Shown here piece by piece: positions 1-64,000 of a DNA stretch of 64,000 nt (positions within the stretch are counted from its first letter, which is position 1; each line of letters opens with the position of its first letter). The notes under the pieces are model-generated. The model was given only the letters and a program-made list of their open reading frames with translations, had not been told where the DNA came from and did not search any database. Origin of the DNA: Somniosus microcephalus (Eukaryota). Position numbers and translations under genes: made by a program. The DNA lies in NCBI GenBank assembly GCA_052327205.1, contig CM126222.1, positions 47,492,001 to 47,556,000 on the forward strand, read 5' to 3'.

Positions 1-942
1 CACACCGTTACCTCTGGAGTCCTCGAGGAATCTGTCCTTGGCCCCCTCCTATTTCTCATCTACATACTTCCCCTCAGGGACAACATCCGAAGACTTGACA
101 TCCAGCTCCACATGTATGCCGACGGCACCGAGCTCTACCTCACCACCACCTTTCTCGACCCCTCTACTGCCTCTGTGTTGCCAGCTTGCTTGTCTGGCAT
201 CCAGTCCTAGATGAGCTGCAATTTCACACCACAAACTCCGATCCCTCGCCATTGATTCCATTCCCTTTTCCGGTCACTGTCCTAGTTTGAACCAGACTGT
301 TCGCAACCTCGACGTCCTTTTTGACCCTAAGCTGAGCTTCCAAACCCATATTTTCTTCATCAGAAAGTCTGTCTACTTCCACCTCCGTAACATTACCTGT
401 CTCCACCTTGCCTCAGCCCATCTTCTGCTGAAAACCTCATCCATGCTTCTGTTCCCTCCAGACTTGATTATTCCAATGCTCTCCTGACCAGCTTCCCGTC
501 TTCCACCCTCCACAACTGTGCTGCCTGAAGCCTAACCGGCTCCAAATCCCAGTCACCCATTACCCCTGTGCCCGCTGACCCACATGGTTTCCAGTCCACT
601 AACACCTCCAATTTAAAATTCTCACCCTCGTGTTCATATCCTTCCGTGGCCTCCCCATCCCTATCTCTAACCTGGTCCAACCCGCCGAGAACTGCGCGTT
701 CCTCCAACTGCTTTTGCTCCACCATTGGCAGCCATGTCTTCAGCTGTCTAGGCCCTGAATTCCCTCTGTAAACATCTCTCTCCTCCTTTAAGACTCTCCT
801 TAAACCCTATCTCTCTGATCAAGCTTTTAGTCACCGTTCCTAATATCTCCCTCTTCGGCTGTGTCAATTTTGACTCCTTTTGAAGCGCCGTGGGGCATTT
901 TCCTACATTAGCGCCGCTATATAAATGCAAGTTGTTGTTGTT
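1..942 (+). mobile_element. L2-clade LINE, decayed 3' portion (RT domain end plus tail)
   Basis: Start reads as degenerate GVPQGSVLGPLLFLIY...HMYADDTQLY (ggagtcctcgaggaatctgtccttggccccctcctatttctcatctac ... atgtatgccgacggcaccgagctctac). Ends in the tail ctatataaatgcaagttgttgttgtt shared with other copies in the window. Confidence 0.85.
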
Positions 943-1799
943 CAGCATTGGTGATGGATAGAAATGAGTTCTTGAAGTTGCAGTCCGGTTTGGACAACTA
1001 ACGTTTTATGTCTTGCCCTGTCTTCCCTCCCCTTTCTTGGTTCAGTGACACATGAGTTGTTGAGCCTGCTCAGAACAGTGAATTCCCTTGGGAATCTGGG
1101 ATGTTTGCAGCTAGCTGGGGAGATGCAACTTTAGTTTCCTCTGTTGCGGTGAGCTGCAAGATTGGGGCCAGCTGGGTGTGTTCAACTGCTGTCTGTTTTT
1201 GAAGTTTATAGATTTAAAATGTTATACTTTCTTGGTGGTAGAATCACGATAAAACAATTCTACCACCAGCGTCGTCATTCTATAGCTATCATTTTTAGGC
1301 GTCTCTTGTATTAGAAAATAAATAAATAGTTGTATTTTTCTATTTTCTCACCAATGTTTTATTCCATTCTTTCCATTCACGAAGGAGGTCAGTACTTATT
1401 GGGGTACAGTTTGATAAGCATTAGTTGCCCTATAGAATTTTACAGCACAGAAACAAGCCATGTGGCCCAACAGGTCTATGCCGGTGTTTATGCTGCACAC
1501 AAGCCTCCCAGGATGCTGAGGCTTATTGTCATGTCCCTACCACTGCCCCAGTGAAGAATGGCTAACCTAGCACAGACTGGCCTTGATCTTCCTGATCTGC
1601 ATAGCTCATCTATTCACTGCTTTAACCAGCCCAGCCATTTTGATGCTTATTTTAACCCATCCAGATAAATGAGGTGGCTTATTGACCAGTGTCATTTTCT
1701 GCCAGTGTGGCTTTATCAACAGTACTTAAAAATAGATATGACAACACAAGATCCTCGGCATGCATGGAATTGATTCTTTTTGATGCTGCATCACACCAA

Positions 1800-2270
1800 G
1801 GGTCTTGGTCTCCACCAGGACCGTGTGGCGATCACTGCTCCAAAGCTGACATGGACACATCTGCGACAGAGAGATTGGTGAGGGCGAGGTCAAGTGGGTT
1901 ATTGCCACATGTTGGTTCTCTCAGCACCTGCCGCAATCCTAGTCTGGCAGCTATGTCCTTCAGGACCCAGTCAGCTCAGTCAGTGATGATATTATGGAGC
2001 CACTCTTGATGATGGACATTGAATTCCAGCACCTAGAGTACAACCTGTGCCCTTGCCAACCTCTGTGTTCAACATGGAGGAGTCCTGATTCAGAAGCTGA
2101 GGGAGGGTGGTAGCTAGTAATTTCGCAGGAGGTTTCCTTCCCCATGTTTGACCTAAAGCCATGAGAGTTCCTGGGGTCCGGAGTCAATGTTGAGGACTCC
2201 CAGGGTCACTCTCCCCGACTCCATGTCACTGTGCCACCATTTCTTGTGGGTCTGTCCTGCCAGTGGGACA
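1800..2270 (-). mobile_element. non-LTR retrotransposon fragment, apurinic endonuclease region
   Basis: Minus strand gives decayed FNVHHQEWL...LKDIAARLGLRQV.REPT...DL.LTNL and SDRHTVLVETK (SDH motif region). Boundaries approximate. Confidence 0.6.
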
Positions 2271-2274
2271 GAAT

Positions 2275-2397
2275 TTTATAATCTGAATTCAAATTCTCAA
2301 ACTTCTATGATAGGATTCGAGCTCACATTGTCTGGATTATTCGTCCAGGCCTCTGGATTACTAGTTCAGTAACATAACCACTGCGCTACTGTACCCA
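2275..2397 (-). mobile_element. tRNA-derived SINE head fragment
   Basis: Reverse complement begins gggtacagtagcgcagtggttatgttactgaactagtaatccagaggcc (A-box-like) with a gctcgaatcc B-box-like motif. Confidence 0.5.
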
Positions 2398-3594
2398 ACT
2401 GATTAAACAGTTTTCAAAAATTAACTGGCGACTTTTCAAAAAGGCTATCTGTTTAATGTATGAAAGAGGAAGTGCATTAAAACCAAAATATAGTAATTTT
2501 TATTCGCTGCCTTCATTTTCTAGTAACTCAGTACACCAGGGAACAAACCTGGGAACTTCCTGTTCCGTGTGACTCACCACATCCGGAGGTGTACTTACCT
2601 GCCATTGAAGAAGACATACATTTTGATTTTATTATTTTTACATTACCTATTATGCGCACTGTCACAAAGTATTAGAGCAATTAGTACAAACCAAAGCAGT
2701 CAACTTGCATTCCATGACTGTGGGCGGGTTTAATCTATTGGGAGGCCAGATTTGCACACTAATAAAAGTAATTTTAATAAACTGGCAACAATCTATACTG
2801 GTGATTATTGTAAACAATATTGCTGTGCAGTTGTTATATACCTTTAATTAGACACTATAGCTTTCGCACAATTTGAAAATTAAATTGACAAACTAGTGAT
2901 TTATAATGTGGCCATTAAAGGCCAGCCATCATGCAGAAGGGTTTTTGTGCAAATTTAAAATAAATAAAACAGTTGGTTTGAAAGAGGATACTGCAGTTGT
3001 TTGTGTGTAATTACACACTCACTTTACGCAGAACAAGGTTGGCAGAGGCTGTGGAGATGTGCTCAGTCATTCTCCAGGAGCCTGTGGTTCCTGGTCCTAG
3101 AAGATAACAAGTGGAGAAATTAATGTATCTTCAAAAATTAAGCTCAGTTGCAAGGTAATTTGATAACAACAGCCAACGTGCATATTAGACCTGTGAGCCA
3201 CAGTGAACTGAGCACAAACACGACAATCCAATGTGACTCAGTTAATGAAGTAATAAATTGTAGCAGTCAGGAGGAAAAACATAAGCATTAAAATATGCAT
3301 ATAAAAATTGCAAGGCATTGCTGGAAACAATATAACATAACCAAATGTTATCCTTGAAGGATGAATGATAGCTTCAGGGTCCCTGTTGTTTTCATTGGGA
3401 GCTGCTGATCTCTATCAAAAGCGAAAGAAATCCATTATTTCTAACTCGAAGTTAATTGATTTTTAACCAATACTTGTGTTGCCTGAGTTACAGCTACCTC
3501 ACTGCAGTGGCTCAATCTGCATTTCCTAATTGCTGAAGTTGCAAAAGGCAACCCATTTTATGTTGAATACAGTATATTTTTCCTTTTGTTGCAG

Positions 3595-3983
3595 GACAAT
3601 GTAGAAAGGGTAGATGCCCTCCAGACGTCTGTTGAAGAATTCATTGAGAAGTATGAGAAACCGTATAAGCCTGTAGTGCTGGTAAATGCTGAGCATGGGT
3701 GGGCAGCGCACGAAAAGTGGACACTGGAGCGGTTAAAGCGCAAGTACAGAAATCAAAAATTTAAATGCGGGGAAGACAACGATGGCTACTCTGTTAAAAT
3801 GAAGATGAAGTATTATGCCGACTACATGGAAACTACAAAAGATGATAGTCCTCTTTACATTTTTGATAGCAGCTATGGGGAGCACCCGAAAAGGAGGAAA
3901 CTGTTAGAGGATTATGAAGTGGCAAAGTATTTCAGGGATGATTTATTCCAGTTTGCAGGGGAAAAGCGAAGGCCTCCATACAG
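3595..3983 (+). CDS. JMJD6: JMJD6 (JmjC arginine demethylase / lysyl hydroxylase) coding exon 2
   Basis: ttttgttgcag acceptor, AG|gtaac donor, 389 bp. Encodes [10 protein letters not shown]...[34 protein letters not shown]...[22 protein letters not shown]...GEKRRPPYR, recognisably JMJD6. Confidence 0.98.
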
Positions 3984-5089
3984 GTAACAGCACTTAAACA
4001 ACCAACCTTGGTGATTAATTGTTAGAAAGCAGTAATGTAGGTCAGTGTGTACAGAGTACCTCCTCCTGTATCCCATAGCTTTCATGTCGGATTTCTAGCG
4101 TGACAGAGCAGGCCTTAGTTGGAGAGCTCTTTTAGAGCCCGAGAGACCGACATTCCATTCAAGCAAAAGTGATGAGCTCTGTTAATGTCGGGCAGTAGAT
4201 GCTTGTGCAGCACGTCAGCCGCCTAGCTGAGCAGTTAGCAAATGTTAGTCTCTTTCATCAGACAAATCAGGAAAGTGTCTTTGTCTTGTTAATCCTCAGT
4301 GAGTTCTGCAGCATGCACAGGAAAACCTGTGGATTGTGCCTGAATGTTTTTTAAAAACTGGCCACGATGATGGAACTATTCAGAACGATGCCCTTCCAAT
4401 GTCTTGCTGATCAAAGTGGTGAATACAAATGACAAATTTAGAAAACATGCAAATAATCAAGTTTATTTTAAGAAAAGGGCCAAGTATCTATAGATTACAG
4501 ACAAGTAGTGTTTTCATGTGTATGGGATCAAAGCACAAATGGAAATGAGTGCACTATCCTGCAAATCTATTTTTTCAAGTGTCCCATTATATTTCTGTTG
4601 ACCCTGATTATAACCATTCACAAACACTAAAACTTTATTCAGGGAAAGCTTTCCTAAATGCTGGAATGTAATTAAGAACCTCAAGCCAGTTAAAGCACCC
4701 CACTCAAGTCAGCTCAGCTGTCTTGATACTACAGTATAAAGCATATTGGATTATTCATTTTGATCATATAAACTAGTCTGTCTGAAGAAATGCCTTCTCG
4801 CTGGAGTTACTTTTTTGTAAATGTTGTGCTCATCGAGCTGAGAGATGCTAGAGAAAGGAATGCTTCAATTTCGGGCATGCAGTGTCAGCATCAAGAATTC
4901 TGAGGTCAGGTAAAGTGTGGTTAACTGCAGAGGAAATCTTCCTCTACTCTGTCCCAAAAATATACCTGAAACCCCAACCTCAGAAGGTCATGTCTAACTG
5001 CACCTGTGTGACAACTTCATTTCCCACACCAGCTATTCTGTTGAACTTTGGCCTCGTATCTTGGAATTAGATCAAGAGAACGGCCGAAC

Positions 5090-5196
5090 GCATTTCATGT
5101 AGGATCCTTACAATAATTAATAAGTCTAGCCTCTATCTGAACCCAGGTTGCAGCAGTGAAAGGTTAGCGTCTAACTCACTGTGCCACCCAGTCCCG
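5090..5196 (-). mobile_element. ancient tRNA-derived SINE head (LF-SINE-like)
   Basis: Reverse complement gggactgggtggcacagtgagttagacgctaacctttcactgctgcaacctgggttcag resembles the LF-SINE 5' end as I recall it. Extent uncertain. Confidence 0.35.
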
Positions 5197-5272
5197 GATA
5201 ACTCATTCTAAGTGTAGTCGATTGCACTGTAAATACTTTATGGGACAGTTCAGAATTATTTACATAAGAACA

Positions 5273-5715
5273 GAAAACAATTTGGGTTTATATAGTGCCT
5301 TTAATGTACTGTAATGAGGAACCCCAGGGTGTTTCACTTAAGAGTGCTAGCAATGAACACGAGGAGGTGAGTTAAGAGAGATCTGAATGAATGGTTAAAA
5401 AGATAAGTTTTGAGGAGGCTTTTAAAGAAAGAGAAAAGTAGGAGGCAAACGGGTTTAAAGACTGAGTTCCAGAGAGGACGATAGTGAAGGTTGAAGGCTC
5501 TGGCACTGAAAGCAGAATGGCAGGAAGATGAGTCAGAACACTGCAGGACAGGGCATGGAGGAGGGTGCAGAAGTAGCGAAGAACAAGGCCATTGAGGGAT
5601 TTGTTAACAGAACAAGGAATTTGAGCTTAATGTATCGGGACAGGGAGCAATTGGAGGTCGACAGGGGTGATGGGCAAGTGGGACTTAGTGCAGGATGGAA
5701 TGTGAGCAGTGAAGG
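5273..5715 (-). mobile_element. old L2 LINE 3' fragment
   Basis: gtttatatagtgccttta is the tail in reverse, followed by purine-rich sequence resembling the reverse of the L2 3' end at 23306-23805. Heavily diverged. Confidence 0.55.
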
Positions 5716-6038
5716 TTCGAATAGTTAGATACCCTGGGTAAGATGAGTTAATGTTCCATGTACATTTTTTATATGATTTTCTAATTATCAGCAATTTTCA
5801 CAGTATACATGCATTTATGACTGGGTGCAGAGAGTAAGAGAATTGAAAAGTTACTTTCTGAATCGCCACTTAAGTTTTTTTTGAAGAAAACAAGGACATT
5901 GTGCCTGTACAGGAAGAATATTTCTAGTAAGTGTTCTGTATACAGCACATCAGTATCCGGATCAGCATTGAAAAAAGCTTAGTATTACAGTGTAGAAGGA
6001 TAAATGTGAAAAATAATTCCTATGTTTTATATTTTTAG

Positions 6039-6325
6039 ATGGTTTGTCATGGGCCCTCCTAGGTCTGGAACTGGTGTCCATATTGATCCTTTAGGAACAA
6101 GTGCATGGAATGCTCTAGTTCAAGGTCACAAGCGCTGGTGTTTGTTCCCTACAAATACACCTCGTGAGCTTATCAAGATGACCAGGGAAGAAGGTGGAAA
6201 CCAACAGGATGAGGCCATCACGTGGTTCGTCATTGTCTACCCTCGAACACAGCATCCGACCTGGCCGCAGGAGTTTAAACCCTTGGAAATCCTTCAGAAG
6301 CCCGGGGAGACCGTCTTTGTGCCAG
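6039..6325 (+). CDS. JMJD6: JMJD6 coding exon 3 (JmjC core, HxD motif)
   Basis: tttttag acceptor, G|gtgac donor, 287 bp, phase continuous with exon 2. Encodes [37 protein letters not shown]...[13 protein letters not shown]. Confidence 0.98.
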
Positions 6326-7474
6326 GTGACTTTTTTTTAAACAGAAAAGGTTTGCTTCCACAGGGCTTTGTTGAAGGGGATCATTGCTGTTGGAAAGTCA
6401 TTGGCATTTTTTCCACTGGTGCTCAACATATGACATAAAGGCATTGTTTCTGTTTGAAAACTGATTTTGTTGCTTGTGGGTGACATAAAATGACAAAACC
6501 CTTGTCCAATCCAACCAACAGTGCCAATTTCCTTACTATTAAAAAATACTTTTTCAGAGTTTTACATTGATTAAATCGTTTTGGTCATGTGCTTCTAGCT
6601 ATACATACTAGCACTTAGAATCTGCAGGGCTCTACACACTTTGATGGTGTTCCCTATTGAAGGATTTAGGACAATTTGTTTGTAGTGGGTCTGGGGATGA
6701 CGGTCAGGAACCTCTAATATTGTCCTGTGATGGGTTGTCAGCGGTCGTCTACTGCCCTGTAATAGGGGTCAGAGGAACCCTTAGATTTCCAAAAAAAGAG
6801 CCTCAACACTCATTCATCGCACACTTTTTCCCTTGCATTCTCTCCATTCCATAGGGCCCAGTTGCCTTCTGATACCCCACTCAAATGATTATTGATTAAG
6901 TGTGAGCTTCGACAGTGAGTGCTGGAACAGATACGTCTCATCCAATCTGTGCCCGATATCCAAATAAGCCAATTTTTCTCTTAAGTAATCTGGGGCGATA
7001 GTGTCTATCACTATCCTGGTTGAGTGCTGCTGACTCCACACAGACCACAGATTGAACCTATACTTTTCCTGTTCTGTGTAGCTCATCTGTGGTGACTTTA
7101 CCATTGAGCCATTGTAATGTGCGCATTCATACTCGTTCCGACTGGCATATATATACATCACACGTTTGTTGCTGTCAGTCATGGGAATTATGCTATCCTG
7201 TCATGGAGGCTCCTCTTCTATGGCAGAACTGACGGGCAGGGGACGTGCTACTGAAACTGAGATTATTCGTGGCTAAATGACCTGTCCATACATTTTATGA
7301 TTCTGTGAATCGTAGAAAGGATGAAACTATTTTAGCCTAGTTTCACTTACACTTCGGAGCATGGGTCAGGATAGGTTCTGGACTTCTCCAATGCAATTGT
7401 CGGTCTGTCAGTAATTAAACTTGATTAAATGTACGTTATATTGATTGAGATTTAGAAATGGGTTCCTTACATAG

Positions 7475-7630
<156 letters not shown>

Positions 7631-7789
7631 TAATCTCAGCTAGAGATTATTATCTGGAGTGAAGTAGGCTATTGGTATTCAGGAGATGTTGTTTATGGTG
7701 GGTCAGTGATGGTGCATAATGTAAATGAGTAAAGAAATGGTATTGATGGGGAAAATAGCCTTTTCTTTACTTGTACGTCTGCCCATTGC

Positions 7790-8030
7790 CTAAAGCCTAT
7801 TAAGGCAGTGAGTAGTTGAACCATACAGGGCAGGAAATTCCAGTTTTGATTCAGTGCTGAATTACTTGATCTCAGCCAGGGAGTTACGGTACCTTTGATT
7901 CAGGGGCTGCTGTCCCTTGCCCCATGCAGAAAGCACGCATGTGCGGACATTGGATGAGGACAGGATTAGGCGTGCTTCTGTTCCCCCATGGCGGATATTC
8001 TCTGTCAGTCCTCGTGTGATGAATGACCAC
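7790..8030 (+). mobile_element. old interspersed SINE-like repeat; related copies near 20845-21115 and 33455-33790
   Basis: Shared degenerate core gtgctga.tta..tgatctcagccaggg ... aggattag across the three loci, recognised by eye. Boundaries approximate. Confidence 0.35.
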
Positions 8031-9087
8031 TTCTGCGAAGTACCAGAATTATTCCCCAGTAAAGAATCAGGGGAGAGAGGGAGCAGAGAGAATTAGCAAA
8101 AAAAAGGTGAATGAGAATTTTTAGGGACAGGAAATCGTTCTTATACCAACAAGCCCATTCCTTACTCAGACCAGTACCACCTGCCCACTTTCTTATCATA
8201 TCTCTTCTCTCCGGAAACTTATCCAATTGTCTGTTCCACCCACTTATTCTGTCTACTTCAATGGCCTTTCATGGTAACTTATTCCACAATTCTGTTACCC
8301 TTTTGGTGCAAAGTTCTGCCAGACTTCCCTTCTTACTCCTAACTTCCCCTCCCTCTTGAAATGCTACACTAACAGTGTACTTTTAAGGCACATTGTAAGG
8401 GCAATTTGGGGAAGCTTTGCAATCCTTTTGGCACGTGTCATATCTCATGGAAGTGCATTTGACATTGGCTCTGAGTGCAGAGTGAAAACATGATTCTTCA
8501 GTCAGTTTATGGAAAGTTTCCAGGGTTAGTATTCCTGCTAAGTTGTACCTCCTTGTTGTTTATGGTTTCACGTGTGCCTTGTGCTCTACCATACTTTGCT
8601 GAAGTGACCACCCATCATGTGTGAACCTAGACAGTGAGTGTCAGCAGACTGCTCCAGAATACGGGGAAGGGGAGAACCGTGTTCTCAGTGATTTACATAC
8701 ACACACACACAGTTCCAGCAGAGCTTGCTGGAAAGTGATTGGAGTCCTGACCAATTTTACCCTTCCCAACCTTGGGACGCCAAGATGAATTGGTGCTTTT
8801 GCTGTTGCCAAGGTGAGATTGTCTGGGATTTAACCTGCAATGTTTCTGTTCTATATGGCTCAGTTACTCACTGCCTTAATATGCTGAGCCATTGGGAGAG
8901 CCTAACATTCTAATTGTTAGTGTGTCCCCTAATATTTGAACCCCTTCACCATGGTAAACAATTTGCACAGATCAATTTGTCAATTCTTCTAATAAACTGG
9001 AAACTTTAATTGAATATCTTGAAGTTTTTCCAAAAAATAAACGAGCCCAACTTGATTAGCCTTTCCTCTTAAATTCAATTCCAGATA

Positions 9088-9421
9088 CAGGAAACTTTGA
9101 GTTATCCGGAGGCGAACTGTCCGGCAAGCTCGAGCCACCGGCAAAAATCAGGAGCTGTTTTTTATTCTTTTCGTTTCTTTTCTTTGCTTTTTTTGAACAG
9201 TCAAGCTCTGCAAGGTCTGTAGCTAAGCAACAGCTTCAGCTAGAGACGCTACAGAGATGCTTGCCGACTGTTTAGAGGCTGTTGCTAAGCAACAGGGTTT
9301 GTTGATTCATACGGAGATGAAAATCTCCGTATCTTTCAACATTAGCTCTGGAGTGTCCGGCAGTTTTGAGGGAACGGCAGCAGCTCGGTCCCGTCGGTGC
9401 CGGATAGCACAAAGTTTCCTG
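9088..9421. mobile_element. Tc1/mariner-pogo type MITE
   Basis: TIRs caggaaactttgagttatccgg / ccggatagcacaaagtttcctg, with TA on both sides (9086-87, 9422-23). Non-coding. Interrupts older LINE-like sequence. Confidence 0.8.
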
Positions 9422-9920
9422 TATGTAGAATCAGTATTTTTTGCTCATCGCTACCTTCTCAAGAGCAACATTATCCTTCCTACAATAGGATGACTGGACT
9501 ATAGACAGTACACCAGATGGGTCTGGTAAAATCCTTACACAATAACAATGTAACATCTTTTGATTTGTACTCTGTACCTCTGATAATGCAACCAAGTACC
9601 TTAATTGCCATTTTTTATTGCAACTAAGCCTTAGATATCTTCCTTGATCAGCAGAGTTGAGTCACTGTACCACTTAGTGCATACACCACATTTTAGTTCT
9701 TTGTTCTCGCACTAATTATTTTATTTGCCCACATTGATTTGAATCTACCACTCTCTGGCCATGTTATCCAAAAGATCTAGATCCTTCTGAATCTGGTTAA
9801 ATTTTTCCTCATTATTTGTGCTGCCTCCTTTTTTGTATCATCTGCAATCTTGCTTAATAAATCATTAAGATAATTTTTTTTTAAAGTAAAGACCTTACGC
9901 AGACCTCTGATGTAACCCAC

Positions 9921-10416
9921 TTGCCATAGAGGGAGTGCAGCGAAGGTTCACCAGACTGATTCCTGGAATGGCAGGACTGTCCTATGAGGAGAGATTGGGT
10001 CGACTAGGCCTGTATTCACTAGAGTTTAGAAGAATGAGAGGGGGTCTCATTGAAACGTCTAAAATTCTGACAGGGCTAGACAGACTAGATGCAGGGAGGA
10101 TGTTTCCCCTGGCTGGGGGTCTAGAACGAGGGGTCACATTCTCAGGATACGGGGTAGGACATTTAGGACTGAGATGAGAAATTTCTTCACTCAGAGGGTG
10201 GTGAACCTGTGGAATTCTCTACCACAGAAGGCTGTGGAGGCCAAGTCACTGAATATATTTAAGAAGGAGATTGATAGATTCCTAGACACAAAAGGCATCA
10301 AGGGGTATGGGGAGAGAGCGGGAATATGGTATTTAGATCGAGGATCAGCCATGATCTTACTGAATGGCGGAGCAGGCTCGAAGGGCCTACTCCTGCTCCG
10401 ATTTTTCTATGTTTCT
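9921..10416 (+). mobile_element. CR1-clade LINE 3' end (HER1-like), relatively young
   Basis: Encodes VQRRFTRLIPGMAGLSYEERLGRLGLYSLEFRRMRG.LIE and RNFFTQRVVNLWNSLPQKAVEA..FKKEIDRFL, then tail ctactcctgctcc..ttctatgtttct. Confidence 0.92.
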
Positions 10417-10615
10417 CATATTTTCAGCCTGCAAAGTTCCTATTTATGACTACCCTGTGTTGTCTGCTTTGAAGACATTTTTAGAACCAGCAGTACACTT
10501 TATCTCCTGTTCCATGATCACAAATGTGGAATTTTTATCAAAAGTTTTCTGAAATGATAGTTTATTTTCTCCCTCTTGGACCAAGAAACAGAAATAAGGT
10601 AGTCACACAGCAGTA

Positions 10616-10898
10616 CAGGTTGAGCGTCCTGAATCCGGCAACCTCGGGACCGAGGCCGAGCCAGTTTTCGTGTTTTTCCAGACTTCGGAACGTGTTTCTG
10701 ACGTCCGGAAATATCGCAATCTGGGCTCGGGCGTTTCCAGACGTCGGACATCAGAAACACATTCCGAGTCTGGAAATGCCTGGGCCCAGGTTGCGGTTTG
10801 ACAGGGTGCCCATATTCTGGAACATTTTACGGATTCCGGACGTCTCTGCCACCAATCGTCCCGGATTCCGGAACTCCGGATTTTGGACGCACAACCTG
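10616..10898. mobile_element. Tigger/MER46-like MITE
   Basis: TIRs caggttgagcgtcc / ggacgcacaacctg, TA TSD (10614-15, 10899-900) inside a palindromic cagTActg target. Many tccgga subrepeats; CpG-rich. Confidence 0.88.
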
Positions 10899-12161
10899 TA
10901 CTGGAAGAGGTCTGGGATTAAACTGTTCACCTGTCATCTCAGTTGGGAAACCCACGTAGTTCATTCTATTGTTACTCTTTGCATGACTTGTATCTGTGAC
11001 TTGGCTCTAGTATATTGTGTGATCGTTTTGCTGAATTTTGTGGCCAGATCCTTCAAATTGAAGAGAACGAAAAGTCAATGGCTTTAAGTCAGAGCATGCA
11101 TTGTGGCTTTGTTCATAGTATACCAGGCACAAACTGCTTCTTTTCTTAATACTCCATCAGCTTATACAAGTGTAGCATACTTGCATATGGGATAATTTTG
11201 ATATTCAACATCTGAATAATCTGCTTACAGAGCAAAGAATAGGGTATTGTTTTAATAAAGATTGTTTTTATATATGAAATTCTAAGGAGTACTGATATGA
11301 AAAATGAAAAGTACTCTAACACCCCTTGGTACTTTGCATGCTGTACCTGTGCGCCCAGAGAGCTGTGTCTGGTTCATATCATCTAGAAATTGGCAATATA
11401 GTTCTCAATCTGCTACATTTAAAATGATAACTTCTACATTGTTCCACTTAAAGATCTTTACTAGTGCTGTTGTTGAACTTCCTGCTTTAAAATACAGGAA
11501 CGGTCCTAGGGAGCCTCACACCGCCAATTTTTTGTCCCTTCGTTTGGTACGCTTTTTTTCTGATAGTACAGCTGACATCAAGAGCTGAGCATTTGGGATA
11601 TTGTGATGAGAACCATTTCAGTGAACCTCAAACACTTAAGTTTTAAGGAGGAATGTAATTCAACAGGTAAATACCACCTCTGATTAGTACTTACCTTAGA
11701 CTTTGTCCCGGAGCTATGCTTTTTAAAAAAAAAAAAAATTGTTTTTAAATCACTTAGTGTTTCTCCATTGATTCCCGGAATAGGGAACCATATGGAATAA
11801 ATACTCTGCAGATGATATTGGTCCAGATTCTGCGACTGAGGATAACGTGCAGTACCTTCATTTATCGCACCCTATATATCGACTCTTGTTTGAACCAGAG
11901 TGTGGGCTGAATTCACATCAGCATAAAATCTTCAGTTTAAATGGGATTTAATTGTGATAAATGAGACTAAACCACAAACAAGTACACTGCGGTAACACTA
12001 AATTAGTTAGAGCTGTGAAGTACAGCATATGCAGCTTTAAATTAAAGAATTGGGTAAGTGAAGGTGTAGGTTATTTACGTACAATTTTTATATTGTGTTC
12101 AGTTTTGGCAAGTTTCCATGTCGAGAAGAATCGAACATTTTCTGCTTCTGTATTCTGGCAG

Positions 12162-12300
12162 GATTTTAAAGCAAGAACGGCCAGAACTTGCTGTAGCGGC
12201 AGATTTGGTTGACCTGCAGGAGTCTACGGGCATTGCGTCAGACAGCTCAAGCGATTCCTCCAGTTCGTCTAGTTCTAGTTCCTCAGACTCTGACTCCGAG
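12162..12300 (+). CDS. JMJD6: JMJD6 coding exon 5 (poly-serine region)
   Basis: tctggcag acceptor, GAG|gtgaga donor, 139 bp. Encodes [46 protein letters not shown]. Confidence 0.97.
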
Positions 12301-13239
12301 GTGAGAACTTGTTTTCCTTTCCTGCAAATAATTGGGTTAAATGTCACTTGTTTATTTTCATTTATGGTGTGGTCAGTAGAAATTGGTAAAAGCTGTAATA
12401 TATGTTCAGCAAATCGATTTGGAATCATGAATTCCCACTCCTACAGTTGGAAATGGAAAAGCCAAAAGCAAAAGTTATGAGGTAAAGAAATGTTTGGTTT
12501 TGATAACTTGAAGAGTTACAACATTATGTAAGGATGCAATACAGTTGTGTGATCCTGTATATCTCACATAAAGATTTAATCATATATCCTTGCTCCAATC
12601 CTATGATTGAGGATTGTACTTGTTTACATTAATAAGTAGTAATATGCACCCGTTTATCAAAATAATCATTTTATAGTGGAGGGTAGCTGATATTTTCAAG
12701 CAATTGAGTACTTTTTAAATTATTTCTTTTTCAAATGCAGAGTGCATTTTTCTACTGTAATCTGAACTAAACGGTAATGTTGCCATGAGCTGTGCTTGGT
12801 CTTGGTAGAAAGTTTTCAACAGGAGAATGATCCTTGAAGATGTAAACAAATTGTCTCTATCCAGAGGTGTGGGGAATTCTAGAAAAGTAGTGCACCCAAG
12901 AGTGGAGAAAGGGAAAGAAATGCTGACAAAGCAAACTCCATGGTTAAGAAGGGCAAGACAGATTAAACTAAGTTTACAGAGCTAGTCAGAGAGCAAAGCC
13001 TCTTGAATAATGGTTAAATTCATACAAGGGAGTTTGGAGGTGAGAACAAAGTTCTATTATTAAAGCTACAGTAAGTGAAGGCCTACCTGATGGAGCAAGG
13101 ATAAAGTAGAAACCTAGATGGCCTCAGTTAGAGTTTTATCAACAGTATTTTGCTCTTTGATATAACAGGGTAGCTAAGAAATGAGACCGTTGTGTTTATT
13201 TTGTTTTAAAATGTTGAAGTAGGACAGGAATATTGCTTT

Positions 13240-13480
13240 TTTATTCATTCACGGGATGTGGGTGTCGCCGGCAAGGCCACCATTTATAGCCCATCCCTAA
13301 TTGTCCTCGAGAAGGTGTTGGTGAGCCGCTTTCTTGAATACGGTGGCTTGCTAGGCCATTTCAGAGGGCAGTTAAGAGTCAATCACATTGCTGTGGGTCT
13401 GGAGTCACATATAGGCCAGACCAGGTAAGGTTGGCAGATTTCCTTCCCTAAAGGACATAAGTGAACCAGATGGGTTTTAA
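13240..13480 (-). mobile_element. SINE body with LINE-derived tail
   Basis: attcattcacgggatgtgggtgtcgccggcaaggcc...cccatccctaattg...gtgggtctggagtcacatataggccagaccagg resembles a common shark SINE/LINE 3' end in reverse (recognition from memory). Confidence 0.6.
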
Positions 13481-15552
13481 TATTGGTCTCACATTGAAGG
13501 GAACATAACACACAGTCTTCAGATTGCCTGATGATGTTTATAGTGACTTTAAAAAAAATTCAAGGCAAAAGGAAAAAACTGCTTACAGCCACTAGAGAGT
13601 GAGGTCATTTTGGCTGACATGATTGCTGTAGCATCATAGCATTAAGAATCTTTACAAGCTAAACAAATGGGAGGGTTTGAATGAAACAAAAACTGTGGGA
13701 GGTTATACATTATGCTTTACCAACAATCTCAGGCCCCTGCACAAACATTTGGGAGACCTGCTGCTGACACTGAAATATGTCCAAAGATTCTTACAATAAA
13801 TCAACCACATACAGGCAAAGTTGTGAGAAGTAGATTAAGGAACCTTCCCAAAATGGCAGTAATTAAGAGTAAGAAAGGAACGGAAGACTAAAAAATAAAA
13901 TCTATTATGAATGGAATAGGGAAACCAACATCTTGGAGGAGCTTGAACTGGAGAGGGTGAAGAATGATTGCAGACAGATTTGAAAAATCAACAATAATGC
14001 AACAAAAATAATCCTTACTAATATGTGTGTGTTTGTGCATTTTAACATATTGAACCTAGTGGGAGTGGGTCACACAATAGATTAGGAAAAAGCTTTTTAT
14101 TTTCTTTCATTGCTTGCCTCTGGCCTAGGGGTTAATTGAGCCCTGATTAATGGGACGGCTTTGAGTCATGTCTCAACCAAAATTTGGTACCAATTAATGC
14201 CTTCACACTCGAGGCTTTAGGGTGGCTGGTGTGAGAAATATCAATGTCACAGTGGAGCTGCAGTGATCCTCTTTTGATGACTAGTTCATGGCAGATCATT
14301 GACGGCCTTTATTTTGCATCTTGTAGACACTACCTGCTCTTGAAGTGCTTGACACTGAGCGCAAACACTTTATATTCTCCAGCATTGACATCCTTCACCT
14401 TGATCGTCACTAAAGGTCACCTTCCCCCCCAAATATTAACAATGACTACTTAGCGCACTGGAAATGGTTACACAGTTCTTGTATTGTGTAGTGACAGGTG
14501 GGGAATAGATCGTCTCGTTTGCAATTATATTTAAGTAAGCGAAGGTGGTAAATGGATGTGGGAAGTCTGTTTTATTTTGCATAGAGATGAAAGCCAAATA
14601 ATAGGGCAACAGTAATAAAAGCAAGGACACCATTCTGGAATAGGACCCAGGAAGGCAAATGTTATTATTGCCTATGGTGAGCAAGTGATTTCAGTTCATT
14701 CAAATTGAAGTTAGAGTCATTGCAATCAGAAGGACATTGCACTTGTTTTATTCTGATTTAGACTTTTCCACTTTTTTTTTTCTTTTACTTCCTTTTCTTC
14801 AAATTCATTGTGGACAACAGAGAAAGGGAGAGAAGAGAACAGAAACAATGGACAAAGACATGGAGAGATTTCTGGAAAGAATAGGACTAAACACAGAGGA
14901 AAATGTAAATGAAGCAAAAGTATATTCTTGGGGGAGGGAAGGTGAAGAAAATGGCTGCAGCAAATGCAAACTCGTCTACAAGACAAACCGCCGAGATCAT
15001 TAGACACACTTTAAGACTGATAAACAGTTGCTTGTTATCTTGTTGTTTATCTTGCATCTCGAAAAAACAACTGCAGCCAGTTTTGAAGAAATAAAGCCTC
15101 CCATAAAACAGCAGCTGGAATGCCACAAAAAGTTATTTTGAGGAAACAAGTTGTTTTTTTTTGAAAGCTGCAATTTATATATCGTTTCTTTGGACATCAA
15201 CATTTTTTTTAACAGACCTGTAACTGCATCGCTCAGAAACCATCTTATTTTTTGTCTGAAGCTTGTCTGCAACCAACAGTGAGAGAAAGTAACACCTGAT
15301 TGGTTTTGACAGCCTTCAGTCCAATCTACTAACTTGGGATTTAGAAAAACAAATTATTGATTTGATTGGTTCATACCGTCAACCTCTCATCCCAGTGAAA
15401 CAAATGATTTTTGTTTTCTGAAATGCTAATAGGCTGCCACATGGGTTGGAATGCTGACCGCAAGCTTAACGCATGAGCAGTTGCCATGAATGTGTCTTCA
15501 ACTTCAATTCATTCTTTCCCACAACCTCAACTGTGGAGCTCTTTACTTCTCT

Positions 15553-16150
15553 CTTGTAGGGCTGGAGAAGGTGACAGAGATAGGGAAGAGTAAGGGCATG
15601 AAGTTTAAATTGGAAGCTTTGGACTGGGAGCAATATGTAGGGGAGCAACTATAGGGATGATGGGTGATAGGGTCTTGGTGCGGAATAGGCATACAGGCAG
15701 CAAAGTTTTGGAGGGTGGTAGATGGGAGGCTGGTCAGGGAGAGGTTGTATAGGAGAGCCTTGGCATCGTCAAGTCCAGAGGTGAGAAATACATGGTTGAG
15801 GGTTTCAGCGGCACGTGAGCTGAGGCGGAGGCGAGCGATTTTTTTACTGAGGTAGAAGTAGGAGGTCTTTGTACTGGAGAGTATGTGGGTTCAGAAGCTG
15901 AGCTTGCAGACAAATAGGATGCAGAGATTGTAAACAGTCTGGTTCAGCCTGAGACAATGGCTGTGAGGGTGGTGCAGGGTATCAGTAACGAGGGGACGGA
16001 GTTTATGGCTGGGACAGAAGATGTTGACTCTAGTCTTCTCATTGCTTAACTGGAGGAAATTGCAGCTCATCCAAGACTGGAAATCGGACAAGCAGTCTTG
16101 AAACACCGAGGCAGTAGAGGGGAAAAGTGAGATGTAGAGCTGGGTAACTG
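15553..16150 (-). mobile_element. L2 LINE fragment
   Basis: Minus-strand DCLSDFQSWMSCNFLQLSNEKT...LRLNQTVYNL and FKLHALTLPYLCHLLQPY, homologous to the element at 1-942. Confidence 0.8.
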
Positions 16151-16419
16151 ACTTATCTCATCTCCCTTCCTACCTTTTTCAATCTTGGTGATGTTCTGCA
16201 CTATGCTTCTTGGCCCGTCAGCAATGTTTTCATCAGTTAAGAAAAACAATTGTGAATAATAAACAGCTATGTTCAAGGTACTAATCCATAGGACACAAGA
16301 TCCTCATAAAACTGTTATGTTTCCTGCGCTTTGGGTTTTTATTAAATATTGCTCTTAGCTAAGTGATTTCAAATTAAATAAATGTCAAGTTTTTAATATT
16401 GCCACAATTAAGAATTTAT

Positions 16420-17900
16420 AAAGAGAAAGCAGCATATTTGCAAAAAACCATCTAAATGACATGGAAAAGAGATGGAGAAGCACCAATTGTGTATTGCTCC
16501 CAGCCCTCTTCAGAAACATGAGGGGCGGTTGTTCTAATGCACAAAACCTGAGTCCTGGTCGTAAAAGTTATGATGGCTGTTGTAGAAGGGAGACTTAACT
16601 AGTGAAGGAAGGGTTCATGTACGTAGAAACATTCACTCCACCATCTTCGTCTTAATGTATAGATACTTTATTTCCTCAATCCAAAAATTGATAAACTGGT
16701 CAATACTACAGCTCCACAATTAACAATGACAAATTCACTGAAGTATATGTACTTCACAGTTTTAGACCCGATAGATTTATGGTAAAATCTACACCCCTTT
16801 CCATTCAAAGCACACACAAATCCAACTGTAGGGTATGTTTATTCTTCATACCTACATTCCACATAAAAAATGTTACACTCTAAAAAAGGATCTATATTAC
16901 TTATCAAACTGTGCCACAGTAACTCTTGGGTGCATACACCACCTTCCACAAAAATTAAAAAATTGGGGACTAAATATCTTGCTCTTATGAAGCCTAAATT
17001 CCTTCCATTCTTCTGGATGTATCTGACCCCATTCTGAGACACCAGTAGATCCTCTGAGGTTTCATTAATTCTCTGTGGTAAAGGACCAAGGCAGTTTGCT
17101 AGGGGTGAAAATGGAAGCAAAAGTCACTCAAACTACCAAAGTGAAAAATCTCAAGCTTCAGCAGCAGCATAAGACCACACACAATCAGGCTGTTCATAAA
17201 GATTAAATGCTACATTTGTTTTATAAACTTTCATAAACCCATATTGAATTTAAATTACTGCCTTTATTGGTAAGTGCTTTCCAAGAACACTGCCTACTTT
17301 TAAACCTCATTTCCTTAAATACTCTTGGATGAATTCTACATGGACCTGTTGCCTTTTGAATAATTGTGTGCCAGTTTTTGTTTTCATTTCACAACTTTTA
17401 CAAAATGTTATGAATTTGGATGCATCGCTTACTCCTGCAAAAATGATGAGATGCTAACAGATATAGTGGGAAAATATATTGCCGATATTTTCTTTCCAAT
17501 TTCTCATTTTGAAACCCACTTTTATCTCAATTCCGTGCCTATTGTGAACCTATCATCTTCAAAAAAAAAAAAAGTCCTTACAATATTCGATGCCATTTCT
17601 TTCTTCTAATTTTCTTTTTTAGTAGTTTGCATATTTTTACAATCTCCCTTCTTTCTAGAATTCTTAAATCTTTTAAAACATTTGTTTATTTCTATACTAT
17701 TGCCATTCCTACTTCAGCACTTCCGACTGGTTTTGATATTAACCACCTACCTTTATATGGTGTATGTTTAATTTACATCATTTCTAGTATGCCCTTAAGC
17801 TTTACGTTTCATCTGCCACTTTTTCCTATCCATTTCAATCTTCCTGAATTTAAATGAGTCTCCTGAAGTTTTTTTTAAGGGTTACTGTCTTCTGGCAATA
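16420..17900 (-). mobile_element. highly decayed LINE (probably CR1) remnant
   Basis: Pyrimidine-rich plus strand with remnants such as ctgaccccattc and atttctcattttgaaaccc, reminiscent of reversed CR1 ORF2. No intact frame; boundaries approximate. Confidence 0.35.
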
Positions 17901-18170
17901 CTCTAGGAATGCATTTCAGATTTTAGAGCAGTCTTTAAAACAGTGTTTTTCCCCCCAAGACTGACTTGACATGACTGCAAGGCTTTGTTTAACATTACCT
18001 AAAGTACCAATGCACTACCCCATCTGTTGATTACAATAATACATGTAGCTACGTCATTTATATATGCACATATACTCTTATCCAATGCAGCTACATCAAT
18101 ATTTGAATATAGGAGCCCAGCTTATAACATTGGGGCTCCTGCTAATTCTTACATACAAATAAGTTACATT

Positions 18171-18377
18171 GGCCCAGAACTTGCTGAAGCGGGGCATCTC
18201 GCAGCATGCCCCGATTGTTAGAGTTTTTTTCCTTACCCTTCAGCTCGAAAAACTTTTGCGCTACAAATTGCTGGAAGTGCGAGCTGATAATGGTCAACAG
18301 GGCATTGCTGGTTTTTTTTACACAATAATAACGATGTTATTTGAGCTCACCATTATTTTCCCAGCAAATTCTGGGCC
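18171..18377. mobile_element. MITE with 3-bp TSD (PIF/Harbinger-like)
   Basis: TIRs ggcccagaacttgctg / cagcaaattctgggcc, with att directly on both sides. Confidence 0.75.
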
Positions 18378-18591
18378 ATTGTAATCTACATCAAAAAAAG
18401 TGCCTGCATAAAAATATTTCCTTTCAAATGCCTAAGAAGCTTGTGTAACATTGTTGTACAGTTAAATTGCATCTCACTCCTATTATAGAAGATCTATAAA
18501 AATGTTTCCAGAAATAAGTGGAAATGTATTGAAATAGAATTAAGATTTCTTCAACAAACTCTACAGCAGGTGTTCTGTCCATTTTGAGGCT

Positions 18592-18727
18592 TAAGGGATC
18601 AAGGGATATGGAGAGAAGGCAGGAACAGGGTACTGAGTTTGGACGATCAGCCATGATCTCATTGAATGGTGAGCAGGCTCGAGGGGCCGAATGGCCTACT
18701 CCTGCTCCTATCTTCTATGTTTCTATG
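18592..18727 (+). mobile_element. CR1 LINE extreme 3' tail
   Basis: gggatcaagggatatggagagaaggcagg...gatcagccatgatctcattgaatgg...ggccgaatggcctactcctgctcctatcttctatgtttctatg, same family as 9921-10416. Confidence 0.85.
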
Positions 18728-18957
18728 GGTAATAAGATTATGTAGAATGGGAAAGAGCTCAAATAAGATAGTTTATGCATTTTGCAAATTTCATTAATAT
18801 TGCCATCAGTTCCCATCAGTATATCATGTTGACAAGAAATGTGTGTATGACATATATGTCATTGCAAATGTTATTTCATAGGAAATGTTTGTTCATTTCC
18901 CTTTTCTGATGCCTTGATTTCATTTACTTAAATTCATTTTGCTTGTTTGAAAACTAG

Positions 18958-19089
18958 TGTGACTCTGGTGCTGAAGGAGATGGAATGACGCATCGAAGGA
19001 AGAAAAGAAGAACCTGCAGTATGATGGAAGATGGCAGTTCTCAGTCTCGTGATGACTGTGTGAGCAAAGAGCGCAGCTCCTCCAGGTGA
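18958..19089 (+). CDS. JMJD6: JMJD6 terminal coding exon 6
   Basis: aaactag acceptor after a T-rich tract, phase 0. Encodes [43 protein letters not shown] then TGA, matching the JMJD6 C-terminus. Confidence 0.96.
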
Positions 19090-19125
19090 CAAGAAGCACT
19101 GGAAGATACCGACTTTGCATCCTAA

Positions 19126-19510
19126 AATAAATTAAGAATAAAAATGCAGTGAAAGATAGAACATAATTGCCAGTTTAAGACTCAATTTTAAATTCTGAAA
19201 TTTCATTTTTCTGTTGCCAATAGATATCTTTTATTTACCTCCCTGGTGGTAATTATAAATGCAGACAGAAATCTGTCTCGGATAGCCATTTAAGAAATAC
19301 AATGTTAAATAATGGATTTTTTTTTAGTTAAAATTATCTGGTGTTGTAAAGATATTTTTGTAAACTCTTCCCTACATTAACAGTAATACTGAGCTAAACA
19401 GTTATTAGTCAGTGTTGATGGCCCAGATTTATTAGATACTCTTTATTACTGTTGATTAATATTTCAGTTCAAGTTCTGCTTGAACTAAATAAAGTTAAAC
19501 ACTGAATAAA
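19126..19510 (+). terminator. candidate JMJD6 polyadenylation signals
   Basis: AATAAA at 19126, 19137, 19488 and 19505. Which is used cannot be determined from sequence. Confidence 0.5.
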
Positions 19511-19963
19511 TATGTTTTTATCTTGAAGCTCTCAATTTAGAAAACAGCATTGCTACATTTTGCACATAACTTGATTCAAAGGCAGATTTACACAGAATTC
19601 CTATCTTTATGGCAACTGCTCTAAATTCCAGATTAAAACTAAATTTGTTCTTGGTCCATATTTATTATTCTGTTAACTAATATTCCAATTATATGTATTC
19701 TCATTGATTTTTTTTTGCAGATAATGTTTTATAACAGTAGAGGTGTGTACGTTATATAGAGCAAGTGATTTGTTGCCAGAGAGAAATTGGTTATCTTTTT
19801 TCTATCTTCTTACAGTTTTTGATTACATTGTCTTTTAGCGCTTCTTAAAAAAGTGAAAACCCATATGAATGGAAATGTGCCATATCAAGTTCAGTTAGCA
19901 ATTATACTTAAATGTTATAATTTTAATAGCTTCTACTATGATGGTACACGACAGTCTAGATGA

Positions 19964-20739
19964 ATTGAAAACAGAAAATGCTGGAAATGCTGAGCAGGTC
20001 AGGCAGCATCTGTGGAGAGAGAAACAGAGTTAACGTTTTAGGTTGATGACCTTTCATTAGAATTGGAAATATTTCGAAATGTAACAGGTTTTAAGCAAGT
20101 ACAGAGGCAGGGAATGGGGGAGGGGAGGAAAGAACAAAAGTGAAGCTCTGTGATAGGCTGGAAGGCAGGAGAGATTAAATGACAAAAGAGATGATGGTGC
20201 AAGGTGAAAGGAGATGGTAATGGGACAAGTAAAGAAACAAAAGATGGGTCTAGAAGAGGTGTATATGGGAATATCAGAATCATCAGCAATAGCTGCCGTC
20301 TGCAAAAATGGGGGCAGAGGTTATGATCTGAAATTGTCGAACTCCATGTTGAGCCCAGAAGGCTGTAAAGTGCCTAACCGAAAGATGAGGTGCTGTTCCT
20401 CGAGCTTACTCTGAGCTTCATTGGAACCGTGTAGGAGGCTGAGAGTGGGAGTGGGGCAGAGAATTAAATTGACAGGCAACTGGAAGCTCGGGGTCACGCT
20501 TGCGGACTGATTGGAGGTGTTCCGCAAAGTGGCCACCCAATCTGGGTTTGGTCTCCCCAATGTAGAAGAGACCAAATCGTGAGCAGCGAATACAGTATAC
20601 TAAATTGAAAGAAGTACAAGTAAATTGAGCTAAAATGTTAACACTGTTTCTCTCTCCACAGAGGCTGCCTGACCAACTGAGTATTTCCAGCATTTTCTGT
20701 TTTTATTTCAGATTTCTAGCATCTGTGGTATTTTGCTTT
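19964..20739 (-). mobile_element. Penelope-like element, truncated, with GIY-YIG endonuclease remnant and inverted terminal copy
   Basis: Minus strand encodes NLVYCIRCSRFGLFYIGETKPRL..FAEH and KLEEQHLIFRLGTLQPSGLN. About 19967-20035 is inverted at about 20637-20705. Perfect 11-bp direct repeat agtctagatga at 19953-19963 and 20740-20750. Confidence 0.9.
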
Positions 20740-22029
20740 AGTCTAGATGATCTGCTCTCGATTCTCTTTAGAGGTGATTCGCTAGTACTTAGGAGTTCCC
20801 AAGCAGAATAAGTGTTAAATTTACAGTACTCTAGATTTCCCAATGGGCATGGGTAGCAGTACTACCCAGTATAGCATTAAGGCATACAGACCAGAAGGCC
20901 CAGGTTTGATTCTATGTCTGTGCTATTACCTGCTTCGCTGGGGCAGTGATCAGGGCTATTCTTTGACCTCTGCTGGAAGGAAAGTGTGTACTATCAGGCT
21001 TGGCCACGTTCCCCTCCATATTGGAACATAACACGTAAAGAGTGGTCATCTGGGTGAGATACAAGAGGGCTGCTGATACCAGCATGAATCAGCACCTTCA
21101 AGAGAAATGAGGGGGGAGTTTACATGACTCTTAATCGCAACTAACAACTACATTTTGCAGTGAATCACAAAACTAGTATCATTTGGTTTAGCTCAGTGAA
21201 CACCATGCACCAAAACTGAAAATGCATGTTCAGTGGTGAACTGTATTTAATAGCCAGAAATTCACATTTAAAGTGCGAGTTTTGTTTCTCTGCAGTAGCT
21301 ATACTAAATTTGAACAAGTATTTAATATTGTTCTCTAGCTTTAGACAGCTCCAGGAAAGGAGGTGGAGAGTTTGGACTTTAATTGTGGGGACCAGTAGGG
21401 AAGTAATTCCAATATATATTGTTGAATAATTATTGTGGCAATATGAAAAATATTTCCACAATTCTTTAGTCTACACATGTACTTTAAAGCTTTAATAAAT
21501 GAGGATGCGCTTTGGTAATGAACCTATTGTCATGATGTGCACCAACTACTGTGGTTTCAGTAGTTAAGGTGCTTATGCAACTTGTGGCGTTTGTTGCAAA
21601 TTTCTCTACTGAGCATTCTCCAATTTCTTGATCTCTGCTCATACCATACGTAGTGATTAGTATCGCATTGCAGCCTTTTTCCCTATCTATTGGTTTTTAT
21701 ACTTTACCGAAACAGAACTCCACTTCATATACAAACAAACCAAAACCTGTGGAAAAGTACAAGTAATATTTTCTTGTGCATTTTAAACATCCAGAATACA
21801 ATCTACTAATATTTCAAGTGATTTTTGCACTGAAACAATTTGAATTATCAAACCATTTCAGTTAAGCAGAAAAATGGGAACTTTGTGCTAAAATATTTGA
21901 ATTATCAGATAATTTGAATTTAAAAACTTTGAATTAAGAATACACAAGTTCCTTTTCCATAACTTTATTACATGTTGTATTCTCAATGAGAAGATCGACC
22001 TATGCTGGCCCTCTGATAGCGCTAACTTA

Positions 22030-22450
22030 GTCCTATTTCCAATACCCTTTCCCTATACCATTTTAAATTTATTTTCCAAATATTTATCCACTTCCCTTTC
22101 AAAAGTTATTATGGATTATGCTTCCACCTCTGTTTCTGGTATATTCCATTGTCCCAACAAACTTTTGTATGAAAATAATTCTTCTAACCTCTTTCTTCAT
22201 TCTTTTGGTGATCATTTTAACTTTATGCCCTCTAGTTCCTGACTCACCGACCAGTGGAAATAATTTTTCCCTAATTACTTAACAAAACTCATAATTTTGA
22301 ACGCTCCTATTAGTTCTCCTCTTAACCATTGTTCTAACGAAGAGTCCCGGTTTCTTCTGTTTCTCCTCATATAATTAAAGGCTGAAGTCCCTGGTTTCAT
22401 CTTAGTGAAGCTCCTTTGCACTCTATCCGTGGTCTTAATATCCTAATAAG
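22030..22450 (-). mobile_element. old CR1 3' fragment
   Basis: tatttatccacttccctttcaaaag...cttccacc...ttttaactttatgccctctagttcctgactc resembles the reversed CR1 3' coding end; diverged. Confidence 0.55.
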
Positions 22451-22894
22451 GGCAAAGGAAGCATTGGAGTATTTTGTAGCACACATAACCTCATTCTCCA
22501 GCTGTAGGACTTTCTTTAGCAATTGCTCTGGTATCAGAACTTAAGTCACCTAAGTATGTAAAACTTGACCTTGTCAAAGCTTCCTACCTCAGGAATATCA
22601 AATGATGCTACAATGAGATCAACCTTGATGATTGTGCTAGCTTTGACCGATGCTACAGCAGTCATTGTGGCACCAGACAGCATGTAGCCATCAGCTATAC
22701 ATGATGCTGAATATTTGATTTTCATGTCTCACTCGAGGCTAGAGCTGTTCACATTGATACAACTGTTATTCCTGTAAATATTAGGACCAGTTGACAACCG
22801 AGAGCCAGCCTACTGAGAATAAGCTTTGATTCCATTTTCACAGCCATGTAAGAGCTCACCTCACATGTTGCAGGTCTGTTTTTGGGCTCTGTAG

Positions 22895-23219
22895 TCTTCT
22901 TCTTGGGCAGTCCCTCGGAACCGAGGATGACTTGCTTCCACATTAAAAATGAGTTCGCAGCTGACTGATGAGTCCAATGCGGGACCTACAGTCTCTGTCA
23001 CAGGTGGGGCAGACGGTGGTTGAAGGGGCGGGTGGGTGGTGTGCCTGGGTTGATGTGCGCTCCTTGCGCTTGGCTTCCGCTTGCTCCCGGCGAAGAGACT
23101 CGAGGTGTTCGGCGCCTTCCCGGATGCTTCTCCTCCACTTTGTGCGGCCTTGGGCCAGGGATTCCCAGGTGTCGATGGGGATGTTACACTTTTTCAAGGA
23201 GGCTTTGAGGATGTCCTTG
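22895..23219 (-). mobile_element. RTE-clade LINE 3' end
   Basis: Minus strand KDILKASLKKCNIPIDTWESLAQGRTKWRRSIREG...CPTCDRDCRSRIGLISQLRTH (RTE C-terminal zinc finger), short 3' UTR ending in a (gaa)n tail. Confidence 0.88.
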
Positions 23220-23305
23220 TAGCTGGAGAGACACATCGATTCCATCGTAAGTGTTCCCTCAAACTAGGCAATAGACCAGCTTTATAGAGCGAGTCCATGC
23301 ATTTG

Positions 23306-23805
23306 AGTCATCCAAAACTCTGCTGCCCGTGCCCTAACTCTCACCAAGTCCGGTTCACCCATCACCCCTGTGCTCGCTGACCTACATTGGCTCCTGGTTA
23401 AGCAACGCCTTGATTTCAAAATTCTCATCCTTGTTTTCAAATCCCTCCATGGCTTTGCCCCTCCCTATCTCTGTAATCTCCTTCAGCCCCACAGCCCCCC
23501 GAGATATCTGCACTCCTCAAATTCTGCCCTCTTGAACATCCCTGATTATAATCGCTCAATCATCAGTGGCTGTGCCTACTGTTGCCTAGGCCCTAAGCTC
23601 TGGAACTCCCTCCCTAAACCTCTCCGCCTCTCTTTCCTCCTTTAAGACGCTCCTTAAAACCTACCACTTTGACCAAGCTTTTGGTCATCTGCCCTAATTT
23701 CTTATGTGGCTCGGTGTCAATTTTTTGTCTTAGAACACTCCTGTGCAGTGCCTTGGGAAGTTTTACTACGTTAAACGCGCTATATAAATACAAGTTGTTG
23801 TTGTT
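23306..23805 (+). mobile_element. L2 LINE 3' end
   Basis: TPVLADLHWLLVKQRLDFKILILVFKSLHGFAPPYL...GPKLWNSLP, tail gctatataaatacaagttgttgttgttg. Confidence 0.9.
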
Positions 23806-24575
23806 GAGAGTTGGTTGCGCGGATGGCTATTGTGAATCTGAAGTAATTGAGGAATACCAAGAATTTTCAGGAGGTAAGTGTGAGAAAGGTGAAGGTCACA
23901 GTCATATGATTAATAATACCTGCATTGTTTGTTATCTAGGCTTTTATCTTTCGGAGAACTATCAAGTGGTCTTGTCACATTGGTGTATTAATGGCTGTTC
24001 TTCTGAGACTGGTGTGAAGTTTAACTGGAGCGAGTGAAAATGTTCCCCTTTCCCTAGCATCAAAATACCCCTCGAAGAGTATTAAAACGGAATTTTACAA
24101 ATGTGGTATGAATTCTGTTGAATCTCTCTAGCAATGGAGGTAGTCCTCTGTTAATATTCCACCTACAAAGTATGGTAAATCACTTATAGATCTGACATAT
24201 GAAGTGCACAAGAAAATGTTAGATGAGCAATCAGCTACAATACTGTCTGGTGATAAATAGAATGTTAGAATACATGATAAAAGCTGAAGCAATAATTGCT
24301 TAAAAAACTTTAATTTGTCTGAGCTAGTGATTAGTTGTAATTATCTATGAGCCATTGAAAACATCATGTTTCAAGAAGGATTATCAGTACCTAATAATTG
24401 TGTTTTCAAACTGTAAGCCTCCCAATTAACATCTTAAATAGAATGCAATTTATTAGTACTTAGAATATACTTAAATTAAAAAAAATTACCCTTTTTTGTT
24501 TTTGAGATTTAAAAAAAGAACTTTAGAAGTGCAAGATGTACATTTTGTTGTAAATAATCCCATAATCACAGCTTA

Positions 24576-24642
24576 TAAGAACACAAGATTTAGGAGCAAG
24601 AGTAGGCCATATGGCCCCTCGAGCCTGCTCCATCATTCAATA
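24576..24642 (-). mobile_element. CR1 tail fragment
   Basis: ataagaacacaagatttaggagcaagagtaggccatatggcccctcgagcctgctccatcattcaat is the reverse of the tail at 18592-18727. Confidence 0.7.
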
Positions 24643-25210
24643 TTGTCGCTGACAGATACGTCTGATTGAATTTGCAGACATGTACATTAGTTTAAAGGTT
24701 TTTTTTTATATGTATGAGAATACCAAATGAAATGTGTATAATCATTAGCATGTATCTGGTGAAGTAGCTGTGAATGCTGAATATAATCGGTCAGCTGCAT
24801 AATTCAAGAAACTAGCCAAATTTCTGATCATATCAGCCAACTTTGTTTCCCTTAAGGGAGCTATATATTCCTGAAATAAAATTGCAGACAACTTTGCATA
24901 ATAAAAATTGATAAATTTATAATGTCAATTATTTAAAAGAAACACTATTAAATGACTGGTATGGGCCTTAAGTGAAAGAGTTGGGCAGTCTCGGTTCTAA
25001 ACCTAATAGGGTGAGGTGTGCAACACAAAACTGTTCATAATGGTAATTTTGGTCAGCATTGCCACAAAGGTGGGCTTATGTTGGTTGTGAAAAATGTCAC
25101 ACTGGCACACTAGGTGGGGCACTTCTTGAAATTTAATTCCTGAATCATGTGAAAATGTTACCCATTCACTAGCACTGACATTTTTCACCTTGAAGAATAC
25201 TAAAATTAAT

Positions 25211-25413
25211 GGCCCTGAAATTGCACCACACAATTGTAGTGTACAAATGCTTTATGCTTTCATCTGAAATTCCTCTTTCCAACATTTTAGTGAATGCATT
25301 AAACCATTTCAAATAAATGAGTTAACACTCCCACTAACGTCATGGAGGGAGAAATTTCAGATGAGCACATGAAATCTTCATATGTTAGGATAACATGGTG
25401 CAGTTTCAGGGCC
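25211..25413. mobile_element. MITE with 3-bp TSD (PIF/Harbinger-like)
   Basis: TIRs ggccctgaaattgcacca / tggtgcagtttcagggcc, with aat on both sides. TIR similar to 18171-18377. Confidence 0.75.
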
Positions 25414-28400
25414 AATCATTTTTTTAAACCAGCCATGGACAACATGATCTCTCTAGCATTCAGAGGCAACCAACTTGATTGCTGTTAGTGAAACTCTATA
25501 AATTGCTTTAAAAAATTTTTCTCACTTTACCATATTGAGGGATACTAAACAGAAATAACACCGAATATGCATTAAATTAAATACATCTTTATCTGTAGTG
25601 CTTTGTTCCCTTAGCGCGAATGCTTTTCAAAACATGATGCAGAATTTCTATATTATACCATTTGACCTAAAGGTCACCACTGATCATTTCATCGAAGAAT
25701 GGTCTGAGCCAATGTCTTCTCTATACCGTTCTATGATTGTCCAATAGGAATTTTCTCTCTTTCCCTGAAGAAATTGATTACTCCACTACCTGAAGATTCA
25801 TACATACTCATCTGCCTGAAAGACAGGTAGCAAAGTGTATATTAGGACTCTTTTGATTGAAGGAGCAATGGTGTACCGCTGCTCACAGGCTGTCTCGCGC
25901 TGTGATTTATTTAAAGTGTTGATTATTATATTTCCCTGGTTGATTGACTGCATTAAGCCACAAACATTTTGGTTTCTGGCGACACAAGATTCAAACAACT
26001 GCAGAATATTTTAACCTATTTTTCCACGTGTATTGGAATTCCCAGTCCTTGAGCCGCTGCTCCGCAGAATGTATCTATTGAACTTAAAATGATTTTTGTA
26101 CTTTAGTGATTTGTACATGAACATCCTGTTCTAACACAGGCTAAATATAAAATTAAAAAAAATAAACTGCATAAAAATGTCACCGTGTTTGTTTCCACCA
26201 TTTTATATCCATTATCTTGCCTATTACTGTAATAAGATAGTTGTGTTTTGTCTTGGCATCTTGCCTTAATCAAGCAATGTAATAAACAATATAATCTTGT
26301 TGATAATATTTAGGCAATGCATACTATATAATTCCATCTGTTGCAGCAAAGTTTTTTCCTCACTTTTGGAATATCTTGGATATCCCATATTTATTAATCT
26401 GCAGTGCTAGTGCAACGTATCTCTACTCAAATTTCCATATCCGGTAAAACTGACTGTGCCATTGTGTAATGATTTTGTATACAGTGCAGTAACTCCGCAT
26501 TAGCACCTGGTCATCACGTCAAAAGACAGCTAGTCAAAGGCAGCGTTGTCACCATTAAATAGTATGTTCTTTCCTAGAGTTTCAAAATCCAGCCTAATAG
26601 TTGCAAATCAAGCTATCTGTCAAACAAAGAAGCCTATTTCACTAGTGATTTGGGTCTGTGGTACTTCCATATATGAATTATTTATTGGTATAAAAATCCA
26701 GTGTATAGATGTCTGGCATAAAGATTGCATCCATAATACGATAAAAGATTACACATATTGGTTTTATGATAGAATTTCTCTGAAACCCACAACCATTCTG
26801 CATTGGCATCTAATAAGTTTCTTAAACACAACACAATACAGTATTAGACTATCAACAGAAACACATTTTCAAAAATGTTTTCTGTTCTTTGAGTATATAT
26901 AAAGTAAATAAAGTTTAAAAGGAAACAGTAGAAAATTAAGATTATGAAAGATTTGTATGTATCTGACAGGCCAGATGCTATTAAATCCTTTAGAGAACCT
27001 GTAAGAGTATGGAAGGTCCACTTTTTACTTACACTATATTAGCAAATTTAGGTGAAATGACATTTTGAATGCTGATTTACACATTCCCTATGTAACAACA
27101 GTAATTACACTTTAAGGTAGTTCATTGTATGTGAAGTGCTTTGCAATATTTGAGATGTGATCAGGTGCTATACAAATGTAAGCTTTTTGTTTTTTAACAT
27201 GAGAACCTTTTCACTTTGAAGGCAGCTAATAGTTGTCCTTCACTTTTAGATATTCCACCTATGAATGAGTGAAATTCTAGCTCTGATAGTCTTCTTCATA
27301 GTTAGATAAATACAATTGTCAATTCAACAAAGAAAGTCTACACCTAACTTTGGAATACTCCATAAACTTTTTTTTAGGATACACCTGACACTTCATGTTT
27401 CTATGTTAATTATTTTGCCTTCAGCAGCAGTGACACCAATTATGCTGAAAAACTTGTGGTTTTTCCAAGTTGTTTTGGTAGAACGTGCATGTCACATACA
27501 GTACAAGCCAACAATGAATGGAGAAAACACTTTGAAAATCAATTTCTTAGGTAAATATTAGAGAAGAAAGGTTTTAACTGTGTGAGCTGTAAAGGTTCTA
27601 TTCCAGAAATGGGCAGTAACAATCAGTGCCCAAATGCCTACATCTATAACTGAAGGAAATGCATATATTATATATTACAAAAAAGAACCAGAAACTTGCA
27701 GACAAATACTATAAAAAGATGGCGATGTCACTGTCCACAGCTAGCATTCTGCCATTCATAAAAAGGACCCAAGGGTTCTTGGGGAATTTTGTTCGTAGGG
27801 TCCTGAGTCAATGCTGATGTCCTTAAACCTGCTGTAAGTAAATTCACACCATCGCTGTAATTTTGAAAAAGAATGCCTATTGTACTCCTTACTCAAACTT
27901 GTTTTCAGCGAAGAAAAATAAAAAGTCAAAGTTAACCTTCCAAATAAAATCAAGTTGGTAACAGTGGAAGTTCTAGGCCATTGAAATTGACACCGAAGCC
28001 ACAAGTCATTTCGGTGCTAATTGTAACAAAAATGAAGCATTTATATCTGATTTATGGTAGTATTGGCTCATTCCTTTCTTTCACAGTACATATGAGGTTA
28101 AAAGCCAGGTTCATTCACAGAAAATGACCCAGCTTGTTTTCATATAAAAACTCATGTTTTTTGTGTGACCAGGTACCCGAAGGAGAGGCCAAGCCATTCA
28201 AATACAAACTTCTTTGTTTGATTTTGAATTGAGACATATTTATATTTTCTTTGTCCTAATCATCGATTGAAAAGCATCTCTCCGTCTGTCTTGTCAAAAT
28301 GAGGTAATCAGGGAGAGAGAGAGAATCTGTCCCATAAAATGTTAACATGCGGGGGCCCCCGTAGCCTTTGCAGTTCAGCACAGCAGACTCTTAACCTGCT

Positions 28401-29079
28401 TTCCGGGGGGCGGGGGAGTTAAACCTACAGCTACTGCAAATCTCGTCTCACATTCACTGGCCTGGTGTAGAAATTGTGATATTTTTCAAAGCCTGGTATC
28501 TTACGGCTGTACTCGGTCTTCCCAGTTGTGCTGCAGACCCTCTTAAAGACCGACAGTTGTGGGCCACCGGTGGGCGCCGCGGGGACTGGAGTGCGTAATC
28601 GATTTAAGAGGCCAAATTTTAATTTGATTAATCGGGTCATTTAAAGGGTTTATTTGTTTAAGGGTTTATTTTTGGGTTTATAAAAAGAGGACAGTTGTGG
28701 GCCGTGTGACCTAGTTACTCACATTTAAAACATCTAATTCCCATGGAATTGCCCCCTCTGTGTTTTGTTTAGCTGTATTGACCGGCTAGCCCTGCGTGGA
28801 CTGATCAGGAGACAGCTCACCAGTTGGACGGTGTGGGACATCTGACTTCCCACATGCGTGACCATTTCCTGCGCGATCGAGGCCAAAAATGATCAGCATT
28901 TTGCCCGATTGCATGTTTTCTGAGTTAACACCCATATCGTCAAAACATCTTGGAACCACTTCTAGAAACCAAATCCCTTACTATTAATTGACTTACCCCT
29001 TATCAACTCTCTCACTCTTCCTATCTAGCTATAATTCCCAAATAACATGAAGCTGTCTGATTAGTTCTATCTAAATCCC

Positions 29080-29200
29080 ATGAGGTTTTCCGCAACTTCT
29101 TAAATATTTGCCTGTACGCTTCAGGTGTTAAATCATTTGCATTAAGAACAGCACGCTTTACAGTGGCCTCGTTTGCACTGTCGATTCGATTCACATGGAA
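29080..29200 (-). mobile_element. Gypsy (Gmr1-like) gag / SCAN-related fragment
   Basis: Minus strand ATVKRAVLNANDLTPEAYRQIFKKLRK resembles the Gmr1-type gag/SCAN motif (Y..VK.A.L.AYEL.PEAYRQ.FR). Confidence 0.6.
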
Positions 29201-29840
29201 ATATTGTGAGCGTTTTACCACGGAAGGCTGATACGAGCAATTTGGCTCAAACCTCCTCGTTCCACTTATAAAGAGTATTAAATATGAAGAAATAACAACA
29301 GATATGAAGAGTCGTGTTTACAATTATCGCAGGCTTTACTGTTACCCTTGCAATATCGAAAACGGCATTCAACATAAAACTGCCTGTTTTAATCTGGTCC
29401 CATATGCCTGTTCACTCGCATGGAGTCTATGGTTTGCCCTATCGCTGCGGGCATAAACGTCGAGGGCCTCGATTGCCAGTGGGCAGTGCCATCCCTTTGG
29501 CGGCGTTTGTCTGCAGGTCTCTCTGCAGCAGATGGCACGGCGTTGCAACTCCCTGCTGAACCGCTGCCAGGTCGCTGTGCCCCAGTCTGGAGATACGATC
29601 GCTGGGACAAGGGCAGGTGCAGTCGTCTGGCTCTGGTGCCAGCCGATGTTCCTGGCATGTCTTTGTTCTTCATCCTCTTGTTTGAAATCTTGTAATAAGG
29701 GGAGCATTGAAAGCAATCCCCATAGCTTTCAAAGGAATGGCAGGTACAAAATAACAGTCCACCTTTAAGGGATAATTTTACTGAAAATCGGAAACAAAAA
29801 GAGAAAAAGTTGGAAATATACGGCAGGCAATATATAAAGG

Positions 29841-30306
29841 AAAAAAAAGACTTGCATTTATATAGCGCCTTTCACGAGCACCGGACACCCCAAGGCGTTT
29901 TACAGCCAACAAAGTAGCTTTTGAAGTGTAGTCACTGTCCTAATGTGGGAAACGGGGCAGACAATTTGCGCACAGCAAGCTCCCACAAACAGCAATGTGA
30001 AAATGACCAATCATCTGTTTTAGTGATATTGATGGAGGGATAAATGTTGGCCAGGACACCGGGGATAACTCCCCTGCTCCTCTTCGAAATAGTGCCATGG
30101 GATCTTTTACCTCCACCTGAGAGAGCAGACAGGGCCTCAGTTTAATGTCTCATCTGAAAGACAGCACCTCCGACAGTGCAGCACTCCCTCAGCACTGCAC
30201 TGGAGTGTCAGCCTAGATTTTTGTGCTCAAGTCCCTGGAGTGGGACATTTAAACGACAACCTTCTGACTCAGGCCTGGGTGCTACCCACTGAGCCACAGC
30301 TGGCAC
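29841..30306 (-). mobile_element. full-length DeuSINE (SacSINE1/AmnSINE-like)
   Basis: Reverse complement: tRNA-like head gtgccagctgtggctcagtgggtagcac, central ggaggtgctgtctttcagatgagacattaaactgaggcc (Deu domain), L2-type tail ggcgctatataaatgcaagtc. Confidence 0.88.
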
Positions 30307-30859
30307 TATATATATGTATCATGGAGAAAACAGTCACCATTTTTTCTTGTACCTTTCTTCATAACTGAACGAGCATATTAATAGTAGAGGAAAGGAGAGG
30401 AACAAATAATCATTAATGGAACCATCGTCAGATGATGTAACAGATCATTTCCATCAAGCAATAGAAAGAAGTATCACATAAATTAAAAACATTAAATTAA
30501 TAAAAGGACATTGTCTGGCCTACTTGATATGATGTCCAGTTTGACTGAAGCAACTGTCCCAAGATTCAATCGCACAACCGTGTCTCCCAAAAACAAAGTA
30601 ACACACAACCCTGTTAATTGAGCTTAATTTGTGTCCGTCTCTTCCTCCTCCATGAAGGTACCAGAAACCATTAAGGAGTTTTGGTCCAAACAGTTCATTC
30701 TCCATAGGATATCATGTTTTGGATATAAAATGTGGAAATGTTGAAAAATAGGAAAGAAAGACCTTAATTGCAGCCACGAAGGAATACCAGACAAGGACAA
30801 GCTTTTGGCGTGAGAACAATGGATTCAATGAGAGGGGGTGGCTGGTCAATTATGTTGCC

Positions 30860-31057
30860 GGTTGTTTGAGGCGGCGGCGCCTTTAAATACCATTGTGGAG
30901 GGCGGGCTAAAGGAAATGACGATCTGTTTTGAAATCCAATTCATCTTGACAAGTCATCTGTGATTTAGACCAGCAGGATTAGCCATCGGCAGAGCTACTT
31001 AAACGCAGTTGCTGACGAAATTCGCTCACTTTCGTGCTCTCCTATATAAAAAAAAAG
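30860..31057 (+). promoter_or_regulatory. probable promoter / 5' UTR of the downstream gene
   Basis: Local CpG enrichment, gcggcggcgc, GC box gagggcggg (30898-30906) and ccaat (about 30936) directly upstream of the ATG at 31058. Confidence 0.55.
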
Positions 31058-31468
31058 ATGGAGGTGGCCGTGGATGCTTATCTGGCTGTGCCGCTTCTCT
31101 TCACCGTGCTGGCTGTTCTTATTGCTTCTTTATATTTGAAATTCAGACCTTCCGATGCTAAAGACGAGGCGACGAGTTCGAAAGTTGACGAGAGCAAAAC
31201 CGCAGAGGAGCCAAAGGGCGATGCGGGGGAAGAATTGGCCAAGAAGCCCGAGGATGTGAGCGAGGAGAAGGCGGAGAAGAGCGCCGAGGAGTCGGGGAAA
31301 GCCAAAGGCAAAGTAACGGTGGAGGAGCTCGGAGCTGAAGAGGGGAAACTCCAGAGCGAAGACACGAATAAAAAGTCCGAGAAGGAGCCGGCACCACAAG
31401 AGGAGGAGAAGAGCCCCAAAACTAGCGAAGCGAAGCAAGAGCCCACTCACCCCGAGAAGGTTAAAAAG
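31058..31468 (+). CDS. MXRA7: probable MXRA7 (matrix remodeling associated 7) coding exon 1
   Basis: aagATGg start. MEVAVDAYLAVPLLFTVLAVLIASLYLKFR is a hydrophobic signal-anchor, followed by an E/K-rich low-complexity segment. Phase-0 donor AAG|gtagtt; CpG-rich. Gene name rests on architecture plus known vertebrate synteny (MXRA7 downstream of JMJD6, same strand); the conserved C-terminal exons are not in the window. Confidence 0.8.
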
Positions 31469-34400
31469 GTAGTTATTTTTTTTAAAAAATTCCAAGAATG
31501 CATTTTTTTGTGTTGCAAATGGGCTGCAGTTTTTGCACACGTACTATTACTGAAAGCGAAATCTGTGATTCTGCAGTTAGTAGGAAGGTGACGTGGAGCA
31601 GAAATCCAGATGTGGTCATGTGTCAAATACCCGTTCAAGGTTTTTTTTAATCTGAAGTTGCGGTTTCAGGCGGCCTTTGCAACAACTAACTGTTTGGGAG
31701 GCGAGTGTTGGGAGGCTGTCACTGGGGGCTGAGACGAGGCTGCGCCACTGCTGCATTAGACTGTCTGGCACCACCTCAGTACTCGATCAATAGCCCCTCC
31801 ACTGCAGCACTCGGCTCGGCGTATTCCTCACTACACACCTTCCGCCACTTTCCAAGCTCCCAAGAATTGTGGGGGTTTTTGTTTAAAGAGATGGCCATGT
31901 CTCAATCATTGATCATTTACATTTTTAATCGACTGCACCTTTTTTTTTAAATAAAACTTTTCTACAGGATATTTTAACAAAGCGGTGACTTTTTTTTTTG
32001 TGTGGGGTGTTAACTACACATTTAAACCTGCATTCTGAATGCCAAGTTTGTCAAATTGCACTGAGATAACAATGGTCCCGTGGAGTGGTTGTGAGCTCGC
32101 AGTCTGGTCTGCCACACCCGGCTGCTCCGAATCCCAGTGCTGTCCTGGGCATGCAGCAGGTGGAACTGGACCAAGTCCCCACCCCTCTCCTCGCATGTGA
32201 CCCCCCCCCCGGGCCCACTCTTTGGGAACTCAAGCCAGTTCACCTATTGGTTCTGTATGTCTTGGAGCGTTGCTGCAAATCGCGTTTTTGTTGATTTCTG
32301 GTCATTATTTGTTGATTTCTACACGAAGCCCACAGGTTTGCTTATCCTACTGCAGAACAGGAACTGGTCATTTGTTTATACCGCAACTCTAAGAATTATG
32401 TTTAAATTAGAGTCTTGTCTGATCTGACGAGTGAGCTAGAGGAGACCTGTTCAACACCACATGGAGTAGAAATCTGCTGTGATGTAATGTGTAGTTTAAA
32501 AGGTTCTCGAAGACCCAGTGGACCTTTTTTTGAGTCCTTGTTCTAAAATGTTTTGGAGTCTCCATACTCCTGCCTGTGCTCTCCACATTCATATTTACCA
32601 GTTGGAAAGGGAGCTTTGTGCATCCCAGGTGTTCATCTGAAGAGCGCTCTCCTGGGCAAAAAATTCCAGTTGGTGTCGGACACTAACAGATACAGCATCT
32701 ACTGGCCAGCTCCTGTTTGCACCTGAAGGCTTGGGCCCATATTCACACAAGCAGTGTACCTCATTTCCAGGTTATCAGTCAGTATCCAGGAGAACCTCCT
32801 GTTTTTGGGTACAAACACTTTGAAAACATTTATTTACACCTTTTAAACACCAAGTATTATGAAAATAGTGGCATTCCATTCAGCATATTGTCCGGCCTAT
32901 TGAATATAATTATCCTAATGTTCAATTTGACCCAACTGGGTTGGGGAGTGGAAGTGATGTCTCGTCGTGGTTGGGGGGTTCATCTATCTGGTTTATTTAA
33001 TCTTATGACCTTGTGTATATCCTTTTTGAGGGGGAAATTCAAGGAAAAGGAAACTGGGTTGGCTTTTGGTAGGGAAAGGGCAGACATTTGGGTATTTTGA
33101 TGTGGCCTGCTAATTCATGCAGTTTACTTAACAATTTGCAAATTAGTTAGAAGTGCATTTCAATTTGTAGTTCTGGGAGAGAAGTGAATAGGGGGGGGGA
33201 GAATTAGTTAAGTATCAACTCCTGCAATAATTCTAGATGTCTGGTATTAAACAACATTGATGCACTATCCCCAAGTGAAACTTTGCCTCCACAATTGATG
33301 TGCAGCCTGTGCTGCTGGGTATCTTATTTGTACAGTGATTTTATGTCTATTGGTTCTGCTTCTAAATTAAGTAGGTAGGATGGACACCACATTTATTTAA
33401 AAAAAAAAAAAAAAAATTAAAAATGGATGCTTCCAAGATGACACGACACCCTTATCTAATGAATAGCTGAGCTTAACAAATCAAGATGGTCTCTTGCACG
33501 ATCCCTGATTTGTGCTGAGTTAGTTCTTCTCCACCAGGACAACAGTAAGGCTTTTACAGTTGATCTGAATGCTGCTGTTAAGGGAAACTTGGCTAGGGTT
33601 TCTGATTGCCATCCATTGATCCCAGCTCTGTGTGCATGTTAAATTTTTGGCTAGGATTAGATTTGGGTATGATTTTTCCCCTGCTCCCCTCTTTTGTGAC
33701 TAGCTTTGATGATTCACTGTTGTAACTAGTGTCGTGGGCACTGGAGTGAGGTACTGAAGGACACCTGAGCCTAATTGAAATCTACCCAAAAAAGCAATCA
33801 ATGGTATGAGCAAAAGATGGAAGACAATTAGCACTGCTTGGGGGGAGTGATGAAGTCTTAGAAGATTTTAGATACTTGATATATCAAGGAGATGATGAAT
33901 CATTCTCCCTGGCTCCACTCCGGAGGAAAGTCAATGAAATGTCAATTTCTACAGAATTGGAATGAATAAAACATTTGAGAATCCAGGGGTTTAAAGCTAC
34001 AAAATTCAGTGTTCCATATACTTGTCCACCCATAAGCTGATCACATATCTACTTATACATGTGCATGCATAGCATATTTACAAGTTGAGTTGCATGGTGC
34101 AGTTTGTGATCTGTACACTTTTTTGGATTTGTTTTGTGAATATCATCCATAAGATAGATAGATATATTTTTCAGCTAAATGTTGAATTATGCAACAAATG
34201 TGCTTGGTAACTCTCTTGGGAACTTAAACTTAGTTCAGGAATGTATTGTATTTTAAATGAAGTAAGTTACACTTGCCACTATTAATGGAAAATCCAAATA
34301 GGATGGTTCAGTAGGAAACTCCAAATGTAAGTCGGTTGGATCACTTTTGAACCCCTGAACACACTGCTCCAAGCTTTGTTTGCAACACTTATAAATCCTG

Positions 34401-35374
34401 CATAATTGGCACAATTTCCACAAATTTACCTGCAACATGAGGAAAAACAGCATTTGGAATTTCTGAATTTGTGCAAGGATGATGGACACTTCTGATGGAA
34501 CATAGTGATAATACAGTTCAAGGATTTAAGGTTACATATAAATAGTGAACGTTTTTAAAACTAGCAGGTTAAAGGCTCAAAGCTGAAGTGCAGGGCATCC
34601 CCAAAATATTGAGCTGAATTTAAGGATTTACTGCAGCACATTTGCCATGTCTTGCTGTTGTTTTCTTGCATTCATTGCAGGGGGATGAGTTACCAATTTT
34701 TATAGCACTGACGAGAATGAAGCAAGAAAGTTGGGTGGGGGGGGGGGGGAACCAATTGCTTGCAACTTGGGTGCCTGTTTTATTAAAGGGTTTTGTCATG
34801 TGTACTGAGATGCCATTCAGTTACTGTACCACTGTAGAGTACATTCCCAATTACTTGAGCCTTTAATAAACCTCCCATTCCTGCTATAATTCCAGTGATT
34901 GATATATATTTTAGCTGTGCCCTTTCCCTGGCTATAATAGGATGCCCAGAACTGCAGCCTAACAATACCTTGCACAAATCTGTACATTGTATTTATATTC
35001 AGTGGCCCTGTTTCACATGACCTGCCATTTACAAATCTTTGACTCTAGCCTGTGCTATTCAATTATTCACTCATATATTTTAAGCACAATTTTGGGCAGA
35101 TTTCCAGTTGTGCTTGGTGTGGAGCCTTGCCTGCTGGGAGCACATATTGGGAACTCTGTGCAGCCCATGATTTTCATTCATTAAAATTGACCTTAATCTG
35201 TAAAGTTTACCTGCAGTCTAAATGACTTTGAATTGTGAAATAATTAAGTTTAGTACTGTAACCTTGTGAACATGGTCACGCTGAAAGCTTTATGCTACCT
35301 GTCTGTGCACCACACTAATGTCATTCTTTTTGCTTGTATGTGATTCGTTACTATTTTCCTTCACAAAATAAGAG

Positions 35375-35590
35375 AAAGACTTGGATTTATATAGTGCCTT
35401 TCTGGACCTCTGAACATCCCAAAGTGCTTTAAAGCCAATTAAGTACTTCTGAAGTGTAGTTACTGTTGTAATGTAGGAAATGCAGCAACCAATTTGTGCA
35501 CAGCAAGGTCCCACAGACAGCAATATGGTGATCACCAGATCATTTGTTTTGGATGTTGGTTGAGGGATAGATATTGGCCAGGATACTGTT
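35375..35590 (-). mobile_element. DeuSINE 3' half
   Basis: gacttggatttatatagtgcctt...gaagtgtagttactgttgtaatgtaggaaatgcagcaaccaatttgtgcacagcaag aligns by eye with 29849-30060. Confidence 0.8.
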
Positions 35591-36016
35591 GGTCATCTGC
35601 CCCCCCCCACCCCCTCCTTAACCAGTGTCCAATGGACTTGGTGAGTGTTTTTTAAACGAGAACAGCAGTACTATGGTAACAAGTCTTCAGAGACCGGAAG
35701 CTTTTGAAACATTGTCACAAATTATTATATTTTGCATCATCTTGGCAGGAAGCAATCTTTTTGTGGGAATGTCTTATCTGTACTTGGCCTGTTCCAAACA
35801 ATTTACAGACCTGTAAAGCCTTGCTCATGTGAATTTGAGAATTGCTTGTTTTTGTTTTGAAAGCTCAAGTAATGTGATGTTTGTCACTCTGGGGAAAATA
35901 AATTGCTTGAAATATTTAATAGGATTTGGAATTGGTCCCCCTATTTTTTTAATATAACAACAAATCTCTCCCAGCTTTTCCCCAGTGCCAATGTCTCAAC
36001 ACAAGTGAGGAACAGC

Positions 36017-36173
36017 TAGGGTTGCCAGCTCTGGACATATTCTAAGGGTTTCATCACAGGACCCCTACCCCACCATTTAAAAAATGTCCCATGATATTTC
36101 TCCTAGGTTGCTCGTAGCAAAGTTGTGGCAATCAATCTTTAATTCCTGGAGACACTGCTGGATCGGTCACCCG
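36017..36173. mobile_element. possible decayed hAT-type MITE
   Basis: Imperfect termini tagggttgcca / cggtcacccga. TSD not evident. Confidence 0.3.
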
Positions 36174-37750
36174 ATAGCCTGCTAGGAATCTCAAACCTCA
36201 ATTCAGTTGAGTGGTTTTGTTTCGTTTCCAAGATCTTCTGTGGGGAAGATCTAGTGGTCATTCAAAAGGCTTAATTGCAGTTTCAGATTGAAAGGCCAGA
36301 TCCTTGCTTAATCTGCATCTGCTTGTTTTAGTTCTTTGCTATCTAATGATGCACAGTCCAGCCCTATGGTGAGAAATGATATTGGTGTTTGCACAGTGAG
36401 GAATATTCATTTAGACAAGGAGTGCATTTTCTCTGATTGATTGGCTAGGATGTTGATTCTAAACCTTCAGGTAAAAGTCATAGTTTGTGCAGCAATGTTT
36501 TTGAATTCTAAATGAATCTGCAGGAGTAAAACCTTTTTTAGAATTGATATGTATTCAGTGGCAAGCCCCCTTTTTAAAAGTGTCCTATGTTAGCCCTTGA
36601 AGCATAATGGCCACAAAGCTGAAATAAACTAAATGATTCTCCTCCAGTCTAGGTAAGAATTCCCTTGTCCATTAACCTTGGTAATCCTTTTTGCAGGTCC
36701 AAATACTATTCCTATTGCCTTTTCTGTTTTTTGCAAACTTTACAGCATTTTTTGCAAATTCAGTTTTTCATTTATGCTTGAAGACTTGTGGATGTCATGT
36801 TGGCCATTGACAGCTTTTGCATGCTTGAATGGCCTGAAATAGTCCAGTTTTTCCCTGAACATTACCGAATTGATTCCAATCCTATGTTAGACTGGCATGA
36901 GGTGCCATGTTTACAAAACATTGCGAGCACTTTGCACTTTGTCTAAAAAGGCATAAATCTGTTTATGCTGAAAAGCAAGCTCCACTGAATCACAATCCTG
37001 CCTCGAAGGGGAAAAATATTAAACCTAGTTGATGTCCACTCTGGTTCCAGTATGAGCCAAGAGAAAAGTTTGGTTTTTTTTCCTCCAATTAACTAGTTTT
37101 GTTTTAAATTGAACTGACAATGGGGTGTGAATCTACCATTTTGATTCTGTTGGTTAGTGAATGTATTCAATGTCCACTTCATTCATGTTGCCACTAGTCA
37201 ATCTCTCAACTGAAGGCAACTTTTAATGTGCAGGGTTTTTTGTTTTAAACTAACTTCACTGACTTTGAATTCAATAAAAGGTGTCTGCCATTTTGGGAAG
37301 GGGGGGAAATTTTTTTTTTATATAATGTGAATGACAGCATACCATGTGTTTATAAACTGTAGGAGGAAGCTTACCCAGACCTCTTATTCCTTCTCCCCCC
37401 CCCCCCCCCCCCACCTCCTCCACTTTGGGTTTTGGGATCTGCAAGAGTGTGAATGTACAACAAATGTCAATGCTGCCTATTATCACCTAACAGCCAAATT
37501 TGTCATGTGGCCCAATTGAAAGCTAGTGGTGATTGTGTGTTTACACACTAAAGTCTCTGGCTGTAAGTCTTACATTTTTTAAGTTCAGCTGGGCAGCCTG
37601 AACCAAATTCCTCCTAGGAACATGCTCAGTGCAGAAATAAAGCTAATGGGAGAAATAAAAACAGTTGGAGGTGCAGGAAAATATGCTGCTCCAACTGGGG
37701 GTTGGTCACATTGGGTAGAGCAGAGGGAACTTTATTTTCTATCTGCCCAA

Positions 37751-38006
37751 TGTGATGAAATATTCCATCATCACTCATCAGTATTTCTCTGCCTGTGGTT
37801 GGTTTCAGTTTCATTTCCATTGTATTGTACTGTGTGTAGGGCTCCGCCCATACCTGGCTCCTATGTAAGCTGGCCCAGCTTGCAGCACATCCAGTACGGC
37901 AGACCTCTGGATGGAAGATACATTCTCCTGTGTGTTACCTTCTAAGTCAATAAAAGCCTTGTTTTGTTTTGCTAACATCGAGTCTCTGATCTATTGAGGC
38001 ACATCA
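37751..38006 (+). repeat. 5' LTR (256 bp)
   Basis: tgtgatgaaatattcc...gaggcacatca, AATAAA at 37949-37954. Direct repeat of 41702-41969. Confidence 0.93.
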
Positions 38007-38032
38007 ATTTTATTGACTTAATTTTCAACACA

Positions 38033-38886
38033 ATGGATCAACTCTTGAAACCCGAACGTTTGGATTTGGACCAGCATGCTTCGGACACATCGGCACGCTT
38101 CGGACACTGGTTTATGTGTATGGAATTCTTCCTGGACAATTCCGCAGCCGTCAAAGACGCTACAGACGCTGCGAGTATGAAACTCGGAATTCTGCGGAAT
38201 TGGGTAAGCCACCGGGTTTACCCCCTCATCCAAGACGCCGACACGTACCCGGCCGCCTGCGACATCTTAAAGGCACATTACCAGCAGCCTACGAATGAGG
38301 TGTATGCTAGGTACCTACTCGCGCACAACGACCTGGGGAATCGGTGGAGGAGTTCCTAGGCACCCTGAAAACGCTTGGCAAAGACTGCAAGTGCCAAGAT
38401 GTAAAAGCCGCAGTGTACAATGACGAGCTTGTTCGCGATGCCTTTATCACAAGCCTCAGCTCCACTTACATCCGGCAGAGACTGCTGGAAAAAACGGGAT
38501 TGGACCTGAAACAGGCTGCGGACACAGCACGATCCCTGGATGTGGCCCAGAGAAACTCGGACGCCTACTCTTCAGTCCACGTTGCCACGTGTGCACCAAG
38601 GGCGCCGCCATCTTGGAAGGCATCTTCCCAGCCCGACACTGTCGGGGGGCCCCCCCCCCCCACCACCGGAAGCCCTACGAGAGCCGTGACGCGTCGGGGA
38701 CCCAACTGCTACTTCTGTGGGCAGCCGAAGCACACCAGAAACCTGTGCCCGGCGAAAGGCACCACCTGCTTTAAGTGCGGTAAGAAGGGGCACTTCGGGA
38801 AAGTGTGCAGAGGGAACCCTGCCGGAAAACCCGCCACCGCCGCGTGTGCGCTGTGGAGCGGCCATCTTGGACGCCATCTTGCCTGA
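38033..38886 (+). pseudogene. gag, disrupted, with two zinc knuckles
   Basis: MDQLLKPERLDLD..., frameshift near 38330, LVRDAFITSLSSTYIRQRLLE, CYFCGQPKHTRNLCPAKGTTCFKCGKKGHFGKVC. Confidence 0.9.
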
Positions 38887-38949
38887 CCTCGTGGGGTCTG
38901 CCATCTTGTGAGCAGACAGCGTGGACGCCATCTTGCCTCGATCAGGGCC

Positions 38950-41691
38950 CAAGTGGCATCGGTCACAGTGGACCAGACCAGGCCGCACCCGCTATCCAAA
39001 TCAATGGTAGACATCAAGGTAACGGGTGCAGGGTTAAATGTTTAATTGACAGTGGAAGCAGTTTTATCCACCCTGAACTGGTACAACAACTCTCCCTAAA
39101 GGTGGTCCCTACTCGGGGTACCATCTCCATGGCTGATAAAACCCAGACATTGACCATTATGGGTTACTGCACGGTACAATTGTCCGTTAACGGAACTGTA
39201 TACGATAATTTTAAAGTATTAATCATGAAGAATCTATGTGCGAGCGTGATCTTGGGCCTGGATTTCCAGTGCTACCACCAAAGCATCACGCTCAATTACA
39301 GTGGGTCCCAGCCGCCCCTCAGTGTGCGGTCTGGCTACCCTGAAGATAAAGCCGCCTTCGCTATTCGCGAACCTTACCCCTAACTGCCGGCCAATAGTGA
39401 CCAAAAGCAGGAGGTACAGCTGGGAGGACAGGCGGTTTATCGCGACCGAGGTAGACAGGCTCCTGAGCGCATTATTGAACGCAGCAATAGCCCGTGGCGT
39501 GCCCAAGTGGTGGTGGTAAGGGGTAGCGAAGAAACGGATGGTGATCGACTATAGCCAAACGATCAACAGGTATGCCTACCCGCTACCCCGCATATCTGAA
39601 ATGGTGAACCAAATCGCCCAATACTGGGTGTTCTCCACCATCGACCAAGTCCGCGTACCACCGGCTCCCTAGAGGACCGCCCGTACACCGCCTTCGAGGC
39701 GAACGGATGCCTCTACCAATTCCTCAGTCCCCTTTGGGGTGACGAATGGGGTCTCTGTCTTCCAGAGGGAGATGGACCACATGGTCGATGACCACCACTT
39801 GCAGGCAACCTTCCCCTACCTCGACAGCGTCACCATCTGCGGTCACAACCAGCAGGATCACGACTCGAACCTCGAGGTTCCTAAAAACCGCACAAAAACT
39901 CAACCTCACCTACAACGAGGACAAGTGCGTTTACAACACCACGCGCCTCTGCATACTAGGCAGCGTGGTGGAGAATGGGGAAATCGGACCAGACCCCCAC
40001 CAATTGCGCCCCCTACGGGAGCTGCCCCTGCCCAACACTCCCAAAGCCCTGAAAAGGTGCCTGGGGTTATTTTCTTATTATTCCCAATGGGTCCCCAACT
40101 ACTCTGACAAAGCCCGCCCCCTCTTGAAAGCATCTTTTCTGCTCTCTGCTGAGGCCCATGCCGCCTTCAAAAGCATTAAGCAGGATATTGAGTGGGCCAC
40201 GCTACAGGCAGTGGACGAGAACACTCCCTTTCAAGTGGAAAGTGATGCGTCTGACTTTGCCTTGGCGGCCACTCAACCAGGCGGGGCGGCCCGTAGCTTT
40301 CTTCTCGAGGACCCTCCAAGGGCCCGAGATCAGACACTCCTCCGTGGAAAAGGAGGCCCAAGCCATCGTGGAGGCAGTGCGCCACTGGCGCCACTACCTA
40401 GCCGGCAAACGCTTCACCCTACTTACCGACCAGTGGTCGGTAGCGTTTATGTTCAATAATAAACAGAGGGGGAAGATTAAAAATAAGATTCTTAGGTGGC
40501 GGATCGAGCTCTCCACCTTCGAGTATGACATTTACCGGCCAGGGGCCCTTAACAAATCCCCCGACGCCCTCACGAGGGATGTGTGCCAGCGCCACCGGGG
40601 ATCGGCTACAGACCCTCCACAATGACCTCTGCCACCCAGGGGTCACGTGGCTGTTCCACTTCATAAAGTCCCGCAACGTACCCTACTCGATTGAGGAAGT
40701 TCGGTCTCTGACCAGGAACTGCCACACTTGCGCTGAGTGCAAGCCTCGGTTCTACCGCCCAGATAGAGCCCACTTAATCAAAGCTACACGGCCCTTTGAG
40801 CGGCTCAGCTTAGATTTCAAGGGCCCCCATCCCGTCCGACTGCAATGTTTACTTCCTGAACATTGTGGACGAATACTCCCGGTTCCCATTCGCCTTCCCC
40901 TGCCCAGACATGACCAGCGCCATGGTCATTAAATGCCTCAACAGCCTGTTCGGTATGCCGAGCTACATCCATACGGATAGGGGGGCGTCCTTCATGAGTG
41001 AAGAGCTACGCCAGTACATGCTGTCCAGGGGGATCGCCACGAGCCGTACCACCAGCTACAACCCCTGGGGTAACGGTCAAGTGGAGCGAGAGAACGGGAC
41101 AGTATGGAAAGCAGTCACTAGCTGTAAGGACCAAAGGCCTCCCTATCTCCCGCTGGCAGGAAGTCCTCCCAGATGTGCTCCATTCGATACGGTCGCTATT
41201 GTGTACTACCACTAATGCCACGCCTCATGAGCGAATGTTTGTCTTTCCCCGGAAATCCACCTCGGGCGTATCCATGCCGTCATGGCTCTCCACCCCAGGT
41301 CCGGTATTCGTGCGAAGGCATGAGGGGCCACAAGACGGACCCTCTCGTGGAGTCAGTGCACCTACTCCACGCCAACCCCCAATACGCGCATGTCCGGCAC
41401 GCCGACGGAAGGGAGGACACCGTGTCCATAAAAGACATCGCCCCAGCCGGTAACGGCGACAACCACAACAGCAACGACCACGGCAACTCTTACCCACCCA
41501 CTACTCTTTCATCACCCCCGGAAGAACACTGACCAATGGTACCCCCACCAACTACCCCTTCAACAACCCTGGCGGCACCCCCGGCAGAGACCCAGGAGGC
41601 CACCGGGGACACCCAGCCGACACCAGTGGCACCACAACAGCCACGTCGGTCGCAGAGGACTATCAAACCCCTGAACAGACTAAATCTATAG
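38950..41691 (+). pseudogene. pol (protease, RT, RNase H, integrase), multiply frameshifted
   Basis: PR CLIDSGS and ILGLDF; RT PFGVTNG..FQR and YLDSV; RH ESDASDFAL, EKEAQAIVEAV, TDQ; IN H-x4-H..CHTC, LDFKGP, DEYSRFPFA, HTDRG, NGQVERENG. Confidence 0.92.
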
Positions 41692-41701
41692 AAGGGGTGA
41701 A
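41690..41701 (+). other. polypurine tract
   Basis: agaaggggtgaa immediately 5' of the 3' LTR. Confidence 0.8.
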
Positions 41702-41969
41702 TGTGATGAAATATTCCATTCATCACTCATCAGTATTTCTCTGCCTGTGACTGTGGTTGGTTTCAGTTTCATTTCCATTGTACTGTGTGTAGGGCTCCGC
41801 CCATACCTGGCTCCATACCTGGCTCCTATGTAAGCTGGCCCAGCCTGCAGCACATCCAGTACGGCAGACCTCTGGATGGAAGATACATTCTCCTCTGTTA
41901 CCTTCTAAGTCAATAAAAGCCTTGTTTTGTTTCGCTAACATCGAGTCTCGGATTTTTTGAGGCACATCA
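41702..41969 (+). repeat. 3' LTR (268 bp)
   Basis: tgtgatgaaatattcc...gaggcacatca, AATAAA at 41912-41917. Differs from the 5' LTR by small indels and a few substitutions. Confidence 0.93.
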
Positions 41970-44900
41970 CCCAGGCTATAACTGACCAGTATATTTGGAG
42001 TATCTAAAATTGGAGTGTTCCATTCCTCAGCATTGACTACTCTTGCCTCAACCAGTACAGTAGTTAGCCACCGAGTATTGCTGGGAATATGGTTTTATTT
42101 GGAGGGGTCAAAAAATCTGGATATTTTGTGGAGCTGTCTGATCCTATTGGGCAGTTTTGTGAGAATTCTTGGTAATATACTCCCTATTGAGGCAGAGACC
42201 CCCTTTAGGAATCACTAATAGTTAACCACGGGAGTGTGATGAAGCTTGGGAGTGCCACTACTTTCTTTCCACCCTCATCTAGTTTTGTTCCCCCCCCCCC
42301 CCCCCACCCAACTAACTACCAAGAATGTGATTTTTATTACTCAAGGTCAATTGGACCAGGGAATGGGGGTTGGGGTGAAATTCTGTTACTGTGCGCGTGT
42401 GGCAACTGCTGAGCCACCTCTTTACCATGAGGAAACAGTGAGATGGTAGGTGCCAGTGTTGCTATTGACAGCCTGCTTTGTTTATGCAACATACTGCTAT
42501 TTATTTATTAAATGGACTAACTTAACTTGTGAACACATGAATTGTACCATTTACTTCATGTTGCAATTTAGAGTCTAGCTTTGGATCTCCATGCTAACAA
42601 GCAATGCAAAAGATCAATCGAGTTGGGTAATCCAAAGCAAATAAGGAGATGCAGTAATAGAGCAATATAAATGTTGAAAAAGAAATGAGTGGGCTACCTT
42701 TGTTGGTATTTGTGGATATTCACATGCTAATTTGTGAAGTTCAGTAATGGCTAAAACTATCGTGATTGAACAAGGATATTATGACTTTAAATGGGACAAA
42801 TTAAATAGGGAATGTTTGCTGTTTGTAATTGTGTAATTAGAAATGTTATCAGGAGTTTATTAACAGTGGCAGAATTTATTTCATTTCCAATTGTTGACTA
42901 GATCCATTGTGTGGGGATTGAAGACTATTGTACAGTTATAACTTGATATTGAGAATCATCCATGTTTGAACTAATGTAAAAATTAATGGTTGTGAAAATT
43001 AGCCTTTCTTAAATTGCTTTACATGCAACCTGAAAAATGTAATCTTTAGGGATGATGTGTACAGCACTAACAGATTAGGCAATGCATAGGAATGAATCTA
43101 ATGTCTGACTTGAGTCATGTGCTTTCATAGTCTTTGGCTATGATTGATTATAACTGGGTTACTAGGCATGTTTCTAGGTCCAGGCATTTTTCCTTCCTGG
43201 AGGTTTTCCATAAATTTACTTGAATTCATTAAGGTTTTGGAATGCCATCTGAAAGGATAATGCTTCACATGATTTGTTGCATGGCCTTTTTTATCCCTCT
43301 GGTTTGCTCAAATTGCTTCTGTGGTGTCTCAAATTTTGGTTGGCTGTTGGCCCCAACATATTTGAATTGTTTGCATTTCAAATGATTTTGGGACAAGCCA
43401 AACTGAGTAATGCTTTTAATCATTGCAGTTAATAAGTGGAATATATACTCATTGGATTTTAAGCTTCAAAGTTGGAGCGGATGTGGGCTGCAGAATTCTG
43501 AATCTGGAGGTTATGAAACGAGTGAGGAAAGTATTGGACAGGTCAATCCCTCGGTGATGGTGTGGGAGAGAATAGGGATGTATGTGGGCAGTGTTCCAGA
43601 AATGGAAGATTGCAATCCTAGTGACAAACTGGATATGTGGTGATGAGCTCAGTAGCTGGTCAAATAGCATGCTGAATCTTGGCACTGTTGAATTTAGCTT
43701 TGGGGCAATCTAGGCCAAAGGTGTTAGTAAGACTTTTTAATTAATGACTCCTCCATGACTTGACTGTTCAGTTAAAGAACAGCAGCATTGGAGGTGGAAT
43801 TGGGTGTGACTGGCAGATTTGTGGAAGCCTACCCCTGGAATGAGGTGGCAGCTCATCACCACTAGTATATCGCTATAATAATATGGATTTTTTTTTTTGT
43901 TCAGCTTTAAAATAAACATACCCAATAATTTGGATAAGTTTAAGTTGGTTAATATTACCTTTTTAATAAATTTGAAGAAAAACCACAACCTGTTTTATAA
44001 AGGTACCAAGCCAAATAAATTTGGACGTGAGCACTTGGCAGAAAAACTCAACTCTTCAAAAACACATTCATTGAAGTAACTGCAACAGAGGATGAACAAG
44101 ATTTGAATTCTAACCCTAGTAACTGACGAGAGGATTTTTTAAATGTATAACCAGTCTGGTGAGATGCTTCTGGTCTTCCCAGCATTGTTAAACAATCTGA
44201 TGCATGCGATCTACCATGCCAGAGATCAATTGAATCCGCTATCTTGATCCAAAATTTCAAACTTCTGGTAATTCTGCAGGATAGATAATCGTGAACCCTT
44301 TCTCCTGGAAATGCTAGGCTGATTGGGTAATTGGGTCTCTGGTAGATCTGTACAATTGGCCACACTGAAATATCAGGATGAGGTGTTTCTGAATCATGCT
44401 GTCTAGAATGTGATCAACCAAGCGGCAGTAAGTTCAGCATACAGTGGTAACCTGAAGCAGCTTTATTAATGCAGCTGAAAATGGTTTTTGTGTCCAGTCA
44501 ACTACCTGGGTGTAATCTGATTTTAAATAACTAACTTTAAAAAAAAACTGTGCAATAACAGTAGTTTTAGTAAATTAAATATTTTAATAATTAAAAGGTT
44601 GGTGTCCTTGCCCAATAAAATCAGCATAATTAAGATCCTCAAAGGTCTCCATGTGGGTGCCATTAGCAGAAACTCACCATGGTGAATAATTTTGATCTGG
44701 GGTGTGGCCAGTTTTGTGGGTGGGACTGGCTTACAGCGCAATGTTTTTAAAACTAGTGCAAAAATCTCACACGCTTGCAATTTCTCTTGCACTAGTTTGG
44801 CTTTTTAATTTTGGGCAAATTGTTAAAACCAGCACAAAATGGCAGAAGCTCTAACCACTGGTCTTTTTTGAGCCAATTAACCTCCGTACTTCTAGGTTTA

Positions 44901-46729
44901 TAGAGTAAGTTTAAGGAGTTAAACAATAGATTGAAATGCAAGACTTCTGTGGTGGTGGTCTCCCAATTGCTTCCAAAACCATGCACTGGAAAGATATTAA
45001 GGAGATGAAGATGCAAGTCAATGTGTGGCTGCAGTGCTAGTGCACAAGGGAAAAATTGGCTTTCTTGATGCATTTAGAAAGTTCTGAAACAAGACTACTG
45101 AAGGGACAGCATGTATCGCCACCAAAACCGCACCAATATCATAGAGAAGTGTAGTGGGGTGGGGAAAAGTCTAGAGCAGGGTTAATGGAGCTTTTAGAAT
45201 AGAGATGAAAAAATATTGCCAGAGAAGAAAAGGAAGAGGCTGTTGAAGTAGAAAAGGCAAGGGGCAATAAATTCCAAAAAAGCAAACTAGGAAAGAATAA
45301 AAGTCAATGCAGAAAATTGGAGTCTGGATTGAGTGATACAGGAATGTGCAAATCATTCAAAATAAAATTGCAGAATTTGGAGCATTAATAACAATGGAGG
45401 AATGATTGTTGCAGTACTAGAAATATGGGTTATTTTTGGACATGACTAAGAACTTGATATTCCTAGTTTGACATTTTAACAATATGGTGACAAAGGGATT
45501 CAATATGGATGGAGGAAGGGAAATGATATAATTCTTTGTGTGCAATAGCATATCCCAAGATTGACCATGTTACCTTCCAGTTTAAGTGGAGGATGCTTTT
45601 TGAAATGTATCTCATGCTAATCAACTAAGTTTTTCTAAAGCCAACTTGTATTTGATAAATTTTAATCTTTAGATAATGGAAATGCCACAAATGTAGTGCA
45701 TATAGATTTTCAAAAGTGTCGGTCTAAGGAAATGTAACTAAATTGTCAGGAAACACAAGGTTCTAATTAATAGGTGCTTCTGAGTACAGAATGTTTGGAA
45801 TTGGTGTCCACAAGATCTGTGCTTGGTCCATATTTGTTCATTGAGTCTGTCTTGGATATTCTCTTGCAGTGGTCCTACCTGTGAGTGGTCAGATGGTCTT
45901 GCATTCAGAAGTGTACCTACACAGTCTAATACAGTAGCATAATCCAGACCAATGAGATCACCTTGTGATTGGAACTGGATATCCTGTCTTTCACAAATGT
46001 GACTGTGCCCTTCTCTTTCTGAAGGTGGATGCCAACATTTTAGTGCAATGAGGCCAGATACAAATCTCTAAGCTGCTTTATTTGATAGCAAGCAAATGAA
46101 CAGACAGAATAAAATGTAACCAAATCTCTCCTTGTTTGAACCAACCACAGAACCTTTCTTGAATAATAAAATATGCCACTGTCCCTGTTAGGCTTGCATA
46201 ACTGAGTCAGCCTTTGATTCTGACACAATCTAGGCTGAAAGATGGGTGAGCATCCCATTGCCAGGCATTGCTTCCTCCCCAGACCTAGTTGGCTGGTTGT
46301 CCTTTATCTGTGTACCTAGCCAGTGGGAGGGCTGCCTTTTCTTTGCTTTCAGTCAGTCTATCTGATGCATCTCCTGCTCTCTTCTCTCCTGTCTCTCTTC
46401 CCCACGACCCCCCTTCCCAGCTAGCTCCAGTACAGATTGAAAGAAAAGATTTAGGCTATTTTACACATTAAGGGTGTCCTGACTTAACTGGCTTGGGTTG
46501 AGACTATATAAGAACTTTCATTTATATCGCACCTTTCACAACCTCAGGACATCCCAAGTGCTTATTTATTCTCCTTGTATCTGTTTGAAATACCCAATGA
46601 GAAGTGACATTTCACAAACTGGTTTGTCTAATTTTAATACATATTTTCAATACCTATGGCATGTTAATGTGAATTGTCTATTTTTAAAACTCAGCACTTC
46701 AAGGAAAGGCTTATTGATACATTGAAGAC

Positions 46730-46960
46730 TCTGACGAGCACAATATCCAACTTTGCTGCTGATGAAGACCTGCACAATACTTTAGGAGGATATAGCTGGG
46801 TTAGTGGAACAGCAGATGTGTGACCTATGCAATTTAATGTGGGGAAAAGTGAGATGCATTTTAGGAGGAGAAACAATAAATAGGAATGTGTACACTGGTG
46901 GTGGTGGGGGGGGAGAATCTGAAAGGTGTGAATGAACAGTGGGATCTAGGAGTTGGATTT
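46730..46960 (+). mobile_element. old CR1 RT fragment
   Basis: atatccaactttgctgctgatgaagac (ISKFADDT-like) and atgcaatttaatgtggggaaaagtgagatgcatttt (MQFNV.KC..MHF-like). A related remnant tatagattttcaaaag (Y.DFQKA-like) lies near 45700. Confidence 0.55.
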
Positions 46961-48758
46961 GTCATATACGCTATGCAGAGCTGTAATGGCATCGGAGGAA
47001 TGATTCTTTTGAGTCATGTGGCCCATATTTGTTCCAATACCCTTATGTTGAGTTTAATTTGATGCCCATCATTTCCTGCTTTAACTTTTTTGCTTTCACC
47101 TTGAGTAACCAGCACATCCCATAGGCTCTTAAACAAGCTTTGTTCACCATGCCCAGAAAAAATACAGATCTGACTCCCAGTTGCTTTGAGACCTTTTGTT
47201 TTGCCAGCTGAGACATTAAAAAAAAAAGAGAAATTGACATCTGCAACAGGATGACCATCTGACTCCCTAGAAGAAATCAAAGGCAACTTTAAGGGTGAGA
47301 TCTCCTCCAAAGTTATAATCCCAGCTACCTGCACCTACTTGAGCTTCTGCCTGTGGTTCTAAAGTGTAGGTCACTTGGGAACACTTGAATAGTTTGAGGT
47401 TTGCACACACTGGTGTGGACATTTTATTTAAAAAAAAAAAAAAAATAAGCACAGGAAGCTTAATCCTCCCACCCTCCAGAACAGTTCATGCAAGAAATGC
47501 ACACCTCAGCATGGGGGGTAAAGCCACTGAATATAGAATCCAGCTGCAAGGTTTCAGTTAACTTGAGGTGCAGTCCCCTTTTTCTCCTTTGTCTCCAGCC
47601 TCAAAATACTAATTGAGGTAGTGGGGATTTATGTAATAAGAAATTTACAAAAATGCACCCCAGATATGGCTCTAAGTTCTTTTATTGTATTTAATTTTTA
47701 TCTTAGTCTCCATGCAACAAGTTAGAGATAATTAGATCTCTCTTGAACCTCCATTAAGAGGGCATTCTTTGATTTGGGACCAATTAATACAGGAGCCTAA
47801 AATCTCATTACGCCCAGCATGGAATATTACATTGCATATATGGGGGTGGGGAAAACTGCTTTGTACAGCAATGAGAATTTGATTTTTTTTTTTTTGGCAC
47901 AGTAACCAATCTGGCTTTTATAAAAAAAAACCGTTACTATGCCAGCCCAACTCAGTCGAAGTCGAAGCCCTATGTCCCTCCTACTTTTGTAAGAAGTTTG
48001 CCTGCAGTCCTTGTCTGATTTGTTTCCTTATAAGTTGAAGTGTTTCTAAGGTGAATCATTCATTTCTTCATAAATGAATGACTTGCTCTAATATGAAGCA
48101 TTCTTAACATATTAGGAATAGAGCTGCATTCCCAATCACATCACTAAACTAAATGTTCAATTTTATAACATATTTTAGCATGTGGATGGACTCGCCATTT
48201 TTTATGGCACAATTAGAAAAGATATGCAAAACTCAAATGATTTTCACTAACTTGCTGAACTAATGCTTTTTCTATCTATAGCCACCCTGTCTCCAGGCCA
48301 CCTGTTTACACTTACTCTGTTCCTGCACTCTGCTGTTTTTTTCTGTAACCTTAATCCTTTTTTGACATCTCTCCCCATGCTATTGCAAATATCTTGCCAT
48401 CACTAAAGTAGATAATTTTCAAATGTCTTTTCTCTGTTATAGCTGAGATTGTTGTAAGTGTCATTTACTTGTAAGTAAAAAATGGTGAAGGTTGTACTCG
48501 TAGATAGCTTCTCCTTTTTAATGCTAGCACAAAGATTAATCGAAAAGATTGTATAAAAGCAGAACATTAATGTCAGAGGAAAAATAGCTTGTGTTAAATG
48601 ATAAGATTGAGGGTTTTATAAATGCACATTTACTAATATGGGTAAGTTTGTGTTTGGCTTCAATTGGAGATTTTTTTAATTTAGTGGCTAACTGATGGGA
48701 AAGTATATGGCAATAAAATATTCAAACTGTTTGCATTGCAAAGTTCGGAGTAGGCAGT

Positions 48759-49429
48759 AAAATAACAAACGCTGGGAAAAACCCAGCAGGGCAGCATCTG
48801 TGGCAAGAAACTGAGTTAACGTTTCCGGTTGAAGACCCTTTGCCAGAATGGGGGGGGAAAAAAAAAAAGCAGGGAATGAAATGGATGAAAAAGCAAGTCT
48901 GGGGGCTGGGAAATGGGGAGGGGATGAAAGAACAAAAGGGAAGGTCTGTGAGGTGAAGAGACATTGAGATATTCAAGGTGAGACGAGATGGTAATAGGAC
49001 AAGTTAAACAAAGGATGGCTCTAGATGAAGTGTGAAATGTGCTGGCAGAATGAAAGACGGCTGCCATGTTTTTTCTTCTCCCACATGGTGGCTGTTTTTC
49101 ATTCTGCCAGCGCATTTCACACTTCATCTAGAGCCATCCTTTGTTTCTTAACCTGTCCTATTACCATCTTGTCTCACCTTGAATATCTCAATGTCTCTTC
49201 ACCTCTCTCAGACCTTCCCTTTTTGTTCTTTCATCCCCCTCCCCCATTTCCCAGCCCCCAGACTTGCTTTTTCATCCATTTCATTTCCTGTGTTTTTTCT
49301 CAGTTCTGATGAAGGGTCTTCGACCTGAAACGTTAACTTTTTTTTTTCTCTCCACAGATGCTGCCCTGACCTGTGGTTTTTCCAGCATTTTCTATTTTGG
49401 ATTTCCAGCATTTGCAGTATTTTGCTACC
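48759..49429. mobile_element. Penelope-like non-coding fold-back insertion
   Basis: Arms about 48760-49069 and 49083-49400 are inverted copies. Sequence is homologous to the 3' non-coding part of 19964-20739. Perfect 11-bp direct repeat gagtaggcagt at 48748-48758 and 49430-49440. Confidence 0.9.
49302..49338 (+). ncRNA. putative minimal type-I hammerhead ribozyme
   Basis: agtt-CTGATGA-a-gggtc-ttc-gacct-GAAA-cgtt-aact: both core boxes intact, stem II, stem I agtt/aact, palindromic aacgtt in place of stem III. Confidence 0.65.
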
Positions 49430-51511
49430 GAGTAGGCAGTGAGGTTTTTTTCCAATGATATTGTTTGTTTAATTTAGATTTTAAAAGGCAATAATGAACC
49501 AATCCTTGTGTTGATTATGCAACTGATTTTGAAATGCAATCTAGTAGTCTCAGCTTACATTTTAGCAATGCAGTTCTGCAAGTTTTATTAAAAAAAAAAA
49601 AGAACTTTCCTTCCCAGTCCCCAAAGCCTTGTGGTACTCTTCACTGACCAGAGGCTGGCAAACAATCCTCTCCTTGGCCTCTGCAGCTCTTGAACTGACT
49701 GGAAAATGCAGAAAATTGAGTTTTCCTGGGGGGATGGCAGGAGAGGAGGGAGAAAATGGTTGCAACTGACTAAGTGGGAATTATAGGTGAATCCTGGACA
49801 TGATAACATCTCTGGCTGGCTTGTGCTTGGTTGCTGTGCCTAAAATGATTTGGTTTTCAGTTTTTAAATGGATTTTTAGGTACAAGCTTAATCTGTCTTC
49901 CTCTGCACCCCCAAACTTAGCAAGCCACGTGCTTTCCTCATTGTACTTTAGTTCTGTGTCCCTTCAAAACTGCATAACATGCTGTGTCCCAAATCATTGT
50001 TTTTTCCACATACACCACTAACCAGTTTACTAATGTAAAACTGAAAAGTAAGACACTGCTTTTTATTAAATTTTAAAATATTTTTACCAAATTCTACCCC
50101 CTTGCCCTGACTGAGTTTAATTTTGAAATGGAAACTGAACAAAGAATGGGAATTGGCATATCATTAACTAAAATTGTGTGTGAAAGTGTTTGATGTGGAC
50201 TACTAAAAAATCAAAAATGGTGGCAGAAAGATGTTCAACTAAATTTTTGGCTTACTCCTGTAGTGGCCTGCATTGCTTGACTAGGTTGCATATGTCAACT
50301 TTCTGGGTTTCATTTGAAGCTGCTGATGTCTTTTTGGGTGGGGGGGTGGTGGGCATGTTCTTTCTGACTGCACTCAATGTGGCTAGGACTTGCTGAGCAT
50401 AAATGGAACAGTGTTCCAGGCACAGCATCACATTTGGAAAGTACAGCACGTCATCACTAACTGAAGAACAGTGAGCAGGAGTCAAACTGCACCTGAAATC
50501 AAATTTACTATTACTGAGCTTTACTTTTGCTGTTTTGTTCTTTCTGTAACCTTGTTAGAATTTTGGATAGGTAAGGTAAATCTGATTTTTAAGGATTGGC
50601 ATTAGCCCTTTGCTCTTTGACTGACTGACTGACTGGTGATCAGTGCCCATAAATGGCTCCATGAAGTTGGTTGGAAGGATCTGTCCTACATGGCCTTCAT
50701 TTCTGAACAAAGGGATGGAAATGGTCAAAGTTGCAACAGCTTATTTGAAATGCTGATCTATGCATTTGACAAACAATGGCATGTATGGTGTTCCACTTCT
50801 TGAATGCCAAGCTGTGATCAATGGAGGATGTTAACATCTAAATGTTAGCACTCGCCTTGCTCTAGTTGTTTGTTTCTGGTAGGAGTTCCAAATTTCATGG
50901 GTGCAATTAAATTTGCAGCATAAATATACAATATTGCATCTAGATGTACTAACAGACCAGCCTGACTCTTCATCCAAAAGTCTTGTGCTTATTGGACTTC
51001 CCTTTTGAAATGTTCTAAAGGAACATTAGACCTCTAATGATTTTAAGTCATGTACTTCTTTCAATGTCTTGATGTATCCTTTGGTTTCTGTGTATTCATT
51101 AGCCTGTAAGTAAATCTCCAAGTAGTTTAGCCTATAGTCTGTTGGCTTGGTATTTTTGGCTTTTTCAGAAGAGATGGGGGATTATGGTGAACATCTCAAG
51201 TGATCTCCAGTGAACAATTTGTTTTGAGGGTTAATTCTTAAATCTGGGCACTTGGCACACGTACAGGGCAAGTGTGTAGGAGACTTGATCTACATATGGA
51301 TACCACATTTTTGGCCTGAACACTTGTGAAAATTCTCCCTTGGCACAATTGTACAGAATTTTAACTGTTAATCTCTTTTATATAAAAAAAGTGTACTGAA
51401 TAAAATAAATTTTAGATTGATCTGGTCAGATTTTCATGTTGCCTGTAGTACTTAAAATTAGGTTAGAAAGTCTTTTTAGCAGTAAAACCAATATGGTTAC
51501 TACCAACACCA

Positions 51512-51820
51512 ACTTGCATTTATATAGCACCTTTACTGTAATTTTTATATTATAAAAATATGCACAAGGTTGTAGGGCTAGAGGTGGTTAGAGATGATGA
51601 GGGCTGAAGCCATGAAGGGATTTGAAAATAAGGATGAGAATTTTAAAAAATTGAGGCAGAGACCGGGAGCCAATGTAAGTTGGCAAGCACGGGTGATTGG
51701 TGAATGGGACTTGGTGCAAGTTAGGATATGAGCAGCAGAGTTGAGGGTGAAAGATGAGATCCAGCTGGGAGAGCATTGAATAGTTAAGTGTAGAAGTAAA
51801 ACTGGCATGAATGAGGGTTT
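51512..51820 (-). mobile_element. L2 LINE 3' fragment(s)
   Basis: aacttgcatttatatagcacc is the reversed tail. Minus-strand NSAAHILTCTKSHSPIT and FKILILIFKSLHG. Confidence 0.75.
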
Positions 51821-52939
51821 CCTTTAAGTAATTCAAAACGCTGAGATAATGCATTGCTCCATCTTTTTTCACATCTGATTTTTATTTTAACTGTTTTAAT
51901 CTTATTTTGACTAACTTTTTCACTGTCTAGCTTGTGGATACTTGAGCTAGTGCCTGAAGGGGACCCCCCCCCCCCCACAGCTTTGTTCTTAAAACCTAAA
52001 ATTTGAGATTGCAGTCATTAAGACATTTGAAGCACTTATTTAAGCAGCTGTTGGTAATCTTGCTTAGAATGGATCAAATGTGCTAAAAAAAAATCTTGAC
52101 TGATCTTGGTGGCTCCTGAAGAAACTGCCTCTGTAGCAAAGCATCAAATTGTAGTCTTGGACATTAAAGGAATTGACCTTCAGCTGAACTCCAGTCTCTT
52201 TCCCTTTGTACTGAGGACCTGTGTTGTGCCTCTAATGTACAGTCCATCCAGTTTATCCAAGTTGGCTTCTGAACCACATTCTGGGGTAGTTTCGGCTCTG
52301 AATTTGTTTTGCTTGAATTTCTGCTCACTCATTTGCATATTGGCAAATGAACGCTTCTGTGAACCAGTGCATTTGGGCAGTGTTTCTGGAACATTGTTTT
52401 CCCCCCCCCCCACTTTATAAAAAAAAAACTTGCTATATCTGGTGCAATTTTATTAATACAGTTGAAAATGCTTAAACTAGTGCAATCTAGCAGAAACTCC
52501 AAGCTTCTCATTTAGAGTCTTAAAATATGTTGAGGGTGGGAGAAGGAGAGGGACAATGTTAAAATCTGTCTTGTCGATCAATTTAACTTTTAGTTACCTG
52601 GATGCAGGGGTTGAGGAGGGTATACTTGCTACCTTATTTTTGGAGGCTGGAGCAGCCCAGTCAGGCCCAGATCATAGATTGAAGACTTCAGAGATTAGGG
52701 ACCAGAAACGACCAAGTTTATTTTTCTTAATCACTCTTACCTGGAGCACAGGAGGAGCTGGCTGAACAACCTCCTATTATCCAGAAGATACACATGTGCC
52801 TGAGACACAGCAGAATAGCCCTTGTATACTTTCAAAATACATCTCCACTGATCTACTGTGACAGATGCATTTTGGAAGTACATAATATGTATGAAAGGAT
52901 TAACTTCATTCAGAGTAAATGTCACCTGTTGCACCTTCA

Positions 52940-53289
52940 GAACATAGAAACATAGATAGGAGCAGGAGTAGGCCATTTGGCCCCTCAAGCCTGCTCTGCC
53001 ATTCAATGTGATCATGGCTGATCATCCAAATTCAGTACCCGGTCCCTGCTTTCTCCCCATACCCCTTGATCCCTTTAGCCTTGAGAAATATATCCAACTC
53101 CTTGAATATATTGAATGTATTGGCCTCTACTGCCTTCTGTGGTAGAGAATTCCACAGGTTTACCACTTGCAGAAATTCCTCATTTCTGTCCTAAATGGCC
53201 TACCCCTTAGACTGACCCCCTGGTTCTAGACTCCCTGACCATTGGGAACATCCTGCATCTAGTCTGTCCAGTCCTGTCAGAATTTTATA
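52940..53289 (-). mobile_element. CR1 LINE 3' end
   Basis: aacatagaaacatagataggagcaggagtaggccatttggcccctcaagcctgctctgccattcaatgtgatcatggctgatc...agagaattccacagg, reverse of the 9921-10416 family. Confidence 0.88.
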
Positions 53290-54371
53290 AGAACATTCTA
53301 AAGTGCTTCACAGCCAATGCAATACTTGAAGTTCAATTACTTCTGTAATGTGGGAAAACATGGCAGCCAATACCACACCACACTAACATGGACTGCTTTG
53401 TCTTGGATGGTGTCAGTCTTCCTCTGTTGCAGGTGCACCCATTCAGGGAAGTGAGTATCATCACACTTCTGACTGAGCCTCTGAAGCTTCCCCACATAAC
53501 TTTGGTGCCTAATTCCAGTTTTCACCTTCTACAATATCTAAAATACCTTGTAATATAGTGGCTAGCATTGTGCACTGTATTCCAGGTAAGGCTGATCCCG
53601 CTCACTGTACAAACATCACCTTTTGTGATCTATGCTCAATTCCCCTCTATGTACAGCCCAGTTTCTAATTTATTTAACAGGGAAGTAATCTTTGCTTCTG
53701 CTTGTGTTCTCCACCAGTCCTTCCAAACTGCTTTCCTGTGGCATGTCATGTAGAATAATACCATGTAGAATAATACCATTCAGCTTGTGATGCTTCAGTG
53801 AATCACATGGAGGCCAAAAATGCATGAGTATATAAGCAAGAATGAATTTGGAATAAATATATTTTGCTTTTATATTACTAGTGTACATGATTCACTATTA
53901 CAGCTGTTTTCAGTCCAGTTTAATGGGGTATATTCTCATGAACTAGTCCAAATGAGAGTTTGACTGACAGATTCAAAATACTGAAATGTACCAAAGTGTC
54001 AGCTGTCAATTTCTGCAAATATATCCAAACACCCTAATTAATATAAATACCTCCTACATGATGTACAGTGCCCATTTTTAAAAATTCACTACTGGTGAGC
54101 AGGCTCAAGTCATAACATTTACCCACATGAAATGACTGCTTAAAAAGAAGCATTAGAACTGACTGCCTGATGATTTTTGATATTTTTAACACATCTGCCT
54201 AGATGTGAACTGCCACACTTTGAATTAGGCAGCTATTTTGAGGTGTATCCACAGCAATGTTTTTATTTAAACCAACTAAATTGGAAAAATACCATTGTAT
54301 AGGGTTCACTAATTTTAAAAGCCACAACTCTCAATGGACTTGCTTGAGCATATTTGATCCCTGATGAGTGT

Positions 54372-54810
54372 ACAACAACTTGTATTTATATAGCTCTTTT
54401 AACATAGTAAAATGTCCCAAGGTGCTTCACAGTATTAAAAGACAAAATTTGACACCAAGCCACCCAAGGAGAAATTAAGGCAGGTGACACAATTTGGTCA
54501 GAGGTTGGTTTTAAGGAGTGTCTTAAAGGAGGGAAGAGGCAGTGACATTTAGGCAGGGAAATCCAGAGCTTGGGGGCCTAGGCAACAGAAGGCACGGCCA
54601 CCAATGGTTGAGCGATTATCAGGGGTGCTCGAGGGCAGAATTAGAGCGTAGATACTTGGGGCAGGGGTGGGGCACTGAAGGAGATTAGAGATGGGGAGGG
54701 GTGAGGCCATGAGGGATTTTAAAACGAGGATAAGAATTTTGAAATCAAGGCATTGCTTAACCAGGAGCCAATGTAGGTCAGCGAGCACAGCAGTGATTGA
54801 TGAACGGAAC
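54372..54810 (-). mobile_element. L2 LINE 3' end
   Basis: Minus strand ITAVLADLHWLLVKQCLDFKILILVLKSL. Reversed tail acaacaacttgtatttatatagc. Confidence 0.88.
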
Positions 54811-57800
54811 ATCTTTCCTGCACAATAGCCATTCTAAAAGTAAGTTTTTGTTCTCTGCAGTTGCAGCCTGCAAGCATTTTGATTTGGTGAAACTTCCTTG
54901 CTCATTGCTAGTAGATTTAGACCCCTGCAAATTATTGACAGTATGGAGGTGAAATGTTGTCTCATCTGTTAAAGGAAGTTTTACTTCAGTGGGTTTGCTA
55001 GGAAAATCGGATGGTTGCAGAAAGTGGTAAATGTTCTATCAAGTTGTATAAGATTATCAAACAGCTGTATTAACCAAGTTGTTTAGTCATAATTGAATCC
55101 AGGAAAATGTACAAAGCAGTACTACTGTAACAGGATATAACTGTTCCAAGTTACTGCTATTTGAAGAAAGCCAGACTTGAGAGCCTGTTATGATGCCTTG
55201 TGTTGGTCAGAGGTCGTACAAAAAACAGAACTGGTTCTTGTTACTCGTTCAGTGCTTGATTTCTCCATTTGCTGCATTCGAGCAGGATCAGTTGCAGCCA
55301 GGTTTTTAGGCAAACAAGGGTTGATTGATTGCTGCACCATTTGGTGGCCCAGCTGAATGCTCCCTTCATAAGAGGAATGCTGGTTATGTTGGCATGGTGA
55401 CCACTGACTAATCCCAGTTGTTATGAGTGGGAGACAATTTTGTCTGGAGATGTTAGAAGTAACTGGCAAGTCTGAAACTTTAGGTTATATGTGGCTAAGA
55501 AAAGCTAGATATTTGTAGTCAAAATGTGAAATGAATCTGAAAGGTGCTATCTTTGGTTCCGTGTATTAGGGTCCATGCTGAGATTTGGATTCTCTACAGG
55601 AAAACCAGCAGAGTTCATTTCTGGTAGGTACTGACTATTTAAGATTAGAAAGACTGGTCCGTACTACTGCTCAGCTGTATGTAACTGTTTTTTGGGGGTG
55701 GGGTAAAGGATACTGAGGGGTTTATCCAGGAATTGAAATTCTATATCTTAACGTTAAGCTTTGAGTGCTGTTGCTGCCTTAGGCTGAAGAAACTGCTTTT
55801 GTTCTGCAACAATTTTAAGTTTCTCGATCAACCCTGTAGAACTGACAATACAAGCCATGGTACAGTGACAGATGCATGGTGGAACTGATCTAGTTAACAC
55901 GAGAGAATTGGGAGTCTTTGCTGATGAATCTCGACGAATGTTGTCCGATTGTACTGTCTGCCAGACAACTCACTATGAATGGGTCTGTGACCCCCACCTG
56001 CTATAAATAGCTCATTCTGAGCCTCCTCGTAAATGGCTGCTTTGTTTGTTCCTTTTGCCATGAATAGTGTTAGTCAACATTAACTCATACTTTTTGCCAT
56101 GCAGTTAGACAACTGGGTTTGTACTCTTGCTGTTTGAGTCTCTGGACATGTGCAGTGCTGTTGACCCAGCTGCTGTTGCTGTTCGAGATGATCGCTTACT
56201 CTATTGCAGGCTGCCCAAACATTAATTGTCAAAGCTATCAATAGATGACCCAGTCCTTTCTAACCTGGCATTACTAAAATAATATTGTAAAAAAATTAAG
56301 TGAAATGCTTTTCTTGTGTTGCGCACTGAGTTTTATCCAAGGTCTAATGCATGTCACCAGGCTAGATTGATTTTTTTTTTTTTTAATTATGGAAACAGCA
56401 AGGGTGTGCAGCACATAATTGTTCACTACAAATATATAAATACAGTTAGACATTTTACTGACTGGGAATGGGAGACATACATTTATTTCTAGACCTGAAT
56501 TAGTGAGGCCAAATGTTGAAAGTCAGGGGTTTGGGAAGTCTGGGGTTTGGGAGGTACACTTGGTTAATGAAATAGTTGAATACTATGTATTGACTGACGG
56601 ACTGGACTTTTGTAGAAGATGTGAATAATAAACGAGCTTGACCTTGACCCCCAGTTGCCTTTAGGTACATTGCCGCTTCTTACGGATGCAGTTTCCATGA
56701 ATTGACTTTCTCGGTTTTTTAATCAAACATCTGGTATGCATTGTGTAATATCTAACACATATATTTTTCTTGTGTAAAAGACTTGGATTGCAAAAAAAAA
56801 AAAAAATCTGGGGTGAACATGAAGCTTCTTTCTGTAGAAGCCACTGGTTTGGGCAAAATGTTTTTTGTTAAAATTGTCTGTAGGTTGTATTTATAAAATG
56901 GAAGTGGCTGTTTCAGCAATTCTCTTTGAATCTTTTATACCTTGCCCCAGGCAAAATAGTAGATGGCTAAAAACCAGGTGTTGGTTCTGAAATATAACAA
57001 AAAAACATTTCTACATTTTTGCTAGTTGTACCACATGGTTTTGATGAAACCTTTCTTCCAATTGGTTGTGGAATCTGATCTTTGTAATAGTGCAATGTAT
57101 ATTCCAGGTACTGTATCTACTGACTCTATGGGAATTATATTCATTGATCAATGGTGTGACAAGTCTTGTGTAAAGTATAACTGAAGATTCACATTCACTA
57201 TTTGCTACCTACAGACTGCTTGAAAAATGCATTAAGAGCAGATTGTGCTGTTTGTAGTAAATTTCTCTTGTCCAAGATGTTCAGTTGCGAGTTGGTTACA
57301 ACTAATTGCAGAATGTTGGCCTGTAATAAATGGAGTCTTGCACTGAAAGGGGGAGGGGAAGAAGGGACTTGTAGCAGCTAGAGGCCATTTCAGCAGTTAC
57401 AAGTTGTACTTTGCCTGAACATTTTTCTAAGTATCCAAGGAAATCTATATAGTAGGGAAGACATTTTGCTAAATAATTGCATCTTTTTTAAAAATCCCTT
57501 TTTAGTAATTTCTCTGCCCTGATGCCACTCCTGTGGCTCCAGTCAGCTTGTCTAAATATTTTGTACCTCTTTTTGGACTAATGCTTTTAAATTATGGGCA
57601 GAGGAGGAAAATGGACCTTTATTGCATTTTTGAACTCTCCTAGCTGATGTAGAAATTACCATCTCGGTGGGCTGCAAATACTGTGATTGGCAAATAAGAG
57701 TGCCTTGGAAATTGGCAGACTCCAGTTAGATGAAAAATATTCATGAGTGGTTAAACTAAACTAACTGGAAAAGTGATAATGAAAATAATTGACCTTTCCC

Positions 57801-59810
57801 AATTGCTCAAACTGGGTCCAGCTTGTCAAACTGTGTCCTTCCATCAGTTGTATGGTATGCTGTCTGCTTTGATTGCTCCATTGTGTTCTAGCAATATAAA
57901 CAAAGTCTAAATCCTGTCTGATCTTCTGTCCACAAAATGACTTGTTCTATTGTCAATGTGTACCTCTAATCTTAGCCTGGTTCTTTGCCATTTATTTTTC
58001 TAGTCTTTCTAATCTATATTAACATTTTTTTTTTAGAGATTTGGTAGTGTTAACCTTTACCCTATGATTACCTTTTTTACCATGCAAAACATTGTCCTTG
58101 CACCAGTACTTATGGAAGCTGCTGTTGACTCTCAAATTATTTATTTATCTTCAAAGCCCTGGCACCATGCACTTCAAAATGGGCAGCAGCATATGGCCTC
58201 CCACCAAAGTTTTTATGTTCATGGCAATTGCAGTAGCCCCTGATTTCAAATAGAACTACTTTGTGGTTCTCTTTCTCTTTTCTTCCCCCCCCCCCCCCCC
58301 CCAAAAAAAAAAATTGCCAAAGCTACCTCAAAGTTCTGTTTCCTCTTGGTGCCAAACACTACTTTTCCCTTCAACAGTCTTAACACTCAACCTAGATTTC
58401 CAGCATCTGCTGTTTTGCTTTGCCTATAAAACCCAACCCCTTGAGTGCAGTGTTGCTCTTATCAGAGGCCTTCAGTTTTTGGTTTGTCAATTTTTTTTAA
58501 ATCATTGGTCAGTAGTTTATATTTCAAGCTTCAAAATAAAGGCTAGTGAAAAAGGGCTAGTCAGCCATCTAGTCTATTCCTTCCACAGCATGTGTACAAT
58601 TTCTTATGATCTCCACCCAGCTTACCTCAGTTCCTATATTGAGAATTGTTAGCTCGGTTCCTCTAATTAAACTGACTTTCAGTATAGGCAAAAGCTAAAT
58701 ATTCTAACCTCCACATTGTTCCCTAGCCACTGGCTTCAATTGTTGCAGCAGAGATGCATTTTAGCAATCTGACCCTTGTATTTGGGTCAGTCTGGTGGGC
58801 ACCCTGCACCAGGATGAAGAGCAGATATTGGTAATTTTGTGTGCAATCAGTGAGCACTGAAGAAAATCCTCCCCAGTATAGGGAAGCTGCTTGTGTTTGG
58901 TATCTGACTGGATGTCAGGAGGTGTGCAACTGCACTTCAGGTGGTGGCAGAGAGAAAGGGGAGTGTGAAGTATATTCCTCCTTTGACCTAGCCAAGATTG
59001 GGGATTGCCAGTGTGATCTACAGTAACTGGGCCCTGCAACCTTCATCTTGTGCGGCATAGCCTAGTAGCTTGGCAATATACTGCACCACTTGTACAGTAT
59101 CGTAAATTAAATCTCTTTCTGCACACTTCTGCTGCCTGACATGTCTAACCAGAATAGTGTTCCACACTGCAATGTCATTGGAATGAGTGAATATTCCAAA
59201 GTTAATGTAGCCTCGTATCCTACTTCAGAGGGCTGGGTTTACTTTTGTGTTTGACATGTGGATGATTGGTTTATTTAGGTAGTTGCAGTGGTCCCTCACC
59301 ATTTGGCAGAAGTAATTTGTTCATAGTGATGACTAGCATCTGTTGTTAAAAACTCAAGCACTACCATAAATGGTAATGTGCTTTGAGTAACACCAGTTGC
59401 TCTCTGAATCATGACTCAACAATATTCCTTTACTGTGATTTCACTTTTTTCTTGTGCCAGAAATGCTTGAGGTTGGTACTTAAAGGGCAGAATCCTCTTG
59501 AACTTATCCAAAATAACACTTCTCTTTAGGGGTTGTGTGATGTCTACAATAGAAAAGCCTCCTTATTGGTAAGCAGTGTAAATATGGTCAACATCAAAGG
59601 GCTTTATTTCTATTAAGAGCTTTAAACAAAAATCAAGTTGCTGAGCTTCAGGGTAGTAATGTCTGGTATACATCTACATTTTGCTTTTCATTCTTTGCAG
59701 GGGAATAAAGTGAATGTCTGTCTGATGCATTGAACCATATTGGCTGCTATGTAATTTTATTATTTTCCATGTTGAATATAGAATTAGTGTTTCAGATTAA
59801 AATGCATAAA

Positions 59811-60162
59811 TCTGAGTCAGAAGGTTGTGGGCTCAAGTCTTACTCAGACTTGAGCAGAATCTAGGCTGACACTCTGGTGCAGTGAGGGTGCTGCACTGTT
59901 GAGGGTGCCATCTTTCAGATGAGACATTCAACCAAGACCCCATCTGCCCCTTTCAATGGCAAGAGATCTCTTGGCACTATTTGGAAGAAGAGCAGGGAGT
60001 CCTTCCCAGTGTCTTGGCCAATATTTATCCCTCCACCAACATTGCTAAAGCTGATTATCACAGTGCTATTTGTAGGATTTTGCTGTGTGCAGATTGGCTG
60101 CTGCATTTATTACATTACAACAGTGACTACACTTCAAAAGTACTTCATTGGCTGTAAAGCAG
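59811..60162 (+). mobile_element. DeuSINE, near full length, diverged
   Basis: ctgagtcagaaggttgtgggctcaagtc...ctaggctgacactc...gtgccatctttcagatgagacattcaacc...cagtgactacacttcaaaagtacttcattggctgtaaagc, same family as 29841-30306. Confidence 0.85.
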
Positions 60163-61080
60163 CTTTACATTCAGTGTGCATGAGGCCAGGGAGGGAAGTT
60201 AAGTGATCAAGGATTTAATAGAATTGGTTTGAGGGAGTAGGTGTGTGGGTGATGAGTATTGTGGAAAAACTAGAGATTCACTCAATGGTAAGGAGACTGG
60301 GGGTGGTATGGCTTAATGGGCAAGAGAGCAAAAGCATGTAGGTAGCTGGGTGCTCTTGATAACTAAGAGTCCTTTGCACTTGTAGAGGCAAAGATGGAGG
60401 AGATGGGCCTAAGGAGGTGGTCATGGTCAGTGTTTGAGGTTGTGGGGGGGTGGAGAAAGCATGGGAGTTGGTTTGCCCTCCAGGATGACTCCAAAAGCAG
60501 TGGCTGTTTTTAAATCTGAGGACAGCATATCTCTAAAGAGCTCCCTTGACATCAAACCAGATCTGGCAATGGATGCCTAAGTGATGCTTCCTCCTCTTTG
60601 CCTTGATTGGGGTTGCTGCTGTTGGTATGATCCAAAGTTTTGTGAATGATGTAAATGAACAAGTGGAGGACTTTTCTCTATGTAGTTTCACCCATTCCTG
60701 CTGTGAGCAGCATTGGCAACTTGTACTTTTGCTGGATCGGCCTCCTGTCGGTCCTCTCCTCGTCATTGCTTCCCAAACCGAACTCCAATTACAAAGTAAC
60801 ACCTACTGGCTCAGCTGACAGCTTGTTGATCTTGAACCATATTGATTTTCCAATTTTTTTTCTTTTCCCCCCCCCCCCCCCCCCCCGCACGCACAAGCAA
60901 GGCCAGCTATATTTATTATTTGACTGTCTGACCTGGGTTCATTGTAATGTCAGTGGGTGTGTGGCAAAGCCACCAAGGGACTCCTGTATATGACTATATA
61001 ACTGCCTTTAACAGAGTGCTACAGCACGTGTGTTTACTGTTTGTAAATAACCTGTTCTCGGTAAGTTCCAGAACCAGCGC

Positions 61081-61105
61081 GATGACGTCATCATGGTCAC
61101 GTGAC
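61081..61105. promoter_or_regulatory. adjacent CRE and CLEAR/E-box palindromes
   Basis: GATGACGTCATC (61081-61092) and GTCACGTGAC (61096-61105). Confidence 0.55.
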
Positions 61106-62109
61106 ATCCCAAACGGCAGGAAACGTCAGGCTGGGAGGTTCTCAGGTTAGACCTCGTGAAGCCAGCCTTAAGAAAAGACCTGTTTGTTTCTCCTGCATTC
61201 CGTTGTTCTTTAGTTTACATTAAACTTCGTTTAATTATCAGACTGACTCGACCTCAGTATTTCAGCTAGGGATCTGACGTTTCCTACAAGTGCAGCATTT
61301 ACTGGATTCGGAGATCTGATTTAATGAAGACTGGGCCATGGGTGGGCAGTGTAATTTTTTAAAACTCTTGAAGGGACTGTGTCCATGGGGAAAATACTTT
61401 TTTTTTTTGTTTGAAGAGCTGTGAATTATTCTCGTTGTAGCAATGTCCTATACACAAGTGACTTGATGCAATTTGTCATCAGCAAAAAAAAGTTTGCCAA
61501 CACCGTGCTCTTTAAAAATGTCTGCTCAGCCAGGAATTCCAGTGTGCTTAACATGAGAATATCTGAGCAGGAATTTGCATTGTTCTAATTAGATTGTGAA
61601 TCAGGAGATAACTGACTGACCAAAGCCTGATTTGTTTTGTATGAGGCTGATCATGAATATATATGGTATAATTTGAAATCCTGTGAATATTTTCTAGCAC
61701 ACTTAAAGCATTCAGAATGTAAGTCAGCTGTGAGGATGGATAATGAAACTCGCTATTAATCCCAGTAACAATGCATTTTTGCCAACAAGTGTGGTTTCAT
61801 AAGCCAAACAGTGATTCTGTTGGGAAGTGCTTAACCTTGGCGTACTACAGTAGTGTTTTTAGTTTAATTCTTGGACTGCATTAACATTTCAGTATCCAGC
61901 ATAATTTTGTTCCTAGTATTTGAATATATTAATCCTCCCATGCTGTAAACCTGCTTGATTTGCTTTTTTAGTGAATATCAGGTTTTTTGTTGAAATTTAC
62001 ATGCCCATCCAACTTATTTTGACCCTGGTACCCACATCTTCAGTAATTGGTCTGTAGCTTTAAAGGCTGGTGGTGTCGACTGAATTTTGCTCTAGTCAAT
62101 TATTGGTGC

Positions 62110-62340
62110 TGGTTCCATTGAGTTTCTAGTCATTGACTTCCAGGATGTCGATAGTGGAGGATTTGGTGATGGTAATGCCATTGAATGCCAAAAAGGTGTG
62201 ATTAGATGCTCTTGTTGGAGATGGTCATTGCTTGGCACTTGTGTGGCACAAATGACTTGCTATTTATCAGACCAGGCCTCAATTTGTTGTCCAGGTATTG
62301 CATGCAGGCATTCTGAGGAATTGCAAATGGAACCAAATAC
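62110..62340 (-). mobile_element. non-LTR retrotransposon fragment (post-RT region)
   Basis: Minus strand SFVPHKCQAMTISNK, typical of the region after the RT YADD motif. Confidence 0.6.
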
Positions 62341-63629
62341 TGATGGCTTAATGTAGAATAAAGATCCCTTTTTGTTCCAGCAATATGCCTTGGTCTCAAC
62401 CTCCTGAAGAGTACTCCATACCCTCCAATGTGACTTTTAAAAGTTCCCTAATGCAGCCACATTTTTATAATTGAGGTTTCTGATTAGGGGCAATTTTGTG
62501 CTGTGGGCCATGCTCACTCATGAATTGAGTTCCCAAACTCCTAAATAGAAGTAAACCCACCAGCTGAGCAACTGTAACCAGTGAAGACTGACCAGTAGAA
62601 TTATTGCACTATGGAACTGGTGTAAGGAATTCATGGTTTTTTTTAAGACACTGTTCCAGTTCAGCTGGAAATTTAGGAATTTGTGTAATGTTAAAAGCTC
62701 TCTGGATAACCAGGCAGTGCCATATGATCCAAGTGGGAGTGAAAGTGAAGACAGAATCAAGATCCACTATCGTAACTGTTATTTAGAAGCTATGCTGACT
62801 TCCACACCAGGCCAAGTAGTGATTGTTATTTGTAAGTAGGATGAGGTAAATATTAATGCCTCTTGGAAAATGATACAACCGATCATGCACTTGTGCCCTG
62901 TGATAATCTTTGACATTGGATGATGGGTGTGAAGGGCACTGCAGCCTCCCTAATGTTAATTGGGAGCAACAGAGATTAAATTGATCTATCCACATCAGCA
63001 TGTCATACAATTTAAGTGTCCTTAACTGTCAGTCGTTGCAATTATCAAAGTTTTATTTTTGTTCTGTCCTTGTACTAGATGTGCTCCTATCTAGCAAGTT
63101 AAACACACATTCAAAAATAATTCTTCTGAAGCCGGTTGCTGTTTTGAAGCTTTACTTGAACAAATTTGTGAAACTAAACAAAGACAAAGTATGTTTTGTA
63201 CATAAACTGAGTACTATACATTTGATATTACATAAGATATAAACATATTTACAACAGTAGAATGGACTAATTGTATAACTAACTAACATTTGGACTAACT
63301 TCTATAACTATCAAATTAACCTTTTATAAACATAGTATTATCAAAATATTACTCTGACAACGTTGCTATTATGCTAAGGAACAAAGATACTCACAGATAT
63401 TGCGCTTAGCCTAACACATGAAATCAGATTACAGTGGATTGTGAATGGAACCTCTCATGGCAGATTCTCCATTACGCAAGTCAGGTTTTTCCTAGCAAAA
63501 CTGCTTCCTGGGGCCTACAGGAAGAAAGGTAGGAAGGTCAAATGACCTCTCGGGAAGAAAGGAACAAAAGTCAAATGACCTCACACAGGAAGAAAAAGAT
63601 CAGATGACATTTCCAGCATACAAACTGTT

Positions 63630-63645
63630 AGCACCCTCTGGTGGT
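63630..63645 (-). promoter_or_regulatory. candidate CTCF site
   Basis: Reverse complement ACCACCAGAGGGTGCT is close to the CTCF core CCACCAGRGGGCGC. Confidence 0.45.
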
Positions 63646-64000
63646 GGTTATTGTTATCTGCACACAAATGTTCATTGGTCCAGAACAGTCCTGCTTTCTC
63701 TTTTTTCCCCTCCACCCACCCTTGGCTTCAAAATTGCACTTACAGGTGGCACTTTGAGGTACACCATCTGATTCTAGCAACTGCAACAAAAGTTGCTTCT
63801 GGTAGGGATTGTTCCTTTTTTGAATTGTGCAACAATGTGCTTTGTTTTGACTTCTATAAATGTAATACTCATTATAGTGGCGTGCATGAAGTATCTAATC
63901 CTGAGGTACTGAAGGTATTAATACACACCAAAATCACTGGTTTAATGTATATGTAATATGCAAGTTGATGGGAGGTAAGCTATCTGTACTTAAAAAATTT

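Follow-up and report, generated by a model that had tools for sequence, protein, structure and literature searches.

Self-priming of reverse transcription among Gypsy elements is tied, in the accessible text of PMC6317226, to the Tf1/sushi chromoviruses. In the yeast element Tf1, for which self-priming has been demonstrated experimentally, the mechanism involves an 11-nt primer and an RNase H cut (PMC7175516, 10.1101/2022.12.06.519325), and the second of these reports (10.1101/2022.12.06.519325) also describes a 'pretzel' structure of the Tf1 leader. The same kind of complementarity has led to the prediction of self-priming for plant Tcn1 (Gypsy) and for TAR, Houba and Osr-1 (Copia), and with TAR the prediction extends outside the chromoviruses too (PMC6317226). 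Skipper has neither a primer-binding site (PBS) nor an LTR complement (PMC5006619). A full-text search of the literature, with subscription journals and Repbase reports outside its scope, returned no description of self-priming by any animal Gypsy clade outside the chromoviruses within the text that was accessible, and no such clade is described in the available parts of PMC12440569, PMC3601003, PMC4600332, PMC3670739 and PMC5341516.

Here we describe a Gypsy element of 4,219 nt from the window (the whole 64,000-nt stretch of DNA analysed), which belongs, as a decayed copy, to a widespread Gypsy clade outside the chromoviruses. It has the features of a Ty3/Gypsy LTR retrotransposon, namely TG...CA LTRs, a target-site duplication (TSD), a polypurine tract and the order Gag-PR-RT-RH-IN, the domain order of the window element being taken from a sister copy, L061. 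Most sister copies are likewise flanked by 5-bp TSDs. Small indels are frequent both against L061 (40 gap openings in 4.3 kb, with the coding region 91% identical) and between the two LTRs (243 matches, 6 mismatches and 5 gaps), and represent either real decay or assembly error. Coordinates of the features are collected in Table 1.

Table 1. Features of the Gypsy element at window positions 37751-41969 and of its flanks.
Feature	Position	Strand	Remarks
5' target-site duplication	37746..37750	+	5 bp; differs from the 3' copy at one base
5' LTR	37751..38006	+	256 nt, TG...CA
LTR arm, predicted self-primer	37943..37955	+	complementary to the primer-binding position; putative primer
AATAAA poly(A) hexamer within the arm	37949..37954	+	sequence
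Predicted second helix, 5' strand	37956..37961	+	begins one base after the arm
Predicted second helix, 3' strand	37995..38000	+	in U5; incomplete in the MFE fold of 37930-38045
Predicted cleavage point	junction 37955/37956	+	beside the predicted second helix
Primer-binding position, self-complementary	38008..38020	+	starts 2 nt past the LTR end
gag-pol region	38033..41691	+	Gag, protease, RT, RNase H, integrase; many frameshifts and stops in the window copy
Two CCHC knuckles of Gag	about 38707-38808	+	
RT catalytic motif	39817..39828	+	YLDS in the window copy; YLDN in sister copies
Polypurine tract	41690..41701	+	sequence; sister copies similar
3' LTR	41702..41969	+	268 nt; second arm copy at 41906-41918
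3' target-site duplication	41970..41974	+	

A preliminary description of this DNA had proposed that the element lacks a tRNA primer site and carries in its place a complement of its own LTR, and the positions given there proved right. The 5' LTR ends in CA and is followed by a single A (38007), after which the primer-binding position is the exact reverse complement of the arm, with the match ending at 13 nt on either side. AATAAA is part of the paired stretch, the arm's 13-mer recurs in the 3' LTR, no TGG follows the LTR and the gag ATG opens the coding region at 38033. When the LTR was shuffled 20,000 times with dinucleotides preserved, a stretch beginning at most 4 nt from the LTR end never found a complement of 12 nt or longer (longest 11), and 20 of 20,000 random window positions reached at least 13 nt. 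When the RNA of 37930-38045 is folded, the 13-bp helix appears in both the MFE and the centroid structure (-24.8 kcal/mol, z -2.7). The element thus carries the feature by which the Tf1/sushi group is recognized, a primer site complementary to its own 5' LTR; with this group it shares a complementarity of at least 11 nt placed directly after the terminal CA, and with Tf1, Tf2 (Schizosaccharomyces pombe), Tj1 and Tf1/sushi at large it has in common the Gypsy domain order and the lack of a tRNA site.

The feature is real and is conserved in the clade. In the searched genome (6.4 Gb), all 13 pairs are kept in 28 of the 30 closest copies, and in sister subfamilies the arm and the primer site change together. 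At the pair 37948/38015 the genomic copies show C:G (1,024), T:A (3,793), C:A (8) and T:G (14), so that 4,817 of 4,839 copies have a Watson-Crick pair; since copies share descent, these counts are not independent events, and they are a measure of stability rather than of thousands of separate changes. RNA reads from a related species vary on both sides of the same pair (C to T at 37948, G to A at 38015). At a second variable pair (arm position -9), a changed arm base is compensated in 32 of 48 copies on three loop backgrounds, with 10 of the 32 compensated copies being tandem repeats on two contigs. The first A of the hexamer is changed in 12 copies and compensated in the PBS in none of them. 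Outside the hexamer, changes that are compensated therefore spread, and those at this hexamer base do not.

Conservation beyond this genome was followed through a homolog search which returned 2,987 proteins. Over RT-RNase H the best 120 of these show 60-80% identity; named homologs belong to rays, catsharks, Actinostola, Ischnura and Trichuris (the last three being a sea anemone, a damselfly and a nematode). The closest of the named proteins are those of rays and catsharks, which makes a cartilaginous fish the probable host. With a 59-sequence alignment as query, 80 metagenome loci (the best 80 of 522) and 9 loci in prokaryotic metagenome-assembled genomes (MAGs) were added to the window element and 20 loci of its own genome, making 110 loci. 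A gag start was missing in 38; of the other 72, two were excluded as too short and seven for lack of a CA-N-TT motif, and 63 junctions were left, in which the LTR end was set by the LTR pair (35) or by the motif (28). With the primer site set at LTR end +2, at least 11 of 13 positions pair in 58 of the 63 junctions, despite differing letters. Among distinct arm/PBS pairs, 27 of 42 are perfect and positions 4-13 each show two to four pair types, while cross-family pairings of arm and PBS reach 13 in only 6 of 1,406 combinations. When the arm was picked on its first 10 nt only, positions 11, 12 and 13 paired in 36, 37 and 34 of 37 cases and position 14 in 20 of 37; the drop at position 14 indicates a conserved duplex of about 13 bp, with pairing extending to 19 bp in some families. 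The loop between the arm and the LTR end varies from 23 to 79 nt while the register stays constant at LTR end +2. The covariation to be expected of the duplex put forward in the preliminary description is thus strong, both within the genome and across distant families.

Low scores at the junctions have several causes. L142 and L160 score 6 solely because their contigs begin at the arm, and show 13 pairs on separate junction scoring; a PBS deletion explains the low score of L119. L129 and L133 pair at only 7 and 9 of 13 positions, and the loci excluded for lack of a CA-N-TT motif include L098, L100, L101, L115 and L163; it is possible that some of these branches (L129, L133, L098, L100, L101, L115 and L163) prime differently. 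L100, L101, L107, L129 and L133 mostly have YLDD and their fold-back was not found or not readable, and they could mark a change of priming mode or of catalytic motif. Clade copies L161-L169, some with both LTRs, lie inside GTDB bacterial MAG records (Ekhidna, Rubritalea and others) and presumably represent eukaryotic host-DNA contamination of the bins. A scan of viral contigs for relatives of the clade found none.

Despite its primer site, the element falls outside the Tf1/sushi group. The Mag-like character of its Gag, noted earlier from the knuckles, is borne out by matches to four Mag-type Gags (E 1e-12 to 1e-16); chromovirus loci give only short, knuckle-length matches. The chromodomain, likewise reported as not visible, is absent, as PF00385 and PF24626 find no match in L061, P0022, P0112 and P0003, all of which carry PR-RT-RH-IN, and both match the control L171. 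In quick trees, built from RT (62 rows) and from RT-RNase H (28 rows), the clade forms a single long branch with good support, distinct from both chromoviruses and Mag, with chromodomain-bearing elements of the same genome standing in for Tf1/sushi and the trees built without named reference sequences. The RT of the clade and that of the chromoviruses fall on separate branches (SH-aLRT 99-100), and a sister relationship of the two is weakly rejected (AU p 0.039, from 13 rows, no mixture model and long branches). In the unrooted, thinly sampled tree the clade RT is not nested among Mag and adjoins it with a support of 87-97. A phylogeny of this kind, which the preliminary description had named as a check, therefore puts the clade outside the chromovirus branch and not inside Mag, with references represented by elements of the same genome. 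This placement suggests that self-priming may have originated here independently of Tf1/sushi.

Several differences from the known groups accompany this placement. In contrast to Tf1/sushi, the clade has no chromodomain and no Tf2-type SH3, its Gag is Mag-like and its catalytic motif is mostly YxDN; its RT is 29-33% identical to that of sushi-like elements of the same genome. Two such sushi-like chromoviruses, L171 and L182, carry a self-complement of 9-11 nt about 160-185 nt inside the LTR, whereas in the clade 23-79 nt separate the arm from the LTR end, and the arm and the poly(A) signal overlap. In the control L182 a TATA-like box precedes the start of the arm by about 30 nt, as expected for Tf1/sushi. 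With the Mag lineage (Mag, SURL) the clade shares a two-CCHC-knuckle Gag of detectable similarity, a compact single-ORF layout and short LTRs. Mag-type elements of the same genome differ from it in having TGG tRNA-type sites, found one base past CA in 8 control elements, together with YLDD, and their RT is 24-31% identical and separated by a long branch. The self-primers predicted in plants differ in lineage, as Tcn1 groups with Tf1/sushi and TAR belongs to Copia.

The anatomy of the clade seems to fit that of Ciona Cigr-1, which has LTRs of about 245 bp and one ORF of about 3.6 kb, and whose Gag resembles that of SURL while its RT is dissimilar. The clade may be the Cigr-1 clade (Ciona) or an unnamed MolGy clade of molluscs. 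In a supplement of PMC6238403, Cigr-1 is placed under 'Mag' but not in any of clades A-C, and the main text of that paper contains neither 'PBS' nor 'priming'. Published supplements, including that of PMC8556966, gave no sequence-level match to a name for the clade in the portions available, and the Atlas returned only generic RT clusters for it.

Asn replaces the second Asp of the catalytic motif (YxDN for YxDD) in 92 of the best 120 homologs, 26 have YxDD and 2 could not be read. YxDN is also found in families with near-identical LTR pairs. A full-text search for YLDN returned no relevant paper.

Properties of the leader were compared in 31 families, chosen by hand as representatives. The local 13-bp helix is predicted to form, if transcribed, with a mean pair probability of at least 0.7 in 30 of them. 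RCC is the sequence directly after the arm in 27 of the 31, and in 26 of these 27 the loop offers a GGY partner (shuffle mean 13.1, maximum 21); in a register control, helices starting 4-5 nt later were equally long on average (4.4 vs 4.4-4.6). The pattern makes a short second helix beside the arm likely as a structural model. A three-duplex 'pretzel' leader in the style of Tf1 was not found as such in the clade, and its central duplex is present. A pyrimidine run leads to AG(T) at -11 to -9, with G at -10 in 36 of 37 and A at -11 in 28 of 37 pairs. The resulting YTAGT-type motif at the 5' end of the arm presumably resembles an initiator, and pairing continues 2 nt past its A. No TATA-like box was found about 30 nt before the arm in the 31 families. 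A splice acceptor, suggested by a pyrimidine tract and AG before the arm, was considered and rejected, since 7 of 37 pairs have TG there. Two RNA-seq runs from a related species cover 37751-38350 with a depth that tracks subfamily divergence and with reads from both strands, and gave no usable signal for a transcript start or a poly(A) site; in one of these runs 19 read ends are piled at 38046.

The arm contains AATAAA or ATTAAA in 23 of the 31 families. Among the remaining 8, three carry a canonical hexamer only in the unpaired loop downstream and five have none, most of the 8 having a one-letter variant in the arm. The suggestion that the same duplex hides the poly(A) signal of the 5' LTR thus fits 23 families and does not extend to the 8 whose paired arm lacks a canonical hexamer, three of which expose one downstream. 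Because of these 8 families, masking looks secondary to priming, and we regard it as probably a second effect of the duplex in most families.

A Tf1-like self-priming from a piece of the element's own RNA, outside the Tf1/sushi group, is in our judgement likely. As the site tracks its own LTR, no fixed or single tRNA could serve it; an LTR element requires a primer at this place, and we infer that the element supplies its own. The fixed +2 register combined with a free loop length also points to priming, which needs this register while masking does not. According to the proposed scheme, transcription would start at the arm or immediately upstream of it (about 37943-37945) and the first 11-13 nt of the RNA would fold onto the primer site. 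RT/RNase H of the element would then cut at 37955/37956, beside the short second helix, and the freed 3' end would prime minus-strand DNA into U5 and R. The same duplex would hide the 5' poly(A) signal, as the arm holds AATAAA in most families, and the copy in the 3' LTR, with no partner nearby, would stay usable. It is plausible to hypothesize that plus-strand synthesis copies the primer, so that the primer site is rewritten from the arm in each cycle, which would explain the ready appearance of compensated variants. The full combination, in which a large animal Gypsy clade acquired self-priming separately from Tf1/sushi, one 13-nt RNA segment acts as transcription start, as poly(A) signal and as primer all at once, each cycle copies the primer site anew from the primer with automatic compensation of arm mutations, and the YxDN RT works, is offered tentatively and may well fail in one of its parts.

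Other readings of the duplex have to be weighed against self-priming from the 5' arm. The duplex might do nothing beyond hiding the poly(A) signal of the 5' LTR, with some other primer starting reverse transcription. The hexamer found in most arms, or its one-letter variant in most of the other families, would agree with this, as would the lack of compensation for changes at the first A of the hexamer, which suggests a constraint on the hexamer itself. However, masking alone leaves the constant start at LTR end +2 unexplained and does not account for the three families with a canonical hexamer just in the unpaired loop or the five with none; moreover, the duplex would fill the sole primer location, which differs among subfamilies of one genome. 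We consider this reading very unlikely. It is conceivable instead that self-priming uses the arm copy in the 3' LTR, or the other RNA of the packaged pair, in which case the 5' arm would belong to a U3 that is not transcribed. Some retroviruses keep their poly(A) signal in U3, the arm contains this signal, so its 3' copy would always be transcribed, and the missing TATA box 30 nt before the arm agrees with such an arrangement. The initiator-like motif at the 5' end of the arm across families and the local helix predicted in nearly all of them speak for the 5' copy, and cutting the 3' copy would be expected to remove the repeat needed for strand transfer; priming by the 3' arm or by a second RNA is thus an unlikely option, though a conceivable one.

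A primer supplied by the host, be it a tRNA, a tRNA half or another small RNA, with the LTR match being incidental, would have precedents in the half-tRNA primers of some Copia lineages (PMC6317226). The preliminary description had held a good tRNA match to be fatal to its proposal; none was found, as host tRNA-Lys(UUU) and tRNA-Cys match the site over at most 5 nt, in a comparison that covered six loci of these two types and so leaves room for other host RNAs. The site lacks TGG and varies among subfamilies, always following its own LTR, and the covariation of arm and primer site largely refutes a host primer, which we regard as extremely improbable. Most of what the search for host tRNAs returned belongs to one tandem tRNA array at about 42.90-43.15 Mb (G000 C24; spacing of about 1.6 kb, more than 50 matches), of which the checked loci are tRNA-Cys.

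If self-priming from the element's own RNA holds, this would be a second clade with tRNA-free priming, abundant and found in animals, and such priming would have evolved, or been kept, more than once; in this genome alone the clade has more than 4,800 matching copies. Its elements would be missed by tRNA-based PBS annotation and might be expected to escape silencing by tRNA fragments at the primer site. The compact leader, with a primer overlapping the poly(A) signal, and the YxDN motif make the system directly testable in vitro. Elsewhere in the window, an open frame at 3487-3987 gives a weak match to Cupin_8 (JmjC-like; E 4e-5), under the curated cut-off, and is possibly an exon of a host gene.
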